A DNA stretch of 63,329 bases, filler included, from 6 parts of 6 records of this genome joined end to end with filler, not necessarily neighbours in it; one strand, 5' to 3'; shown: positions 1 through 63,329, counted from the first letter of the whole stretch. Notes: a model not told the origin generated them from the letters alone. Numbers and translations are program-made.

Positions 1-50
1 CCAGTCAGGCAAAACACAGTTAACAGCAACACAGTAAGAACTCTTTTCAT
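1..50 (-). CDS. 5' end of a probable sugar ABC substrate-binding protein (truncated by window edge)
   Basis: ATG at 50 after an AGGAGGAG RBS; MKRVLTVLLLTVFCLT is signal-peptide-like; follows two permeases. Confidence 0.6.
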   Translation of the reverse strand, partial: MKRVLTVLLLTVFCLT

Positions 51-101
51 AGTTCTCCTCCTTCTATATTTCATCCGGAACACGCCGGATATTTCCAAGA
101 A

Positions 102-1082
102 TCAAGCCTTTGAGGTTCTGCGGTCCGTCAGAAAATTGATCGTCAGGACCACGATGAGGATGGCTCCCATTACCACGTTGGTCAGATAGCGGTTGAAGCC
201 GAAGATGTTCAGCCCGCTGGAGATGACCTGCAGGATCATAACGGCGATGACCGTGCCGGCGACCTTGCCCTCCCCTCCGTTGATATTGGTTCCGCCCAGT
301 ACGGAAGCCGCAACAGCCTGAAGCAGATAGGACGATCCATAGGACTCTTTGGCGGAGTTGTAGCGGGATGCCATAAGGACCCCGGCCACGGCGGCCATCA
401 TGCTGGCGATCAGATAGGTCTGGAAAAGGATCCTCTGAACCTTCACACCGGAAAAGCGGGCGACCTTAGGGCTGCAGCCGATCATATAGATGGTCATGCC
501 CATGCGGCTCCTCTCCAGAAGCAGCCATGTCCCGATGATGATCAGCACGAAGATGACCATGGGTATGGGAACGCCCAGGAAGGTGGAGTTTCCGATCAGA
601 AGGAACTCGAAGGGGAATCCCGAGATGGCGCCGCCCTTGGTGATGTTGAGGCTTATTCCCTCGAAGAGCGTCATGGCGCCCAGGGTGGCCAGCATGGGAG
701 TTACGCCGATATAGGAAACGACGAAACCGTTGAATACGCCGCAGAGAGCGGCGACGCCCAGCATCACGAGAACGCCGGAAACGACCGCCAGGAAACCGCT
801 GCCTCCCGCCGCATACTGATCGGCCATGACCAGACCGCCCACGATCATGGACAGCGTGGCCGTATAGGTCAGGGAGAGATTGATCCCTCCGGTCACGACG
901 ACCAGCATCATAGACAGGGCCAGGATACCGAATTCCGGCAGCTGGTAGGCCATGGACTGCAGATTGTACAGACTGAGGAACTGCCCCGGAGAGAGCAGGC
1001 TCATCAGGATGAAGATGAAAATGAAAATGGAAAACAGGATTCCCTCTTTGCTTGCTATGATTTTTTTGAAACGCGACTTCAT
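102..1082 (-). CDS. Sugar ABC transporter permease (RbsC/BPD_transp_2 family)
   Basis: GGINLS motif, many TM segments, AVAASVLGGTNINGGEG motif. Confidence 0.92.
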   Translation of the reverse strand: MKSRFKKIIASKEGILFSIFIFIFILMSLLSPGQFLSLYNLQSMAYQLPEFGILALSMMLVVVTGGINLSLTYTATLSMIVGGLVMADQYAAGGSGFLAVVSGVLVMLGVAALCGVFNGFVVSYIGVTPMLATLGAMTLFEGISLNITKGGAISGFPFEFLLIGNSTFLGVPIPMVIFVLIIIGTWLLLERSRMGMTIYMIGCSPKVARFSGVKVQRILFQTYLIASMMAAVAGVLMASRYNSAKESYGSSYLLQAVAASVLGGTNINGGEGKVAGTVIAVMILQVISSGLNIFGFNRYLTNVVMGAILIVVLTINFLTDRRTSKA

Positions 1083-1088
1083 ACGGTC

Positions 1089-2123
1089 CTACTCCACATC
1101 TACTCTTATTTTGTTTTTTTCCGCCCGCTGCTTCTCGACCATATCGATGCTGATGGAACCGATGATGATCAGGCCGACGACGATCTTCTGCCAGAAAACG
1201 GGGATATGCATCAGGATGAGGCCGTTGTTGATAACGCAGAACAGAGAGACTCCGATCGCCGTGCCCAGGACCGAGCCGTAACCTCCGAGGACGCTGGCTC
1301 CGCCGAGAACGACCGCCGCGATAACCTGCATCTCGAATCCGAGGAAGGCATTGGGGTCGACCTGCCGCATTATGGAGGTATGGACGACTGCCGCCAGCCC
1401 GATCAGGAATCCCTCGAAGCTGTATACGAAAATCAGGATCCTGTCGGATTTGAAACCCATCCTCTCCGCTGATTCCCTGTTCCCTCCGATGGCATAGATC
1501 CCGCGTCCGATAACCGTCTTCTTCAGTATGAACCAGGTCAGAAAGATTACCGGTATGAGGAAGAGGACCTGAACTGGCAGGCCGATGGTCCTGCCGTCCG
1601 CCAGCCGGGCGGGAAAGAGGATCACCCGTCCGAACTCGATAAAGCTCTCGGGGATGCCCGTGATCCAGGTTCCGTTGGTCAGATAGAGTACCAGCCCCAG
1701 TATCACGCTCATGGTCCCCAGGGTGGCCACGATGGGCGGGATCTTCAGCTTGGAGATCAGCAGGCCGTTCGCCAGGCCCATCAGGGTTCCGCTGAGGCAG
1801 GCTATCAGTACGGCTACGAAGACGTTGGAGCTGATATGGATCAGAGACTGTCCCGTAATGACGGTCACCGCGGCGATGATGGACGCGACGGAGACGTCGA
1901 TGCCTCCGGTCAAAAGCACGAGGAGCATCCCCATGGCCATCACGGCCAGGACCAGATTGCTCTTCAGAATATCCAGAAAGTTTTCAACCGTCAGAAAGGC
2001 CGGATTGGCAATTCCTATGATCAGGGACAGAACCAGAAGGATAAGTATGATCGGTAGCTCTTTTATTTTTCTCAATGATCTTATATTCATGCGCACCCCT
2101 GCTGCGCTTTGTTCAATACTCAT
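1089..2123 (-). CDS. Sugar ABC transporter permease (RbsC family)
   Basis: GGIDVSV, GRGIYAIGGN, IAAVVLGGASVLGGYG motifs; AGGAGG RBS. Confidence 0.92.
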   Translation of the reverse strand: MSIEQSAAGVRMNIRSLRKIKELPIILILLVLSLIIGIANPAFLTVENFLDILKSNLVLAVMAMGMLLVLLTGGIDVSVASIIAAVTVITGQSLIHISSNVFVAVLIACLSGTLMGLANGLLISKLKIPPIVATLGTMSVILGLVLYLTNGTWITGIPESFIEFGRVILFPARLADGRTIGLPVQVLFLIPVIFLTWFILKKTVIGRGIYAIGGNRESAERMGFKSDRILIFVYSFEGFLIGLAAVVHTSIMRQVDPNAFLGFEMQVIAAVVLGGASVLGGYGSVLGTAIGVSLFCVINNGLILMHIPVFWQKIVVGLIIIGSISIDMVEKQRAEKNKIRVDVE

Positions 2124-2131
2124 ATACCCTC

Positions 2132-3616
2132 CTACAGAGCCTTGCTCATGATGTCTTCCTGATTCAGATCCTCACAGAACATCTGAGCCGTGATCCGTCC
2201 GTGCCTCATGACGGCGACCCTGTCGGCGATGGCCAGTATCTCTGGAAGCTCCGATGAAATGACGATGATGCCCAGCCCCTCGGCGGCGAGCTCCCTCAAT
2301 AGCTGATGGATCTCCGCCTTGGCTCCGATATCGATTCCGTTGGTGGGCTCGTCCACAATCAGGACCCTGGGCTCCGTGGCCAGCCACTTGGAAACGACGA
2401 CTCTCTGCTGGTTTCCCCCCGACAGTTTGGAGGTCAGCATGTGGGGGATATTGGGTCTGATCCCCAGCTGGCTCATCCATTTCTCAGTGAGGCGTTCCTT
2501 CTTCTTGAGGTTGATCAGCCCGCCTTTGGCGCTCAGAGAGTCCAGAACCGTGAGGGAGATGTTATCCTCGATGGACTTTCTGAGGACCAGCCCCTCCTGA
2601 AGACGGTTTTCGGGGACATAGGAGATGCCGGCTTTTACAGCGTCGCTGGGAGAATCGATCACCAGGGCCTCGCCGTCGAGAAGCATGCTTCCCTCGTCCA
2701 CGGGATTCAGTCCGAATATGGCCTGGGCCACCTCGGTCCGCCCGGCGCCGACGAGACCGGTCAGGCCCAGGATCTCACCCTTGTGAAGGGTGAAATTGAT
2801 ATCTATGAAGTTCCCCTTCTTGGAGAAGTCCCTTAGCTCGAGCAAGGGCTCCTCCCTCTTGTTCTTGGGATAGATGGAGTATTCGATCTTCCGGCCGACC
2901 ATCAGGGAGATCAGCTGATCGTCATCAAGTTCGTCTTCGCTGAAGGTGCCGATGTATTGGCCGTCCCGGAGAACGGTGAAGCGGTCGGATACGGCGAAAA
3001 GCTCATCCAGCTTATGGCTGATGAAAAGAAGGGCTATCCCCTTCTCCTTCAGGGAGAGCATGATCTCGAAAAGCTTCTTCACCTCGCCCTTGGAGAGGGA
3101 GGAGGTGGGTTCATCCAGAATCAGGAGCTTGGCGTTATTGGCCAGGGCCCGGGCGATGGCGACAAGCTGCTGCCTGGCGACGGACAGTTCGCCCAGAGTC
3201 ATCTCAAGGTCCATGGATATGCCGAGCTGATCGAGGGCGTCCCTCGCAATCTTCTCCATGGCTTTCCAGCTAACGAGCCTGTCGTTCTTCTCCACGCTGT
3301 GTCCCAAGGCTATATTCTCCATAACCGACAGATTCGGAAAGAGTGAGAAATCCTGATAAATGACGACGATTCCCTGTCTCAGAGACTCCAGAGGGCTGAG
3401 AGCCTCCAGCGCCTGACCGTTCATGGTGATGGAGCCGCCCTCCTCGGGCTGATAGACTCCGGACAGGATCTTGATCAATGTTGATTTGCCCGCGCCGTTC
3501 TCTCCGATCAGTGCGTGGATTTCTCCGGTATTGATGGAAAAACCAACGTTCTGCAACGCTTTGACGCCGGGGAATGTTTTGGATATGTTTTCTATTTCAA
3601 CCAGGGTCTGGCCCAT
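2132..3616 (-). CDS. Sugar ABC transporter ATP-binding protein (two ABC domains, RbsA-like)
   Basis: Walker A GENGAGKST, LILDEPT, LSGGNQQ, VDEPTNGIDIGAK. Confidence 0.95.
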   Translation of the reverse strand: MGQTLVEIENISKTFPGVKALQNVGFSINTGEIHALIGENGAGKSTLIKILSGVYQPEEGGSITMNGQALEALSPLESLRQGIVVIYQDFSLFPNLSVMENIALGHSVEKNDRLVSWKAMEKIARDALDQLGISMDLEMTLGELSVARQQLVAIARALANNAKLLILDEPTSSLSKGEVKKLFEIMLSLKEKGIALLFISHKLDELFAVSDRFTVLRDGQYIGTFSEDELDDDQLISLMVGRKIEYSIYPKNKREEPLLELRDFSKKGNFIDINFTLHKGEILGLTGLVGAGRTEVAQAIFGLNPVDEGSMLLDGEALVIDSPSDAVKAGISYVPENRLQEGLVLRKSIEDNISLTVLDSLSAKGGLINLKKKERLTEKWMSQLGIRPNIPHMLTSKLSGGNQQRVVVSKWLATEPRVLIVDEPTNGIDIGAKAEIHQLLRELAAEGLGIIVISSELPEILAIADRVAVMRHGRITAQMFCEDLNQEDIMSKAL

Positions 3617-3686
3617 GTGTTCCTCCTGAACTTGAATTCATTATCAGGGGGGAACTCCGGATCCGACCATTCACGATTTTTTACTA

Positions 3687-3742
3687 ATTGATGTATTTTT
3701 TCCTGGATTGATGCACTTTTTTAAATAAATGATGAACTTTTT
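3687..3742 (-). promoter_or_regulatory. Three phased 15-bp direct repeats upstream of the third ABC operon (probable activator sites)
   Basis: ATTGATGTATTTTTT (3687), ATTGATGCACTTTTT (3707), AATGATGAACTTTTT (3728); spacing 20 and 21 bp. Confidence 0.55.
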
Positions 3743-4062
3743 TGCCATCCCTCAGCCGATGGGAAGAGGAAGGGCCAGACAGAGGCCGTTCTCCTTTCCA
3801 TGGTCGTTCCGGCGATGCGGCAGGCGACGAACAGCGTCGGCCCCACGGGAGGGGAGCCCAGGGCGACGGCCGCCGAAAGAGAGGCCAGCCAGATCATGAT
3901 GCAGCTGGCCAGCTGCTCGGACCAGAGCATGGGAATCGTCAGCACCTATCTGAACAGGTCCTCAAGCGGGATCACGGTGACAAGGGCACCCAGCAGGACC
4001 GTTACGGCGATCCAGGCTACGCGATCCAGGAAAAAAGCCGTAGACTCAATCATCTTCGCCAT
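3721..4062 (-). pseudogene. Collapsed TRAP transporter remnant: DctQ N-terminus with in-frame TAG, fused to a DctM C-terminal fragment
   Basis: MAKMIE...LFR*VLTIPMLWSEQLASCIMIWL matches the DctQ FRYVL..P..WSEE motif with Tyr replaced by TAG at 3946-3948; continues in frame into SPPVGPTLFVACRIAG..ME....VWPFL, the DctM C-terminal motif. Confidence 0.75.
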
Positions 4063-4076
4063 GCTCTTTCCCCGGC

Positions 4077-5051
4077 TCACACCCTGTTCGGCGGCTCCTC
4101 GCCCAGCAGCACGGCCTTCACGTTCAGCGCCGCCATCCGGCGGGCCTCTATCAGAGACTCCTCGGAGTAGTAGGCCACATGGGGGGTGATAAAGCAGTTG
4201 TCCAGGGAGAACAACGGATTCATCTCCGGCGTCCAGTCGAACATCTTGGCCGGCTCCTCCTCGGGATCGTCCAGGCCGGCGGAGGCGATGCCCCCCCCGG
4301 TCAGGGCCTTGTACAGAGCCCTGTTGTCCACCAGCTTGCCCCGGGAGCAGTTGACCAGGATGCCGCTCTCCTTCATCAGTCCCAGTTCCTTTTCCCCTAT
4401 GATATGATGGGTCTCCGGGGTGTAGGGGCACTGGAGGCAGACCACGTCCGAGCTCTTCAGAAGGGTCTCCAGATCCGCCGCTTCGGCGCCGATCTCCCGG
4501 GCGGCCTCTTCATTCAGATAGGGGTCGTAGGCCAGGATCCCGAAGCCCAGGCTCCTGAGTTTCCGGCTCATGTTCTGGGCGATCCGGCCGAAGCCGACCA
4601 CCCCGACGGTCGTGTTCTTGAACCGCCGCACCCCTACCCCCGTCTCGGACCAGTGCCACTTGCCCTTCTTCGTCTCCTTGACGAACATGGGCAGGCGCCG
4701 GATCAGCATAAGGATAAAGGAGATGTTATGGTCCGCGACCTCGTCGAGGCAGTAGTCTGCCACATTGGTGCAGACCACTCCCTTCTCCCGGGCGGTATCC
4801 GTGTCCACGATGTCCATTCCTATGCCGTAGCGGGCTATGACCTTAAGATTCGGCATGGCCGTGATGGCCGGCTTGAAGACCTTGGCATACTGCACCATAA
4901 GGGCGTCCGCGTCGGCGGCCTGACTCTCAAGCCCCTTGCCGTCCCTGCACTGCAGGCCAATGACCTCGGCGCCTATGGGCTCCAGGATTTCCTGTTCTAT
5001 CCGGTTGTCCGGATAGTCATAATCGGTGATATAGACTTTATACTTCCCCAT
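4077..5051 (-). CDS. D-isomer-specific 2-hydroxyacid dehydrogenase (CtBP/SerA-like family)
   Basis: RYGIGMD, GVVGFGRIA Rossmann motif, NCSRG, DDPEEEP, ITPHVAYYS. Confidence 0.9.
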   Translation of the reverse strand: MGKYKVYITDYDYPDNRIEQEILEPIGAEVIGLQCRDGKGLESQAADADALMVQYAKVFKPAITAMPNLKVIARYGIGMDIVDTDTAREKGVVCTNVADYCLDEVADHNISFILMLIRRLPMFVKETKKGKWHWSETGVGVRRFKNTTVGVVGFGRIAQNMSRKLRSLGFGILAYDPYLNEEAAREIGAEAADLETLLKSSDVVCLQCPYTPETHHIIGEKELGLMKESGILVNCSRGKLVDNRALYKALTGGGIASAGLDDPEEEPAKMFDWTPEMNPLFSLDNCFITPHVAYYSEESLIEARRMAALNVKAVLLGEEPPNRV

Positions 5052-5078
5052 TGTGATCCGCCTTTGTTCTCCTCATCC

Positions 5079-5765
5079 CTAGATCCTGCCGAACTTGGCC
5101 AGGAGCTCTTCCACTGTGGCTCCTCTGAGGATCTCGGCCCGGGTGGCCTCTTCCTTATCCGCCTGCTCCCGGGCTATGGGGTAGACCTCTTCCCAACGGG
5201 CCCTGGGAACGACGGAGACTCCGATCTCGTCGCCCACGACCAGGTCGCCGGGCTCAACGATGATCCCGCCGCAGACGATGGGGGTGTTGATCTCGATGGG
5301 CTCCACCATACCCGTATAGGCGCTGTGGGCGGCGCGGGGAGAGACATGGCGGCTGATGATGGGAAAGTCCAGCATCCTGGCTTCGTCGGTGTCCCGGGCG
5401 GAGCCGTCGATGATGACGCCCCTGACCCCGGCGGCGAGGCTCAGTCCGCTCATCAGCCCGCCCCAGATAGAGGTATCCGACTCGCCGAAGGCATCGATAA
5501 CGACCACGTCTCCGGGCCTGGCGATGTCGAAGATGGGCAGGCAGTCCACGATGTTTCCCGGGGACAGTTTGACGGTCAGGGCCGTGCCGATGATCTTCTT
5601 GTTTACCGAACGCTGCTTCATATAGCTCTTCATCACATTATCCCGGTCCATGGCGTCGCCGACGACACAGGAAAGGCTGAGGACGTCCTCCATGGCCAGG
5701 AACCTGTCCAGCAGCGCCCTGTTCACCTCGGGGGCTTGCTTGATAATCTTTTTCATTTCTGCCAT
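5079..5765 (-). CDS. RraA family / HMG-CHA aldolase-like protein
   Basis: GTALTV, PGDVVVID, WGGLM, IIDGSARD, PGDLVVGDEIGV motifs. Confidence 0.85.
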   Translation of the reverse strand: MAEMKKIIKQAPEVNRALLDRFLAMEDVLSLSCVVGDAMDRDNVMKSYMKQRSVNKKIIGTALTVKLSPGNIVDCLPIFDIARPGDVVVIDAFGESDTSIWGGLMSGLSLAAGVRGVIIDGSARDTDEARMLDFPIISRHVSPRAAHSAYTGMVEPIEINTPIVCGGIIVEPGDLVVGDEIGVSVVPRARWEEVYPIAREQADKEEATRAEILRGATVEELLAKFGRI

Positions 5766-5898
5766 AACGCACTCCTATTGGTAATCGATCGATATCTTTT
5801 TGTTTCTGATCCCGGTCCCGATACCGGGGGATCCCGCTCTATCAGTACTCCCGGCAGCCGGGGGGCTCGGTGTCCGCCTATCCCCCCGCCGGAGAGGT

Positions 5899-6861
5899 TC
5901 AGACTCTTAGCTTATAAAAAAGGCGGCTCAGTTCGCTCCTCCACATATCCAGGAACACCGCCAGTATGATGATGCTCCCCACCACGATGTTCTGGATGGA
6001 TGTGGGAACGGCGTTCAGGTTCAGGGCGTTCTGCACGATCACCACGATCATGGCCCCCACCAGGGTGGACAGGACGTTGGCCTTGCCTCCGCTCAGGCTG
6101 GCTCCCCCGATCACGCAGGCCGCGATGGCCGAGAGCTCCATGCCGATGCCGTAGTTGGGGGATCCCGAATTGAGGCGGGCGGTCATGAGGACGGCGGCGA
6201 ATCCGGCCATGGCTCCGGCGAGCACGAAGGTCAGGGCGGAGATCCGCTTCACATTGATCCCCGAGTAGACGGCGGAGGAACGGTTGCCTCCCACCGCATG
6301 GATCTTGCGGCCGGTTTCGGTATACCTCAGGAAGAACCATCCCCATCCGTAGAAGACAAGGATGTAGAAAAAGACGTAGGGTATCCCCAGGACCGAGCCG
6401 TAGAAGAAGACCTGCAGGGAGTCGGATACCGAATAGATGGGCGATCCCTCGTTGATCATAAAGGCGAATCCCCTGAAGATGCCCTGGGTCGCCAGGGTGG
6501 CGATAAAGGCGGGTATGCGCAGATAGGCCGCCAGCACGCCGTTCAGCAGTCCCAGGGCGCATCCGATCAGAACGGCCAGAACAACCGCGATGGGAACGGG
6601 TATGCCCTTCATCTTGATCATGGTGGTCATCAGCATGGTCAGCAGGGCGATCATGGCGCCCGGGGAGAGATCGATATCCCCCGACAGGATGACCAGGGTG
6701 GAGCCGATGGCCACCAGGGAGACGATGCTCACCTGGAGAAAGATGTTCCTGATATTGTCGGTCAGGAGGAAGCGGGGGGTCGTCAGCCCGATGAGGACGA
6801 CCAGTATGGCCAGAGCCATGAGGGGCCCGATGATGTCAGCGCTAAGAAATTTCTTTTTCAT
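5899..6861 (-). CDS. Sugar ABC transporter permease (RbsC family)
   Basis: GDIDLS, GRKIHAVGGN, IAACVIGGASLSGG. Confidence 0.92.
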   Translation of the reverse strand: MKKKFLSADIIGPLMALAILVVLIGLTTPRFLLTDNIRNIFLQVSIVSLVAIGSTLVILSGDIDLSPGAMIALLTMLMTTMIKMKGIPVPIAVVLAVLIGCALGLLNGVLAAYLRIPAFIATLATQGIFRGFAFMINEGSPIYSVSDSLQVFFYGSVLGIPYVFFYILVFYGWGWFFLRYTETGRKIHAVGGNRSSAVYSGINVKRISALTFVLAGAMAGFAAVLMTARLNSGSPNYGIGMELSAIAACVIGGASLSGGKANVLSTLVGAMIVVIVQNALNLNAVPTSIQNIVVGSIIILAVFLDMWRSELSRLFYKLRV

Positions 6862-8374
6862 TTTCTACCTCTTTTTCCGTACTCATGGACTCCTTCGAAA
6901 CCACCGCTTCGATCAGGCCGTGGACGTCCATATCCTCGGCCTCGCGGATACCGGAGATCCTGCCGTGATGGACCAGGGCGATCCTGTCGCTCATGGCCAG
7001 CAGTTCGGGGAAGTCCGAGCTGATCAAAAGGACGGCCTTTCCCTGAAGAGTCAGTTCGTTGATGATGTTGTAGACCTCCACCTTGGCTCCGATGTCGATC
7101 CCCTGGGTCGGTTCGTCCAGGATGAACAGATCGGCATCGCAGTAGAGCCAGCGCGAGATGATCGCCTTCTGCTGGTTCCCCCCCGACAGGCTGCCGATGG
7201 AAAGATGGCGGGTGGTGGGAGGCATATTCAGCTTGCGGATATAGTGCTCCGAAACACGGTCCTCGTCTTTGAGACTGAGAACGCCCCTTCTCTTCAGCTT
7301 CCGGATGGCGGAGACGGTGATGTTTTTGGCTCCCGTGAAGTTGGTGAATATACCGTCGGACTTCCGGTTCTCCGATATCAGGGCGATGCCCCGTCTGACG
7401 GCCTCCTCAGAGGATCCCGGCAGGGCCTCTCCGTTCAGCGTCCCTTCCACTGAGCGGTCGATGCCGAACAGGGCCTTGGCTATCTCGGTCCTTCCCGAGC
7501 CGATGACTCCGGCCAGTCCCAGGACCTCTCCCCTGCGGATGGAAAAGTCCACGCCGTGAAGCCCCGTCTCGGTCTTCAGTCCCTCAAGGCGGACGATCGT
7601 ATCCTCCTGCGTGTTCCTTTGCTTGGGATAATGCTCCCCCACCTCGCCGCCGATCATCATCCTGACGATACGGCCCACATCGATATCCCCGGCGTCTATT
7701 ACGCCGGCCAGGGCGCCGTCCTTCAGTACCGTGGCGCGGTCCACGATCTTCTTCACCTCGTCCATGCGGTGGGAGATGTAGAGAACGGCGCAGCCCGATT
7801 TGGTCAGATTCCGGATCAGTTCGTGGAGGTTTTCGATATCCTCCATCCCCAGGGCGGCGGTGGGCTCGTCCATAATCAGGAGCTCGGAATCCATGGAAAG
7901 GGCCTTGGCGATCTCCACCATCTGCTGTTGGGCGACCGAAAGGTCCTCCACCGGCGATCCCGGATCGATTGAGATTTTCAGCCTCTCCAACAGGGCCACC
8001 GACCTCTCTTCCATCTCCTTCCAGTTCACCACCCTGCCGGTTTTCGGCAGGCGTCCCAGGAAGATGTTCTCGGCCACCGTCAGGGCGGGGACCAGGGAGA
8101 GCTCCTGAAAGATGGTGGCGATCCCGTAGCTACGGGCCGTTTCGGGATCGGGAATCACCACGACCCGCCCCTCGCGGCGTATGGTTCCCGACGAAGGAAG
8201 GTGCACGCCCGAAAGGCATTTGATCAGGGTGGATTTACCGCTGCCGTTCTCTCCCAGAAGGCCGTGGACCTCCCCCGGATAGAGGCTGAGATCCACATTG
8301 TCCAGGGCCTTTACACCGGGGAAAATCTTTGAAATATTACGGAGTTCCCAGAACTCCCGTCTCGTTTCGTTCAA
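6842..8374 (-). CDS. Sugar ABC transporter ATP-binding protein (RbsA-like)
   Basis: GENGSGKST, MDEPT, LSGGNQQK, LDEPTQGIDIGAK; TTG start. Confidence 0.95.
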   Translation of the reverse strand: MNETRREFWELRNISKIFPGVKALDNVDLSLYPGEVHGLLGENGSGKSTLIKCLSGVHLPSSGTIRREGRVVVIPDPETARSYGIATIFQELSLVPALTVAENIFLGRLPKTGRVVNWKEMEERSVALLERLKISIDPGSPVEDLSVAQQQMVEIAKALSMDSELLIMDEPTAALGMEDIENLHELIRNLTKSGCAVLYISHRMDEVKKIVDRATVLKDGALAGVIDAGDIDVGRIVRMMIGGEVGEHYPKQRNTQEDTIVRLEGLKTETGLHGVDFSIRRGEVLGLAGVIGSGRTEIAKALFGIDRSVEGTLNGEALPGSSEEAVRRGIALISENRKSDGIFTNFTGAKNITVSAIRKLKRRGVLSLKDEDRVSEHYIRKLNMPPTTRHLSIGSLSGGNQQKAIISRWLYCDADLFILDEPTQGIDIGAKVEVYNIINELTLQGKAVLLISSDFPELLAMSDRIALVHHGRISGIREAEDMDVHGLIEAVVSKESMSTEKEVENEKEIS

Positions 8375-8410
8375 GATTCAACCTCTTATTAAAAATCATC
8401 ATTGTCGGGA

Positions 8411-8443
8411 CCGCGGCAGCCGGCGATTAAGCGGTCGCCGCGG
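8411..8443 (-). other. GC-rich stem-loop just after the binding-protein gene (mRNA stabiliser or partial terminator)
   Basis: CCGCGGC (8411-8417) ... GCCGCGG (8437-8443) inverted repeat between the SBP stop and the ATPase start. Confidence 0.4.
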
Positions 8444-8457
8444 CACAGACATCCTTA

Positions 8458-9534
8458 TCAGTAGGTCTTTGAGGGCTTGGGATAGAGCTTCTCAGGCTGC
8501 TTCAGATAGTCCAGAACGTTGTCCTTGTCCACGATGACCGTGGGAACCTCTACGAATCCGCCGCTGAACTTGCCGTAGAGACCGTCCATAACCATCTGCA
8601 TGGCCGACTGGCCCATGGCGAAGGGGGTCGTGTTCACGGTGGCGTGTACGCTTCCCTTGGCGATCTCTTCCAGGCAGGCGGTGTCGCCGTCGTTGCCGAG
8701 CAGGATGATGTCGTCCCGTCCCAGACCGGCTACGGCCTTCTGGGCGCCCATGATCTCATAGTCGTTGGCGGCCATCAGCATGGTGACGTCGGGCTGGGCC
8801 TGGATGATATCCATGGCGGCCATGTTGCCCCCTTCCACATTCCAGTTGCCGTTGACGCTGGCCATAATCTCAAAGGAGGGATTGCCCTTGATGGCGTCCA
8901 CGAAGCCTCCGATCCTTTCGGTGGAGTGGTAGCCGGGAAGGCCCTCGATCAACCCCACCCTGGCGCTGCCGTATGTCTCGATGGCGTATCTGCCCAGCTT
9001 CTCGGTGCCCTTTCTCTGACTGTAGCCCACGACGCCGTGCACGGGAGAGGGGAAATTGAGGATATCAGAGTTGACGATGACGACCATGATACCGCCCTCG
9101 ACGGCCTGCTTCACCAGGGGGGCGGCGGCCTGCTCGTCATGGGTGGAGAGGATGATGGCGTCCACATCCCGGATGATGGCGTCCTGGATCATTCCCATCT
9201 GGCCGTTGATGTCCGCTCCGCTCTCGGGGGCCAGCATAAAATAGTCGGCTCCGGCCTTATCGCAGATATCCTCAATCCCCTTTCCGATGGCCATGTAGTA
9301 ATTGAACTCCTTGGCGGGAGGCATATAGGCTACTACGGGGACATTCCCTTCCGTGTAGTCCAGGGTCTCCATTCCCGTGGCGGCTGCCGCCTGCAGGGGA
9401 ACGGGGGCGGCGTAGTCCGCCAGTTTCTGATACTCAAATCCCTTGAGGTTTTCCTGCCCACCATTTGCAGACAGGTTTCCTGCAAGGCAACTCGTCAATA
9501 AAACCAAAAACGCAATCCTGAAATGTCTGTTCAT
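8458..9534 (-). CDS. Sugar ABC transporter substrate-binding protein (Peripla_BP type I)
   Basis: Signal peptide ending SANGGQE (spirochaete-style), VDAIILS, ERIGGF, ANDYEIMGA. Confidence 0.9.
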   Translation of the reverse strand: MNRHFRIAFLVLLTSCLAGNLSANGGQENLKGFEYQKLADYAAPVPLQAAAATGMETLDYTEGNVPVVAYMPPAKEFNYYMAIGKGIEDICDKAGADYFMLAPESGADINGQMGMIQDAIIRDVDAIILSTHDEQAAAPLVKQAVEGGIMVVIVNSDILNFPSPVHGVVGYSQRKGTEKLGRYAIETYGSARVGLIEGLPGYHSTERIGGFVDAIKGNPSFEIMASVNGNWNVEGGNMAAMDIIQAQPDVTMLMAANDYEIMGAQKAVAGLGRDDIILLGNDGDTACLEEIAKGSVHATVNTTPFAMGQSAMQMVMDGLYGKFSGGFVEVPTVIVDKDNVLDYLKQPEKLYPKPSKTY

Positions 9535-9704
9535 CTCATCCTCCTAAATATTGATTAATGGTTCGCTATTAGCAAAGCACCGACTTACAGTTCTCATGCG
9601 GGGACAGAACTCAGGCGCTCGAAGCCGACGGCGTTCGATTCTTCAAGAGTTCAGACCCTCGTTCTTTTACAGCGGCCTCAGAAGGCCATGGCTTCCCGGT
9701 TTTA

Positions 9705-10574
9705 TCAGCCCCGGTAGCGGCCTTCCTTCAGGCCTTTCACCCCCGGTTTCAGGGCGAACAGACCGCCCGATAGGGGTTTGTCTGCCAGTTCCTTATCGCC
9801 AAGCGTCAGCCTGGCCGTGGTGACGTAAAGGGTGTCCAGCTCCTTTCCTCCGAAGCAGAGGCAGGTGATATTCTTTACGGGCATCTCGCAGACCCGGTCT
9901 ACAGAGCCGTCGGGGGAGAAACGCACCACCCGGCTCCCCCCCCACTGGGCGTTCCAGAGGCAGCCCTCCGCGTCGACGACCGAACCGTCGGGAAGGCCGG
10001 GCTGATCGTCAAAGCCGGCGAAGAGCCTCTTTCCCGAGGGACGTCCCGTCTCCCTGTCGTAATCGAAGGCCCAGATCTCCTCCGCCACGGCGCAGGAGTA
10101 GTACATGGTCTTTCCGTCGGGGCTGAAACAGGTGCTGTTGGCGCTGTCGAGTCCGCCGAAAAGCTCCCGGGGCGCCCGGCCGTCTTCGATCCTGTAGGCC
10201 AGCCCCCGGCTCTTCTCCTCGGGATCGAACTCGCCCACGATAAACCGGCCGTCCCTGTCGCAGCGTCCGTCGTTCAACCGGATGCCCTCGTCGGCCCTGC
10301 GTATCCTGTGGATCCACTCGGGCTTCTCTCCGGCCCCGGCGCAGAGGGCGATCCCCTCGTCGAAGGCCATCAGAAGGCCTCCCTTCTCCCGGAAGGCGAA
10401 GGAGCAGAGCCTGTTCTCCTGGGGATATTTGTCCAGCTTGCCGCTTTCAGGTTCGTAACGGTAGAGCAGTTTGCCTTCGATATCCGTCCAGTAGAGGCAG
10501 GATTCCTCGTCATTCCAGAGTATCCCCTCTCCCAGGGCATTCTTACAGTCCAGTATCAGATCCGCCTTATCCAT
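9705..10574 (-). CDS. SMP-30/gluconolactonase/LRE family sugar lactonase
   Basis: LGEGILW, LYWTDI, RLNDGRCD, NSTCFSPDGKTMY, PDGSVVDAEGCLWNA, FGG..LDTLYVTTA. Confidence 0.92.
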   Translation of the reverse strand: MDKADLILDCKNALGEGILWNDEESCLYWTDIEGKLLYRYEPESGKLDKYPQENRLCSFAFREKGGLLMAFDEGIALCAGAGEKPEWIHRIRRADEGIRLNDGRCDRDGRFIVGEFDPEEKSRGLAYRIEDGRAPRELFGGLDSANSTCFSPDGKTMYYSCAVAEEIWAFDYDRETGRPSGKRLFAGFDDQPGLPDGSVVDAEGCLWNAQWGGSRVVRFSPDGSVDRVCEMPVKNITCLCFGGKELDTLYVTTARLTLGDKELADKPLSGGLFALKPGVKGLKEGRYRG

Positions 10575-10602
10575 AGTCGTCCTCTTTTCAATGCTTTTGT
10601 AT

Positions 10603-11583
10603 TCAGCCTTTCTTCGACTCGCTGAGGCTGTCGATGATGATGGCTCCGATCAGTGTAATACCGGTTATCAGATTCTGCCAGTACACATCCACGCCCAGAA
10701 GGTTTAAAGAGTTGGAGAGGATGCCCATGAACAGGGCTCCCAGGAAGGCTCCCAACACCGTCCCCTGGCCGCCGTTCAGGCTGGCTCCACCTATAATGGC
10801 CGCCGTGATCACCCTCATCTCGATGCCGTTCCCCACGGTCACCGAGGCGCTGCCCAGGCGGGAAGCCAGCATGATGCCGGTGCAGCCGGTCAGCAGGCTG
10901 ACGATCACATAACCGCTGATCTTGATGCCCGCCACGTTCATACCGTTCAGGAAGGCGGCGTTCTCGTTCCCGCCCACAAAGTAGAACTGCCGAAAAAAGC
11001 GGAAGTTCCGCAGGGCGAAATCGCCGAAAAGGACGAGCAGCAGCAGGAAGTAGACGGGGTACTGAATCCCCGCCAGTTTGCCCTGGCCTATCTGAAGAAA
11101 GGCCTCGGACAGGTTGATGACGGCCCGTCCCTCGGCCAGAACGAGGACCGCCCCCCTCAGGGTCATCATCATGCCCAGGGTTGTGATAAAGGGATTGAGC
11201 CTGAGCCGGGAAACCAGAAGGCCGTTTATCAGTCCGATCAGAAAACAGACCGCCAGGCCGATCAGAACGGACAGGAATACGGGAACGCCCTTGACCATGC
11301 ACAGTCCGGTGACCACGCCGCTCAGGGCCAAAGTGGAACCGATGGAAAGATCCAGTCCGCCGCAGACCAGCAGAACGGCCATACCCACGGCGATGGTCCC
11401 CTCTACGGTCAATCCCAGAAGGATGGCCTCGAAGTTTCTCCATGACATAAAATGCTCTGACGCGAAGGACATGGCCAGGGCCATCAGCAGTATGACGATG
11501 ATCAGGACTGACTCCTGGAATCCGCTTATGCGGTTGCCTATCCCCTTTCCCAGGCTTTTCAGATTGAGAGCCGCCGCTTTCAT
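10603..11583 (-). CDS. Sugar ABC transporter permease (RbsC family)
   Basis: GGLDLSIGS, PFITTLG, ITAAIIGGASLNGGQG. Confidence 0.92.
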   Translation of the reverse strand: MKAAALNLKSLGKGIGNRISGFQESVLIIVILLMALAMSFASEHFMSWRNFEAILLGLTVEGTIAVGMAVLLVCGGLDLSIGSTLALSGVVTGLCMVKGVPVFLSVLIGLAVCFLIGLINGLLVSRLRLNPFITTLGMMMTLRGAVLVLAEGRAVINLSEAFLQIGQGKLAGIQYPVYFLLLLVLFGDFALRNFRFFRQFYFVGGNENAAFLNGMNVAGIKISGYVIVSLLTGCTGIMLASRLGSASVTVGNGIEMRVITAAIIGGASLNGGQGTVLGAFLGALFMGILSNSLNLLGVDVYWQNLITGITLIGAIIIDSLSESKKG

Positions 11584-13091
11584 GATTTTTCCCCTTTGTT
11601 CAGGCCTGCCGCCAGGCTCAGTATCGTCTCTTCCGAGAATTCCTCCCGGTCCAGGAAGCCGCTGACCTCCCCCTCATGCATCACCATGATGCGGTCCGAA
11701 AGCCCCATCAGTTCACTCATATCCGAGGAGATAAGGATCACGCCGCCCCCCTCTTCCGCGAAGCCGCGGATATGGCGGTACATCTCCTCCCGGGCGCCCA
11801 CGTCGATCCCCCTGGTCGGTTCGTCCAGGATCAGGATCCGGGGGCCCGTCCCCGCCCACATGGAGTAGAGGCACTTCTGCTGGTTCCCCCCCGACAGGGT
11901 TCCGACCTTCTGCCGTCCCGAATAGGCGGCCACGTTGTAGCGCGTCATCATCTTCTCTACGAAGGCTCCCGCCGCCCGGCGGTCAACCACGCCCGACTTC
12001 CTGGACAGACTCTTCAGATTGGGAGCGATCATATTGTCTTTGACGGCGTCCTTCAGATAGAGTCCGAGGGACTTTCTGTCCTCCGTCAGGTAGGCGATGC
12101 CCCGGCGTATGGCTTCCACGGGCCTGCGGATACGGGCCTCTTCGCCCTCGATGAACATCGTGCCGCCGTCCGGCCTGTCCGCTCCGAACAGGGCGAAGGC
12201 CGTCTCGGTTCTCCCCGCCCCCACGAGACCGGAAAAGCCCAGGATCTCTCCCCTCTTTAGGGAGAAGCTGACATCCCGGAAGCGGCCCGAACGGCTGAGC
12301 TTCTCAACCCGGAGCAGCACGTCCTCCGACAGCGCTCCCTTCCTCTCACCATAGAGGTCCTTCACCTCCCGGCCTACCATGCGGGAGACCAGGAACTCTT
12401 CGTCCGCATCGGCGATATCCGTATCGGCGATATGCATGCCGTCCCGCATGATGGTCGCGCGGTCGGCGATCTCGAAGACCTCCGAGAGCTTATGGGTGAT
12501 GTAGATAAAGGAGACATCATCCTTCTTCAGCTCCCGGATCAGATTGAACAGATCCTCCGCCTCGCCGTCGGTGAGCGAGGAGCTCGGCTCGTCCAGGATC
12601 AGGACCCTGGGGGACGCGGATATGGCCTTCAGGATCTCAACCATCTGCTTCTGTCCCATGGACAATCGCTTGACCAGGGTATCCGGATCGATATCCAGAT
12701 CGAACTTTTTCAGCAGCTCGCCCGCCCTGAGTTTCAGAGCCCTCCAGTCCACCCTCCCCAGGGAAGCCGAGGGGGTGTTGTTCATAAAGATGTTCTCCGC
12801 CACCGAAAGGCTTCCGATAAGGGAGAGCTCCTGATGGACGACCCCCACCCCCAGGCGCTGTGCGTCGTGGGCTCCGGAGAAGAAGACCGAATCGCCGTCA
12901 AGGACGATCTCTCCCTCGTCGGCCCGCAGTACGCCGCAGATGATCTTCATCAGGGTGGATTTCCCGGCGCCGTTCTCACCCAGCAGAGCCAGGACCTCTC
13001 CCCTTCGGATATCCAGGCTCATATCGCTGACGGCCCTGACTCCGGGAAAGGATTTTGAAATATTCTTCAGACTCAGAACCACGGCCATCAT
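11580..13091 (-). CDS. Sugar ABC transporter ATP-binding protein (RbsA-like)
   Basis: GENGAGKST, LDEPSSSL, LSGGNQQK, LDEPTRGIDVGA. Confidence 0.95.
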   Translation of the reverse strand: MMAVVLSLKNISKSFPGVRAVSDMSLDIRRGEVLALLGENGAGKSTLMKIICGVLRADEGEIVLDGDSVFFSGAHDAQRLGVGVVHQELSLIGSLSVAENIFMNNTPSASLGRVDWRALKLRAGELLKKFDLDIDPDTLVKRLSMGQKQMVEILKAISASPRVLILDEPSSSLTDGEAEDLFNLIRELKKDDVSFIYITHKLSEVFEIADRATIMRDGMHIADTDIADADEEFLVSRMVGREVKDLYGERKGALSEDVLLRVEKLSRSGRFRDVSFSLKRGEILGFSGLVGAGRTETAFALFGADRPDGGTMFIEGEEARIRRPVEAIRRGIAYLTEDRKSLGLYLKDAVKDNMIAPNLKSLSRKSGVVDRRAAGAFVEKMMTRYNVAAYSGRQKVGTLSGGNQQKCLYSMWAGTGPRILILDEPTRGIDVGAREEMYRHIRGFAEEGGGVILISSDMSELMGLSDRIMVMHEGEVSGFLDREEFSEETILSLAAGLNKGEKS

Positions 13092-13110
13092 AGGACTCCT
13101 GTACTCGATC

Positions 13111-14154
13111 TCAGTTGGCGTAAGCCTCGTTGGCCTTCAGGAAGAAGCTCAGGTTGCTCTTGTCGATGTAGTTGGACGGGATATAGATCACATCGGGAGT
13201 CACCTTGGCCTTCGCCGCCGCGTTATCGGATGTCAGCATGGGTTTGTAGACATGCTCTGAGATCAGGGAGACCATGGCCCAGTAGGGGATCATGACATCG
13301 CCCTGTGCCACGGAGGCGGTGATAACGCCCTCTTCGATCTTCTTCAGAAGGTCGGTGTTCCGGTCCATGCCCACGATCTTGACCTGTCCCACCTTGTCCA
13401 TCTCCTCGACGGCGGTGGCGGCGCCCATGGCGGCGGTGGAATCGGTTCCCACAAAGCCGTCCAGATCGGGGAAGCGGATCATAATGTCCTTGGCGGTCTG
13501 CATGGCGGTAACCACGTCTGCCTTGGTGTCTCCCACGGCCACGACCTCGATGCCGGGGAACTCGGCGAAGGCGTCGCGGAAGCCCTGCTCCCGCTCGTCA
13601 AACATGGTCACCCCGGGAATGGTGAGGATCCCCACCTTGGCCCTGCCGCTTACGGACTCGGCAAATCCCTTTCCGCCCACGTATCCCAGGTCGTACTGAT
13701 AGGAACCTATATAGCTGCTTCTCTTTGAATCGGGAAGGTCTCCCACGATGGTGACGACGGGGATGCCCAGCTCTTCGGCTTTGTTGATGGAGGGGATCAG
13801 ACTGGGATCCATGCCCCAGAGCACGATGCCCTTGGGATCCTTGGCCACGGCCATGTCAAAGGCGGCTACCATGCCGGGTATGTCGAAATCGGCGGGGCCC
13901 ATATAGGAGGTCTTCACTCCGAACATCTCTCCGGCCTGCTCCCAGCCGTACTTATGGGCGCTGAAAAACTCGATATTGCGAAGGCAGTTGATAAAGATGA
14001 ATTCGTCATCTCCCGAAAGGGCTCCGAAGGGTCCCTCCGCTCCGGAAGCGGATCCGGCGCTCTGCACCGCAACAGCCTCCGTCTTCTCAGCGCAGGCGCT
14101 CAGGGCGAACAGGGCAATCGCAACCAATACCAGGGTTCCAAACCTTTTCATCAT
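13111..14154 (-). CDS. Sugar ABC transporter substrate-binding lipoprotein
   Basis: Lipobox LSAC; Peripla_BP type I pattern (IPVVTI, REQGF, IVGMD). Confidence 0.88.
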   Translation of the reverse strand: MMKRFGTLVLVAIALFALSACAEKTEAVAVQSAGSASGAEGPFGALSGDDEFIFINCLRNIEFFSAHKYGWEQAGEMFGVKTSYMGPADFDIPGMVAAFDMAVAKDPKGIVLWGMDPSLIPSINKAEELGIPVVTIVGDLPDSKRSSYIGSYQYDLGYVGGKGFAESVSGRAKVGILTIPGVTMFDEREQGFRDAFAEFPGIEVVAVGDTKADVVTAMQTAKDIMIRFPDLDGFVGTDSTAAMGAATAVEEMDKVGQVKIVGMDRNTDLLKKIEEGVITASVAQGDVMIPYWAMVSLISEHVYKPMLTSDNAAAKAKVTPDVIYIPSNYIDKSNLSFFLKANEAYAN

Positions 14155-14388
14155 ACATTTCTCCTTTTGTCCTAGCGAAGCTCACCGGGAGCTTCATTGA
14201 TTTATCCCCCGGCCTTTCGGACGCACCCCGCCCCTCACTCCTTCCGGCAGGATTGTCACGAAAATCGAGACCGGTAAAATACGAATGGAAAACCGCTGCC
14301 CTTCAGGGCGGATCAGGTCCCTCAGGGCATATCCACAGAATCCGCTGCGTCTGCCCCGCGGAAGGACCGCAGCGCTCGCGACGGGGAA

Positions 14389-14889
14389 CTACTCCTGATA
14401 GGCTCCGGAAGAGTAGTTCAGCTCATAGGAGTGGCTGTAGAGTTCGAAAACGATTCCGAAGGGGTCCTCTACATAGACCATTCTATAGGGCTTCTCGCCG
14501 GGGTAGTACTCACGGATGGGCATTCTCTGCTTCCCTCCCAGCTCCTTGATCCGCTCAAGACATCCTTCGATGTCGGGATCCTGGATGGCGAAATGGAAAA
14601 CGCCGTGTTTCTGGAAGTCCAGATTGTTCCCGGGCTTCTCATTCCCCTTGAACTCGAAGATCTCGATACCGATCTTGTCGGAGGTGGCCAGATGGGCGAT
14701 TCTGAACTTCTCATAGCCCTCGCCGAAAACGTCCTGGCACATGATGCCGATGGCCGTATCCGTTTCCTCAGTCACATCGCTGGGGGGCATGATCACATAC
14801 CAGCCGAAGGCCTTTGTATAGAATTCGACGGCCCTGTCCAGATCGGGAACGGAAAGACCTACATGGGAAAATGCTCTGGGGTACTGCAT
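14389..14889 (-). CDS. VOC / lactoylglutathione lyase family protein
   Basis: SHVGLSVPDLDRAVEFY, EIFEF, FHFAIQ, YVEDPFGIVFELY; ATG at 14889 with AGGAG RBS. Confidence 0.88.
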   Translation of the reverse strand: MQYPRAFSHVGLSVPDLDRAVEFYTKAFGWYVIMPPSDVTEETDTAIGIMCQDVFGEGYEKFRIAHLATSDKIGIEIFEFKGNEKPGNNLDFQKHGVFHFAIQDPDIEGCLERIKELGGKQRMPIREYYPGEKPYRMVYVEDPFGIVFELYSHSYELNYSSGAYQE

Positions 14890-14927
14890 GTATAACTCCT
14901 CTCTCAATAACTTGTTAAATCTCATTC

Positions 14928-15080
14928 AAGTTGTAATACATATCTAAAAGCGTCTACCGCTCTTTTTACCCTTTATCAAGCGAAGGGCAATTAGAAGCAT
15001 ATGTTGTATTACAACAATGTGGATAAATACAAATTAAACCCCATTTTTCCCTTTGTCAAGAAAAAGTTGTATTACATCTT
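14928..15080 (-). promoter_or_regulatory. Sigma70 promoter bracketed by three GntR/FadR-type palindromic operators
   Basis: Minus-strand TTGACA (15059-15054), 17 bp, TAATTT (15036-15031); operators GTTGTAATACAT (14930), perfect TGTTGTA-T-TACAACA (15002-15016), AAGTTGTATTACATCTT (15064-15080). Confidence 0.65.
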
Positions 15081-15339
15081 AAATTTATCGAAATACCGAT
15101 AAATGACCGGGGCCTATGGAGAGAGAAGAGAGAATCCATCCGGGATGGGTGAGGAGAAAGAGGATGGATTTAGCATAGCTATTTATTTCTGATATAATTA
15201 TTTACTATTTGAAAAGAGAGATTTGTACTGCTCGATGGCATTCTGGATATGACGTTTCATCAGAAGGGAGGCCATCTCCTTATCCTTATCCTCGATGGCT
15301 TCGATCAGCTTTTTATGAAAGGAAAGACCGATGGACGGA

Positions 15340-15439
15340 NNNNNNNNNNNNNNNNNNNNNNNNNNNNNNNNNNNNNNNNNNNNTTAATTAATTAANNNNN
15401 NNNNNNNNNNNNNNNNNNNNNNNNNNNNNNNNNNNNNNN
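15340..15439. other. Artificial contig spacer
   Basis: N44-TTAATTAATTAA-N44, stops in all six frames. Confidence 0.98.
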
Positions 15440-15577
15440 GTAAAGTTTCCGAAAGTCTTCGCCCCGACATTTCGAGGCTCATCCCGAAAACTTTTTAACC
15501 CTTTCTCGTCGGATTTTCTTAACGCGTCGTCGCGAGGCGCCCCTTTCAGAGAACAGCAAATATTATGATAGGTGAAT

Positions 15578-15637
15578 AATACTCTATTACTCTAATACGC
15601 TATTACGCCACTCCGAACCCCGATCTCCGAACTCCCT
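15578..15637. repeat. Short degenerate tandem repeats (four 8-mers then four 7-mers)
   Basis: aatactct attactct aatacgct attacgcc / actccga accccga tctccga actccct. Confidence 0.55.
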
Positions 15638-15720
15638 TACCTCTAAGGCACAGCCGCGAACACCATCGCCCATTTCCCGGTACAACAATCACATCACTTT
15701 GTGCATTATTTCGAATGATA

Positions 15721-16677
15721 TTAATCATTCCATTTAAGTTTTGAAATATAAAGACCTTTTCTTCCCCATCCGGCCCGGCTAAGATACCAGTCATCGTTTA
15801 TGTTGATCACCTCGGCGCAATGAGCTGGGAAATCTGCAATTTTATTTTTAATGTCCCAATGATAAGGTGAATTGCTTTCATATACAGCTGTATTGTCATA
15901 GGGCGCGTTTGTGCATACAAATAAGTAATATTTGTTATGTCGTTGGACAACAAACGGGGATTCGGTCGGCCCGCCATAGGTGCCGATCTTGGGATCCGTA
16001 AATACGACTTGTTTATTTGACCAGTTTATCAGATCCTGACTTTCAACAGCCATAACAACATGATTTCCCTTGTCGGCAGGTCTATTGGCCGTACAGTACA
16101 TGATCCACTTGTCTTTAAGTTGCAATATATACGGATCACGTGCATCATATCCATCTATTACCATAGGATTTGAAGAATGTCTGGTCCACTTTTTCATGTT
16201 CCTGGAAGTAGCCAGGTGAATTTTATAGCTTGTATGCGTCTCTCCCCCCGCGCAATAAAACATGTAAAATTTTCTTTTATGCTTAATGACATGCGGAGCC
16301 CAAAGATGGTATTCATTCCAGGGTTCGTTTCTGTCAACAGTTAAAGCAAAAGGTTCTTTAGACCAAGGTTGTTGTAACAGAGAATCAGCACTGGCATGTG
16401 CAAAATTGATCTCATTCAGAGGATTGGCAGGTTCTTCATGAGTGATGCCAAACATGTGCCACTTTCCTTTTTTATCTTGAATAAAACAGTGGTCATTAAT
16501 ATACCATTTTTTTTCTTCACCAATGCTTTGATCAAATATCTTAACAAACTCTCCGCATTCGATCTTATTTTTAATAAGGACGGTATTGGAATTTGTCATA
16601 ATATTTTCACTATTAGCTTCTTGGGAAAAGGCTAAAGTAGATATTATGCAAAGGAATACAATTGATAAAAATTTCAT
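15721..16677 (-). CDS. Secreted five-bladed beta-propeller glycoside hydrolase (GH32/GH43-like)
   Basis: Signal peptide; WYINDH, WAPHV, ARDP, TESP catalytic-type motifs. Confidence 0.8.
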   Translation of the reverse strand: MKFLSIVFLCIISTLAFSQEANSENIMTNSNTVLIKNKIECGEFVKIFDQSIGEEKKWYINDHCFIQDKKGKWHMFGITHEEPANPLNEINFAHASADSLLQQPWSKEPFALTVDRNEPWNEYHLWAPHVIKHKRKFYMFYCAGGETHTSYKIHLATSRNMKKWTRHSSNPMVIDGYDARDPYILQLKDKWIMYCTANRPADKGNHVVMAVESQDLINWSNKQVVFTDPKIGTYGGPTESPFVVQRHNKYYLFVCTNAPYDNTAVYESNSPYHWDIKNKIADFPAHCAEVININDDWYLSRAGWGRKGLYISKLKWND

Positions 16678-16710
16678 TTGATTTACTCCTTGATCATTAT
16701 TTTGTTCAAC

Positions 16711-18531
16711 TTAAGTTGATAAAACCAATCCCCATTTCCCCTCGACCTTGACCTTGTCCTCAAATCTTTTCTCCGAGATGAGATCTTTATATCTCTTTTT
16801 CCCAAGAATTGACGCATCAAATTCATAGGCATCACTGCCATTATTGATCACAACAAACACCTTCTCTCTTTTGTACTTGCGCTCAAAGATGAGGATGCCT
16901 TTTTCGTCGTCCGTGAAAATGGTTCTATAAATGCCAAGTTGCAATGCTTTGTGCTCATTGCGGATGGCGATCATTTTTTTGTAGTGGGCGAGGAGCTCTT
17001 GATTGACTTCCACTTTGTCAGGCGCATGCGTGCTGCCGTCGGCATGGTAAATTTCATCCTCATATTCGATATCATCCCAGATCATGGGTTTGCGGCAGTC
17101 GGGATCGTTGCCGCCCCACATGCCGACCTCGTCCCCGTAGTAGATCATGGGCGCGCCGGAGTAAGTCATTTGCATGATGACGAAAAGTTTTTGCAATTCA
17201 ATATCATCGGACTGCGGTTTTCTGCTCGAGTAATCGGGATTATCGATGGGTTTTGATGCCCCGAAATAGTGACCCCAGTCACGAAAATTACCAATATCGT
17301 TCTTGCGGTTCACAATATGCGAGCCGATGCGGTTGGCGTCGTGGGAACCGAAAAGATTCATCGAGACCTCCGCCACGCCCGCGGGATATAAATTTCGCAG
17401 TTCTTCCAGTTTTTTATCGTACTCGCTGGCTGTGATGCGGGACTCGCCTTCGTTAAAAAAGAACTCGGCCGAGGCAAAAGCGAAGTTGTAGTTCATTTCA
17501 CCGTCGAATTCATCGCCCTGCATGTAAAGTTTCACCTTTTCGGGCGGCTCCACGATCTCGGCGGTCAGATAAGCCTCGGGATTGATGGATCGCACATGCT
17601 TGCGCCAGTCCTTCCAGAAGGGATGCCCAATACAGAATGCCACATCCAGTCGCCAGCCGTCAATGCCATGCTCCGTTCCGGCGGCATTGGGGTTCATCCA
17701 GCGCTGGGTGGTGGCAAAAATATACTCTTTTGGGCCCTTTACAATGCCCTTTTCATCTTCTTTGAATTCCGGCAGGGTCATATGGCCGAACCAGCCTTGG
17801 TAGTCGAAACGTGTGCCTTTTTCTTCATCATCCCAGGAATGAATAATGAACCAGTCCGCGTAGGGGGAATCCTCTTGCTTCTCGATCACATCCTGAAAAG
17901 CGAAACTATTGTAGCCCAGATGATTGAAGACCCCGTCAAAAATAATACGCATATCGCGTTGGTGGACCTCGTCAATCAATTTGAGCGCCAGTTTATCGGC
18001 AGCGGTCCAGACCCATGTATCGGGATCCAGCGGATCCTCTGTCTTGATCAGTTCGCGATCGCCCTCGGGATCGGGACCGAAGGTCGGATCGATATGATGG
18101 TAGCTTTCACCATCGTACTTATGCAGGGAAGGGGAGACAAAGACCGGATTCATATAAATGGCCGTAATGCCCAGCTCCTGCAGATAGTCCAGCTTATCGA
18201 TAACCCCCTGCAGATCCCCGCCGTAACGCCGGCGCAAAAGATGCTTCCACATCTCCGGCTCGCCGTTGGCCTTTTCATAGTCCTGCAACTCGTACCAATC
18301 GCTGCCCCAGGGATGCACTCGCCATTCTTTCGGCGGATCTTGCGGATCAGCGCCGGCGATGTCTGCCACCGTGGGATCGTTACTGGGATCACCGTTGCTG
18401 AACCTTTCTGGGAATATCTGATACCATATAACTTCTTTCGACCATGATGGCACAAATTCCTTATTCTCTATATTACAGCCAAAATTAAGTATTGAGATTA
18501 AGATTAAGACAAGTAAGAATATTTTTTTCAT
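16711..18531 (-). CDS. GH13 alpha-amylase family (neopullulanase/cyclomaltodextrinase-like) lipoprotein
   Basis: YQIFPERF, GGDLQGV, DGVFNH, GWRLDVA, AEI, SHD, GAPMIYYGDE; lipobox LNFGC. Confidence 0.92.
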   Translation of the reverse strand: MKKIFLLVLILISILNFGCNIENKEFVPSWSKEVIWYQIFPERFSNGDPSNDPTVADIAGADPQDPPKEWRVHPWGSDWYELQDYEKANGEPEMWKHLLRRRYGGDLQGVIDKLDYLQELGITAIYMNPVFVSPSLHKYDGESYHHIDPTFGPDPEGDRELIKTEDPLDPDTWVWTAADKLALKLIDEVHQRDMRIIFDGVFNHLGYNSFAFQDVIEKQEDSPYADWFIIHSWDDEEKGTRFDYQGWFGHMTLPEFKEDEKGIVKGPKEYIFATTQRWMNPNAAGTEHGIDGWRLDVAFCIGHPFWKDWRKHVRSINPEAYLTAEIVEPPEKVKLYMQGDEFDGEMNYNFAFASAEFFFNEGESRITASEYDKKLEELRNLYPAGVAEVSMNLFGSHDANRIGSHIVNRKNDIGNFRDWGHYFGASKPIDNPDYSSRKPQSDDIELQKLFVIMQMTYSGAPMIYYGDEVGMWGGNDPDCRKPMIWDDIEYEDEIYHADGSTHAPDKVEVNQELLAHYKKMIAIRNEHKALQLGIYRTIFTDDEKGILIFERKYKREKVFVVINNGSDAYEFDASILGKKRYKDLISEKRFEDKVKVEGKWGLVLST

Positions 18532-18708
18532 GTTTTTGCCTTATGCAAATATCAAGTTAACAATTCTACACAAAGTGAATAATTTACCAAGATTAATAGG
18601 TGCAAGAAATGATAAATATTGAGAGAATTAACATGATATATTTAATTGTTATTTATGGTGGTTGTGTTGAAAACAATTATTTAAATTAGCTAAAATACAA
18701 ATTATATC

Positions 18709-19785
18709 TTAGTCATTATCAGGATGATAAAAGATTAAATTTCCATCGCTTTTTAATTCATCTATAACTTTAGAATCAATCGATTCTCCATTTTCATCAA
18801 TATTTGGGATTAAAAATGAAATATTTGAATTATCATCACTTGGAGTAAAATTATGCCCAATTGAACTTCCATTATTCCAAAAGTCAACTGGAGTCTGAAT
18901 TGAATATATGAAATCTAAAGATTTCCCAATTATGGTTACATATTTATTGTTTTTGATTATTTTGTTTTGTGGGGCTTTAAAACACAAACAATTTTCTGGA
19001 AAGTCATCTTTAATTGGGTTAAAGGTTTTTCCTATATAATTTGATTTTAGCTTTTCTTTGATTTGTATTGTCAGAAAATCTAATAGCTTCTTTTTAATAA
19101 TATAATTAGATGAACATTTTTTCCCCGTAAGTGATAATCCATTGTGAAAATCCCTTGTTGGGTAAAGATCCGGTGGAGGAATGATAAAATCATTTTGTAA
19201 TATATTTTGAACATTTTCATTTGAATGTTCTGTATGAAAGGACTTATCATTTGTGAGTAATATTGTATTTTCAGTTTTTCCGGGCTGAGGAAAAGCAGCT
19301 GAAACAAGTACTAGTGCATCATGATTTGTAATTTTAGATGATAAACATACGTCTATTGAAGGTTTAATTTGATCTTCATGTAAAACACTAAATTCAAAAT
19401 CAATTCCATAATTATTTGAAATAGTTTTGATTTCTTTTTCAACTTCTTTTTTAATATTTGGTATTTCATCCTCAAAAATAGCCTTCGGATGCTCAAATTC
19501 TTTATTATATTTTAAAAGAGAAGAATAGTTTATATTACCACGTGAGGAATCATGTGAGTTTTTTACTGCGATACGCATATAATGTTCACGTTTTCTTACT
19601 TCAGCAAATTCAAATATCACATACCTTGAGCTTACAAGTCTTGTAAATGGAATTTTATTTAATAATCCAACGAAATAATTAAGGCTTTTATAAGTTTTAT
19701 CAACTAAATAAACCAATAAATTAGTATCAAAAAATATTTTAATACTAAAATCCTCATGAACTGGATTATCACTCCAATCTTTCAT
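18709..19785 (-). CDS. PIN domain-containing nuclease with additional C-terminal domain
   Basis: IFFDTNLL, VIFEF, HDALVL, LLTNDKSF supply the acidic PIN quartet; 358 aa, about 150 aa extra C-terminal region. Confidence 0.8.
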   Translation of the reverse strand: MKDWSDNPVHEDFSIKIFFDTNLLVYLVDKTYKSLNYFVGLLNKIPFTRLVSSRYVIFEFAEVRKREHYMRIAVKNSHDSSRGNINYSSLLKYNKEFEHPKAIFEDEIPNIKKEVEKEIKTISNNYGIDFEFSVLHEDQIKPSIDVCLSSKITNHDALVLVSAAFPQPGKTENTILLTNDKSFHTEHSNENVQNILQNDFIIPPPDLYPTRDFHNGLSLTGKKCSSNYIIKKKLLDFLTIQIKEKLKSNYIGKTFNPIKDDFPENCLCFKAPQNKIIKNNKYVTIIGKSLDFIYSIQTPVDFWNNGSSIGHNFTPSDDNSNISFLIPNIDENGESIDSKVIDELKSDGNLIFYHPDND

Positions 19786-19787
19786 TT

Positions 19788-21041
19788 TTAGAATATATCT
19801 CTCATATAGTGTTTGGCTACAAAGGCATCATCAATAATAATATTAGCAGAATCTTCTGATGCTTTTTCAATTAAATAATAACAATTTTTAAGAAACCGAC
19901 GTGGATTACCTTCAACTAGTTCATTTAGTTTTTCAATTCCCTCATTGTTAAATGGGGATATGTTGTTTAAAGCTTTATCTCGAGCCACATTTAAGTGATT
20001 TAATGCAATTTGTTTTGCTTCATCGAGGTTAAGGTTGTTTAACATAATTTGTCTTGAAGTAATTCTATCAGCCAAGGGGGGAGAAACACTTCTTAATTTT
20101 CTCAACGCTTGACCAGTCATAGCAAATAATAAACACCATGATCTATGTTTATCAAGTAAGGTTCGTAAATTATAAACATAATTATCAACTTGTGTCTTTG
20201 TCAACCTACCTTCGGTAATATCTTCGAATTCATCAACTAAAATAAAAAAATCAGTATAACCCTGTTCTTTGATAAGCTTTACAATATACTTGATTATTTC
20301 AGCCTCCTTATTGTGAAGCTGTTTAATACTTCCAGTAGATAGGGCTTCCCATGTTTTATTAACACCATAATCTTCAGCAATTAAAAGATAGAAATATTGT
20401 GCTAAAATTGAACTCCCCACTTCAAGTTCAAGTATTTCAGTAATAATTTCTTTAAAAATTATATCAAATTCTTTTCGTTGTCTTGGAACACTAAAGTATC
20501 TGACGAATGAATTGAGGAATTTTTTATATGATGTTGAGTTTTCTTCGGAATATGGATCAGGATTGACATCTTCAAATAACTGAGTAGTACTACTTTGAAA
20601 TTTTTTTAGTTTATGTTTATAATTTTGACTCTTATTTATAGTATTTATAATTTTTGTCCAAATAAATTTCTTAAAAGTTTCCTCGCCAATTTTTGATATT
20701 ATAGCACCAATAAATTCTAAAAGTTTAACACCGGGGTTATCTATATATATTACATACGGGTTTTTATTATTTTTATGTCTTGATGATATATCACCTAAAA
20801 GGTATTTTGTATACATTAAAAGTTGTGTTTTTCCAGAACCATAATCACCAGTTATAGTTGCTGAAATAAACTTGTCTTCGGGATCAATTTCATTATCTTT
20901 TAAAGCACTTTCTATAAAGTCAACAATTTGTTTATGAGTATTTTTATCAACAGGTATTAGTTGTTTGTTATATAAATCACTTCCATTAATATTAGATGTG
21001 CCTGATCTGGGGAATGGATTAAACTTTAGGTTAGGGTTCAT
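19788..21041 (-). CDS. AAA+ P-loop ATPase (BrxC/BrxD- or ORC/Cdc6-like architecture)
   Basis: Walker A GDYGSGKT, Walker B FFILVDEFE, sensor 1 LLFAMT, Arg finger LADRI, sensor 2 GNPRRFL; AGGAGG RBS. Confidence 0.85.
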   Translation of the reverse strand: MNPNLKFNPFPRSGTSNINGSDLYNKQLIPVDKNTHKQIVDFIESALKDNEIDPEDKFISATITGDYGSGKTQLLMYTKYLLGDISSRHKNNKNPYVIYIDNPGVKLLEFIGAIISKIGEETFKKFIWTKIINTINKSQNYKHKLKKFQSSTTQLFEDVNPDPYSEENSTSYKKFLNSFVRYFSVPRQRKEFDIIFKEIITEILELEVGSSILAQYFYLLIAEDYGVNKTWEALSTGSIKQLHNKEAEIIKYIVKLIKEQGYTDFFILVDEFEDITEGRLTKTQVDNYVYNLRTLLDKHRSWCLLFAMTGQALRKLRSVSPPLADRITSRQIMLNNLNLDEAKQIALNHLNVARDKALNNISPFNNEGIEKLNELVEGNPRRFLKNCYYLIEKASEDSANIIIDDAFVAKHYMRDIF

Positions 21042-21077
21042 ATATTTCCTCCTATATTGATTCAGACTGTTATTAGG

Positions 21078-22085
21078 CTATTTACTTCTTACAATTATAT
21101 GCGAAATATAAGAATCATTGTGTTTAATGAAAAACAATTTATCTGTATTTATACTTCCTTTATTAATAAATATTTCTGAAGTTCTTTCAAAACTAAATAT
21201 ATCCTTATGCTGAATGTACTGGTTGAGTATATATTGTTTGATATCAAAAATGCTCTTTCGATATGATATAGCAAGTTTAAATACCAGATCAGGAATGTAA
21301 ACGTAATTATCACTAAAATTATTTATAATGAATTCAACAAGATTAGTGTTTATTTTATTTTGACTAATTACATATGAGCATGAAATATTATTATTGTCAA
21401 TTTTTATATCTATATTCCGAAGGCTAAATTTCTCTATGATTTCTAAAGTTGTCCCCCATTTTAAGAACATATCCCAAAATCGCATTATATCACCATTGTT
21501 ATTGCATATTTGATATATGTCAGGGTTGTTTTTTAGCTCATAAAAAAAACAGTTATTAAATCTACTATTATTCGAGTAATGATAGAGAGGAGATGATTTT
21601 TCAATTAATGATTTTAAATTATCGTTTAACATAAAATTATTAAAATGACTGTTGTCTTTTAACAAGTACCAGCTTAACATTTCTTTAAACCTAAAATATG
21701 TTAAAAATATTTTTTTAAAATCTAGCAGATCATTTGATGATAAATCTGAGCCAATCATTGAATTTTTAAATAGATTATTCAATATTTTTCCAGAAGGTTC
21801 AATCAAAGAAAAATTAATTAATGCATTTATATGTTCAAGTAATCTTCTTTTTGTCCATTTAGTATTTTTATACGGGAGATTGTTTTTTTTACAGAAAGCA
21901 AAAAACTCTTTAAATATAAATTCTTTATTCCAGTTTCTAAGTGCTATAAATACATCTCGAATTTCAGTTAAATTATAAACTGATGATAGACTCCAACCTT
22001 TACCAAATTCGTTTATATATTCATCTGAACTTAAATAAGGTAGTTTTTTATTCTTTGAACTGTTGGTTGATATCAATTTACTCAT
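21078..22085 (-). CDS. Hypothetical protein, possibly tandem winged-helix DNA-binding
   Basis: 335-codon ORF in AT-rich DNA, ATGA-coupled to the MTase; wHTH-like segments RRLLEHINALINFSLIE and FLKWGTTLEIIE. Confidence 0.7.
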   Translation of the reverse strand: MSKLISTNSSKNKKLPYLSSDEYINEFGKGWSLSSVYNLTEIRDVFIALRNWNKEFIFKEFFAFCKKNNLPYKNTKWTKRRLLEHINALINFSLIEPSGKILNNLFKNSMIGSDLSSNDLLDFKKIFLTYFRFKEMLSWYLLKDNSHFNNFMLNDNLKSLIEKSSPLYHYSNNSRFNNCFFYELKNNPDIYQICNNNGDIMRFWDMFLKWGTTLEIIEKFSLRNIDIKIDNNNISCSYVISQNKINTNLVEFIINNFSDNYVYIPDLVFKLAISYRKSIFDIKQYILNQYIQHKDIFSFERTSEIFINKGSINTDKLFFIKHNDSYISHIIVRSK

Positions 22086-23350
22086 TCTAGTATTAGCACA
22101 TTCTCTGTTAATTCTACATTATGTCTATATGTTAAATTTTTCCACTTTTTGCCTCTAGAGCGAAGCGTATGGATTTTATAAGATTGAAAACCACAATTGA
22201 GTCCAATTTCACCGAGCAATTCAGTCGTGGGAATATAAACACCATATGGTGCTGAATCACCCAGTATTAAATATGATTTGCCATGAGGTTTAATTGCTCG
22301 TTTAATCTCTTTTAAAACGTAGAACATATCTTGAAAATATAATAGCATAAGTATATCAAAGCTTTTTTTCCCTTTGCGAGTATTGGCAGTTAATTTTATT
22401 TGATTCGATAGATTAATTAGGTTTTGTGAAATATTTTTATTAGTTCTGATAAACTCAGAAGATATGAAATCATCCAAATTGAATTCAGATTTTGCATAAT
22501 GAGTTGTTGATCCTGTGACCAATTTCTTTCTAATGTTTTTTGTAATATCATTCCAACTATTTGTTGTTTGAAAGAAGTGTGTATGAACTTTTGATACTTC
22601 TCCATAATCAAGATTATTAAGATAGGGTGGCGAAGTAATACAAATATCACAGGAATTTTCTTTAATTTTTTTATTTATTGTTCTGGAATCGTGTAAATAT
22701 ATTTTTGAGGTAGTTTTATTGCTATGTGTATTTATTATATCTGTTAGCATTTGATTACATAAACTATTAAATATTTTCCATGCAGATAGTTCATTCGTCT
22801 TTATTTTATTACGGACTATATATGGTGCTGCTATAGGGTGTATTGATGTTTTATGAAGTGTTTGGCTTAAAGCTAGTTTAAAGAATAAATAGTATTTATT
22901 GTCAGTAATAAATTCTAGACTATTTCTGATGAGATATAATGTTTTCAAGTCATCTTGATTATATAATGAGAGTAGTAAAGGATGAGCTTCATCTAACACA
23001 TTATATGATCTTTCATTTTTAATAATAAAGTTGTTTATAATTTCACTATTCGCATTGAAATTTGAAATATCAATATCCCAGTTAAGCTTAGCTTGAATTA
23101 TATCAAACATAAATGATTGACTTTCATTTCCGACAGCATTAACTCCTGCTTTTTGAGAAGATACAAGCGTAGTTCCACAACCAGCAAATGGATCGAAAAT
23201 TGATGAATTGCTTTTATTATCAAGTTTTTCAAATTTTATTACTTCTTCAACGAATTTGTATGAAAAACCAGCAATAAATTTATACCAATTATGAATAGGA
23301 CTTTTTAAATTATCTTTTGCTGACCCAATTTCTGAATGTAAAAAAATCAT
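22082..23350 (-). CDS. Site-specific DNA methyltransferase, probably N4-cytosine, alpha-class motif order
   Basis: HNWYKFIAGFS, motif I FDPFAGCGTT preceding motif IV ITSPPY, ILGDSAPYG. Confidence 0.9.
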   Translation of the reverse strand: MIFLHSEIGSAKDNLKSPIHNWYKFIAGFSYKFVEEVIKFEKLDNKSNSSIFDPFAGCGTTLVSSQKAGVNAVGNESQSFMFDIIQAKLNWDIDISNFNANSEIINNFIIKNERSYNVLDEAHPLLLSLYNQDDLKTLYLIRNSLEFITDNKYYLFFKLALSQTLHKTSIHPIAAPYIVRNKIKTNELSAWKIFNSLCNQMLTDIINTHSNKTTSKIYLHDSRTINKKIKENSCDICITSPPYLNNLDYGEVSKVHTHFFQTTNSWNDITKNIRKKLVTGSTTHYAKSEFNLDDFISSEFIRTNKNISQNLINLSNQIKLTANTRKGKKSFDILMLLYFQDMFYVLKEIKRAIKPHGKSYLILGDSAPYGVYIPTTELLGEIGLNCGFQSYKIHTLRSRGKKWKNLTYRHNVELTENVLILE

Positions 23351-23562
23351 TTTACTAGCTTTGTAGGATTTAATAAATTTTGAACATTTACATCTAAAAG
23401 TTCAGAAATATTAATTAGAGTTTCAAGTGACGGTTGAATTTCATTTGTACACCATCTTGAGACAGTGACAGAATTTTTCCCCATTTTTTCTGCCAACCAT
23501 TTATTTGTTTTCCCTTGTTCGACAAGTACTACTTTAATTCTATTAATCGTTTTTTTTCTCAT
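23347..23562 (-). CDS. XRE-family helix-turn-helix regulator (controller-protein-like)
   Basis: 71 aa; NRIKVVL..QGKTNKWLAEKMGKNSVTVSRWCTNEIQPSLETL; ATGA overlap with the MTase. Confidence 0.9.
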   Translation of the reverse strand: MRKKTINRIKVVLVEQGKTNKWLAEKMGKNSVTVSRWCTNEIQPSLETLINISELLDVNVQNLLNPTKLVK

Positions 23563-23604
23563 GATTTATCAGGTTTTAATTAATATATCAAATAATAACA
23601 CTCA

Positions 23605-23666
23605 ATTATGAAATTTGCAATAAAGAGTTTGTCAAAATATCATCAAATATTAGCATTATATGCTAA
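23605..23666 (-). promoter_or_regulatory. Putative promoter and palindromic operator of the island operon
   Basis: TTAGCAT-TAT-ATGCTAA (23650-23666); minus-strand TTGACA (23635-23630) and CATAAT (23610-23605), 19-bp spacer. Confidence 0.5.
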
Positions 23667-23740
23667 ATAATTATACTATAATATTATTTAATTAATTGAA
23701 AATGTATATCATATTATGGGTGTATTAAAGTAAGAGGGAT

Positions 23741-24907
23741 TTATTTTCGTCTATGTGAAATGTATTCTACCAGAAAAACCAAAGCCCCCATAAAACTTAA
23801 GCCACTCGCAAGATAAATCGCAGATGCAAAGCTTCCTGATATATCAAAAAGATGCCCGCCGCTCATGGGACCGGCGATGCCGGCAATGGCGTAGCCGAGG
23901 AAGACGAAGGGATAGATCAGGCCAAGATTCTTGACGCCGAAAAGTTCGGCGGTTTCTTTGGCGAAGAGGACGAAGTTGCCGCCGAAGCCGAAGCCGATGA
24001 AGAAGACGAGGATAAGGAAGCTTACCGCCGTGAGAGGGATGATATTCAGCAGAATGAGCGCCAGAGCTTGTAAGAAGAGTGCCAGAAAGATGCTGATGCT
24101 GGCGCCGATGTGGTCGCTGCAGTAACCCCAGACCAGGCGACCCAGGAAGTTGGCGACGGCATAGAGCGATATACTGACAACCAGATGCCGGGCTTCAATG
24201 CCGCTCTGCTGACCGATGATCTTCAGGCTGCCGATGACCATCAGTCCGGCAAAGGTCCCCAAGAATATCCCGATGAATAATTTCCTGAAAATGGGCGTGT
24301 GGATCAGTTTACTTGTTTTAACGCGCTCGGCATTGATATCATGTTCGGGTTCGGGCGCATGATGCACCATGTTGGAGAAAAAGATAATGATGGCGCCATA
24401 GGTGAGTCCAATGAATTTTAAGAGTTGCATCACATCATTGCCGCTGCCGAGAATGCGCTGGGAAATGGCGGTCATGAAAATGGCACCCAGTCCAAATCCC
24501 GCCGCGGAGATCCCGGTGATCAGTCCCTTGCGGTTCGGGAACCACTGTACCGGAGCCGTCAGGGCCAGCCAATAACCGAAACCCGTGGCGATACCCGCCA
24601 GCACACCGATACCCAATAAAATGATAGAGAAATTCCCCTGCGATTGTCCCGCAATGAAATATCCCGCAAAAAAGAAGAGTCCGGAAATGTAGCCCAGCGT
24701 CCGGTACTTAACGTCCTGAGAAATGCGTCCCACAAAGATCATGGTCACGGGAAAGATGGCGATAATGGCCGCAAAGATCACCTGGGACTGAAAGGCCGTA
24801 AAGCCGTAGCAGCACATTAGTTCAGAAGCGATAATACTCCAGGCATATACGCTGCCCGTGCAGAGCATGATGATGAAGGAGGCTATGACGGTGGTGTATT
24901 TTTTCAT
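23741..24907 (-). CDS. MFS transporter, oxalate/formate antiporter (OFA)-like
   Basis: GSVYAWS, WFPNRKGLITG..AAGFGLG, GRLVWG..SDHIG; about 12 TM segments. Confidence 0.85.
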   Translation of the reverse strand: MKKYTTVIASFIIMLCTGSVYAWSIIASELMCCYGFTAFQSQVIFAAIIAIFPVTMIFVGRISQDVKYRTLGYISGLFFFAGYFIAGQSQGNFSIILLGIGVLAGIATGFGYWLALTAPVQWFPNRKGLITGISAAGFGLGAIFMTAISQRILGSGNDVMQLLKFIGLTYGAIIIFFSNMVHHAPEPEHDINAERVKTSKLIHTPIFRKLFIGIFLGTFAGLMVIGSLKIIGQQSGIEARHLVVSISLYAVANFLGRLVWGYCSDHIGASISIFLALFLQALALILLNIIPLTAVSFLILVFFIGFGFGGNFVLFAKETAELFGVKNLGLIYPFVFLGYAIAGIAGPMSGGHLFDISGSFASAIYLASGLSFMGALVFLVEYISHRRK

Positions 24908-25006
24908 GGGATTTCCCTGTGTTTATGAAATTTAGGGAAAATATTGTGATATGCAAAAAATATCTGGGATATGGATACAGTGTAAATCTCTTGAGTAGAT
25001 GTAAAT

Positions 25007-25028
25007 GTAGGGGCGACACTTGGGTCGC
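25007..25028 (+). repeat. GTAG-type REP-like palindrome (truncated at contig end)
   Basis: GTAGGGGCGAC-ACTTGG-GTCGC: GTAG foot followed by GCGAC/GTCGC stem. Confidence 0.6.
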
Positions 25029-25128
25029 NNNNNNNNNNNNNNNNNNNNNNNNNNNNNNNNNNNNNNNNNNNNTTAATTAATTAANNNNNNNNNNNNNNNN
25101 NNNNNNNNNNNNNNNNNNNNNNNNNNNN
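25029..25128. other. Artificial contig spacer
   Basis: N44-TTAATTAATTAA-N44. Confidence 0.98.
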
Positions 25129-25196
25129 CCTTTATGAAAGACTGGAAAGCATTAAACAGAGTAATACCCAATGAAACAGGCCTGATAGGACAGAAG

Positions 25197-26663
25197 ATGG
25201 AACTTAAGGTTGAAGTTTTAACTTACAAGGGGCGTCCCCCGCTGAAGCAATTGTCCGTTTCGTTTCAAAAAGAAAAAGGAACGATCGGGCGTTCACCGGA
25301 CAATGATTTGCATCTGACGGATCCTGACCTGATTATTTCCTCAAAGCATGCAAGTATCCTGTTTGAAGGCAACTCATTCCATATCCAAGACCACAGCACA
25401 AACGGAACAGTTCTCTCAACAGCAGGCCTTGAACTGCATGGTAACCGTCATCGCCTGAAAGACGGTGATGAGCTTGAAATCGGTGAATACCGCTTGAAAA
25501 TTAATATCGATGATGGTTATGATCAGCAGGTCTACAGCCCGCAATCGTCTCTTTTTGAGATTGATCAGGGAGATGTACAGGACCCAGTCACCACAGAATT
25601 TCCCGATTCGTCATCTTTGCCTTCTCCTTCCGGGCAACCCAATGAAGTAAAACCGCCCGAGGTATTTGATTCCCATATGACAACAGTGGATCATTATGAT
25701 CCCCCATCCGTTGAATCCCCCTCTGCACAGCAAACGTTTTTTGACCACACCCCCCCGTCATCACAGATACCCCCCGAAGATTTCAACCCGGCAGATCTTC
25801 TATCCTCGCTGGGTGGACAAAATATGACGGATCAAAACAGTGAGCCGGTTATCCCACCGATAACACAAGTGGAACACAGCCCTGCCCAGGACGCTGATTC
25901 TTCCAATTTTGATTCGTCAGAATTTGAATCGTCAATTGAAAACATTAAAAATCCTTCTCATCTGTCCCGGGAACAGTCACCACCCCCCCGGGAAGTCAGG
26001 GCTGAAAGATCTGATCCACAAAGCCACAATCATGAATCATTGCAAAACGATTATACAAAAAATATCACAGAACCCCGGTCTGAACCCGCAACCAGCACTC
26101 CGGACCTGGCCCAGGTTCTTCTGGAATCTTTGGGGATCATCGATGGGAAACACATCCCTTCTGAAGAAATGCCTGAATTCATTCAAACGGTGGGGTCCGT
26201 TTTCAGGGAGCTGATAGAGGGTCTGCGAACAGTTTTGCGGGCACGTGCGGAAAGCAAAGCGCAGATTACCGGCATTATGATGACCATGGTGGAAATAGAG
26301 AGAAATAACCCCCTTAAATTTTCTCCTACTGTGGAGGATGCCATCAAGCTGTTGTTGCTGGACAGGAAATCAGGTTTTCTGGATCCTGTCTCGTCGATTC
26401 GTGATGGTTATGAAGATGTGAAAAATCATCAACTGGCGGTGAGTGCCGGTGTACAGGCAACCTTGCAAAAATTGCTCAACTATCTGGACCCCCAAAATTT
26501 TGAAAAAAAAGGAATTATGGGAAAAGCCCACAGCTGGGAGGCGTATACAAAGGCATACAATGACCTTGTCAAGGAAACGCCTAAAACATTTTTTGATCAG
26601 GAATTTGCCAAAGCGTATCTTGAATTTATGTCGAAAATAAATGATGCGAAAAGGAAAAGCTGA
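25197..26663 (+). CDS. tagH: T6SS-associated FHA domain protein TagH/Fha
   Basis: FHA motifs IGRS, ISSKHA, DHSTNGT, LKDGDELEIGEY; Pro/Ser-rich linker; NNPLKF and HQLAV C-domain; start may be 25134 or 25197. Confidence 0.9.
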   Translation: MELKVEVLTYKGRPPLKQLSVSFQKEKGTIGRSPDNDLHLTDPDLIISSKHASILFEGNSFHIQDHSTNGTVLSTAGLELHGNRHRLKDGDELEIGEYRLKINIDDGYDQQVYSPQSSLFEIDQGDVQDPVTTEFPDSSSLPSPSGQPNEVKPPEVFDSHMTTVDHYDPPSVESPSAQQTFFDHTPPSSQIPPEDFNPADLLSSLGGQNMTDQNSEPVIPPITQVEHSPAQDADSSNFDSSEFESSIENIKNPSHLSREQSPPPREVRAERSDPQSHNHESLQNDYTKNITEPRSEPATSTPDLAQVLLESLGIIDGKHIPSEEMPEFIQTVGSVFRELIEGLRTVLRARAESKAQITGIMMTMVEIERNNPLKFSPTVEDAIKLLLLDRKSGFLDPVSSIRDGYEDVKNHQLAVSAGVQATLQKLLNYLDPQNFEKKGIMGKAHSWEAYTKAYNDLVKETPKTFFDQEFAKAYLEFMSKINDAKRKS

Positions 26664-26696
26664 ACTGCCGTTTAAAACAGGAGAATCTGATATATT

Positions 26697-28034
26697 ATGA
26701 ATTGCAGAAAGGTCGTTTGGTTGGAAGGTATGCCCTTGTGTGCCCAGCATTTTCAGCAGCATGACCGTTTTCTTGAAAATCTGATTAATAGCCGGTTTTT
26801 AGGCATACAGCCGTTTAACTGGGGGTTTGAGAACCTGGTCATTGACACCGAACTTTTGGGGATTGGAAAACTGGGTCTCAAAAAATGTTCAGGTATTTTC
26901 CAGGACGGTACGCCTTTTTATTTTCCCGGAGACGAAGAATTGCCCTTGCCTGTGGAAATTCCTGAAGATATCAGCAATGAAATCATTTACCTTGCATTGC
27001 CGGTAAGACGGCCTGACGGTATAGAAACGGACAGTGATGAAAATCCGGAAAGCCTGGCCCGGTACCGGATAAGCGAACGGGATGTGAAAAATAATATTAC
27101 ATTGGGTGGGGACGGCAGGGTCCCTTTATATACCGGCGGATTAAAAACCCGTCTACTTATGGAACGCGATGAACGGTCCGGGTATACATGTATAGGCGTT
27201 GCCAGGATCATTGAGGCCCGGGCGGATAAAAATGTACTGCTGGACGAAAACTATATTCCGTCCAATGTGAATTGTGTTACGACAAAAAGCCTCAAGGGAT
27301 ACATCCTTGAACTGATCGGGCTGCTCAACATCCGTGGCGAGGCAATTGCTGCCCGGATGGGTGGTGAAGACCAAGGTGGGGTTGCCGGAATTTCCGATTT
27401 TTTATTGCTTCAGACAGTCAACCGGTATCAGCAGCTGTTTAAACATTTATCAGCGCTTCCTGAGCTGCATCCGGAACGATTTTATCAGTTTATCATCCAA
27501 TTGTCAGGTGAACTGGTGACGTTTTTTTCCAAAAAAAGACGTCCAAAAGAGTATCCTCCCTATCGCCACAACGACCTTCAGCAGACCTTCTCCCCTGTGA
27601 TGGAAGATCTCAGGCAGTTGTTGGCCAAAGTGTACGAACAAAGAGCGGTACCCATAAAACTCACAGACCCGAAATACAATACATATGCCGCGCGCAGGCC
27701 GGATCCGGGCCTGCTTCAGAGTGCGGTTTTCGTGCTGGCGGCCAAAGCCCGGGTGGATAACAAATCCCTTCAGGAAAATTTACCGAACCAGACCATCATT
27801 GCCCCGGTTGAAACAATCAATGAATACATCAAGTCCCTTACACCCGGCATTGATATTCACCATCTTTCGGTGGTACCCCAAGAACTGCCGTACCACCCTG
27901 GATTTATCTATTTCGAACTAAACACCCAATGTGATTTATGGGATAAAATAATAACATCTGCCGGCATTGCCATTCATATTTCCAGCAATCTTCCCGAACT
28001 TCAGCTGGAGTTTTGGGCGATTAAAAAAGGTTAA
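26697..28034 (+). CDS. tssK: T6SS baseplate subunit TssK
   Basis: KVVWLEGM...QHFQQHDR, GIFQDGTPF, HPERFY, LEFWAI. Confidence 0.95.
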   Translation: MNCRKVVWLEGMPLCAQHFQQHDRFLENLINSRFLGIQPFNWGFENLVIDTELLGIGKLGLKKCSGIFQDGTPFYFPGDEELPLPVEIPEDISNEIIYLALPVRRPDGIETDSDENPESLARYRISERDVKNNITLGGDGRVPLYTGGLKTRLLMERDERSGYTCIGVARIIEARADKNVLLDENYIPSNVNCVTTKSLKGYILELIGLLNIRGEAIAARMGGEDQGGVAGISDFLLLQTVNRYQQLFKHLSALPELHPERFYQFIIQLSGELVTFFSKKRRPKEYPPYRHNDLQQTFSPVMEDLRQLLAKVYEQRAVPIKLTDPKYNTYAARRPDPGLLQSAVFVLAAKARVDNKSLQENLPNQTIIAPVETINEYIKSLTPGIDIHHLSVVPQELPYHPGFIYFELNTQCDLWDKIITSAGIAIHISSNLPELQLEFWAIKKG

Positions 28035-28043
28035 GCTAAGGTT

Positions 28044-29375
28044 ATGAACAGTTCAGATTCTTTTGATTTTGTTGATGACGATAAAACCATTGTCTGTCCC
28101 AGGCCGTCGGGAAGACAGATCCGCCAGGCCATGCAAGAGCCACCCACCTCTCCGGATATTCGGGAAAAGGATATCCAGGCGGCATATCTGGGAAAGTCAA
28201 ATATCTTTATTGCCAATTCATTTGCCCTGTTATCCCTGGTACCTAAAATTCGTAATCTGTCTGTTTATCATAATACCGGGGGATTGTTTCAAAATTTGGT
28301 TGCTGAAATCAAAAAGATTGAATTGCGGTGTTATGAACAGGGGGTGTCCGAGGCTGATGTCCGTGTTTCAAAAATGCTGTTGTGTGCCCTGCTGGATGAA
28401 GCGGTTTTAAATACCCCGTGGGGAAACCAGAGCAACTGGAAATATGAGAACCTGTCTGCGTTTTTCTTTAAACACGTTAACATGGGAAATATCTTTTTTG
28501 AGACTGTTGAAGACCTCAAGCGCCGGCCCAGCCGTAAACTGGAACTGCTTAAATTTGCATATGCCTGTTTGAGCCTGGGATTCCAGGGGAAATACCGTAC
28601 AATGCCCCAGGGGTTCAGCATGCTTGAAGAGGAGCGCGGTGAAATTCATTACCTGATCCAGCAAACCGAAGGGGATGCAGAACGGGACCTGTCCACCCAC
28701 TGGCAGGGACGGCCGGTTAGCAATCCTTTAATTCGCTACGTCCCCTTGTGGGTGGTATCAGCGATGGCAGGACTGTTTCTTCTTGCGGGATTCAGCGGAT
28801 TTCTTTTTGCCATCTCAAAAGCTTCGGATGATGTCTATGACAGGATGGTTGCCATTGGCGCCGAGGCTTTGACGTCGATTCCGGCCCAAAAGGTGGCAAC
28901 GCCGGTCAGGATTCCGGAACCAGCTGATCCTGTGCCGGAAAAAAGGCCGGCCTTTGATGAAAATGAAAGATTCAGAAGATTGCTGTCATTGGAAATTGAC
29001 CAAAATCTTGTCAGTGTGCTGGACGGGCCGATTATCCGCATCCCAAATGCCTTTTTGTCCGGAAAGGATGAAATAAAAAAAGAGCTTTATCCCATTTTTA
29101 CAAAAATTGCGGATGAGGTGAGAAATGACAATTCTCGGATTGATATTTTTGGACATTCGGATAACCAAAGAATCCGATTTTCCATCCGGTTTCCGGATAA
29201 TTATAGTCTTTCGAAAGCACGGGCCCAGAAGGCTGCGCAAATCATAAGAGAGACTCAGCCCTCACTTGCAGACCGACTGACATCCACTGGAATGGCCTAT
29301 GCTGAACCGGTTGTGCCCAATAATTCCAAAGCAAACCGAGCCATCAATCGCCGTATAGAAATTCACATCAGGTAA
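28044..29375 (+). CDS. tssL: T6SS TssL (DotU) with C-terminal OmpA/MotB peptidoglycan-binding domain
   Basis: LCALLDEAVLNTPWG, CLSLGFQGKY, TM helix, GHSDN, LSKARA, NRRIEI. Confidence 0.93.
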   Translation: MNSSDSFDFVDDDKTIVCPRPSGRQIRQAMQEPPTSPDIREKDIQAAYLGKSNIFIANSFALLSLVPKIRNLSVYHNTGGLFQNLVAEIKKIELRCYEQGVSEADVRVSKMLLCALLDEAVLNTPWGNQSNWKYENLSAFFFKHVNMGNIFFETVEDLKRRPSRKLELLKFAYACLSLGFQGKYRTMPQGFSMLEEERGEIHYLIQQTEGDAERDLSTHWQGRPVSNPLIRYVPLWVVSAMAGLFLLAGFSGFLFAISKASDDVYDRMVAIGAEALTSIPAQKVATPVRIPEPADPVPEKRPAFDENERFRRLLSLEIDQNLVSVLDGPIIRIPNAFLSGKDEIKKELYPIFTKIADEVRNDNSRIDIFGHSDNQRIRFSIRFPDNYSLSKARAQKAAQIIRETQPSLADRLTSTGMAYAEPVVPNNSKANRAINRRIEIHIR

Positions 29376-29378
29376 TTC

Positions 29379-32300
29379 ATGAGAATATTAATCAAATTTA
29401 TAAAGAAGCAGAAGTGGCTCATACCATTTCTGGGTATCATCGCGATATGCGTGATGATCTGGTTTGCAGGCCCTTTCTTCGGGTTTGCCGGAATAAGACC
29501 GCTGTCACCTAAATTTAACCGTCTGCTGGTTATGATTTTTCTGGTTGTCATCTGGGCGGTGTATCGTTTGGGGGTGAGAGCCCGGTCCGGAAAAATAGAT
29601 CAGCAGCTCATGGACAAAATGGCTGCGTCTGAGCTGGAAATCGAAGAAAAACAAAAAGAAGAACTCAAGATCCTGCGTCTCAAATTTGAAGAGGCCTTGC
29701 AGAACCTCAAACGTATCAGGTCAAAAAAAGGACGGGATAACCAGTATCTGTATCAATTGCCCTGGTATATCATCATTGGTGCACCCGGATGCGGTAAGAC
29801 CACGCTTCTTATGAATTCCGGGATCACTTCCTCTTTTTCAGACCATATGGAGTTTAAAAATGGTATAAAAGGAGTGGGCGGGACACGAAATTGTGACTGG
29901 CTTTTTACGGATGACGCTATCTTTCTGGACACTGCCGGACGCTATACCACCCAGGACAGCCATCAGGCCGTTGACCAGGCGGCCTGGGAGGGATTTCTCA
30001 AGCTCATCAAGGAATACCGTTCCCGACGGCCGATAAACGGGGTTCTGGTAGCCACAAGCATCTCCGATTTGTTGCGCAAGACCCAAGAGCAAAGGCAACA
30101 GCATGCCAGGGAGGTCCGGCAGCGTATTGAAGAACTGCACGACACGTTAGGAATTCAGCTTCCCATCTACATGATGTTCACAAAATGCGATCTGATTTCC
30201 GGGTTTTCGGATTTTTTTGGTTATTTCCGTCCCCAAGAAAGACAGCAGGTCTGGGGCAGGACATTTGAGGGAAATGACCCTGAACAGACCAATACATTTA
30301 TTGCCGGATTTGACAACGATTATGAGGCACTGCTGGGCCGGTTGAACCGGATGACCCTGGGCCGGGTTCATGAAGAACCGGATATCAGGCGCCGCAGCCT
30401 GATTTTGGATTTTCCCAGGCAAATGGCTTTGATCAAGCCGGCAATTATGGATTTTATCCACCGGACGTTTGATTCCAGCCGTTTTGAGCGACCGTTACTG
30501 ACACGCGGCATCTATTTTACCAGTGCGACCCAGGAAGGTACGCCCATTGACCGGATCATGGGAATTTTATCAAAAACTTACGGTCTGGATGAACAGGCTG
30601 TACCCGTATACAGCGGTGAGGGTAAAAGCTATTTTATCTATGACTTGCTGGATAAAGTGATTTTTCCTGAATCTGAAATGGCCGGTGCAGACCCCCGTGT
30701 GGAATATCGGAAACGATGGTTTAAATATTTGGCGTACGGGGCGGTTATTGTGGCAACATCGCTTATCTTCATAGCCTGGATGATAAGCTTTATGAACAAT
30801 AAAAGCTATCTTGTTGAGGTTGGGAATGTTATTTCTGGATATGAAGATATTTCCGGTACAGTAAACGACTGGGAAAGCGGGGTGAAAAATCTGCATGAGA
30901 AGCTGACATTGTTCAAATTAGCTGGCCGAATCCAGGAAAATGATTCCAAATGGATGGGCATGGGGTTGGATCAGCGCGCCAAAGTTAATAACCAGATTGA
31001 CCGGTCCTATGAAAAATTATTAAAAGGGCAGCTTCTTCCTGTCATCGTCACAAGGCTTGAACAGCGCCTGGTTGGCAGCATTGATCAATTCAGTGTCAGG
31101 GATCATGGCAAAACCAGTGATCTTTATAATCTGCTGAAAGTTTACCTGATGCTGGAACGCCGTTCGCCGGAACAAAGAAAAGAAGATCTTGATCTGGCCA
31201 TAGAAAAAATAGGTAAAGACTGGGACAAAAATTTCCAAAGAGAACCGGAACAGTTCAGGGCGGATTATAGGACGCATATAAAAGATCTGCTTTTATCCGA
31301 TTTCCAATGGGAACTTAAGCCCTTGAATGAGAAACTGATCGCCGCTGCACGGGAAAAACTCAATTCAGTACCGTTATACAAACAAATATACAATCAGCTG
31401 AAAAGTGAATATCTGCCGGTTAAAAAATACAATTTTCAGGTAGAAGATATTCAGTATATTGAACAGATTTTTGGTCCCTCAATCCTTAAAATGTCCATAC
31501 CCGGATTGTATACGGCCATCGGATACGACGAAATTTTCAACAAACAGGGAACCGGATTTATTGAAAACGCCATAAATCAGAACTGGGTGCTGAAAAATGC
31601 AGATGCTGAAAAAGGCACTGGCGATACCAAGATATTGTACGATAACCTTCAGCGGGTTTATTTTATTGACTATATCCAAAAATGGGCCTTTTTATTGAAC
31701 AAATTGTCCATCACTCCGTCAAAAGATGTACATCACGCCAATAAAATGCTGCACCGCCTTACCAGCAGCAGGGAAAATCCCTTGAAACAGCTACTCAAAA
31801 AAATTGAAACAAACACCGCTTTTTTAGAGAACAGTGCACCTTTTTCTGAAGAATTGTCAAATAATATCAAGCAATTCAAGCGACTTAATGAATTAATCAA
31901 GGAAAGTGGGGAAGAACCGCCGCTGCTGGATGAAATCATAACAAGGCTTGAAAAACTGCGGGATTTAATGGACCGGTATGATGCTTCAGAAGTCGCGCTT
32001 GATGATTTAAAAAAACGCATACGCAGCGGCGGCGATTTAATCACGTCTACCCGCAAGTATGCGGAACAGCTTCCCGATCCGTTTAATGAATGGCTCTCCT
32101 CATTGGCTGCATCGGCCAGGAAAACCATGCTCAAGTCTGCAAAATTGGAACTCAACAGTATATGGAAAGCAGATGTGGTGGCACCATTCAAGGAAACGCT
32201 TTCCGGGCGCTATCCGTTGTCAAAAACCAGCTCAGAAGATGTCTCTTTGGATGATTTTAACCGGTTTTTTCAGCCAAATGGCATCATTGATACCTTTTTA

Positions 32301-32840
32301 AAGGAACATATCAAGCCTCTTTCCAATGTCGGCTGGGAGGAGAAGATCATAGATAATAAAAAATTAGGGATATTGTCAGCTGTCAGTTTGGAACAGTTTA
32401 AACGGTCTGAACGAATCAGGCAGATATATTTTATGGGAAACCGGACGCCCTTTATTAAATTTGAACTGAAACCTGAATTACTGGATGCGTCGGCCAAAGA
32501 ATTCCAATTGACTATCGGGGGGAAAACCATCAGGTACAGCCATGGACGGTCACGGACCGAAAAATTTCAGTGGCCGGAACCGGACAATTCACCGGTTCCT
32601 GTGGTTGCGTGGGGGGTTAAAACGTTTGACGGCAATATTTTTCAGGATCGCAAAGAAGGGCCCTGGGCCTGGTTTCGTGCGCTTGACAGTGTCAGGCTGA
32701 CCCGAAAAGGGAAAAACAGGTTTATCATAACATTCACGGTAAACGGACATGACGCCCGATACCGAATGGTTGCCGGAAGCGTTGTGAACCCGTTTGGCTC
32801 AACTGAACTGCAGGCGTTTCACTGCCCGGGGGTTTTATGA
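29379..32840 (+). CDS. tssM: T6SS membrane complex subunit TssM (IcmF)
   Basis: LYQLPWYIIIGAPGCGKT, GTRNCDW, DTAGRYTTQDS, RGIYFTSATQEG, GPWAWFR. Confidence 0.96.
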   Translation: MRILIKFIKKQKWLIPFLGIIAICVMIWFAGPFFGFAGIRPLSPKFNRLLVMIFLVVIWAVYRLGVRARSGKIDQQLMDKMAASELEIEEKQKEELKILRLKFEEALQNLKRIRSKKGRDNQYLYQLPWYIIIGAPGCGKTTLLMNSGITSSFSDHMEFKNGIKGVGGTRNCDWLFTDDAIFLDTAGRYTTQDSHQAVDQAAWEGFLKLIKEYRSRRPINGVLVATSISDLLRKTQEQRQQHAREVRQRIEELHDTLGIQLPIYMMFTKCDLISGFSDFFGYFRPQERQQVWGRTFEGNDPEQTNTFIAGFDNDYEALLGRLNRMTLGRVHEEPDIRRRSLILDFPRQMALIKPAIMDFIHRTFDSSRFERPLLTRGIYFTSATQEGTPIDRIMGILSKTYGLDEQAVPVYSGEGKSYFIYDLLDKVIFPESEMAGADPRVEYRKRWFKYLAYGAVIVATSLIFIAWMISFMNNKSYLVEVGNVISGYEDISGTVNDWESGVKNLHEKLTLFKLAGRIQENDSKWMGMGLDQRAKVNNQIDRSYEKLLKGQLLPVIVTRLEQRLVGSIDQFSVRDHGKTSDLYNLLKVYLMLERRSPEQRKEDLDLAIEKIGKDWDKNFQREPEQFRADYRTHIKDLLLSDFQWELKPLNEKLIAAAREKLNSVPLYKQIYNQLKSEYLPVKKYNFQVEDIQYIEQIFGPSILKMSIPGLYTAIGYDEIFNKQGTGFIENAINQNWVLKNADAEKGTGDTKILYDNLQRVYFIDYIQKWAFLLNKLSITPSKDVHHANKMLHRLTSSRENPLKQLLKKIETNTAFLENSAPFSEELSNNIKQFKRLNELIKESGEEPPLLDEIITRLEKLRDLMDRYDASEVALDDLKKRIRSGGDLITSTRKYAEQLPDPFNEWLSSLAASARKTMLKSAKLELNSIWKADVVAPFKETLSGRYPLSKTSSEDVSLDDFNRFFQPNGIIDTFLKEHIKPLSNVGWEEKIIDNKKLGILSAVSLEQFKRSERIRQIYFMGNRTPFIKFELKPELLDASAKEFQLTIGGKTIRYSHGRSRTEKFQWPEPDNSPVPVVAWGVKTFDGNIFQDRKEGPWAWFRALDSVRLTRKGKNRFIITFTVNGHDARYRMVAGSVVNPFGSTELQAFHCPGVL

Positions 32841-33550
32841 GTTGTGCAGAAAACAAATTGGGGATGTACGGTAAGATCCCTATATTAGGGGATTTTGTTT
32901 CCCGGGGGCTGCCCGCAGATTTTATTCAATTCTGGGATGCATGGCTCCAGGATTCGATTTCCAAAAGCCAGCAGATTTTGGGTAGCGGATGGCTGGATAT
33001 TTTTTTGACCAGTCCCATTTGGCGGTTCATGCTGAGTCCTGGGGTTTGTGGAAAAAAGGCATGGGCCGGGGTTCTGATCCCAAGTGTTGACAGGGTTGGG
33101 CGATATTTCCCCCTGACCCTGGCCGCATCAGTACCGGAAAATACAGCTATTCCCCTGTGGCTGGACCAGGCAGGGGAATGGTTTGAGGCTGTCGAGCAAA
33201 TGGCACTTTCAGGCCTGCAGAATGATTTTGATATGACACAGTTTGATGAGGGGCGTCACCGTATCTGCTTTCCTGCCACTGGGCCGCATCTTGGCAGCCA
33301 AAACAATCTGCATGGGGGACTGTATGTTGAAATGGGAACCATGGGGGGGACGGTACAGGCACTAGCAAATTTAAGTAGTGGTCTTATGGACAAATTTATG
33401 GCACAATACAGTATGTGGAGCACTGGCGGTTCCGAATTCGTCAGTCCATGCCTGCGGGTCTATGAGCCCATGCCGCCGGCATCTGCATATTCCACATTCC
33501 TGACCGATGGAACAGGCATCAAAAGGGAGAACAACATTGAGCCGAATTGA
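32837..33550 (+). CDS. tagF: T6SS-associated protein TagF (ImpM)
   Basis: GKIP..GDFVSR, PIWRF, PSVDRVGRYFPL. Confidence 0.93.
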   Translation: MSCAENKLGMYGKIPILGDFVSRGLPADFIQFWDAWLQDSISKSQQILGSGWLDIFLTSPIWRFMLSPGVCGKKAWAGVLIPSVDRVGRYFPLTLAASVPENTAIPLWLDQAGEWFEAVEQMALSGLQNDFDMTQFDEGRHRICFPATGPHLGSQNNLHGGLYVEMGTMGGTVQALANLSSGLMDKFMAQYSMWSTGGSEFVSPCLRVYEPMPPASAYSTFLTDGTGIKRENNIEPN

Positions 33551-34604
33551 TCTGAAAAATCTGTTGAAAGAAATCTCTCCTGAAGCCCCTTCGGGAGAGG
33601 AAGCGTCTTCTAATGATCTGTTTGGGCTTTCGCAAAGTACTGAAATAAAAAAAGATCCCAATGGAAAGGTGTTGAGTAAACCCAACTGGAAAGATGTGCA
33701 CAAAACGGCACTGGAACTGCTGGGGAAAACCCATGACTTCAGAATTGCGGTTATCCTGGCCAGGGCGTCGATCGCAGTACAGGGTTTTGCAGGTTTATAT
33801 GATGCCTTGAGACTGATACGGGGATTTGTTGAGGCATACTGGGATACGGTTTATCCCCTGCTGGATGCTGAAAATAACAATGATCCCACGCAACGGATCA
33901 GTATATTGTGGGAGATCAATGATGATAATCGTTTTATCACTCCCATCATGAAAATCCCCTTATGCCATTCCACGAAAATGGGGCGTTATGGATTGCGTCA
34001 TATTTATATTGCAAACCAAACAATAAAATCGGTCACAACGGCTGAAGATGAGGAACAGGAAAAGCCGGATATGAAAGTGATTGATGCGGCTTTTAAGGAT
34101 ACTGATCCTGAAATCTTGCGTAAAACACAAAGTGACGTCGATAATGTTCTCAAAGAGGTCAAGACCCTCAAACGCGTATTGGATGAAAAAGTCGGATCAG
34201 ACAATTCCGTTAAATTTGACGAATTGCTTAAGGTGTTGAACAATATTGACAAAATTATGGCAGACCGGGCTGGAAAGATCCCCAAAGTATCAGGTGCGCA
34301 AAGCAAGGATGACAATTTAAAGATTTTGGAACCGGCACAGCCTGACCCGGCCGGTGTTTCCATGAATCCGGAAACAATAAACGGCAGGAGCGATATTGTC
34401 CGGATGCTGGATCTGATTTGTGAGTATTATGCCGAAAATGAGCCTGCCAGCCCTGTGCCTCTCCTGCTGAAACGTGCCGGCAGGCTGGTGGAAAAAAATT
34501 TTATCGAAATTTTGGAGGATATTGCCCCTGACGGCGTAAATCAGATTCAAAACCTAGTGGGTGCATCAGTGGAACCGGAACCGGAAAAAGAAAAATCCAA
34601 ATAA
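33537..34604 (+). CDS. tssA: T6SS TssA (ImpA family)
   Basis: LLKEISPEAPSG, NWKDV, THDFRI, YWDTVYPLLD, EPASPVPLLLKRA; TTG start at 33537 after a GGGAG RBS. Confidence 0.92.
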   Translation: MSRIDLKNLLKEISPEAPSGEEASSNDLFGLSQSTEIKKDPNGKVLSKPNWKDVHKTALELLGKTHDFRIAVILARASIAVQGFAGLYDALRLIRGFVEAYWDTVYPLLDAENNNDPTQRISILWEINDDNRFITPIMKIPLCHSTKMGRYGLRHIYIANQTIKSVTTAEDEEQEKPDMKVIDAAFKDTDPEILRKTQSDVDNVLKEVKTLKRVLDEKVGSDNSVKFDELLKVLNNIDKIMADRAGKIPKVSGAQSKDDNLKILEPAQPDPAGVSMNPETINGRSDIVRMLDLICEYYAENEPASPVPLLLKRAGRLVEKNFIEILEDIAPDGVNQIQNLVGASVEPEPEKEKSK

Positions 34605-34654
34605 CGGCCATGGGCCGACCTGGGCTTTCACCGAGGTTAGGCCACAACAAATCA

Positions 34655-34754
34655 NNNNNNNNNNNNNNNNNNNNNNNNNNNNNNNNNNNNNNNNNNNNTT
34701 AATTAATTAANNNNNNNNNNNNNNNNNNNNNNNNNNNNNNNNNNNNNNNNNNNN
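34655..34754. other. Artificial contig spacer
   Basis: N44-TTAATTAATTAA-N44. Confidence 0.98.
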
Positions 34755-34854
34755 TACGCATCTGGAGCACTGCTGAACAGTTACGAAAAGTATATCTAAA
34801 CCTCTCACATTTCGGCCTGATTATGCGAGAAACCCTATGCATTTTTGGGGTCCA

Positions 34855-36270
34855 TCATCGAGCCAATTTGCTTTGTTGATATCTGCAAGCCGCACGAAGC
34901 AGCCCTTCTGCCCAAAGCGGGGTTCCTGGAGCAAGTACATGGGTATACATCGCCAGCACATTGTTCTTCTTTAACCCATCCCGCCCATTGATAAAGCCAG
35001 TCCCCCTTCCCATCTTCAATACCAGGTCATCATCTGTACCGTCCCACTGCTCCACGGTGGAATACCTGAACTCATGCCCTTTAATCTCCGTACCAACAGG
35101 GTAAAAACTATTTTCTCCATCAACGCTAAATGCAGAATACCCATGTGCCTGCGGCTTAGCAGACAACCCAAAGTCAACCGGAAAGACACCGGTTAAGGGA
35201 TATTGTTGTCCCTCCATTCGAATGGAGCGTCCTAAGTAAATAAGCCCACCGCACTCGGCATAAATGGGTAGACCTGCTTCTGCGGCCTTACGAATGGCTT
35301 CACGAAAAGAGATATTCTCTGCTAACTGTCGGGCACTGGTCTCGGGAAATCCGCCTCCAATATATAAGCCGTCAAGGGTATCAGGGAGAGATGTGCTGGA
35401 GATGGCATCAATGGTCACCAACTGAGCCCCTTGCTTTTTCAACATCTCAAGGTTCTCCTCATAGTAAAACTGAAATGCCATATCCCGCAGCACCCCGATA
35501 ACGACGTCTCTTTTTGTGCTTACATCAGCTGAGGGCTCTGGCACAGCAGACACCGGTGTCCGGTGCATGGCAGCGGTAACTGCATCAAGGTCAAAGTGGG
35601 TGCGAACAAGATCCGCCAGCGAGCAGACTGCCCCCTCAGCGTCTTCGTATTCCTGAAGCGGTGTAACACCCAAGTGGCGCATGGGAAAGACATCCTGCTT
35701 CAACCTAGGCATAACTCCCAGCACAGACAGAGGGGTATATTTTTCAATGGTTTGCCGAATAATGGATTCATGGCGCGGGGTAGCTATTTGGTTAAGAATG
35801 ACTCCGGCAAAGCGGACATTATCATCAAAAGCGCAACAACCAAGAACCAACGCTCCGATGGTTCGAGTGGTCTTAGAACAGTTCACCACCAACAGCACCG
35901 GTTGATCCAGCTGTTTGGCAAGGGTCGCAGTGGAAAACTGCCCCTCTGCATTGACCCCGTCATAGAGGCCTCGGTTGCCTTCGATGATTGCATAGTCGCT
36001 CTGCCCCAAATGAGCATGGAAGCTATGCTGAACACTTTCGACAGACATAAGATAAGGATCCAGATTATAACACGGGGTCTTTGCTGCGGCTGTCAGCCAG
36101 CCGGCATCAATGTAATCAGGGCCTTTTTTAAACGGAACCACCGACGCCCCCTGATCAAGCAGGGCACGGGTCAAGCCGACACTAACCATTGATTTCCCGG
36201 AACCACCGCTTAACCCGGCAACAATAAGACTCTTTACTTCACGGTATTTTACAGTGGCAGAAGATTGCAT
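34855..36270 (-). CDS. Cobyrinate a,c-diamide synthase family amidotransferase (CbiA/DsrN; likely DsrN-type)
   Basis: GGSGKS, FKKGPDYID, EGNRGLYDG, RHLG, GGGFPE, YAECGG, GHEFRYS. Confidence 0.88.
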   Translation of the reverse strand: MQSSATVKYREVKSLIVAGLSGGSGKSMVSVGLTRALLDQGASVVPFKKGPDYIDAGWLTAAAKTPCYNLDPYLMSVESVQHSFHAHLGQSDYAIIEGNRGLYDGVNAEGQFSTATLAKQLDQPVLLVVNCSKTTRTIGALVLGCCAFDDNVRFAGVILNQIATPRHESIIRQTIEKYTPLSVLGVMPRLKQDVFPMRHLGVTPLQEYEDAEGAVCSLADLVRTHFDLDAVTAAMHRTPVSAVPEPSADVSTKRDVVIGVLRDMAFQFYYEENLEMLKKQGAQLVTIDAISSTSLPDTLDGLYIGGGFPETSARQLAENISFREAIRKAAEAGLPIYAECGGLIYLGRSIRMEGQQYPLTGVFPVDFGLSAKPQAHGYSAFSVDGENSFYPVGTEIKGHEFRYSTVEQWDGTDDDLVLKMGRGTGFINGRDGLKKNNVLAMYTHVLAPGTPLWAEGLLRAACRYQQSKLAR

Positions 36271-36350
36271 AACAAGACATGTAATAATGGTAAAATTAGA
36301 CTAAAATATCATGATATTGGGTAAGAAAACAGGCCATTGAAAAATACCCA

Positions 36351-37046
36351 TCAGGACAACGGTATTTCCTTATCATCGTGGGATTCTTGCCCGACCTCAT
36401 TCCAGACAAGGTGGTAAAGATTATTGAGTTGCATTTCCAACATTTGACGATACTCTTCTACCCGCTCCCCGTTAATATCTGCAGGAATGCTTAAAGGGTC
36501 TCCATATCGTACAAAAATTGTCGAAAAAGGTAGGGGGACCACTGTTTGGTCCCAGCTTTTAAAGGCAAAATAACGGCTGGCTGACCAGACAATCGGCAAG
36601 ATAGGGGCCCCAGATTTACTCGCCACCAGGATACAGCCTGCCTGGGCCTGCCTTGCCGGTCCCTGTGAACCGTCGGCGACAATTGCTGCATTATGGCCGC
36701 GTTGCACCTCTGTTATAAGAGCACGCAACGCCCTTATGCCAAACCGGTTGGATGAACCTCGTACGGGGATGTGCCCCATGAGTCTGGCGACTTCGGCGAT
36801 ATATTCGCCGTCACGACTAGCACTGACCATGGCAGCTGAAGGAAATTTTCTGAGATAATAGAACAAATAGGCAAAGGAATAATGCCAGAACACAGCAACG
36901 GCAGCTGGCGCCGCAGCACACTTTTCAAGGTGTTCTTCCCCAGTAACGCGCACATTGCATGTTCCAAACCATACCCTGGTTAACCCGACAAAAATCCAGG
37001 GAACTACACGTATTGATACTCGGTACCAAAAATCAGCCAACTTCAA
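36351..37046 (-). CDS. Lysophospholipid acyltransferase family protein (DUF374)
   Basis: [31 protein letters not shown]. Confidence 0.85.
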
Positions 37047-39102
37047 TCTCCAGCATCTTCAAAGCATTAATCTGATCTCTATAGGCTGCAGCGGCCTCAA
37101 ACTCCAGCTTTTCTGCAGCCTCAAGCATTTTCTTTTCCAACTGGACAATATCTGCCTGCAAATCGTCCACAGTGTGATACACAGCGGCAGGTTCACCAGT
37201 AACAAATTGTTCGTTAGCTGCACTTTCAGGATCTTCCTCCCAGCCGGAAGCTTTCAGGTGCTCTACAATGGAATCCTTAATCCCAGAAATAACAGTAGTA
37301 GGTTCTATACCATTGGCCTTATTGTATGCATCCTGAACAGATCGACGCCTGTTGGTTTCGTCTATGGTATACTGCATGGATCGAGTCACTTTATCTGCAT
37401 ACAAAATGACTTCTCCCCGGGCATTTCTGGCTGCACGCCCGCAGGTCTGCACCAGTGAACGCTCAGAACGAAGAAACCCCTCCTTATCTGCATCAAGAAC
37501 AGCTACCAGGGAAACCTCCGGGATATCAAGACCTTCGCGAAGCAAGTTGATCCCCACAAGCACATCATACTCTCTATTACGCAAGGCCTTTATTAATTCA
37601 ATCCGCTCAAGGGTTTTAATATCGGAGTGTAAATACCTTACCCTGACCCCTAGTTCGTCATAATATTCGGTCAGGTCTTCAGCCATTTTTTTTGTCAATG
37701 TAGTCACAAGAACGGCTTCATTTCGACTGCTGCGTAACCGAACCTCTTCCAAAAGATCATCAACCTGGGTCGAAGCGGGACGCACTTCAATGGACGGATC
37801 AAGTAACCCTGTTGGTCTAATCAATTGTTCAACAACCCTCTCCTTACCGTGTTCCAGCTCATAGTCTCCAGGTGTCGCTGACACATAAACCACCTGATGA
37901 ACGCGTTTCTCAAACTCGTCAAACTGTAAAGGGCGGTTATCAAGTGCTGAGGGCAATCGAAAACCAAAATTGACCAAAGTCTGTTTCCTTGATCTGTCAC
38001 CATTAAACATACCGCGAACCTGCGGCACTGCGATATGGGACTCATCAATAATCATGAGATAATCGTCTGGGAAGTAATCTAGAAGATTGGGAGGCGGGGC
38101 TCCAGGAGCATTTCCCGTCAAATGGCGGCTATAATTTTCGATTCCATTGCAATACCCTAGCTCAGAAATCATTTCCAGGTCAAACATGGTCCGTTGCTCC
38201 AGCCGTTGTTCTTCCACCAGCTGATTATCATGGTGCAGTTCCTCTAAACGCAGCCGCAACTCCTCCTTGATAGACTGCATGGCAGTAACCAGATTATCCT
38301 GGCTGGTGACAAAGTGGCTTCCAGGAAAAATGGTTGTTTCGTGTACATCTTCCACCACCACTCCTCGTAAAGGGTCGATAATGGAAATGGCATCAACAGT
38401 ATCTCCAAAAAACTCTACTCTGACCGCAAAATTATCTTCATGCACAGGAAAAATATCAATAACATCGCCCCGCACTCTGAAGGTACCGCGATGAAATGAG
38501 AGGTCGTTACGCTCATAAAGCATAAAAACAAGTCGTCGTTGTACCTCCTCCATGGGGTAGTCTTCCCCCACTTCAAGAAAAAGGTGCATATTCTTGTACT
38601 CATCTGGCGAGCCAAGACCATAAATACAGGACACAGAGGCTACAATTAAGACATCCCGACGGGTTAACAGGGACCGGGTGGCCGAGTGACGCATCTTATC
38701 AATGGCATCATTGATGGATGAATCTTTTTCTATGTAGGTATCTGAGGCGGGAATATAGGCTTCCGGCTGATAGTAATCATAATAGGAAACAAAATATTCC
38801 ACCGCATTATTGGGGAAAAGTTCGCGGAATTCCGAGAAAAGCTGGGCAGCCAGGGTTTTGTTAGGGGCAAGTATCAGTGCCGGTCGCTGGATGGCATTAA
38901 CAACCTGTGCCATGGTAAAAGTTTTACCAGAGCCGGTAACTCCGAGCAGGACTTGGTCACGGACGCCTTCGTTAATGCCAGCAACCAATTTTTCAATGGC
39001 TTCCGGCTGATCACCAGAAGGGGTAAAGTCGGTAACAAGCTGAAAGGGTGTATCAGTATTATAATGCTGACTGCTCACGGTGTCCGTTGCCTTATGCTCC
39101 AA
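37033..39102 (-). CDS. uvrB: Excinuclease ABC subunit UvrB
   Basis: [50 protein letters not shown]-terminal UVR domain. Confidence 0.98.
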
Positions 39103-39209
39103 TGCTAGAAAATAGAGGCAGGAAGATACAAGCTATTTACGAGAAAGGCAACTACCGTAAGTGTAGGCTGTGCATTCTTTCCTGCCTGGAACCACAATAA
39201 GGATCAATA

Positions 39210-41087
39210 TCAAAATTCCATATCGAAACTATATACACCTTCTTCAATTTTGCTGGTGACCTTCAACCCAGAGTTGTTAAAAACATTCTGCATCCGCTTG
39301 TTATCCAACAGAACCTCGGCGGTAAAACCAGCAATACCGTTTCGTTTTGCAATTTTAATAAGATGTTGAAAGAAAAAAGTGCCTAACCCTTTATTCTGCC
39401 AGCTGTCACGGACAATAAAGGCCACCTCGGCCATATTGGTTTTTTCATTAAGGTAATATCGACCGACAGAAACAATCTGATCACCACTCGCCTCTGGGAT
39501 CGTACCAACAACACACACATCCCGACGGTGATCAATATAAACAAAATCCTGGATATGGCGATGGGTAAACCGCTGGTTGCTCATGAATCTGTAATAAATA
39601 GTTTCCTGGGAAAGATTATACACCAAGTCGCGCATATGCGGCTCATCAGTGGGCCTGATGGATCGAATAGAGACATTGTTGCCGTCGGGCATAAGGTACG
39701 CCGCTATCATAGACTCTTCGCCAGGCACGAAAAAACGGCTGCCGAAACGGGCCAAATCAGGCCTGAGATATTTGGCTTCCACCGCTTCTTTAAAAAGCTG
39801 TTCCCGGTAATCGGGATGAGCTATGGAAATCAATGCCATAACTCTTTCCTGAATCGATTTACCATGAAGATAAGCAACACCATATTCGGTTGCGATATAG
39901 TGAACTGTACCGCGGGTGACAGTCACCCCTGATCCAGGCCGGAGAGTGGTTACAATTCGGGACCTTGTTCCAAATTCATCAAGAGAAGGCAAACAAACAA
40001 TGGCCCTTCCCCGCTCAGATTTGGCTGCTCCTCGGTTAAAATCAATCTGGCCACCGATACCGGAATAAAAGCTTCCACCTACTGAATCGGAGCAAACCTG
40101 ACCTGTCAGGTCAACCTCCAGAGCCATATTAACTGCCACCATCCGTTTTTGTTTACCAATCACCGCAGGGTCATTGATATATTCGGTTGGTCGAAAGCTA
40201 AATAGATTATTGTCATGGATAAAATCATAAAGTTTCTTGGTCCCCATACAGAAACTGGCCGTGATTTTTCCTTTATCGATTGTCTTTCTCGCTCCTGTAA
40301 CTGCGCCAGATTCAATGAGTGGGATGATAGTATCTGAAATCATCTCGGTATGGAACCCGATATCTTTGCGTTCATGGAGGAATTCCATGACCACTTGCGG
40401 AATTCTTCCGTACCCAGGTACTCTCCCAAGACCGAGCTCGATGGTGGAGCCATTGGGAATCAGAGCCGCCACTTCCCTGGCTATTTTCCTACTAATTTCA
40501 TTAGGCGGATCTATCTCTCGCTCAAGAATGGGATGGTCCACAGGGACTAGTATATCAAGATCATAGACATCAACCAAGGTGTCGCCGTGGGTCCAAGGCA
40601 TATTCGGATTCACTTCGGCAATCACAAGCGAGGCATTATCGGCAGCACTACGAACGATGTCCACCGATATCCCCAAACTCACTTTGCCGGTCTTATCAGG
40701 CGGTGTTACCTGAATAAGAGCAATATCTATGGGCATAATTCCTGTATTAAGCAGATCAGGAATATCAGACATTAAGATAGGGGTATAATCACCAAGCCCT
40801 TCTTGAATAATTTCCCGTACATTAGAGCTGATAAAAAAGGCATTGATTGCAAAACACTCGGACATCTTTTTCTCAGCATAGGGGGCATTCCCCTTTGTGA
40901 TAAGCTGGATGATCTCCACATTGGTCAGTTGCCCCGCCCGCCTGGTCATGGCAGTAATAAGCATCTGCGGCGCACCGCACCCAGTCCCTATAAAGACCCT
41001 CTGTCCAGGGCGCAAATGAGAAAGTGCCTTGGTTGGAGTCGCGATCATATCGCTGTATTTTTCCTGCCAATCGTTATCGTATTCCAT
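39210..41087 (-). CDS. Acetyl-CoA hydrolase/CoA-transferase fused to a C-terminal GNAT acetyltransferase
   Basis: IALIQVTPPD, HTEM, SGIGGQIDF.RGA, TEYGVA, IAHPDYRE; C-terminal AEVAFIVRDSWQNKGLGT GNAT motif A. Confidence 0.9.
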   Translation of the reverse strand: MEYDNDWQEKYSDMIATPTKALSHLRPGQRVFIGTGCGAPQMLITAMTRRAGQLTNVEIIQLITKGNAPYAEKKMSECFAINAFFISSNVREIIQEGLGDYTPILMSDIPDLLNTGIMPIDIALIQVTPPDKTGKVSLGISVDIVRSAADNASLVIAEVNPNMPWTHGDTLVDVYDLDILVPVDHPILEREIDPPNEISRKIAREVAALIPNGSTIELGLGRVPGYGRIPQVVMEFLHERKDIGFHTEMISDTIIPLIESGAVTGARKTIDKGKITASFCMGTKKLYDFIHDNNLFSFRPTEYINDPAVIGKQKRMVAVNMALEVDLTGQVCSDSVGGSFYSGIGGQIDFNRGAAKSERGRAIVCLPSLDEFGTRSRIVTTLRPGSGVTVTRGTVHYIATEYGVAYLHGKSIQERVMALISIAHPDYREQLFKEAVEAKYLRPDLARFGSRFFVPGEESMIAAYLMPDGNNVSIRSIRPTDEPHMRDLVYNLSQETIYYRFMSNQRFTHRHIQDFVYIDHRRDVCVVGTIPEASGDQIVSVGRYYLNEKTNMAEVAFIVRDSWQNKGLGTFFFQHLIKIAKRNGIAGFTAEVLLDNKRMQNVFNNSGLKVTSKIEEGVYSFDMEF

Positions 41088-41150
41088 GGTTTCCCTATGG
41101 TTAAGAAGAATTCGCTGTATTCTATCCCGAAGTGCTGATCCGAACTGTGG

Positions 41151-43268
41151 TTACCAATTTGACTTGGGATGCAATGGTACAGAGGTCGCAAAACTCATTC
41201 TGGCATCTGCAACAACTGGTTCGTTACCGAGTTCCCCGACAATCAGCGGATTGATGTCGATTTCATTTATCTGGGGGAAATCTGTAGCCAGCTGACTTAT
41301 TCGCTGTAAACAAACAGCAATCGCATTAAGGTCCATTTCCTTGACACCTCGCTTACCTTTTAACAATTCGTAGGAGCGGGTGGCTTTTAACATCTGCACC
41401 GCTTCTTCTTCAGTAATAGGCGCAAGATGAAAGGCTACGTCTTTCATCATTTCCACAAAAATACCACCAAGTCCAAACATAAGCATAGGACCAAACTGAG
41501 GATCACGGGTCATACCTAGAATGACCTCCATTCCACTCTCAGCCATTTTCTCCACATAGATTCCTTCAATATGCGCTTCCGGGGCATGTTTTCCAATCCG
41601 TAACATCATCAACTCGAAGGCATCTGCAACGGCTTGGCTGGAGCCGACATTCAGCCGTACGCCACCCATATCAGTTTTATGAACAATGTGTGGGGAAACA
41701 ATTTTCATTGCAACTGGAAAGCCGATAAACTTTGCAATTTCAACAGCCTGTTCTGGACTAACAGTTAACCGACCTTCAAGGGTGTAAAACCCGTAGGCCT
41801 TCAGAATATCTTTGGACTTTACCTCTCCCAGATGCAACCTGCCGGTTCGCTGCCTTCTGGTAATAATCCTTTCAACTCGGCGCCGATTGACAGGAAACCG
41901 CACCACATGGCGAGCAGGACGATTTCTCCATGCACCATAGTTATACATTGTCCTCAATGCAGCCACAGCGCGTTCCGGGCTATCGTAAAAAGGAAGACGT
42001 CCTGCTGCCAATTCCTTCCTGCTGGGCATCATATCGTCGCCGCCAAGAAAGGAGGCCAGCACCGGCTTGCTGAAATCCTGAGTTGCCGCAATAATTCGTG
42101 CAGTATCTTTAGGATGAGTCAAGTACTGCGGAGCAAGCACAAAAAGAATGGCATCCACACTTTCATCTTTTTGCGCCTCTTCTAGTAGTTTGGCGTAATC
42201 CTCAGGTTCGGCGTGGCCAGAGACGTCAATAGGGTTATTCACCTTCCCCGCGTCAGGAATAATATGCTGAATGGTCGTTTTCAGATTACTGCTGATTGGG
42301 CTAACTTGAAGCCCTTCATTATCCACCGCATCAGCGGCTATGGTTCCCGGCCCCCCCGCATTGGTTATAATAAAAACACGGTTACCTTTCGGGCAGGGCT
42401 GCATTGCCAGGGCTGTGGAATAATCAAACAGTGCCTCAAACGAGTCCGCCCGGCAGATCCCAGCACGTTTAAAGGCGGCCCCATAAGCCGTATCTTTACC
42501 ACCCACCACGCCAGTATGGGTGGCAGCAGCCCTTTTGCCAGCAGTAGTTGTCCCTGCCTTCAATATCACGACCGGTTTTTTTGAACTTGCCGCTTCTGCC
42601 GCCTTTACAAAACCATCACCATCGCTGATATCTTCCAGATAGCCGACAATGACCTTTGTTTGCTCATCTTCAGTCAGTGCCTCAAGAACTTCCACCTCTG
42701 TTATATCCGCCTTATTCCCAATGGATATTGATTTCGAGACCCCTAATTCACGACTCTCAGCAAGATCCATCATCGAGGTACATAATGCTCCTGACTGGGA
42801 AAAGATAGCCATGCTTCCTGGTTTGGGACACCGCTTGGAAAAGGACGCGTTGAGTTTGTTTTCAGTATTGATCAGCCCCAAACAGTTAGGTCCCAGGAGG
42901 CGTACATGACCCCGCTGGCATATCTGTATCAATTCCTCCTCCAGTTCCCTGCCCTTGGCCCCACTTTCCTTAAATCCAGCGGCTACGACGACCACAGCTG
43001 TCACTTTCTTGTATACAGCTGCTCTTGCCGAATCAGGTACCTGTTCTGCAGGGACAGCAATGATTGCCATGTCAATAGTGTCCGGGTAGTCATTAATTTC
43101 CGGATACACTTTGAGCCCCAACAACTCGCCTCCAGCCTGATTAACCGGGATAATTGGTCCCTCAAATCCGCTGTTGACAATATTTTTCAGGACCTCATAC
43201 CCTACCTTTCCGACAGTTTTAGATGCTCCAATAACAGCTATTGACTGAGGATAGAATAGTCTTTCCAC
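41151..43268 (-). CDS. Acetate--CoA ligase (ADP-forming) family, fused alpha-beta
   Basis: SIAVIGAS, GPNCLG, SQSGA, GNKADI, THTG (catalytic His), NAGGPG, NNPID, HKTDMGGV ATP-grasp. Confidence 0.9.
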   Translation of the reverse strand: MERLFYPQSIAVIGASKTVGKVGYEVLKNIVNSGFEGPIIPVNQAGGELLGLKVYPEINDYPDTIDMAIIAVPAEQVPDSARAAVYKKVTAVVVVAAGFKESGAKGRELEEELIQICQRGHVRLLGPNCLGLINTENKLNASFSKRCPKPGSMAIFSQSGALCTSMMDLAESRELGVSKSISIGNKADITEVEVLEALTEDEQTKVIVGYLEDISDGDGFVKAAEAASSKKPVVILKAGTTTAGKRAAATHTGVVGGKDTAYGAAFKRAGICRADSFEALFDYSTALAMQPCPKGNRVFIITNAGGPGTIAADAVDNEGLQVSPISSNLKTTIQHIIPDAGKVNNPIDVSGHAEPEDYAKLLEEAQKDESVDAILFVLAPQYLTHPKDTARIIAATQDFSKPVLASFLGGDDMMPSRKELAAGRLPFYDSPERAVAALRTMYNYGAWRNRPARHVVRFPVNRRRVERIITRRQRTGRLHLGEVKSKDILKAYGFYTLEGRLTVSPEQAVEIAKFIGFPVAMKIVSPHIVHKTDMGGVRLNVGSSQAVADAFELMMLRIGKHAPEAHIEGIYVEKMAESGMEVILGMTRDPQFGPMLMFGLGGIFVEMMKDVAFHLAPITEEEAVQMLKATRSYELLKGKRGVKEMDLNAIAVCLQRISQLATDFPQINEIDINPLIVGELGNEPVVADARMSFATSVPLHPKSNW

Positions 43269-43283
43269 GCGACAGACCTCTTT

Positions 43284-43934
43284 TTAGAGTTTAGGAACAT
43301 GAATGGTGAACCCGGCTGCTTCTACAGCTTTATGAACGGCACGGATATTATAAGTGTTTATGCGAAGATAAATCATTGGCGGTTCCTGCTCTGTTCCTTT
43401 CGCCCTGATAAGACGGGTAAAGGCAACATGAGCTGTCTCCATCACCTTAACAATCTTACTTAACGCCTCAGTATCCCCATTATCCTCAATGGACACGAGT
43501 GCCGACCCCTTTTCTCCCAGGCCAAAAAGAAAACGATAGGCCTTCATTAAATCCATCGCTGAAAAAATACCTATCACCTGGCGGTTGTCGTTAAGTACCG
43601 GAAGTGCCCCAATATTCTCAGCCTGGAGCAACAGCAGTGCCCTGTCAAGGGTTGACAAACGGTTTAAAGAAAGACAATCCACAGACATGACCACTGAAAC
43701 CGGGGTATTATTCACCTGGTGTTCAACACTTTGGCGTTCCTTGCTGCGCGCGACAGTCGAAGGGGTTGCAGAACGCAGATCCCGATCAGTCAACATGCCT
43801 AGCAAAGTGCCAGTGTCATCAACCACTGGGATATGACGGAATTTATGCGTATTAAGAATCTCGATAGCCTCGGAAACCGTCTGCTCAGGCCCGATGGTCA
43901 AGGGAGATGGTGTCATATAATAATGGACAAACAT
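43284..43934 (-). CDS. CBS-domain protein, AcuB-like
   Basis: Two CBS repeats (RHIPVVD..GMLTDRDL; GALPVL..GIFS..DL) plus a C-terminal ACT-like region. Confidence 0.85.
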   Translation of the reverse strand: MFVHYYMTPSPLTIGPEQTVSEAIEILNTHKFRHIPVVDDTGTLLGMLTDRDLRSATPSTVARSKERQSVEHQVNNTPVSVVMSVDCLSLNRLSTLDRALLLLQAENIGALPVLNDNRQVIGIFSAMDLMKAYRFLFGLGEKGSALVSIEDNGDTEALSKIVKVMETAHVAFTRLIRAKGTEQEPPMIYLRINTYNIRAVHKAVEAAGFTIHVPKL

Positions 43935-43955
43935 GGTATATACTCCTGTAATCCT

Positions 43956-44939
43956 TTACAAGCCTGGGTTAATTTCCTGCCGATACCTGACAATTCCCTC
44001 AAGGAATAAAGAGGTACAGCTCCCTAACCTCTCTATATTGTAGCCCCCTTCAAGCAAAGATAATACTCTCCCCTCGGTAAAAGTGTGGGCTAACTCTGCT
44101 ACAAACATTCCAAGTTCCGTGTATATCTCGGTTGAAAAAGCAAGACCGGACATATCATCATCAACATGAGCATCAAACCCTGCGCCAACAACAATAGCCT
44201 CCGGTTGAAAATGCTCAAGAAAAGAGATAATGGAGGCAAAGGTTCCCCTCACCTGCTCATCTCCTGCCCCTGGGAGCAGCGGCAAGTTGAGTAAAGTTCC
44301 CTTTCCTGGTCCAAGCCCTGTCTCTTCCGGCCATCCTGTTCCTGGGTAGCTGAAACTGGGATGTTCATGAATAGAAATATAGGCAGCATCTGGATCTTCT
44401 TCAAAAGCTGTCTGGATGCCGTTACCATGGTGAGCATCAAAATCAATAATACATATCCGCTTACGGTTATATTGCTCCTGCCAGTAACGGGCGGCGATGA
44501 CGCAGTTATTGAAAAAACAAAATCCAAAGGGCATATTGGGTTCCGCATGGTGACCAGGAGGTCTGCTCAATCCAAACACAACGGCATCCTTGTCTGCCTC
44601 CACCCTGTCTACCCCTACAAGTCCAGCTCCCGCAGAAAGAGTTGCAATGTCATAGGATTCATACCCCACCTGATTATCGGGGTGATCAATATAGGTCTTG
44701 CCGCTTAATACGGCCTCCTCAAAGCGAAACAACCAATCTTCAGTATGAAAGGCTAGTAATTGTGAGCGTGTGGCAGGATTGGGTGATACGATTCTTAGAA
44801 GAGATCGCAAAGAACTCTCCTGCAGTGCATCGGTGATGACCTTTAACCTTTCAGGTATTTCAGGGTGTTCCCCACCGCCGGTATCATGCTTGCTATAAGC
44901 CGGGTCACTGATAATAGTGACAGAGATGTCATTTCCCAT
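43956..44939 (-). CDS. Zn-dependent histone deacetylase family protein (AcuC-like)
   Basis: HPE.PERL, RPPGHHA, GFCFFNN, DFDAHHGNG.Q, AGFDAH..D, LEGGY. Confidence 0.95.
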   Translation of the reverse strand: MGNDISVTIISDPAYSKHDTGGGEHPEIPERLKVITDALQESSLRSLLRIVSPNPATRSQLLAFHTEDWLFRFEEAVLSGKTYIDHPDNQVGYESYDIATLSAGAGLVGVDRVEADKDAVVFGLSRPPGHHAEPNMPFGFCFFNNCVIAARYWQEQYNRKRICIIDFDAHHGNGIQTAFEEDPDAAYISIHEHPSFSYPGTGWPEETGLGPGKGTLLNLPLLPGAGDEQVRGTFASIISFLEHFQPEAIVVGAGFDAHVDDDMSGLAFSTEIYTELGMFVAELAHTFTEGRVLSLLEGGYNIERLGSCTSLFLEGIVRYRQEINPGL

Positions 44940-45067
44940 ATGGTTAATTGTTTGTTAATATCCTAAGGCAATTTACTTGAAGAAAACGATATGAGACTCT
45001 TTCTTAAAATTATACTATTACCGCAACCGCAGTAAAGTACAAACAATTCTTTGAACACCCGACTGAA

Positions 45068-45331
45068 ATGACACAGAAAAAAACATGCATTCGTCTTTTT
45101 AAATCCGCCCTCTGTCCAAGATGTCGCCACACAGAAAAACTCCTCAATCAGATTGCTGAGCATCGAACTGATCTTGAGATCTATCCGATTGATGTAGTCC
45201 GGCATCCGCTGATGAGTTTACAAAATAACATACGCATGATCCCAACCCTTATACTAGACAACAATAAGCGGTTGTCTGGTATTTTCCTCGGAAAGGAGGA
45301 ACTCCGTTCCTTCTTGGCAGCAAACACATAA
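45068..45331 (+). CDS. Small thioredoxin/glutaredoxin-fold protein
   Basis: CPRC motif, cis-Pro segment IRMIPTL. Confidence 0.7.
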   Translation: MTQKKTCIRLFKSALCPRCRHTEKLLNQIAEHRTDLEIYPIDVVRHPLMSLQNNIRMIPTLILDNNKRLSGIFLGKEELRSFLAANT

Positions 45332-45359
45332 TAAGCCAAAACAATAAAGACTTATGCTT

Positions 45360-46157
45360 CTATTGATTCAACTCGGCCGCCCTCTCCGGTGGAAACAGAC
45401 GGTCTATCATCGATCGTTTGTTTACAGGACGGTTTAACAGTACATTAAGGTTGTCCTTGGCAGTATAATTGCGGTCCCACAGTTCTATCGCCGTTTCATA
45501 ACATTTTTTCGCTGATTCCAGATTTCCCTTGTATCGTTCAATCACGCCGAGATTTGTATAGGTAACTGACAGTCTGCGCTTGGTTTCTAACTGGCCCAAC
45601 ATAATGTCATCCACTCTTTTCTGGATTACATTTTCCACATTAACATCTTCTAAAGCAGGGTCACCAGCGGCAAAAGTAGGACGCACACGCTGCTCAACTT
45701 CATCACGAGTCAGCTCGCCCATATCACTCAACCATTGTTCATACAACCCTATGGCCTGTCGGGTATGGGTTTCAGCAATAGCGAGCGTTTCGAGCATTGT
45801 TTTACGCTCAACCTTCACCTCGTTTAACAGTTCGGTCTCCAGCTTAACCAGATGAACAGAAGCCTTGTTATTGAGAATTACGCCTCGTTCAAAAGACTGC
45901 TCGTATCCTTCGGTGTTCCTATAGATAAGGTCCATGGCTTTTAAAATACTCAAAGCCGTCCCATATTGGTCACTTGCAAGACCTTTTTCATACAGCAACA
46001 GCAGTTCTCTGGCCTCCGTTACCCGGGGATCATCCGAGCTGTTTATCCGTCCATAATGAAAGACAGCATATATACATATAAAGACCACTACGAGCAGAGT
46101 GCCCAGTAAAACCTTGACGATGCCTGATTGTCGCTGAAAAGCAGTAAATATTTTCAT
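45360..46157 (-). CDS. Membrane-anchored tetratricopeptide repeat protein
   Basis: N-terminal TM helix; TPR YTNLGVIERYKGNLESAKKCYETAIEL. Confidence 0.8.
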   Translation of the reverse strand: MKIFTAFQRQSGIVKVLLGTLLVVVFICIYAVFHYGRINSSDDPRVTEARELLLLYEKGLASDQYGTALSILKAMDLIYRNTEGYEQSFERGVILNNKASVHLVKLETELLNEVKVERKTMLETLAIAETHTRQAIGLYEQWLSDMGELTRDEVEQRVRPTFAAGDPALEDVNVENVIQKRVDDIMLGQLETKRRLSVTYTNLGVIERYKGNLESAKKCYETAIELWDRNYTAKDNLNVLLNRPVNKRSMIDRLFPPERAAELNQ

Positions 46158-46162
46158 TTATC

Positions 46163-46200
46163 AAAAAAAAAGCCTCTACTGCAAGATATGCAGTAGAGGC
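46163..46200 (-). terminator. Rho-independent terminator downstream of the symporter
   Basis: GCCTCTACTGCA-N5-TGCAGTAGAGGC followed on the minus strand by T9. Confidence 0.88.
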
Positions 46201-46226
46201 AGATTGAAGTTATCTCATATGTGAAA

Positions 46227-47912
46227 TTATTTCACACCATGAACAGTTTCTGCAAGATTCTTCTGTACCTCAAGTGGCGGAGGAGCAGTCATCAGCGAAA
46301 CAACTATGTTTGCAGCAACAGCAAGCGGGCCGGCAATCCAAGCAAAATACCATGGGTTAAGCCAATAGTTCATGAAGTCCTTTCCCGGAAGGCTGACGCC
46401 GTACTTGCCAGCGATAAAGTAAACAATAACGACCAGGGAAATAAAACTGCCTGTGGTCAAACTGGCAATGCCGCCAGCCCTGTTGGAACGACTCCACCAG
46501 ATACCGACAAGAAACAGCGGAAACATGGTACAACCAGCAAGGGAAAAGGCTACCGCAACCAACTGGGCAATAAGACCAAGTTTGAGCAACGATACACCTG
46601 CGACTCCCATAGCCATAACTATGGTTGCAAGCTTTACCATGCGCATTTGCTGCTCGCCTGTTGCCTGAGGGTTAAAAACACCAAAATAGATATCATGGGA
46701 AAACGCTGAAGATCCTGCTACCAACAAGCCTGAAACAGTTGAAAACGCAGCTGCTACAGCACCTGCTGCAAGAAAGCCGACGATCAAAGGATGAACTGAG
46801 CCGAGCTGGGCCGTATAGACTACAATGGCATCCTTTGCAAGGGCACCGACTTCAGGATTGGAAGACAGAATTTTACCAAAGGCGGAATAAAGCGGTGCGG
46901 TCCAGTAAAGAATACAGATAAAGAATAAGCCCCAGGTAACGGACCAGCGAGCGTCACTTGGCTTAGGCACAACATAAAATTTCTGGATTACATGGGGTAA
47001 TCCGGCGGTACCTATCATCAATGCGAAACAGGTAGCCATCCATTGGAAAAAATCCTTTCCTGTGGCCGGGTCCCACGGCATGGCAAACTCAGGTGTAGGA
47101 ACAGTAGCCATAGGGTGACCAAGGGAACTGACAAATGGGGTTGCGGTACCTGCGACTATATCAGAAACAACCTGTCCATAACCGATTGGTGGAATAAGCC
47201 AGAAATAATCAAATTTAAAGGTAAGAATAAAGGATGGTATCAAAAACGCTATAATAAGTATAACATACTGAATTTGCTGATTTTTAGTAACACCAAGCAT
47301 ACCTGAAACCAAGGTATACGTTAAAACAACAGATGCACCAATAATAACGGACCAGGTGTAATTCATACCAAGAATCCACTTAAACATGATGCCAATACCA
47401 CCAAACTGACCGACACAGTAGCTAAACGAGATACAAATAGCGATGATTGCTGTGGCCAGCCGCATACCATTTGAATAGTACCGGTCACCAATAAAATCAG
47501 TGGCTGTATACTTACCAAAACGACGGACCTGAGAAGCCATCAATACCAACAGTAAGACATAACCGCCAGTCCAGCCAACAACATACGACAATCCATGATA
47601 GCCGCTTCCATACATAATGGCAGCCATTCCGAGGAAGGAAGCCGCACTCATCCAGTTTGAGGCAATCGCCATCCCTGATCCAAAACTGGAGATTGATCTA
47701 CCGGCAGCGTAATAGTCGCTGGTCCCTTCGGCCTTATTCATGAAACCAATGCTGACAAACAATACAATCATCGCAATCAGGATCAGTGCAGGGACGAGTT
47801 TAAAACCTCCCTCAAGGCTTGCTCCACTGGCGGCAAAAGCAGGGATTACTGACAAAAGCGAACCCAGAACAAGTGTCACAAAAAACAACGTGTTTTTTTT
47901 CATTTTCATCAT
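46227..47912 (-). CDS. actP: Sodium/cation:solute symporter, acetate permease ActP-like
   Basis: YYAAGRSI, WMSAASFLG, GWTGGY, GTAGLPH, AAAFSTVSGLL; AGGAGA RBS favours a start at 47912. Confidence 0.82.
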   Translation of the reverse strand: MMKMKKNTLFFVTLVLGSLLSVIPAFAASGASLEGGFKLVPALILIAMIVLFVSIGFMNKAEGTSDYYAAGRSISSFGSGMAIASNWMSAASFLGMAAIMYGSGYHGLSYVVGWTGGYVLLLVLMASQVRRFGKYTATDFIGDRYYSNGMRLATAIIAICISFSYCVGQFGGIGIMFKWILGMNYTWSVIIGASVVLTYTLVSGMLGVTKNQQIQYVILIIAFLIPSFILTFKFDYFWLIPPIGYGQVVSDIVAGTATPFVSSLGHPMATVPTPEFAMPWDPATGKDFFQWMATCFALMIGTAGLPHVIQKFYVVPKPSDARWSVTWGLFFICILYWTAPLYSAFGKILSSNPEVGALAKDAIVVYTAQLGSVHPLIVGFLAAGAVAAAFSTVSGLLVAGSSAFSHDIYFGVFNPQATGEQQMRMVKLATIVMAMGVAGVSLLKLGLIAQLVAVAFSLAGCTMFPLFLVGIWWSRSNRAGGIASLTTGSFISLVVIVYFIAGKYGVSLPGKDFMNYWLNPWYFAWIAGPLAVAANIVVSLMTAPPPLEVQKNLAETVHGVK

Positions 47913-47925
47913 TGTATCAGTTCTC

Positions 47926-48636
47926 CTATTCATTATCGCTTTCCATACCGTGTTTCTTCATCACACCATCAATGACATAGCAGTAAACCAGGCATATGAG
48001 GTTATAAAGGGTAAGGAGAAAAATTGCGGAATAAAAATAGTGAAAAGGAAAACCAAACAATTTGCTATCTGTCAAAAAAGATTGAAAATGGATGAGGTAC
48101 TTCTCCATTATAGCTGGGATTTCCGGTGCCGTCGTCGTCAGGGCAGCTCCTTCCATAGGTACTAGGGCAAAGGGCACCACGCCCTTGAGCACTATGTCGT
48201 CCTCAATCCCTAACGCTTTGACAACATTGCCAACATTGGCAATACCTTTATCAGTTGTTGCTGTAAGGGTTGCAGCTTTGAAAGCCTCTCTTTCTGCTGC
48301 AGGAAGCACATCATACACTGTTGCCGTAAAAGCCCCTTTCAAGACATCATTTTTCTGCAGGGCAATTGATTTACCGATTAATCCCAGATAGACCTTGGCA
48401 ATATTCACCTTGTCCTCTGCAGTAGCAGTGCCGTCTGCCAACTTAGGATACACCTGCTCATAGGTCAAATACCCAGGCTCAGGAGTTCTCTTTTCGATCA
48501 CTTTCATGAAAATATGAAAGCCAAAGGTACATACTGCCCAAATGGTAATACCGATGGTAATGATGCGAACATTCTCTTTTAAAAATGCTGTTCTCGGCTT
48601 AAAAAAATTAATGTCATAATTAGTTGTTCCGTCCAT
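47926..48636 (-). CDS. DUF4212-type SSS symporter small subunit, extended form
   Basis: NFFKP..ENVRII..IWAVCTFG and FLTD..FGFPFHY motifs; immediately upstream of actP; AGGAGG RBS. Confidence 0.75.
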   Translation of the reverse strand: MDGTTNYDINFFKPRTAFLKENVRIITIGITIWAVCTFGFHIFMKVIEKRTPEPGYLTYEQVYPKLADGTATAEDKVNIAKVYLGLIGKSIALQKNDVLKGAFTATVYDVLPAAEREAFKAATLTATTDKGIANVGNVVKALGIEDDIVLKGVVPFALVPMEGAALTTTAPEIPAIMEKYLIHFQSFLTDSKLFGFPFHYFYSAIFLLTLYNLICLVYCYVIDGVMKKHGMESDNE

Positions 48637-49272
48637 CAATCTCCTCCTAAAGTGTTGATGTGTTTCACTCTCTGCATACTATTGATTACACGTTGGATTA
48701 ATCAAAGAAGGGCAAAAGAGTAATAATGCCGGAAGTCGGGCATGAGAAGCCACCGGATCGAAGAACGAAGCAATGAGCCCCTATAACCGCTATGTATCGC
48801 AAAATTGTCCAGTGAAAAGCACATGCGGAATGCATGTGCATCGAAGAATACATCCTATTGAACCCTCCTTGATGAAGTGTTGTTGATAGGACAGGAACCC
48901 TTAAAGACGGGATGGAATAAAAATTCGGAAAGTCGGAATAACCACCAGGTAAATTTTTTTGGTATAGAATCTTTTGAGACCCCAAAATTAACTGGTGACC
49001 ATGCCCAACATATACTGAATTATATCCCCATTAAAGGAACCTCAGTGCCATTGGTGTATTCCCTATACCAAATATTTTCAACCACAGTCAAGACATGTTT
49101 TATTTTTCTTCAGCTTGAAAAGTAAAATAAAAGGTGATCTTCTCCATATATCTGGACTCGGAGAAGAGTCGCACCGTCGCATTTAGGAGACCCAATTTCC
49201 GCCGACTGGGAGAACGAAGCTGGCTGCGAACGGCGCAATATTGCTCAAAGAGATAAGAGTTGAGACAACCTG

Positions 49273-49941
49273 TCAATAGAAGCCTTCGCTGTAAATATTT
49301 GCATCAGGGAATCGATTATCGATCACATGGGTGGCTTCCCTGATCATGTCCCACTTGCCGCAAAGATAGAAATCATAGGTCCCTTGAGGGAGTGATTGTT
49401 CGATATAGGTGGTCACATATCCGGTATACCACCCATTTCCGGTATCGCCTTGACCGGATTGCCCTGAAAGGCAGCGGATGTAAAAAGGTACAGTATCGAT
49501 AAAAGTATCTTGGTAGTAAAGATTTTCAAGGTCTCGAGCCCCATGGAGAAGGTAGTCGACCTCTTTCCCACTTGCAACCATGGACACAAAAGGGGCTATT
49601 CCAGTTCCAGTCGCTACAAATACTCGCGGTCTTTCTGTTACCCGCGGCACAAGGTAACCGCGGGGTTTGTTGATCACAATCGTACTCTCAATCGATTGAG
49701 TTGCCAGCGCTATACTAACAGCTCCCTCGGGTATTCTTTTTATCAGAAACGACAGACTGCTACTCTTCTCAGATGAAACAATGGTGTAATAGCGTTCCTC
49801 ACCAGCGACACCCAGACTGACATGCTGTCCACAGCGAAACGCAAACCCTTCAGGACGGGTGCAGTTGAGTTCATACACCTCAGGGGTCAACCAATTGCGA
49901 CCAGTCAAAACAACCGATAATCGCCCCTGGCAATTGTTCAT
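49273..49941 (-). CDS. FAD/NAD(P)-binding oxidoreductase (ferredoxin-NADP reductase family)
   Basis: RYYTIVS, GAVS, VATGTGIAPF, FYLCG, terminal EGFY; ATGA overlap with pduO. Confidence 0.88.
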   Translation of the reverse strand: MNNCQGRLSVVLTGRNWLTPEVYELNCTRPEGFAFRCGQHVSLGVAGEERYYTIVSSEKSSSLSFLIKRIPEGAVSIALATQSIESTIVINKPRGYLVPRVTERPRVFVATGTGIAPFVSMVASGKEVDYLLHGARDLENLYYQDTFIDTVPFYIRCLSGQSGQGDTGNGWYTGYVTTYIEQSLPQGTYDFYLCGKWDMIREATHVIDNRFPDANIYSEGFY

Positions 49942-50510
49942 GGCTGCTGCCATGCCTGATCTGGAGTGTTACTCACTTTGTTTACATATCTTGCCACAAC
50001 GAAAAGGTAGTCAGAGAGTCTGTTGAGATAGACCAGTACGTTTTCCAATGTGCCGTCTTCGGCATCAGTTTGAATTTCGATATTAAGTTGCGTTACCTTC
50101 CTCTCACATCGCCTGCACACAGTACGAGCAATATGAGCCCAGGAGGCTGTCGTAGATCCACCTGGCAGGATAAATTCTTTGAGCGCAGGTAACTCCTCGG
50201 AGAGTTGATCAATACTTTGTTCAAGGTCAGTGATTACACTTGCTGGAATCTGTTCTAAAAATTCAGTGGCTGAAGAACCAGGGGTTGTAGCCAGCCATGC
50301 ACCGGCTTGAAATAGTCGTGCCTGAATGTGTAACAACTCGTCCCTCACATGATCGGTACCATCCGGCAACATTGAGATAAGTGCACCGATGACGGAGTTA
50401 AGCTCATCCAAATCTCCGTAGGCATCGATGCGCAGACTGTGCTTGGCTACTCTTTCACCAGAAAACAAGCTTGTTTTACCCTTATCACCGCCACCTGTGT
50501 ACACCTTCAT
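49938..50510 (-). CDS. pduO: ATP:cob(I)alamin adenosyltransferase, PduO type
   Basis: KVYTGGGDKGKTSL, AYGDLDELNS, FILPGG, RTVCRRCER, LNRLSDYLF. Confidence 0.93.
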   Translation of the reverse strand: MKVYTGGGDKGKTSLFSGERVAKHSLRIDAYGDLDELNSVIGALISMLPDGTDHVRDELLHIQARLFQAGAWLATTPGSSATEFLEQIPASVITDLEQSIDQLSEELPALKEFILPGGSTTASWAHIARTVCRRCERKVTQLNIEIQTDAEDGTLENVLVYLNRLSDYLFVVARYVNKVSNTPDQAWQQP

Positions 50511-50950
50511 CTTACTCTCCTTTTTTATGAATCCTCATAAACAGACAGAACCTGATTTTTTGACACTTACTTGCAGTAAAGACATCAACAATTTAAGACA
50601 ATTAGATATGATCAGTTTTGACAAATGCCAAACCATTACCACATTCGATGACAGGTAATCATCTAAAATGATATTTCAAAATCATTTTTTTTGTCTTGTT
50701 GAGTGGAACGATGGTCATTTTTTTTACGTTTCAACCGAATAATTGGCGAAAACTGTCAAGACGAGGTACCGCTTTACATCTTCAAACCAAAAATCATTGA
50801 ATTAACAGCACTATACCCTATAAAGACGTTGTCAAAACTCAACACTTTCAAACAAACTGCATCTTTTCATAAAAAATATAGATAGGAAGGGCTTAGTTTT
50901 TTTAACTTCTTATTATAACGTGGAATGGTCAAAAAAAACATTGAGGGATA

Positions 50951-51147
50951 ACAAGAGGTTCTTTATTTTTAAGTTGACAAATAGTTCAACTTCAAATAGG
51001 AAATTTCTATTCGGAAAATTTAACTCGTGGGGTGCGGGAGTTTTCCAGCTAAGAACACCGGAAAAAAGCCGGCGTTAGTCAAAACTCTTTTTTGCATTTA
51101 TCCACAGGCCGTCAGGCGATGATACAAGAGGTATTTTATTTTTAGTT
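50951..51147 (+). promoter_or_regulatory. Duplicated upstream element and palindrome-overlapped -35 box before the CoA-transferase operon
   Basis: ACAAGAGGTTCTTTATTTTTAAGTT (50951) and ACAAGAGGTATTTTATTTTTAGTT (51124); AAGTTGA-N8-TCAACTT (50971-50992) contains TTGACA. Confidence 0.45.
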
Positions 51148-51465
51148 AATTACATTGCAGATTCTGGCTTAAGCTTTTACGTGCGATAATAATCTACTTT
51201 TTGTTGATGACCTGCCATTACTCGGTCATTAGAACGAAGGACGAGGGAGCATCTGAAAAGAAGTGGCTGAATGTTTAATCACAAAATCTACTACCGGCGC
51301 AGACCCATTGTTGCCGATCAAGTCTCTTAAAGGGCCAATTCATTAACCACCTTTTTACAGGTGCAGTTATTGTATTGGCTTTTTTTTTGTGCAGAGGGGG
51401 CCGAAGGAACATCTTGTTTTTTCGGAGTTATAACAAAGCTTGATAGACAGGAAGAGGTAGAAAAA

Positions 51466-52482
51466 TTGGAAAATAACGCTGAAATGTATTGGACAGGTTT
51501 ATCTCCCGACGAAGCAAGGGAAGCACTTGTCAATAAAGACAAGTCCATGAAGGACAAGCGGATGACGCTGAAAGAAGCGGTGAGCCAATTTATCAAGGAC
51601 GGCGACAATGTAGGTATCGGCGGCTTTGTTAACATCCGTACACCTATTGCTATTACGCATGAAATGGTGCGTCACGGCTTTAAAGATCTTACCCTCTCCT
51701 GGCAGTCAATCGGACTGACTGGTGACTATCTTGCCGGTGCAATGATGGTCAAGCCAGATCATTTTTCCATCAAGCGCGTTGAGCTCGCTTACTGGGCCCA
51801 TGAGTCTTTCGGTCTGTCCCCCATGTTCCGTTATCTTGCAGAACGCGGCATGATAGAAATTGAAGACTGGAGTAACTATAACATGTCCGCCAGATTTAAA
51901 GCTGGTGCCATGGGATTGCCTTTTATCCCAAGCCGTGGACCTCTTGGCGGTGACATCGCTTCAAGTAACAGAACGAAAATCATGGACTGCCCATTTACAG
52001 GTCGTCCCATTGCTCTGCTTCCTGCTTCTAATCCTAATGTGGGTATTATCCACGTTAATGCAGCTGATAAATATGGTAACTGTATCATTCGTGGAACAGA
52101 CGCTACCTGTGCGGAAATTGCCATGGCTTCAGCACATACTATCGTCACCTGTGAACAACTCGTTGACCACGAGTTGGTCACCCGCAATCCAAAAGATGTT
52201 AAAATCCCGTTTGCAGCAGTAGACGCTGTTATTGAAGTACCTTTTGGAGCATATCCTGGGGCTTGCCGTCGTCACTACTACTTTGGCGGCGACCATATCC
52301 GCGCCTTCCATGCGGGTGCGGCTGCAATGTGTAAGGCTGGTACACCTGATACCCTGAAGGCCTATTATGATGAAAACATCTTTGGTGTAGAAACCTTTGA
52401 AGAATTCATCGCGAAGTTCCCGGTTCAACAATTGATGGCAGATCAGAAAGCCGAGGCTTTCAACTGCGAACGACTGGCCTGA
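51466..52482 (+). CDS. Family I CoA-transferase alpha subunit (glutaconate CoA-transferase GctA-like)
   Basis: LKEAVSQFIKDGD..GGF, AGAMGLPFIP, CPFTG, IIHV..ADKYGN, PFGAYP; TTG start with GAGG RBS. Confidence 0.88.
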   Translation: MENNAEMYWTGLSPDEAREALVNKDKSMKDKRMTLKEAVSQFIKDGDNVGIGGFVNIRTPIAITHEMVRHGFKDLTLSWQSIGLTGDYLAGAMMVKPDHFSIKRVELAYWAHESFGLSPMFRYLAERGMIEIEDWSNYNMSARFKAGAMGLPFIPSRGPLGGDIASSNRTKIMDCPFTGRPIALLPASNPNVGIIHVNAADKYGNCIIRGTDATCAEIAMASAHTIVTCEQLVDHELVTRNPKDVKIPFAAVDAVIEVPFGAYPGACRRHYYFGGDHIRAFHAGAAAMCKAGTPDTLKAYYDENIFGVETFEEFIAKFPVQQLMADQKAEAFNCERLA

Positions 52483-52538
52483 TCCCATTTTAAACATTTA
52501 ATCGGAAACTCTCGTAAATTAATAGACAAGGAGTCATC

Positions 52539-52824
52539 ATGACAGCTTCTACTGACTATACCGCCCAGGAAATCATTGTTGCGGCGGGTGCAAAAGTATT
52601 GGAAGATAATAAAATCGTGTTTGTAGGTACCGGCCTGCCCATGGTCGCCGCCCTGCTTGCTAAATTGACCCATGCCTCTGGCCTGATCCCTGTTTTTGAG
52701 GCTGGTGCAGTAGGTCCTCCTCTGAGCGTTGGTTTGCCAATTTCCGTTGGCGATTCAAAGACGTTTACTGGCGCTTCTTTTGTTGGCGGTTTGAACGCAG
52801 CGTTTGAATTGACACAGCGTGGTT
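52539..52824 (+). CDS. Family I CoA-transferase beta subunit (GctB-like), truncated by contig end
   Basis: YTAQE, VFVGTGLP, FEAG; AAGGAG RBS. Confidence 0.85.
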
Positions 52825-52924
52825 NNNNNNNNNNNNNNNNNNNNNNNNNNNNNNNNNNNNNNNNNNNNTTAATTAATTAANNNNNNNNNNNNNNNNNNNN
52901 NNNNNNNNNNNNNNNNNNNNNNNN
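52825..52924. other. Artificial contig spacer
   Basis: N44-TTAATTAATTAA-N44. Confidence 0.98.
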
Positions 52925-52959
52925 TGGCTGCTCGGGGCAAGATAATCCTCCACTTAAAC

Positions 52960-52999
52960 TTAACAATGTTAAATTAACACTGTTATCTTATATTGTCAA
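52960..52999 (-). promoter_or_regulatory. Sigma70 promoter overlapped by two tandem palindromic operators
   Basis: Minus-strand TTGACA (52999-52994), 17 bp, TAATTT (52976-52971); TTAACA-A-TGTTAA (52960) and TTAACA-C-TGTTAT (52974); GGAGG RBS and TTG start at 52940 (MPRAA..., truncated). Confidence 0.6.
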
Positions 53000-53312
53000 G
53001 CTCAGATTCTCAAGGGTCCTCGCATTCAACTCCTGCCTGGAAGGTCGGATGACAGATTTTGCACTTTTATACCTCATGACGCAGTCCCTCCGCTTCCCGC
53101 ATCTGTCATTCAGCAAGACCCGAATAATTATTTGTGATATCCTCACTCAGATATGAACGTAAAAAGGAAACTTGAGCTTATCGGCTGGTGCTCTTTTACC
53201 TTGGGCAGCCTTCTTTTTCTTATAGAGAATATGCGCTCAGCCAACTGGATGGGAGCACTCGGCAGTCTTATTTTTCTATTGGGATGTGTTGCTTTTCTTT
53301 GGGGAGAGAGGC

Positions 53313-53960
53313 ATGCCTGACATGATTACAAATGAGCTTGTCATCGCTTTGTCCCTGGCCACAGTCCTGACTAACGAAACCCTTCGCTTTATCAGAAACA
53401 GAAAAACCGTGAAGATCGGGGACAGGAGATTCCGGGTCATCGATGATCACTCCGTCTACCGCTATTATTTTCCCAATGCGGGACAGGTCCTGGTATCTTT
53501 TACCATTCCCCTTTTCTTGACAGCATCCGCGGCTCTTTCGGATCATGCAGGCATGGATTTTCTGTCCGTAACCTGGTTGATGCCCTGCTTTGCCCTGACG
53601 GTCATCTACCTTTCTCTCTTTACCCGTCTCTTTAAGGTTAAGGCTGTTATTGATCGAAAAGAGAAAACTGTCAGCTCCTCACTGCTTTTCAATCTCAGAA
53701 AGATATCCGAACCGGCATCTTCCATTGCTGTGGAGACAGTGAATGAGCATGGGGACCGCATGCTGCCCTACGAGGACAAGACCAGACAGATTGTTTGTTA
53801 CAGGGAGGGGAAAAACGGCATACGGAAAAGGCACTGTTTCTTCGCAGTCAATGTAACTGAGACGGTTTTTTTCAGGGATTTTTACGAATACCTTTACCAG
53901 AGGAGAGACCGTAAGCGAAACAGCGGTAATCCAGATTCGCAAGCAGGAGAGAAGCTCTAA
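53313..53960 (+). CDS. Hypothetical membrane protein
   Basis: Three hydrophobic segments; ATG at 53313 after a GA-rich RBS; no recognisable motif. Confidence 0.6.
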   Translation: MPDMITNELVIALSLATVLTNETLRFIRNRKTVKIGDRRFRVIDDHSVYRYYFPNAGQVLVSFTIPLFLTASAALSDHAGMDFLSVTWLMPCFALTVIYLSLFTRLFKVKAVIDRKEKTVSSSLLFNLRKISEPASSIAVETVNEHGDRMLPYEDKTRQIVCYREGKNGIRKRHCFFAVNVTETVFFRDFYEYLYQRRDRKRNSGNPDSQAGEKL

Positions 53961-54198
53961 AGGATCGGATCCGTATCGGAAGGCATGTATCAAAGGGGAG
54001 GAGATCTGTGAGCATTGCCGGAGACTCTGCGCAAATGAGACGGGAAGTTTTCATATGATTATGGAAAGTTACGACTTTCACCAGTATGATTATTAAGGAA
54101 TACCGCTAAGAAATGAAAACGATAAGAGCAATCTATGAAAAAAAGATAAAGGAACTGGCTCATCAGCTCTGGTAGAAAACAATTGATTGAGGGACGTC

Positions 54199-55062
54199 AT
54201 GGAAAAGAGAAAATACGGTAAGACGGACATTGAGCTTTCTGTGGTAGGATTCGGCGGAATAAGAGTCATGAATGAAACTGCTGCCGAGGCAGATCGGGCT
54301 GTGGCCATGGCAATTGACAGGGGCATAAATTATTTTGATGTGGCACCGAACTATGGGAATGCGCAGAATATGCTTGGACCGGCCCTTGTTCCTTACCGTA
54401 AAGATGTGTTTCTCGCATGTAAAACCTCATTGAGAGATGCAGCTGGAGCGCAGCGGGAACTGGAACAGTCATTAAAGTTGCTTCGGACCGATCGCTTCGA
54501 TTTGCATCAGCTTCACGCTGTCGCCACCAGAGAAGATGTCGAACGGATCCTCGCACCGGGCGGTGCATTGGAAACGCTTGTAAAAGCTAAGGAGAAAGGA
54601 GATGTCCGCTTTCTCGGATTCTCCGCCCATAGCGAGGAGGCTGCCCTCTCGTTGATGGATGCCTATGATTTTGACTCAATACTCTTTCCCGTGAACTGGG
54701 CCACCTGGTTTGCCGGTGCTTTCGGGCAACTCGTCCTGCCGCGGGCAAGGGAAAAGGGTGTGGCCGTTCTCGCTCTGAAAGCCCTTGCGAAGCATGCTGT
54801 GCCCGATGGACGGAAGAGCCCGTCTGAGAAGACATGGTATTGGCCTGTCGAATCCTATGCAGAGGCTCTGAGGGGGTTGCGGTTTACCCTGAGTCAGGAA
54901 GGGGTAACAGCGGCTGTCAGCCCCGGCGACACCCGTTTGTTCGAATGGATGCTTCAGGCCGTGGAAGAATATTCACCGATGAGTATGGAAGAACTTGCTG
55001 AACTTGAAAAATCAGCATCCGATCTTCCGCTTATTTTCGATGCGCGCAATTCTCAATGGTAA
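54199..55062 (+). CDS. Aldo/keto reductase
   Basis: LSVVGFGG, GINYFDVAPNYG, FLACKT, LEQSLKLLRTDRFDLHQLHA, LGFSAH. Confidence 0.93.
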   Translation: MEKRKYGKTDIELSVVGFGGIRVMNETAAEADRAVAMAIDRGINYFDVAPNYGNAQNMLGPALVPYRKDVFLACKTSLRDAAGAQRELEQSLKLLRTDRFDLHQLHAVATREDVERILAPGGALETLVKAKEKGDVRFLGFSAHSEEAALSLMDAYDFDSILFPVNWATWFAGAFGQLVLPRAREKGVAVLALKALAKHAVPDGRKSPSEKTWYWPVESYAEALRGLRFTLSQEGVTAAVSPGDTRLFEWMLQAVEEYSPMSMEELAELEKSASDLPLIFDARNSQW

Positions 55063-55104
55063 CAGTTTTTCAGAAAATAAGATCCGCCTTCAGCACATAA
55101 TAAA

Positions 55105-55154
55105 GCCCTTCGTTCCGTCTATCCATGGCTGGTAAGATATTCGGAACGAAGGGC
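55105..55154. terminator. Inverted repeat between convergent genes (probable terminator)
   Basis: GCCCTTCGTTCCG (55105-55117) / CGGAACGAAGGGC (55142-55154); T-rich tail on the minus strand. Confidence 0.65.
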
Positions 55155-55175
55155 AAAAGCATTTCCTGTTATGAA

Positions 55176-55856
55176 CTAGTCAGGTGTTCCTCCGGGAAGA
55201 ACAGCCTCGGTTGCATCGTCAACCTTTCCGGCAAAATGAGTATTGAATATTGCTTCATTTGAGGAATCTGAGAACTCAATATAACCGTCACTTCCCACGG
55301 TAGCACCTGAGATATCAGAATCTGACAAAGTGCTGAGCCAGTCATCCGGGTTCAATATGAGTTCGAGATCATAGCTACTGCCCTCTAAAACGATCAAAGT
55401 CCCCGCTACGGCTTCAAATTCCTCACCCATATGAAACTTGATCCTGATAAGGCGTTCTTCCCAGATTCCCTCAAGCAGAATACTGGGAGTGACACTGTCA
55501 TCAGACAATTCGATGTCCAGTTCAATGTCTTTGTATGTTCCCGGTTCCAGGACAAAAGCGGGGAGGCTGGGAGAGGCGTCTCCCGTGATCAAGTCAATCG
55601 TGCTTACGATCGGCTCTTCATAGTTGAAATGTCCGTTGGGTCCATCGTATTCAAGTTCTACCTCAATAACTCTCACCTCGGCCTTGGTCCAGACCGGCAG
55701 GTTTGTCAGTGCCCGGCCATTGGATGTGGGATGCAGTTTAGCCGTAACCGTGACATCGGGCGTGTCGTCAGAAGAGCCTCCCATGTCACAACTGACAAAG
55801 GATATAATCATTAAAAGTGCTGACAGTGCTACCAATCCATATCGTGTTCTTTCCAT
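55176..55856 (-). CDS. Acidic lipoprotein, DUF4382-like
   Basis: Lipobox FVSC; VRVIEVEL..IDL..LEPGTYKDIEL pattern. Confidence 0.65.
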   Translation of the reverse strand: MERTRYGLVALSALLMIISFVSCDMGGSSDDTPDVTVTAKLHPTSNGRALTNLPVWTKAEVRVIEVELEYDGPNGHFNYEEPIVSTIDLITGDASPSLPAFVLEPGTYKDIELDIELSDDSVTPSILLEGIWEERLIRIKFHMGEEFEAVAGTLIVLEGSSYDLELILNPDDWLSTLSDSDISGATVGSDGYIEFSDSSNEAIFNTHFAGKVDDATEAVLPGGTPD

Positions 55857-55966
55857 TACGTTGTTGTACCTCCAAAAACGTTATGTTTTCTTTATGGACT
55901 CCAATATACAGATCAATCTTGTCAGAAATATGCCATTTGGAAAGAAGTAGAAAACGGTGTGACAAG

Positions 55967-57331
55967 TTAGGACGGAAGAGGCAGGGAAAAGGTGAAAGTG
56001 CTGCCCTGACCAGCTGTTGATTCAACGGAGACAGTCCCCCGATGCATCTCCACTGTGGTTTGTACAATGGAAAGCCCCAGGCCCCGGCCTCCCGTAGTTC
56101 TGTTTCTGGAATCCTCCAGGCGGTAAAATCTCTCGAAAATGCCTGAGATCTCCTCCTCGGGGATTCCCGGCCCCTGATCGGACACCGAGACATGAACGTA
56201 ATGATCCCGTTTGTAAAGCCCTATGTTTATCTCCTCAGAATCCGGGGCGTACTTGATACTGTTTTCCAATAGATTGGATATGACCTGACCGATTCGGATC
56301 GGATCGAGTTCCATCGCCTCCAGATCCGGAGCTTTATTGCTGAATTTCAGCAATATGCCCATTCTCTCAGCTCTGAAAAACCAGCGCCCTACTTCTTCCT
56401 CAACGATGGCGGCAAGTGAGCAGGACCTCATATCCAATGAGATCTGACCGGCATCGGTTTCGGCGAGCCAATCCAGATCCTTTATCAGGCCGTTCAATTT
56501 TTCAATTTCCGTTATTATGCTCTCCAGTCCCTCTTCCTTATCGATCAACCCGTCTCTGATTCCCCGGGCATCGAGGCTGATTATATTGAGAGGCGTATTG
56601 ATTTCATGGGACAAATCGCTGACGAGCCTCTGGCGTAACTTCTTTTGTCTTTTCAAAGATTCAGACATGAGATTGAAAGAGCCTGTAAGCTCGAACAGCT
56701 CTGAGCTTATATGCTGATTCGGGATTTTAATCAGATTGCCCGATCGGATTTCCCGGGAGGCTTTTGTCAGTTTCGTCAGCGGAGAGGAAATGCGCTTAGA
56801 GATCAACGCCGCCGGCACGAGGGCAACCAGTATGGCACCCCATATTTGAAGAAACATGTTTTTGAAAGCCGAGAGAAGATACTCATTGGTTTTGCGCCGG
56901 AGATAGTCTTCATTGAGAAACAACTGCACGCTTCCCAGCGGACGCCCTGTGACGTAATCAGTGAGCTCAGCCGTTTTTCCTTCCACCAGCCGTGAATCGC
57001 TTCTGTTCATCAGTTCCGAAAAACTGTTGTATAAGGTCCGTCCGTCCTGATCTTCAATAACAACCCGCAGTGCCTTTCCGCCTTCAAATTCAGGCGTGGT
57101 CGTTGTCACATCCCTTACAGTCACAGCCAGGTTGTCCCAGCTCCCCTGTCTCGTGTAGAGCAGACTCAGGGTATTGGCGATGTTCGCTGTCTGGACTTCT
57201 GTCAGAAGCTCTGGAAGGCGGCGGGTCGTATTGAGGTATTCAACACCGAGCCCGAGCAGGAAGGACATGAAAATGATAAAGACGAAAGAGAGGGAGATGA
57301 GTGCGAAAAGGCTGGCTTTTATCCTTAGCAT
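55967..57331 (-). CDS. HAMP-domain sensor histidine kinase (BaeS-like)
   Basis: Two TMs, HAMP, LSHEINTPL H-box, NLLENSIKY, DQGPGI, FERFYR, GLGLSI. Confidence 0.93.
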   Translation of the reverse strand: MLRIKASLFALISLSFVFIIFMSFLLGLGVEYLNTTRRLPELLTEVQTANIANTLSLLYTRQGSWDNLAVTVRDVTTTTPEFEGGKALRVVIEDQDGRTLYNSFSELMNRSDSRLVEGKTAELTDYVTGRPLGSVQLFLNEDYLRRKTNEYLLSAFKNMFLQIWGAILVALVPAALISKRISSPLTKLTKASREIRSGNLIKIPNQHISSELFELTGSFNLMSESLKRQKKLRQRLVSDLSHEINTPLNIISLDARGIRDGLIDKEEGLESIITEIEKLNGLIKDLDWLAETDAGQISLDMRSCSLAAIVEEEVGRWFFRAERMGILLKFSNKAPDLEAMELDPIRIGQVISNLLENSIKYAPDSEEINIGLYKRDHYVHVSVSDQGPGIPEEEISGIFERFYRLEDSRNRTTGGRGLGLSIVQTTVEMHRGTVSVESTAGQGSTFTFSLPLPS

Positions 57332-57990
57332 TCCAGTTTGTAACCGCCGCCGTATACTGTTTTAATCGGATTGAATCCTTCTCTGTTGATCAGGTTTCGG
57401 ATCCTCTTGATATGATTGTCTATGGCTCTCTCATAGCCGCTGAAATCGGATGGGAAAGCCAATTCGATCAGCTTGGCCCTGCTGAAAATAACATTAGGAT
57501 TTTTCATAAACACTTCCAGTATCATCAGCTGAGCCATGCTCAAGACGACATCCTCGCCTTCGATCTTAAGGCTTCCCGTCTCTTTACAGTATTCCAAAGG
57601 GCCGCATTTCAGGGTATCTAATATCTCAGCTGAGGAACGTCGCAGAACAGCGTTGACCCTGCTGATAAGCTCATCTGGATCAAAGGGCTTGCTGATGTAG
57701 TCGTCCGCTCCCAGATCCAGGCAGTTCACAATATCCCTTTTCGTGTTTTTTGCCGTGAGGACTATAATGGGGACATCGTCATTCCTTCTGATTCTGGCGC
57801 ATACCTCCTCCCCTCTGATCTTCGGAATCATCAGATCCAGCAGAATGAGATCGGGCCTGAATGAACCGGCCAGTTCCATTCCTGCCATTCCGTCGGAAGC
57901 TATAGCAGTTTCGTATCCGGATTTCTCAAGATAAATAGTAATCCAACGGGCGATTTTGGCTTCATCTTCAATAACCAGAATTTTCTTCAT
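57325..57990 (-). CDS. OmpR-family response regulator
   Basis: ILVIEDE, LLDLMIP, LTAK, GADDYISKPF, IKTVYGGGYKL. Confidence 0.95.
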   Translation of the reverse strand: MKKILVIEDEAKIARWITIYLEKSGYETAIASDGMAGMELAGSFRPDLILLDLMIPKIRGEEVCARIRRNDDVPIIVLTAKNTKRDIVNCLDLGADDYISKPFDPDELISRVNAVLRRSSAEILDTLKCGPLEYCKETGSLKIEGEDVVLSMAQLMILEVFMKNPNVIFSRAKLIELAFPSDFSGYERAIDNHIKRIRNLINREGFNPIKTVYGGGYKLEC

Positions 57991-58004
57991 CAGTATGGAT
58001 CCTT

Positions 58005-58086
58005 TCAGACATCGTCCTCAGTAAAATCATCTTCTATATCTTCGTCTTCGTCTTCGTCTTCATCTTCATCTTCATCTTCATCTTCA
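58005..58086 (-). CDS. 3' end of a protein with an acidic (ED)n tail, truncated
   Basis: ...EDEDEDEDEDEDEDEDIEDDFTEDDV*; (TCTTCR)x8 at 58039-58086. Confidence 0.6.
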
Positions 58087-58186
58087 NNNNNNNNNNNNNN
58101 NNNNNNNNNNNNNNNNNNNNNNNNNNNNNNTTAATTAATTAANNNNNNNNNNNNNNNNNNNNNNNNNNNNNNNNNNNNNNNNNNNN
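58087..58186. other. Artificial contig spacer
   Basis: N44-TTAATTAATTAA-N44. Confidence 0.98.
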
Positions 58187-58390
58187 ATGCTGAAATTCAA
58201 CAATTTCAAAAGGTTTACCTTCAATTTCAATTTTAAGTCCATTTCTAAAATCTTTAGTAGAAATCATATTTCCTCCAAAAAAATATTATTTGCAGGGCCT
58301 TAAATGGCGCCTTAAGCGTTACCCCGCTGTCTTCGTAAGAAAAGTGACAGCAGCAGCGGTTTTCTGCAGCTAGAATCTCGTCTCTAAAAA

Positions 58391-58846
58391 CTAATCCGCT
58401 GCCACATGTGAAAACAATGCTTGAACGGCCAAGGCATAGCTCATTATTCCGAATCCGGCAATTACTCCAATGCACTGTTTTCCCATAAAACTTTGCTGGC
58501 GAACCGGATCTTCGGTCCGCGCCCAGATGTTGCTGATATGTACTTCAACGCAGGGAACTTCAATCCACGCAAGGCAATCAGCAAGGGCAAGGCTGGTATG
58601 GGTATAGGCTCCGGCATTGAAAGCCACTCCGTCGACACCATCTTCACGAGCTTTTTCCAACCTGTCGATCAAGGCACCTTCGGAATTGGATTGAAAAAAC
58701 TCCAGCTTGATCTCGTTAGCTTTATCACCCATAAGTGTCTTAAGGTGTTCGGGAATATCTTCAATTTTATCAGAGCCGTAAATCTCAGGTTGACGTTTGC
58801 CTACATATCCGAGATTAGGTCCGTTCAGAATCAGAAAGGTTTTCAT
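58391..58846 (-). CDS. aroQ: Type II 3-dehydroquinate dehydratase
   Basis: ILNGPNL...G.R.PEIYG, FQSNSEG.LID, NAGAYTHTS.AL.D, EVHISN. Confidence 0.95.
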   Translation of the reverse strand: MKTFLILNGPNLGYVGKRQPEIYGSDKIEDIPEHLKTLMGDKANEIKLEFFQSNSEGALIDRLEKAREDGVDGVAFNAGAYTHTSLALADCLAWIEVPCVEVHISNIWARTEDPVRQQSFMGKQCIGVIAGFGIMSYALAVQALFSHVAAD

Positions 58847-58973
58847 GAAATCCACCTTTTATGTTCAGGTTCAGGGAAAATATCCTTATAATGATTGCTC
58901 AGCTTGACTAGCCTTGATAAATAAGTGAACAAGGCAAGTTCACGCAACAACGAATAATCAAGGACGATTCCTT

Positions 58974-59579
58974 ATGGATAATACACTTACACTAATTAAA
59001 ACAGTTTACGAGATCAATCAGCTTGAGGAATTCGCAGCTCCGCAGATCATCCTTGCCGGACGTTCCAATGTCGGAAAATCCTCGCTGATCAACTGCCTTG
59101 CAAGCAGGAAAAAGCTGGCCAAGATCAGTTCCACTCCGGGCAAAACGCGTAGTCTTAACTATTACGAAGTTGATCCGCACGGCTACTATATTGTAGACCT
59201 GCCCGGTTACGGATACGCTCGTTGTTCAAAGACAGAACGTGCCAAGTGGGCCCAGTTAATCGATAAATATCTGCTTGATAATGCTTACGTAGCTGCCGCA
59301 GCAGTCCTGCTGGACAGCCGCCACAATCCACAGCAGAATGATTTGGATCTCATTTCCTACTTCAAACACTGTAATATTCCCATCATTCCGATTATGACCA
59401 AATCGGACAAGACCAAGCAGCGGGACCGCGCAAAAGTCCAAAATAAATGGGAAGAAATTCTTAAGGTCAAGCCGATCTGTGTATCCAGTAAAACCGGCAT
59501 GAACCGCACCAAGCTTTGGAATCTTCTGGACATTACCGCAATTCCGGAACTGGCAGAAGTTGCAGAAGGATCTGAATAA
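58974..59579 (+). CDS. yihA: Ribosome biogenesis GTP-binding protein YihA/YsxC (EngB)
   Basis: GRSNVGKSSLIN, SSTPGKT, DLPGYGYA, TKSDK. Confidence 0.96.
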   Translation: MDNTLTLIKTVYEINQLEEFAAPQIILAGRSNVGKSSLINCLASRKKLAKISSTPGKTRSLNYYEVDPHGYYIVDLPGYGYARCSKTERAKWAQLIDKYLLDNAYVAAAAVLLDSRHNPQQNDLDLISYFKHCNIPIIPIMTKSDKTKQRDRAKVQNKWEEILKVKPICVSSKTGMNRTKLWNLLDITAIPELAEVAEGSE

Positions 59580-59612
59580 AAAACACCGCAGATAAAGTTT
59601 TATCAGCAGTCC

Positions 59613-59648
59613 AAGGGCATTTCATCATTATGATGAAATGCCCTTTTT
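59613..59648 (+). terminator. Rho-independent terminator between convergent yihA and lptG
   Basis: Perfect 16-bp inverted repeat AAGGGCATTTCATCAT-T-ATGATGAAATGCCCTT followed by Ts. Confidence 0.85.
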
Positions 59649-59650
59649 AA

Positions 59651-60781
59651 TTAACTTGCTTTAAATTTGATCAAGTACTTGCCGAAATGCTCGGGTACAA
59701 ACACCCACGCAATCCGCCCCAAAGCCAACGAACTAACCATAATATTCCCTAACCACGCAGCAACGATCGGGGGCAAAGCCCCGCTGTCCCCGGCGGAAGC
59801 ACCGACCATAAACAAGGCGTAATAGGTAAAAATTAAGGCCAGCCCCAGGCCAATGTTCAAATAGATATTCTCAGTAATTGTCACCAGCGCAAGTGACACA
59901 AGGGCCATGGTCAGGAGCGAGAAAGCATAGGCCCACTTGGAGTGCCATGCAGTGATCAGACGGTCCACGCTTGAACCGGAAAGCTTGAGCTGTTCAATAA
60001 CTTGGTCAAGCTGCCAGAGTGGTAACTGAGCCGGATCAATATCGGGATCAACGACTTTGAACACATTAAGATTCAGCTTAATGGGCATGGTAAAAATCGG
60101 ATGTTTTTGCGAGGCAAATTTATCAGGGCTAAGCTCAACGGCATTCTCCAGCTTCCAGCCATACTTGCTGCTGACCTCGGCACTCTCGGACGTAATAACT
60201 CGCTCGATTCCGCCATTACCCTCGGCAAATTCGTAAACAGTGATACCCTTAGCCCGGTTTCCAAAAGGCATGACTTCCTTGGCCTCGACCACGAAACGCC
60301 CTTCCTTGAGCCAGATATTTTTAAGCACCCGCTTATCAAGCATACTTTTACGCACATCCTCTTTCCAGATGCGGTAGGCCTCCTGCTCTCCGTAAACACC
60401 AATGACCTGCGAAAAGAGCAACTGCCCAAAAGACCAGATCACGGCATAGATCACGAAGAATCGTAGAAACCAGATCAATGAAAGTCCTCCCGTGCGTAAA
60501 GCTAGAAGCTCTTTGCTTCGGGCCATAACACAAAGCTGCACGATCATGGATATCAGGAAAACTGCAGGCAGAATCTGGGAAAAGATAAGCGGCATCTTGA
60601 CCAGAAAGTATTTCAGAATAGTACCCATGCCCAGTCCAGCCTCAATAAAATCATCCAGACGGTCAAAGAGGTCAGAGAGTAGATAGATCCCTGTGCCTAC
60701 TCCAAGGCAAACGCACATCAGAAAAAGGTTCTGCTTCAAAACATACGACGCAAGATATCCAGGAAGAAGTCTGCGAATCAT
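59651..60781 (-). CDS. lptG: LPS export ABC transporter permease LptG
   Basis: ELLALRTGGLS, 3+3 TM layout, LPPIVAAWLGN; follows lptF. Confidence 0.85.
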   Translation of the reverse strand: MIRRLLPGYLASYVLKQNLFLMCVCLGVGTGIYLLSDLFDRLDDFIEAGLGMGTILKYFLVKMPLIFSQILPAVFLISMIVQLCVMARSKELLALRTGGLSLIWFLRFFVIYAVIWSFGQLLFSQVIGVYGEQEAYRIWKEDVRKSMLDKRVLKNIWLKEGRFVVEAKEVMPFGNRAKGITVYEFAEGNGGIERVITSESAEVSSKYGWKLENAVELSPDKFASQKHPIFTMPIKLNLNVFKVVDPDIDPAQLPLWQLDQVIEQLKLSGSSVDRLITAWHSKWAYAFSLLTMALVSLALVTITENIYLNIGLGLALIFTYYALFMVGASAGDSGALPPIVAAWLGNIMVSSLALGRIAWVFVPEHFGKYLIKFKAS

Positions 60782-61965
60782 GCTTCTTTCCTCCTGAATT
60801 TTTTCAGGAACGGAATCCTGATGCTAAATGAATGTTCCATAACCGCCATCTTGAGCAGAACCACTGAAATAACTGCAAATGTTACATTAGGTAACCAAAG
60901 ACCGACCACCGGAGTCAATACTCCGCTCTCTCCGAAAGTAACCCCGAGGGAAAGCATGGTGTAGTAAACAAGAAACAAGCCCATGGAAATGATCAAGCCG
61001 TACTGTTGTTTCAATCCCCTGAAAATACAGGCAATGGGCACGGCAAACATACCAAGAACCAGGCAAGCAACAGGTAGGGCCAATCTTTTTTGAACCTCTA
61101 CCTGAACTTTTTTAAAAAAACCGGGATCAATCTCCCCGGCGCGGTCCCCCGCCCTGCTGATACGAACCAGCTTTTCCCAAGACATTTCCTTGGGACGCAA
61201 TTCATCCACATCGTAGCCTTTAAGAATATTGGCTAAGGGGATGCGCACATCGTAGTTTTTGAACTTAAGCACGCTAAGTTGCTCCCGCTCCTGCTGGTAA
61301 ATACGCCCGTTTTCCAAATGAATGAGCAAACGGCCCATTTTTGGATCTGTACGGATTTCACCAAGCGGCGCAACGATTGTAGCGGTCATGCCTTTACGGG
61401 TGTTGTCACGAACAAAGACAGAACGCATGATACCGCTTTCTTCATCAACTCCATCTGCATAGAAAACAAGTCCCGGAAAATTCTTATTAAATACTCCGGG
61501 CTGAATTGCCAGTTGACTCTGAGTGCGAGCAAATTCCATAAGTGCGTTACGGAAATTTTCCGTGCCCCATGAAAGTCCGTAAAGAGAAAAATAAAAATCA
61601 GCCCCTGTGCAAAGCAGGCAGAAGATGATCGGCGCAGGTAGCAACCTGTAAAGACTCAAACCACCGGATTTAAGCGCAGTTATTTCATTATCCGCGTTCA
61701 TTCTCAGAAAGGTAAGAAAGATCGAGAGCATAGTCGCGATCGGGGTGAGCATAAGCAAAAAAAACGGACAGAGGTACATGAAAAGTTTAGCCATTTCCAA
61801 TGCACCAATACTCTGGCCCATGAACAGATCCCTGAACTGGAGCAGTCTGCCGATGAGGATCAACCCCATGAATCCTGAAATACTCAGGGTGAATATGGAT
61901 ATGAGTTCTTTAAAAATATTGCGATGAAGAAGCTTCAATTTAGTTCCCGCAAAAGATGCAGACAA
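60778..61965 (-). CDS. lptF: LPS export ABC transporter permease LptF
   Basis: DNEITALKSGGLS, IQPGVFN, LENG, RLALPVAC, WLPN; exact start uncertain. Confidence 0.88.
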   Translation of the reverse strand: MSASFAGTKLKLLHRNIFKELISIFTLSISGFMGLILIGRLLQFRDLFMGQSIGALEMAKLFMYLCPFFLLMLTPIATMLSIFLTFLRMNADNEITALKSGGLSLYRLLPAPIIFCLLCTGADFYFSLYGLSWGTENFRNALMEFARTQSQLAIQPGVFNKNFPGLVFYADGVDEESGIMRSVFVRDNTRKGMTATIVAPLGEIRTDPKMGRLLIHLENGRIYQQEREQLSVLKFKNYDVRIPLANILKGYDVDELRPKEMSWEKLVRISRAGDRAGEIDPGFFKKVQVEVQKRLALPVACLVLGMFAVPIACIFRGLKQQYGLIISMGLFLVYYTMLSLGVTFGESGVLTPVVGLWLPNVTFAVISVVLLKMAVMEHSFSIRIPFLKKFRRKEA

Positions 61966-62036
61966 TATAAGTTAAACACAAAAATGCCGCAGACTTAATT
62001 TCAATCTGTGCAGCAGAATCAAACAAAGAACCAGAC

Positions 62037-62231
62037 TTAGCAGTCCGGGACTTCACCATTGTTTTCAGCGTAAAAACGTTCCATGAATTCCATATCCTTA
62101 GGGGAAAGGTTGAATCTCATGGCGGCCTCTTCAAGCAGTGATTTTAACGGCTTTCCAGTCTCAGTATGCTGCTCAGAAATCCATTTAATCGCTTTTCTGG
62201 TCAGCTCACAGGGAGGCACAACAGTGGTCAT
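62037..62231 (-). CDS. Small conserved hypothetical protein
   Basis: 64 aa, AAGGA RBS; RKAIKWISE..LLEEAAMRFNLSPKD.EF pattern. Confidence 0.7.
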   Translation of the reverse strand: MTTVVPPCELTRKAIKWISEQHTETGKPLKSLLEEAAMRFNLSPKDMEFMERFYAENNGEVPDC

Positions 62232-62379
62232 ATATTTGATCCTTGGTTAAAGACGTAATTGATTAATATATATCAGTACACCAGCTTGCCGCCCCTTGCA
62301 ACTTTGTGCAGGCTGGCTTACCCAAAGCTGGTAACTTGAATTCTAGACCGGAAATTCCGGCAATCATAAAGGAATACCA

Positions 62380-63174
62380 ATGACATCTCTCTTTACCGCC
62401 GCCATACTCGGCATAGTTGAAGGACTCACTGAATTTCTACCGGTTTCAAGCACCGGACATCTGATCATCACCGGACACCTACTCGGTTTCACCGGAGAGA
62501 AAGCGGCCTCGTTTGAAGTCGCCATCCAACTCGGCGCAATTCTGGCTGTGGTTGTTCTCTATTGGCCCCGCTTCTGGGGGCTGCTTTTCCCCAAACCGGA
62601 ACAACGTTTTTCCGGCATTCGTGGTCTCTACCTGCTTTTCCTGACCAGTCTCCCGGCATCCGTGTTGGGACTGCTGGCACACGATTTCATCAAGCAACAC
62701 CTCTTTAACCCTTATACTGTTGCATGGGCACTGGGCGTAGGTGCAATCATGATATTGATTGTTGAGAAAAAAGACGTTCATCCGAATTGTTACTCTCTTG
62801 ATGAAGTAACCCCTAAACTGGCTCTTGGTATCGGCTGCTTCCAGTGCCTCGCGCTCTGGCCCGGATTTTCCCGGTCTGCCGCAACCATCATGGGCGGCAT
62901 GCTTCTCGGTGCTAAACGCAAAATTGCTGCGGAATACTCCTTCATTGCAGCTGTACCGATCATGTTCGCGGCTACCGGATATGACATGCTCAAAAGCTAC
63001 AAGCTCTTCACCGTGGCAGATATACCCTTCCTAGCGGTTGGATTCATTGTCTCTTTTCTTTCCGCCTGGGCGGCAGTGAAAGGGTTCATTTATCTGCTGG
63101 GTAAGCTAACTCTGCGTCCCTTTGCATACTACCGCCTTGCTCTGGCACCGCTGGTACTTTTTTTCTGGAGCTGA
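62380..63174 (+). CDS. uppP: Undecaprenyl-diphosphate phosphatase UppP (BacA)
   Basis: GIVEGLTEFLPVSSTGHL, IQLGAILAV, PGFSRSAATI, AAEYSF. Confidence 0.97.
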   Translation: MTSLFTAAILGIVEGLTEFLPVSSTGHLIITGHLLGFTGEKAASFEVAIQLGAILAVVVLYWPRFWGLLFPKPEQRFSGIRGLYLLFLTSLPASVLGLLAHDFIKQHLFNPYTVAWALGVGAIMILIVEKKDVHPNCYSLDEVTPKLALGIGCFQCLALWPGFSRSAATIMGGMLLGAKRKIAAEYSFIAAVPIMFAATGYDMLKSYKLFTVADIPFLAVGFIVSFLSAWAAVKGFIYLLGKLTLRPFAYYRLALAPLVLFFWS

Positions 63175-63238
63175 AAAAGCTAACTGCGCGGCAATTTGAA
63201 TTATTTTCAAAAAAATTCAAGAAAAGTTCATTTTTTAC

Positions 63239-63267
63239 TTGCCAAGCTTAAGCAGAATATATAGAAC
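63239..63267 (+). promoter_or_regulatory. Sigma70 promoter of the tRNA gene
   Basis: TTGCCA (63239), 17 bp, TAGAAC (63262), preceded by A/T tracts resembling an UP element. Confidence 0.55.
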
Positions 63268-63305
63268 TTCTCCTCGTTGGACGGGAAGTTCAACACCACA
63301 AACGT

Positions 63306-63329
63306 GGCGAGGTAGCTCAGTTGGTTAGA
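63306..63329 (+). tRNA. tRNA 5' fragment (anticodon outside window; possibly tRNA-Met)
   Basis: GGCGAGG acceptor strand followed by TAGCTCAGTTGGTTAGA D-arm consensus. Confidence 0.8.

Follow-up and report, generated by a model that had tools for sequence, protein, structure and literature searches.

A four-gene cassette coding, in this order, for a DNA amino-methyltransferase (MTase), a system-specific protein of orphan fold (orf3), a small AAA+ ATPase and a predicted PIN-domain nuclease constitutes a conserved core that travels as one mobile unit and is present on more than 100 bacterial contigs. Predicted from its genes alone, it is most likely an undescribed variant of methylation-based, ATPase-gated defence. 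A literature search for an MTase-orf3-ATPase-PIN cassette found no description of it. A run against PADLOC-DB v2.0.0 likewise gave no full-system match, in line with the original prediction that the combination lies outside the named systems; the strong matches there were to generic MTase_II models only, and orf3 and the PIN protein matched 0 families at E <= 1. As had also been claimed, no recognisable type I, II or III endonuclease, HsdS, PglZ or McrC was found with PADLOC, Pfam, NCBIfam or PHROGs.

Organization of the locus

The window, by which we mean the whole stretch of 63,329 nucleotides analysed here, consists of contigs joined with runs of N between them; one 9.6-kb piece of it (15440-25028) carries the cassette. 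Five ORFs lie there on the minus strand: an XRE-family HTH protein of 71 aa (23347-23562; Pfam HTH_3 at 3.3e-9), the MTase of 422 aa (22082-23350), orf3 of 335 aa (21078-22085), the ATPase of 417 aa (19788-21041) and the predicted PIN-domain nuclease of 358 aa (18709-19785), the four core genes spanning ~4.6 kb. The original prediction had pictured five co-oriented, tightly coupled genes in an AT-rich island, and this picture stands: the ATGA overlaps at the XRE/MTase and MTase/orf3 junctions, the 36-bp gap with AGGAGG ahead of the ATPase gene and the 2-bp gap ahead of the PIN gene are all visible in the sequence, and GC content is 0.25-0.28 over 19001-23000 against ~0.50 at 17001-18000 and 24001-25000. 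The neighbours on the cassette's own contig are carbohydrate and transport genes rather than defence or mobility genes, and no flanking direct repeats marking an insertion site were found, the 12 short two-copy families that were recovered looking like chance. Scans for promoter-like sites (45 versus 39.8 +/- 7.0 in shuffles) and terminator-like sites (2 versus 1.5 +/- 1.3) showed no excess.

The 36-bp gap, which runs from the TAG stop of orf3 to the ATG of the ATPase, comprises 12 in-frame codons (21042..21077, minus strand; PNNSLNQYRRKY) with the AGGAGG among them. Compared with its relatives, the window's ATPase lacks ~28 residues at the N-terminus, and the KY in the translation of these codons matches a near-invariant Y in the ATPase alignment; they are the remnant of a longer ancestral N-terminus.

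The XRE controller, in contrast, which had been proposed as a part of the system, did not survive comparison: it is a local accessory outside the conserved core. An upstream controller HTH recalls C-protein-controlled restriction-modification, yet here it is not conserved, homologues being found in 0/25 genome loci and 1/80 metagenome loci; the small HTH ORFs upstream in 2/25 genome loci are unrelated to it. The window's XRE protein possibly has a C-protein-like controller role. A perfect 7-3-7 palindrome, TTAGCAT-N3-ATGCTAA (23650..23666), ~90 bp upstream of the XRE start, is weakly suggestive as a candidate operator, and in DNA this AT-rich it may have arisen by chance.

Conservation, decay and mobility of the four-gene core

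In a scan anchored on the ATPase, the order MTase-orf3-ATPase-PIN recurred in 24/25 genome loci; in the remaining one (L025) the place of the MTase is taken by a beta-class SPPY methylase that is not its orthologue and carries HEAT repeats. A second scan, anchored on orf3, covered 80 metagenome contigs; counting only those with room for the gene in question, the MTase was present in 68/68, the ATPase in 69/69 and the PIN gene in 60/61, and all four core genes occurred together in 60/61. The recurrence of this order across both sets of loci places the arrangement far beyond chance and upholds the expected co-occurrence of the four genes. Wherever orf3, the ATPase and the PIN gene are all present, the methylase is never absent. 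Moreover, the ORFs of orf3 and the ATPase, taken by a longest-ORF rule, overlap or abut in 24/24 relatives in which both were called. The two decayed copies, one frameshifted (L012) and one truncated (L116), have lost the ATPase/PIN side and kept the MTase and orf3, which is the decay pattern of restriction-modification systems.

That this one conserved unit is also horizontally mobile is borne out by its shared order across loci together with a 17-kb stretch that is 98-100% identical across three genera. The GC content of the cassette is lower than that of both available flanks in 21/25 loci, and its distribution is sporadic, with orf3 in 1/401 sampled genomes of one carrier's family. Cultured carriers include Polaribacter marinus, Zunongwangia pacifica, Mesonia oceanica and a Chryseobacterium sp. 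Among 150 flanking ORFs scanned were 4 integrases, conjugative-transfer genes, 2 AbiE and 2 PtuA-like ATPases. No viral contig was found to carry orf3, and the ATPase had 0 matches among 50,697 phage records.

Domains of the core proteins

The alignments of the MTase, the ATPase and the PIN protein show no variation at the catalytic residues. The assignment of the MTase was confirmed by matches to Pfam N6_N4_Mtase (3.7e-8) and PADLOC MTase_II (PDLC03306; 1e-53 over residues 12-412). Its FxGxG motif precedes SPPY as described earlier (FAGCG at residue 55, SPPY at 240), with ~180 residues between motifs I and IV, both of which are kept in 19/19 orthologues. SPPY is a tetrapeptide characteristic of m4C (N4-cytosine) enzymes and, by such motif rules, suggests an N4-cytosine product. 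Block identities in the insert region range from 17 to 94% (mean 57%), so that it is not hypervariable and specificity diversification cannot be used as evidence. Since the enzyme, which carries an insert of its own in the region separating motifs I and IV, resembles an ordinary type II methylase, it may be able to do without loading. The displaced L025 methylase carries SPPY too.

For the ATPase, the full AAA+ motif set was recovered as predicted (Walker A GSGKT at residue 68, Walker B LVDEFED at 268, invariant in the alignment), along with an N-terminal FNPFPRSGT motif. Its 445 homologues are 51-74% identical among the 120 matches listed. It matches the Pfam families BrxC_BrxD, AAA_22 and nSTAND1, though not DUF499, and scores 32.2 bits against BrxC_BrxD (PF10923; 7.3e-8), for which the cut-off is 22.2, as opposed to 17.5 bits against the NCBIfam BrxD equivalog with its cut-off of 350; the PADLOC matches are weak (BrxD 4e-4, mad8 1e-3, PDC-S52 0.02). 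It is a small ORC/Cdc6-type member of the BrxC/BrxD superfamily but not BrxD proper.

The acidic catalytic residues claimed for the PIN protein are indeed there: D20, E59, D156 and D180 are kept without exception across 38 sequences. A VapC-like PIN domain occupies about residues 1-200 and a beta-rich domain about 200-358. Known VapC-like PIN domains are RNases. In Foldseek searches, the AF2 model (pLDDT 92.5) matched VapC2 (3zvk_B) and PcrIIC1 (8wmm_G) with probability 1.00 and TMt 0.65-0.68; structurally, the VapC toxins 3zvk, 5ed0, 5ecw and 5h4h come nearest to the N-terminal domain (probability 1.00). PcrIIC1, also of PIN fold, occurs in a DNA-bound Cas9 complex according to the title of entry 8wmm. 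Matches to EF-Tu chains (E 2.8e-4) and related translation GTPases are weak in TM (~0.2) and were tentatively attributed to the C-terminal part; for this domain a protein atlas search gave no usable match.

A search of 1.84 billion representatives recovered 93 relatives of orf3, and none of the Pfam, PADLOC, NCBIfam and PHROG families matched it. A fold search with its whole AF2 model (pLDDT 93.6) against PDB and BFVD returned nothing at E <= 0.001, and profile searches of the orf3, ATPase and PIN alignments against PDB sequences gave nothing significant. Its helix-strand topology and short, winged-helix-sized partial fold matches (probability <=0.6) weakly support the 'wHTH-like' label of the original prediction, and a putative multi-winged-helix DNA binder or co-regulator is possible. 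It has few invariant acidic residues and matched no nuclease family or fold. Homology to SspB (DUF4007) was rejected (hhalign 2.5% against 9 DUF4007 proteins, with the positive control at 100%; no match to Pfam DUF4007 or the PADLOC Ssp models), as were leads to DpdG and the FokI recognition domain, for which the protein atlas score was only 0.83 and the PADLOC Dpd models gave no match. A predicted complex of the ATPase and orf3, made without family alignments, scored 0.00 and is uninformative either way.

A related module in haloarchaea

All seven haloarchaeal plasmid loci examined code for a TGT-type (DpdA-like) enzyme, a ~298-aa protein and a BrxD-like ATPase, the last of which aligns with the cassette ATPase at hhalign 99.4%, the N-terminal NPFP motif included. 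The order is thus the same, with a DNA-modifying enzyme, a ~300-aa partner and a homologous ATPase; however, the modifier is a transglycosylase beside preQ0-pathway genes instead of a methylase, and there is no PIN gene, an HNH gene lying downstream in one locus and a LAGLIDADG gene in another. Any homology between orf3 and the ~298-aa partner is putative, at hhalign 37% over 94 columns. Assignment of that partner to DUF4007 was rejected (hhalign 0.7%).

These loci hint that the same ATPase module is used with a different DNA-modification chemistry. Given their different DNA-modifying enzyme and the MANTIS precedent (see below), orf3 and the ATPase may act in modification too, and not in restriction alone. 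As a tentative and rather unlikely extension, the ORC/Cdc6-type ATPase and its ~300-aa fold-orphan partner could be a portable reader or loader across DNA-modification chemistries, combined in Bacteroidota and Acidobacteriota with methylation by SPPY enzymes (probably m4C) and, on haloarchaeal plasmids, with 7-deazaguanine insertion by TGT; the bacterial form would then direct the first known PIN restriction effector at unmodified DNA.

Proposed mechanism and its alternatives

From the gene content, catalytic motifs, co-inheritance and mobility observed above, we infer each step of the following mechanism. The SPPY methyltransferase would mark host DNA, and orf3 with the ORC/Cdc6-type ATPase would form an ATP-gated module for DNA-site sensing or loading, used both for modification and for recognition of unmodified DNA, as in MANTIS and BREX. 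Engagement of unmodified invader DNA by this module would license the PIN protein, which would then cut invader nucleic acid, DNA being the favoured substrate; the XRE gene of the window would be a local transcriptional add-on. We give about even chances to this reading of a compact mobile methylation-based defence cassette, in which orf3 and the ATPase sense unmodified DNA and the PIN protein cuts invader nucleic acid. Counting against it are the RNase activity of known VapC-like PIN domains, by which cleavage of DNA would not be expected by default, the weak and partial nature of the winged-helix-sized matches of orf3, the type II look of the methylase, the lack of defence or mobility genes beside the window's copy and the shortened N-terminus of its ATPase.

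The same sensing logic could instead license a PIN RNase against host tRNA, rRNA or mRNA, leading to abortive infection or dormancy, which we regard as possible but doubtful. It would fit the VapC toxins being nearest to the PIN N-terminal domain (probability 1.00) and the other strong fold matches being EF-Tu and related translation GTPases, even if the latter are weak at TM ~0.2, while the PIN fold of PcrIIC1 is also found in a DNA-bound complex. PIN endoRNases have been described as suicidal effectors that stand as a backup alongside BREX (PMC12839542), and two defence systems with PIN RNases, DS-3 and DS-5, are reported to have been validated experimentally (PMC13092281). Against it, an abortive RNase has no obvious need of a strictly linked methylase, and the decayed copies hold on to the methylase and drop the nuclease side, like DNA restriction systems. 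The linkage bears likewise on a division of the cassette into two neighbouring systems, namely a type II pair of the MTase with orf3 as a novel endonuclease, and an ATPase-PIN nuclease-NTPase module. It is true that orf3 comes directly after the methylase, the two genes overlapping at ATGA, that restriction endonucleases frequently look like fold orphans at the sequence level, and that nuclease-NTPase pairs are reportedly a common defence architecture; nevertheless, the four genes stay together in 24/25 and 60/61 loci, decay aside no locus has just one pair intact, and the junction between the supposed systems, that of orf3 and the ATPase, is an overlap or abutment in 24/24 relatives. With orf3 poor in invariant acidic residues and without a nuclease match, and the haloarchaeal ATPase homologue going with an orf3-sized partner without a PIN, we consider such a division highly improbable.

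A non-immune role, whether as an epigenetic or addiction module stabilising a mobile element through post-segregational killing by the PIN protein or as a regulator of DNA transactions, appears improbable too. Carriage on conjugative or integrative elements is frequent, the 17-kb element is near-identical (98-100%) across three genera, and both PIN toxins and restriction-modification systems can be addiction modules, as a survey notes (PMC5499597). However, addiction and defence are not exclusive; AbiE and PtuA-like systems adjoin the cassette in several loci, its sporadic occurrence (1/401) and GC content mostly under that of its flanks (21/25) are typical of defence genes, and orf3 is in no viral contig and the ATPase in 0/50,697 phage records. 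Returning to methylation-based defence, the cassette would, if protective, present a PIN domain in the effector role of a system resembling restriction-modification; the 2017 PIN survey recorded no PIN-like nucleases in type II restriction-modification contexts and noted that proof of PIN domains working as a restriction module was still lacking (PMC5499597).

Relationship to known systems

The PIN protein shares its fold and four acidic active-site residues with the VapC toxins and PcrIIC1, but has an extra 160-residue C-terminal domain and is embedded in a methylase-ATPase operon; unlike in VapBC toxin-antitoxin pairs, there is no VapB-type antitoxin gene by it, a 417-aa ATPase gene lying 2 bp upstream, and likewise in relatives. 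With classical type II restriction-modification the cassette has in common motifs I and IV of an amino-methyltransferase; as for a single endonuclease acting alone, orf3 matched no nuclease family or fold but could be one of novel fold, which such searches would miss. In NTP-dependent restriction of the LlaI/LlaJI and McrBC type, a methylase gene comes first and several restriction genes after it, an NTPase being central among them. The layout of the cassette is alike, but no McrB-type GTPase or McrC-type PD-(D/E)xK nuclease was detected in it; its NTPase is ORC/Cdc6-like and its nuclease a PIN.

The likeness to BREX lies in the ATPase, which scores above the Pfam cut-off for PF10923 and, in keeping with the description of BrxD in PMC12839542, is an AAA+ protein of ORC/Cdc6 type that stands alone. 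PglZ, PglX, BrxC, BrxHI and PglW are missing from the proteins of the cassette; this, with the BrxD equivalog score under its cut-off, makes the ATPase a separate family inside the BrxC/BrxD superfamily.

By analogy, the closest working counterpart is MANTIS (formerly Gao_RL; MtsABCD), for which a preprint reports that an ATPase and a co-regulator are required to load the methylase, that the complex triggers the nuclease and thereby restriction, and that adenine is hemimethylated (bioRxiv 10.64898/2026.09.23.753747). By the same account it too has four genes, whose products are an AAA+ ATPase of the ORC/Cdc6 clade, a co-regulator for which structural homologues are lacking, a DNA methyltransferase and a nuclease effector. 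The correspondence does not extend to sequence membership, since no Gao_RL/MANTIS model of PADLOC matches the cassette ATPase, a small BrxD-like protein of 417 aa. The effectors differ as well, that of MANTIS being described there as a SauUSI-like helicase-nuclease and that of the cassette being a PIN with a beta-rich domain and no helicase motor; neither the window copy nor the genome loci hold a helicase gene in the cassette. The SPPY of the cassette MTase would moreover point to N4-cytosine, as against the adenine of MANTIS. If protective, the cassette would be among the smallest ATPase-gated methylation-based immune systems, fitting four genes into ~4.6 kb without a helicase or PglZ, and would offer a tractable model for the question common to BREX and MANTIS of how an AAA+ ATPase with an orphan co-factor decides whether to methylate or attack a site.

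Gene content and layout of the cassette

The five ORFs of the original prediction lie on the minus strand at the positions it had given: an XRE gene (23347-23562), a methyltransferase (22082-23350), orf3 (21078-22085), an ATPase (19788-21041) and a PIN gene (18709-19785). The tight packing claimed for them is readable in the sequence as two ATGA overlaps, a 36-bp gap carrying AGGAGG and a 2-bp gap. Likewise, the predicted AT-rich island is evident: the GC content is 0.25-0.28 for the cassette, whereas the alpha-amylase and MFS transporter genes on either side have about 0.50. The window itself consists of at least six joined contig pieces, as shown by paired runs of 44 N at 15340-15439, 25029-25128, 34655-34754, 52825-52924 and 58087-58186. 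Since the GC content differs markedly between the pieces (about 0.58 before 15340 and about 0.46 after 25128), they may be non-adjacent in the genome or may even come from different organisms. The piece bearing the cassette spans 9.6 kb between the first two N runs; the cassette is accompanied there by genes for GH43, alpha-amylase and MFS proteins, and this short contig has no mobility gene. A 33-nt direct repeat (85% identical), with one copy in the PIN gene (19198-19230) and the other in the XRE gene (23371-23403), is probably a chance occurrence in AT-rich DNA. The next piece opens with type VI secretion genes (25134-28034), namely those for an FHA-domain protein (T6SS_FHA_C, 6e-41) and a TssK/VasE homolog (4e-140), which are unrelated to the cassette.

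A conserved four-gene unit

Co-occurrence of the genes was assessed from two independent anchors, namely profiles of the ATPase and of orf3. The ATPase profile recovered 25 loci in one-genome-per-species contigs, and tblastn placed the methylase, orf3, ATPase and PIN genes in the same order and orientation in 24 of them, including one (L012) in which the ATPase and PIN genes are frameshifted. The remaining locus, L025, is devoid of the orthologous methylase. Directly upstream of its orf3, there is instead a 463-aa protein (L025:3452-4843), in which N-terminal HEAT repeats are fused to a beta-class SPPY methylase domain with the SPPY motif preceding FxGxG; hence, some methylase is present in all 25 loci. 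The orf3 profile recovered 80 metagenome contigs, and among those with room for the respective gene, a methylase lies upstream of orf3 in 68/68, the ATPase downstream in 69/69, and PIN is present in 60/61. In the one exception (contig L116), the ATPase ends after 121 residues and is followed by unrelated DNA. Across the 25 genome loci and 80 metagenome contigs, wherever there was room, the orf3-ATPase-PIN trio was in no case found without a methylase. Both decayed copies, L012 and L116, have lost the ATPase/PIN side, an asymmetry expected of a self-toxic restriction module guarded by a methylase, which with n = 2 is only suggestive. The methylase, orf3, ATPase and PIN genes form a genuine unit of four genes, conserved across loci and uncatalogued.

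The XRE gene, which had been predicted to be a component of the system, falls outside this unit. Its product matches Pfam HTH_3 (3.3e-9), and has homologs in 0/25 ATPase-anchored genome loci and 1/80 orf3-anchored metagenome loci. Small HTH ORFs unrelated to it occur upstream in just two of the genome loci (L014 and L023).

Components of the unit

The methylase matches Pfam N6_N4_Mtase (3.7e-8) and, over nearly its full length, the PADLOC MTase_II model (1e-53). Its FxGxG and SPPY motifs, at residues 55 and 240 respectively, are retained in 19/19 orthologs.

The ATPase matches Pfam BrxC_BrxD (PF10923) above the cut-off (7.3e-8), and scores 17.5 bits against the NCBIfam BrxD equivalog with its cut-off of 350. 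Its Walker A (GSGKT) and Walker B (LVDEFED) motifs are invariant in the alignment of its relatives. By these sequence matches, we assign it to the ORC/Cdc6-type BrxC/BrxD superfamily, but not to BrxD itself. In the copy under study, the methylase, orf3 and PIN have the full length of their homologs, while the ATPase begins some 28 residues downstream of the start seen in its relatives, in which the longer ATPase ORF overlaps that of orf3. At 21042-21080, the TAG stop of orf3 is in frame with the ATPase, and the conserved KY of the ancestral N-terminus persists in the 12 codons between them (PNNSLNQYRRKY). The arrangement looks like the outcome of a small deletion, by which the ATPase gained a new start with AGGAGG. 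Conservation within the family is lowest over the residues lost here, so the shortened ATPase is probably functional.

The 335-aa orf3 product belongs to no family in Pfam, PADLOC, NCBIfam or PHROGs, and only 93 relatives, all of about 335 aa, were recovered among 1.84 billion representatives. Prediction by AF2 gives a model of very high confidence (pLDDT 93.6, pTM 0.91), which finds no match in PDB or BFVD at E <= 0.001. Because these fold searches return only partial matches of winged-helix size and low probability, its earlier description as ‘wHTH-like’ remains a reasonable guess rather than a result. Homology to SspB/DUF4007 found no support in hhalign (2.5%, with the positive control at 100%).

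The PIN protein scores 21.0 bits against Pfam, just under the cut-off of 23.6. Its acidic residues D20, E59, D156 and D180 do not vary among 38 sequences, and structure searches with its AF2 model (pLDDT 92.5) recover VapC toxins and PcrIIC1 with a probability of 1.00 and TMt of 0.65-0.68. The same model also matches EF-Tu-family chains with low TM, which we attribute to its C-terminal part (about residues 200-358), the aligned ranges themselves not having been seen.

Relatives in haloarchaeal plasmids

Nine records in a plasmid collection match the ATPase. All are haloarchaeal, with an identity of 20-24% across 81-96% of the ATPase; profile comparison gives a probability of 99.4%, in an alignment that extends over the entire length and takes in the N-terminal NPFP motif. 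In 7/7 loci examined (L026, L027 and L029-L033), the ATPase is preceded by a hypothetical protein of ~298 aa and a 344-aa TGT enzyme, with the coding ends of this triad overlapping or abutting. QueD, QueE or a queuosine-precursor transporter is encoded near the triad in four of the seven (L026, L030, L031 and L033). A larger TGT-type gene is also found in six, annotated as such in five, and represented in L030 by a same-sized hypothetical at the same position. No PIN gene is present in these seven loci. An HNH gene and a LAGLIDADG gene lie downstream of the triad in L029 and L032, respectively, and L030 has a gene for an EVE-domain protein. The triad appears to be a 7-deazaguanine DNA-modification module using the same ATPase family. 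Given that the haloarchaeal loci and the cassette have in common the order modifier, ~300-aa partner and ATPase, orf3 and its ATPase might work with a modifying enzyme, and not with a nuclease alone. The archaeal partner aligns with orf3 in hhalign at 37% (E 3.6e-4) over only 94 columns, which offers a lead as to their possible homology.

Mobility and genomic context

The GC content of the cassette is below that of both available flanks in 21/25 loci. In three loci (L016, L017 and L018), whose records are labeled as the distinct genera Aequorivita, Zunongwangia and Membranihabitans, a 17-kb stretch is 98.4-100% identical and contains the cassette flanked by genes for a T4SS coupling protein and Tra-like proteins; this reflects either very recent conjugative transfer or assembly cross-contamination. 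A 6.5-kb block comprising AbiE and the cassette is 97-99% identical in four gut/rumen Bacteroidales contigs with differing flanks. The AbiEi/AbiEii pair is immediately upstream of the cassette in L006 (109-1727), and also in L007, L008 and L015, and travels with it in this block. Scanning of 150 flanking ORFs from 20 non-redundant loci, after five near-duplicate loci and five ORFs of at least 983 aa were dropped, yielded phage-type integrases (four ORFs), conjugative-transfer proteins, AbiE (two) and PtuA-like ATPases (two) as the commonest families; otherwise, the content of the flanks is diverse (187 families). Among 401 sampled genomes of one carrier's family, orf3 is found in one, the carrier itself. 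Viral contigs yielded no orf3, and phage records gave no match to the ATPase.

Proposed mechanism and relation to known systems

The sequence comparisons demonstrate which genes the unit contains, that its catalytic motifs are invariant, that the other genes are strictly co-inherited with a methylase and that the unit is mobile. Beyond that, we infer a mode of action in which the methylase would mark self DNA, while orf3 and the ATPase would constitute an ATP-gated module engaging target sites and possibly loading the methylase, as happens in MANTIS. On meeting unmodified DNA, this module would license the PIN protein to cut the nucleic acid of the invader. As to the nature of that target, the VapC-like structural neighbors of the PIN model favor RNA, while the obligatory methylase and the decay pattern favor a DNA-directed, restriction-like outcome. 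The cassette is best read as a putative, novel variant form of methylation-based, AAA+-gated defense in which PIN is the effector.

The family was found in no paper or library searched: PADLOC lacks models for both orf3 and PIN and matches the ATPase only weakly, and the literature search returned no description of the gene set. In the available portion of a BREX survey, BrxD is an ORC/Cdc6 ATPase that stands alone and is tied to BrxHI; the survey also covers BREX-related systems centered on DUF499, and PIN endoRNases that occasionally serve as backup effectors, with no account there of the present cassette (PMC12839542). In the part of the PIN classification available to us, type II RM contexts are reported to be without PIN-like nucleases, and PIN as a restriction module is stated to be without demonstration (PMC5499597). 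The closest working analog, as far as the accessible text of its preprint goes, is MANTIS (bioRxiv 10.64898/2026.09.23.753747). There, MtsA, an ORC/Cdc6-clade AAA+ ATPase, and MtsB, a dimeric co-regulator with no structural homologs, are both needed to load and activate the methylase MtsC, and site recognition by MtsABC triggers the helicase-nuclease MtsD. While no cassette protein is detectable as a member of the MANTIS families, and the PIN effector has no motor in contrast to MtsD, the two parts lists run in parallel, with an ATPase, a protein without structural match, a methylase and a nuclease in each.
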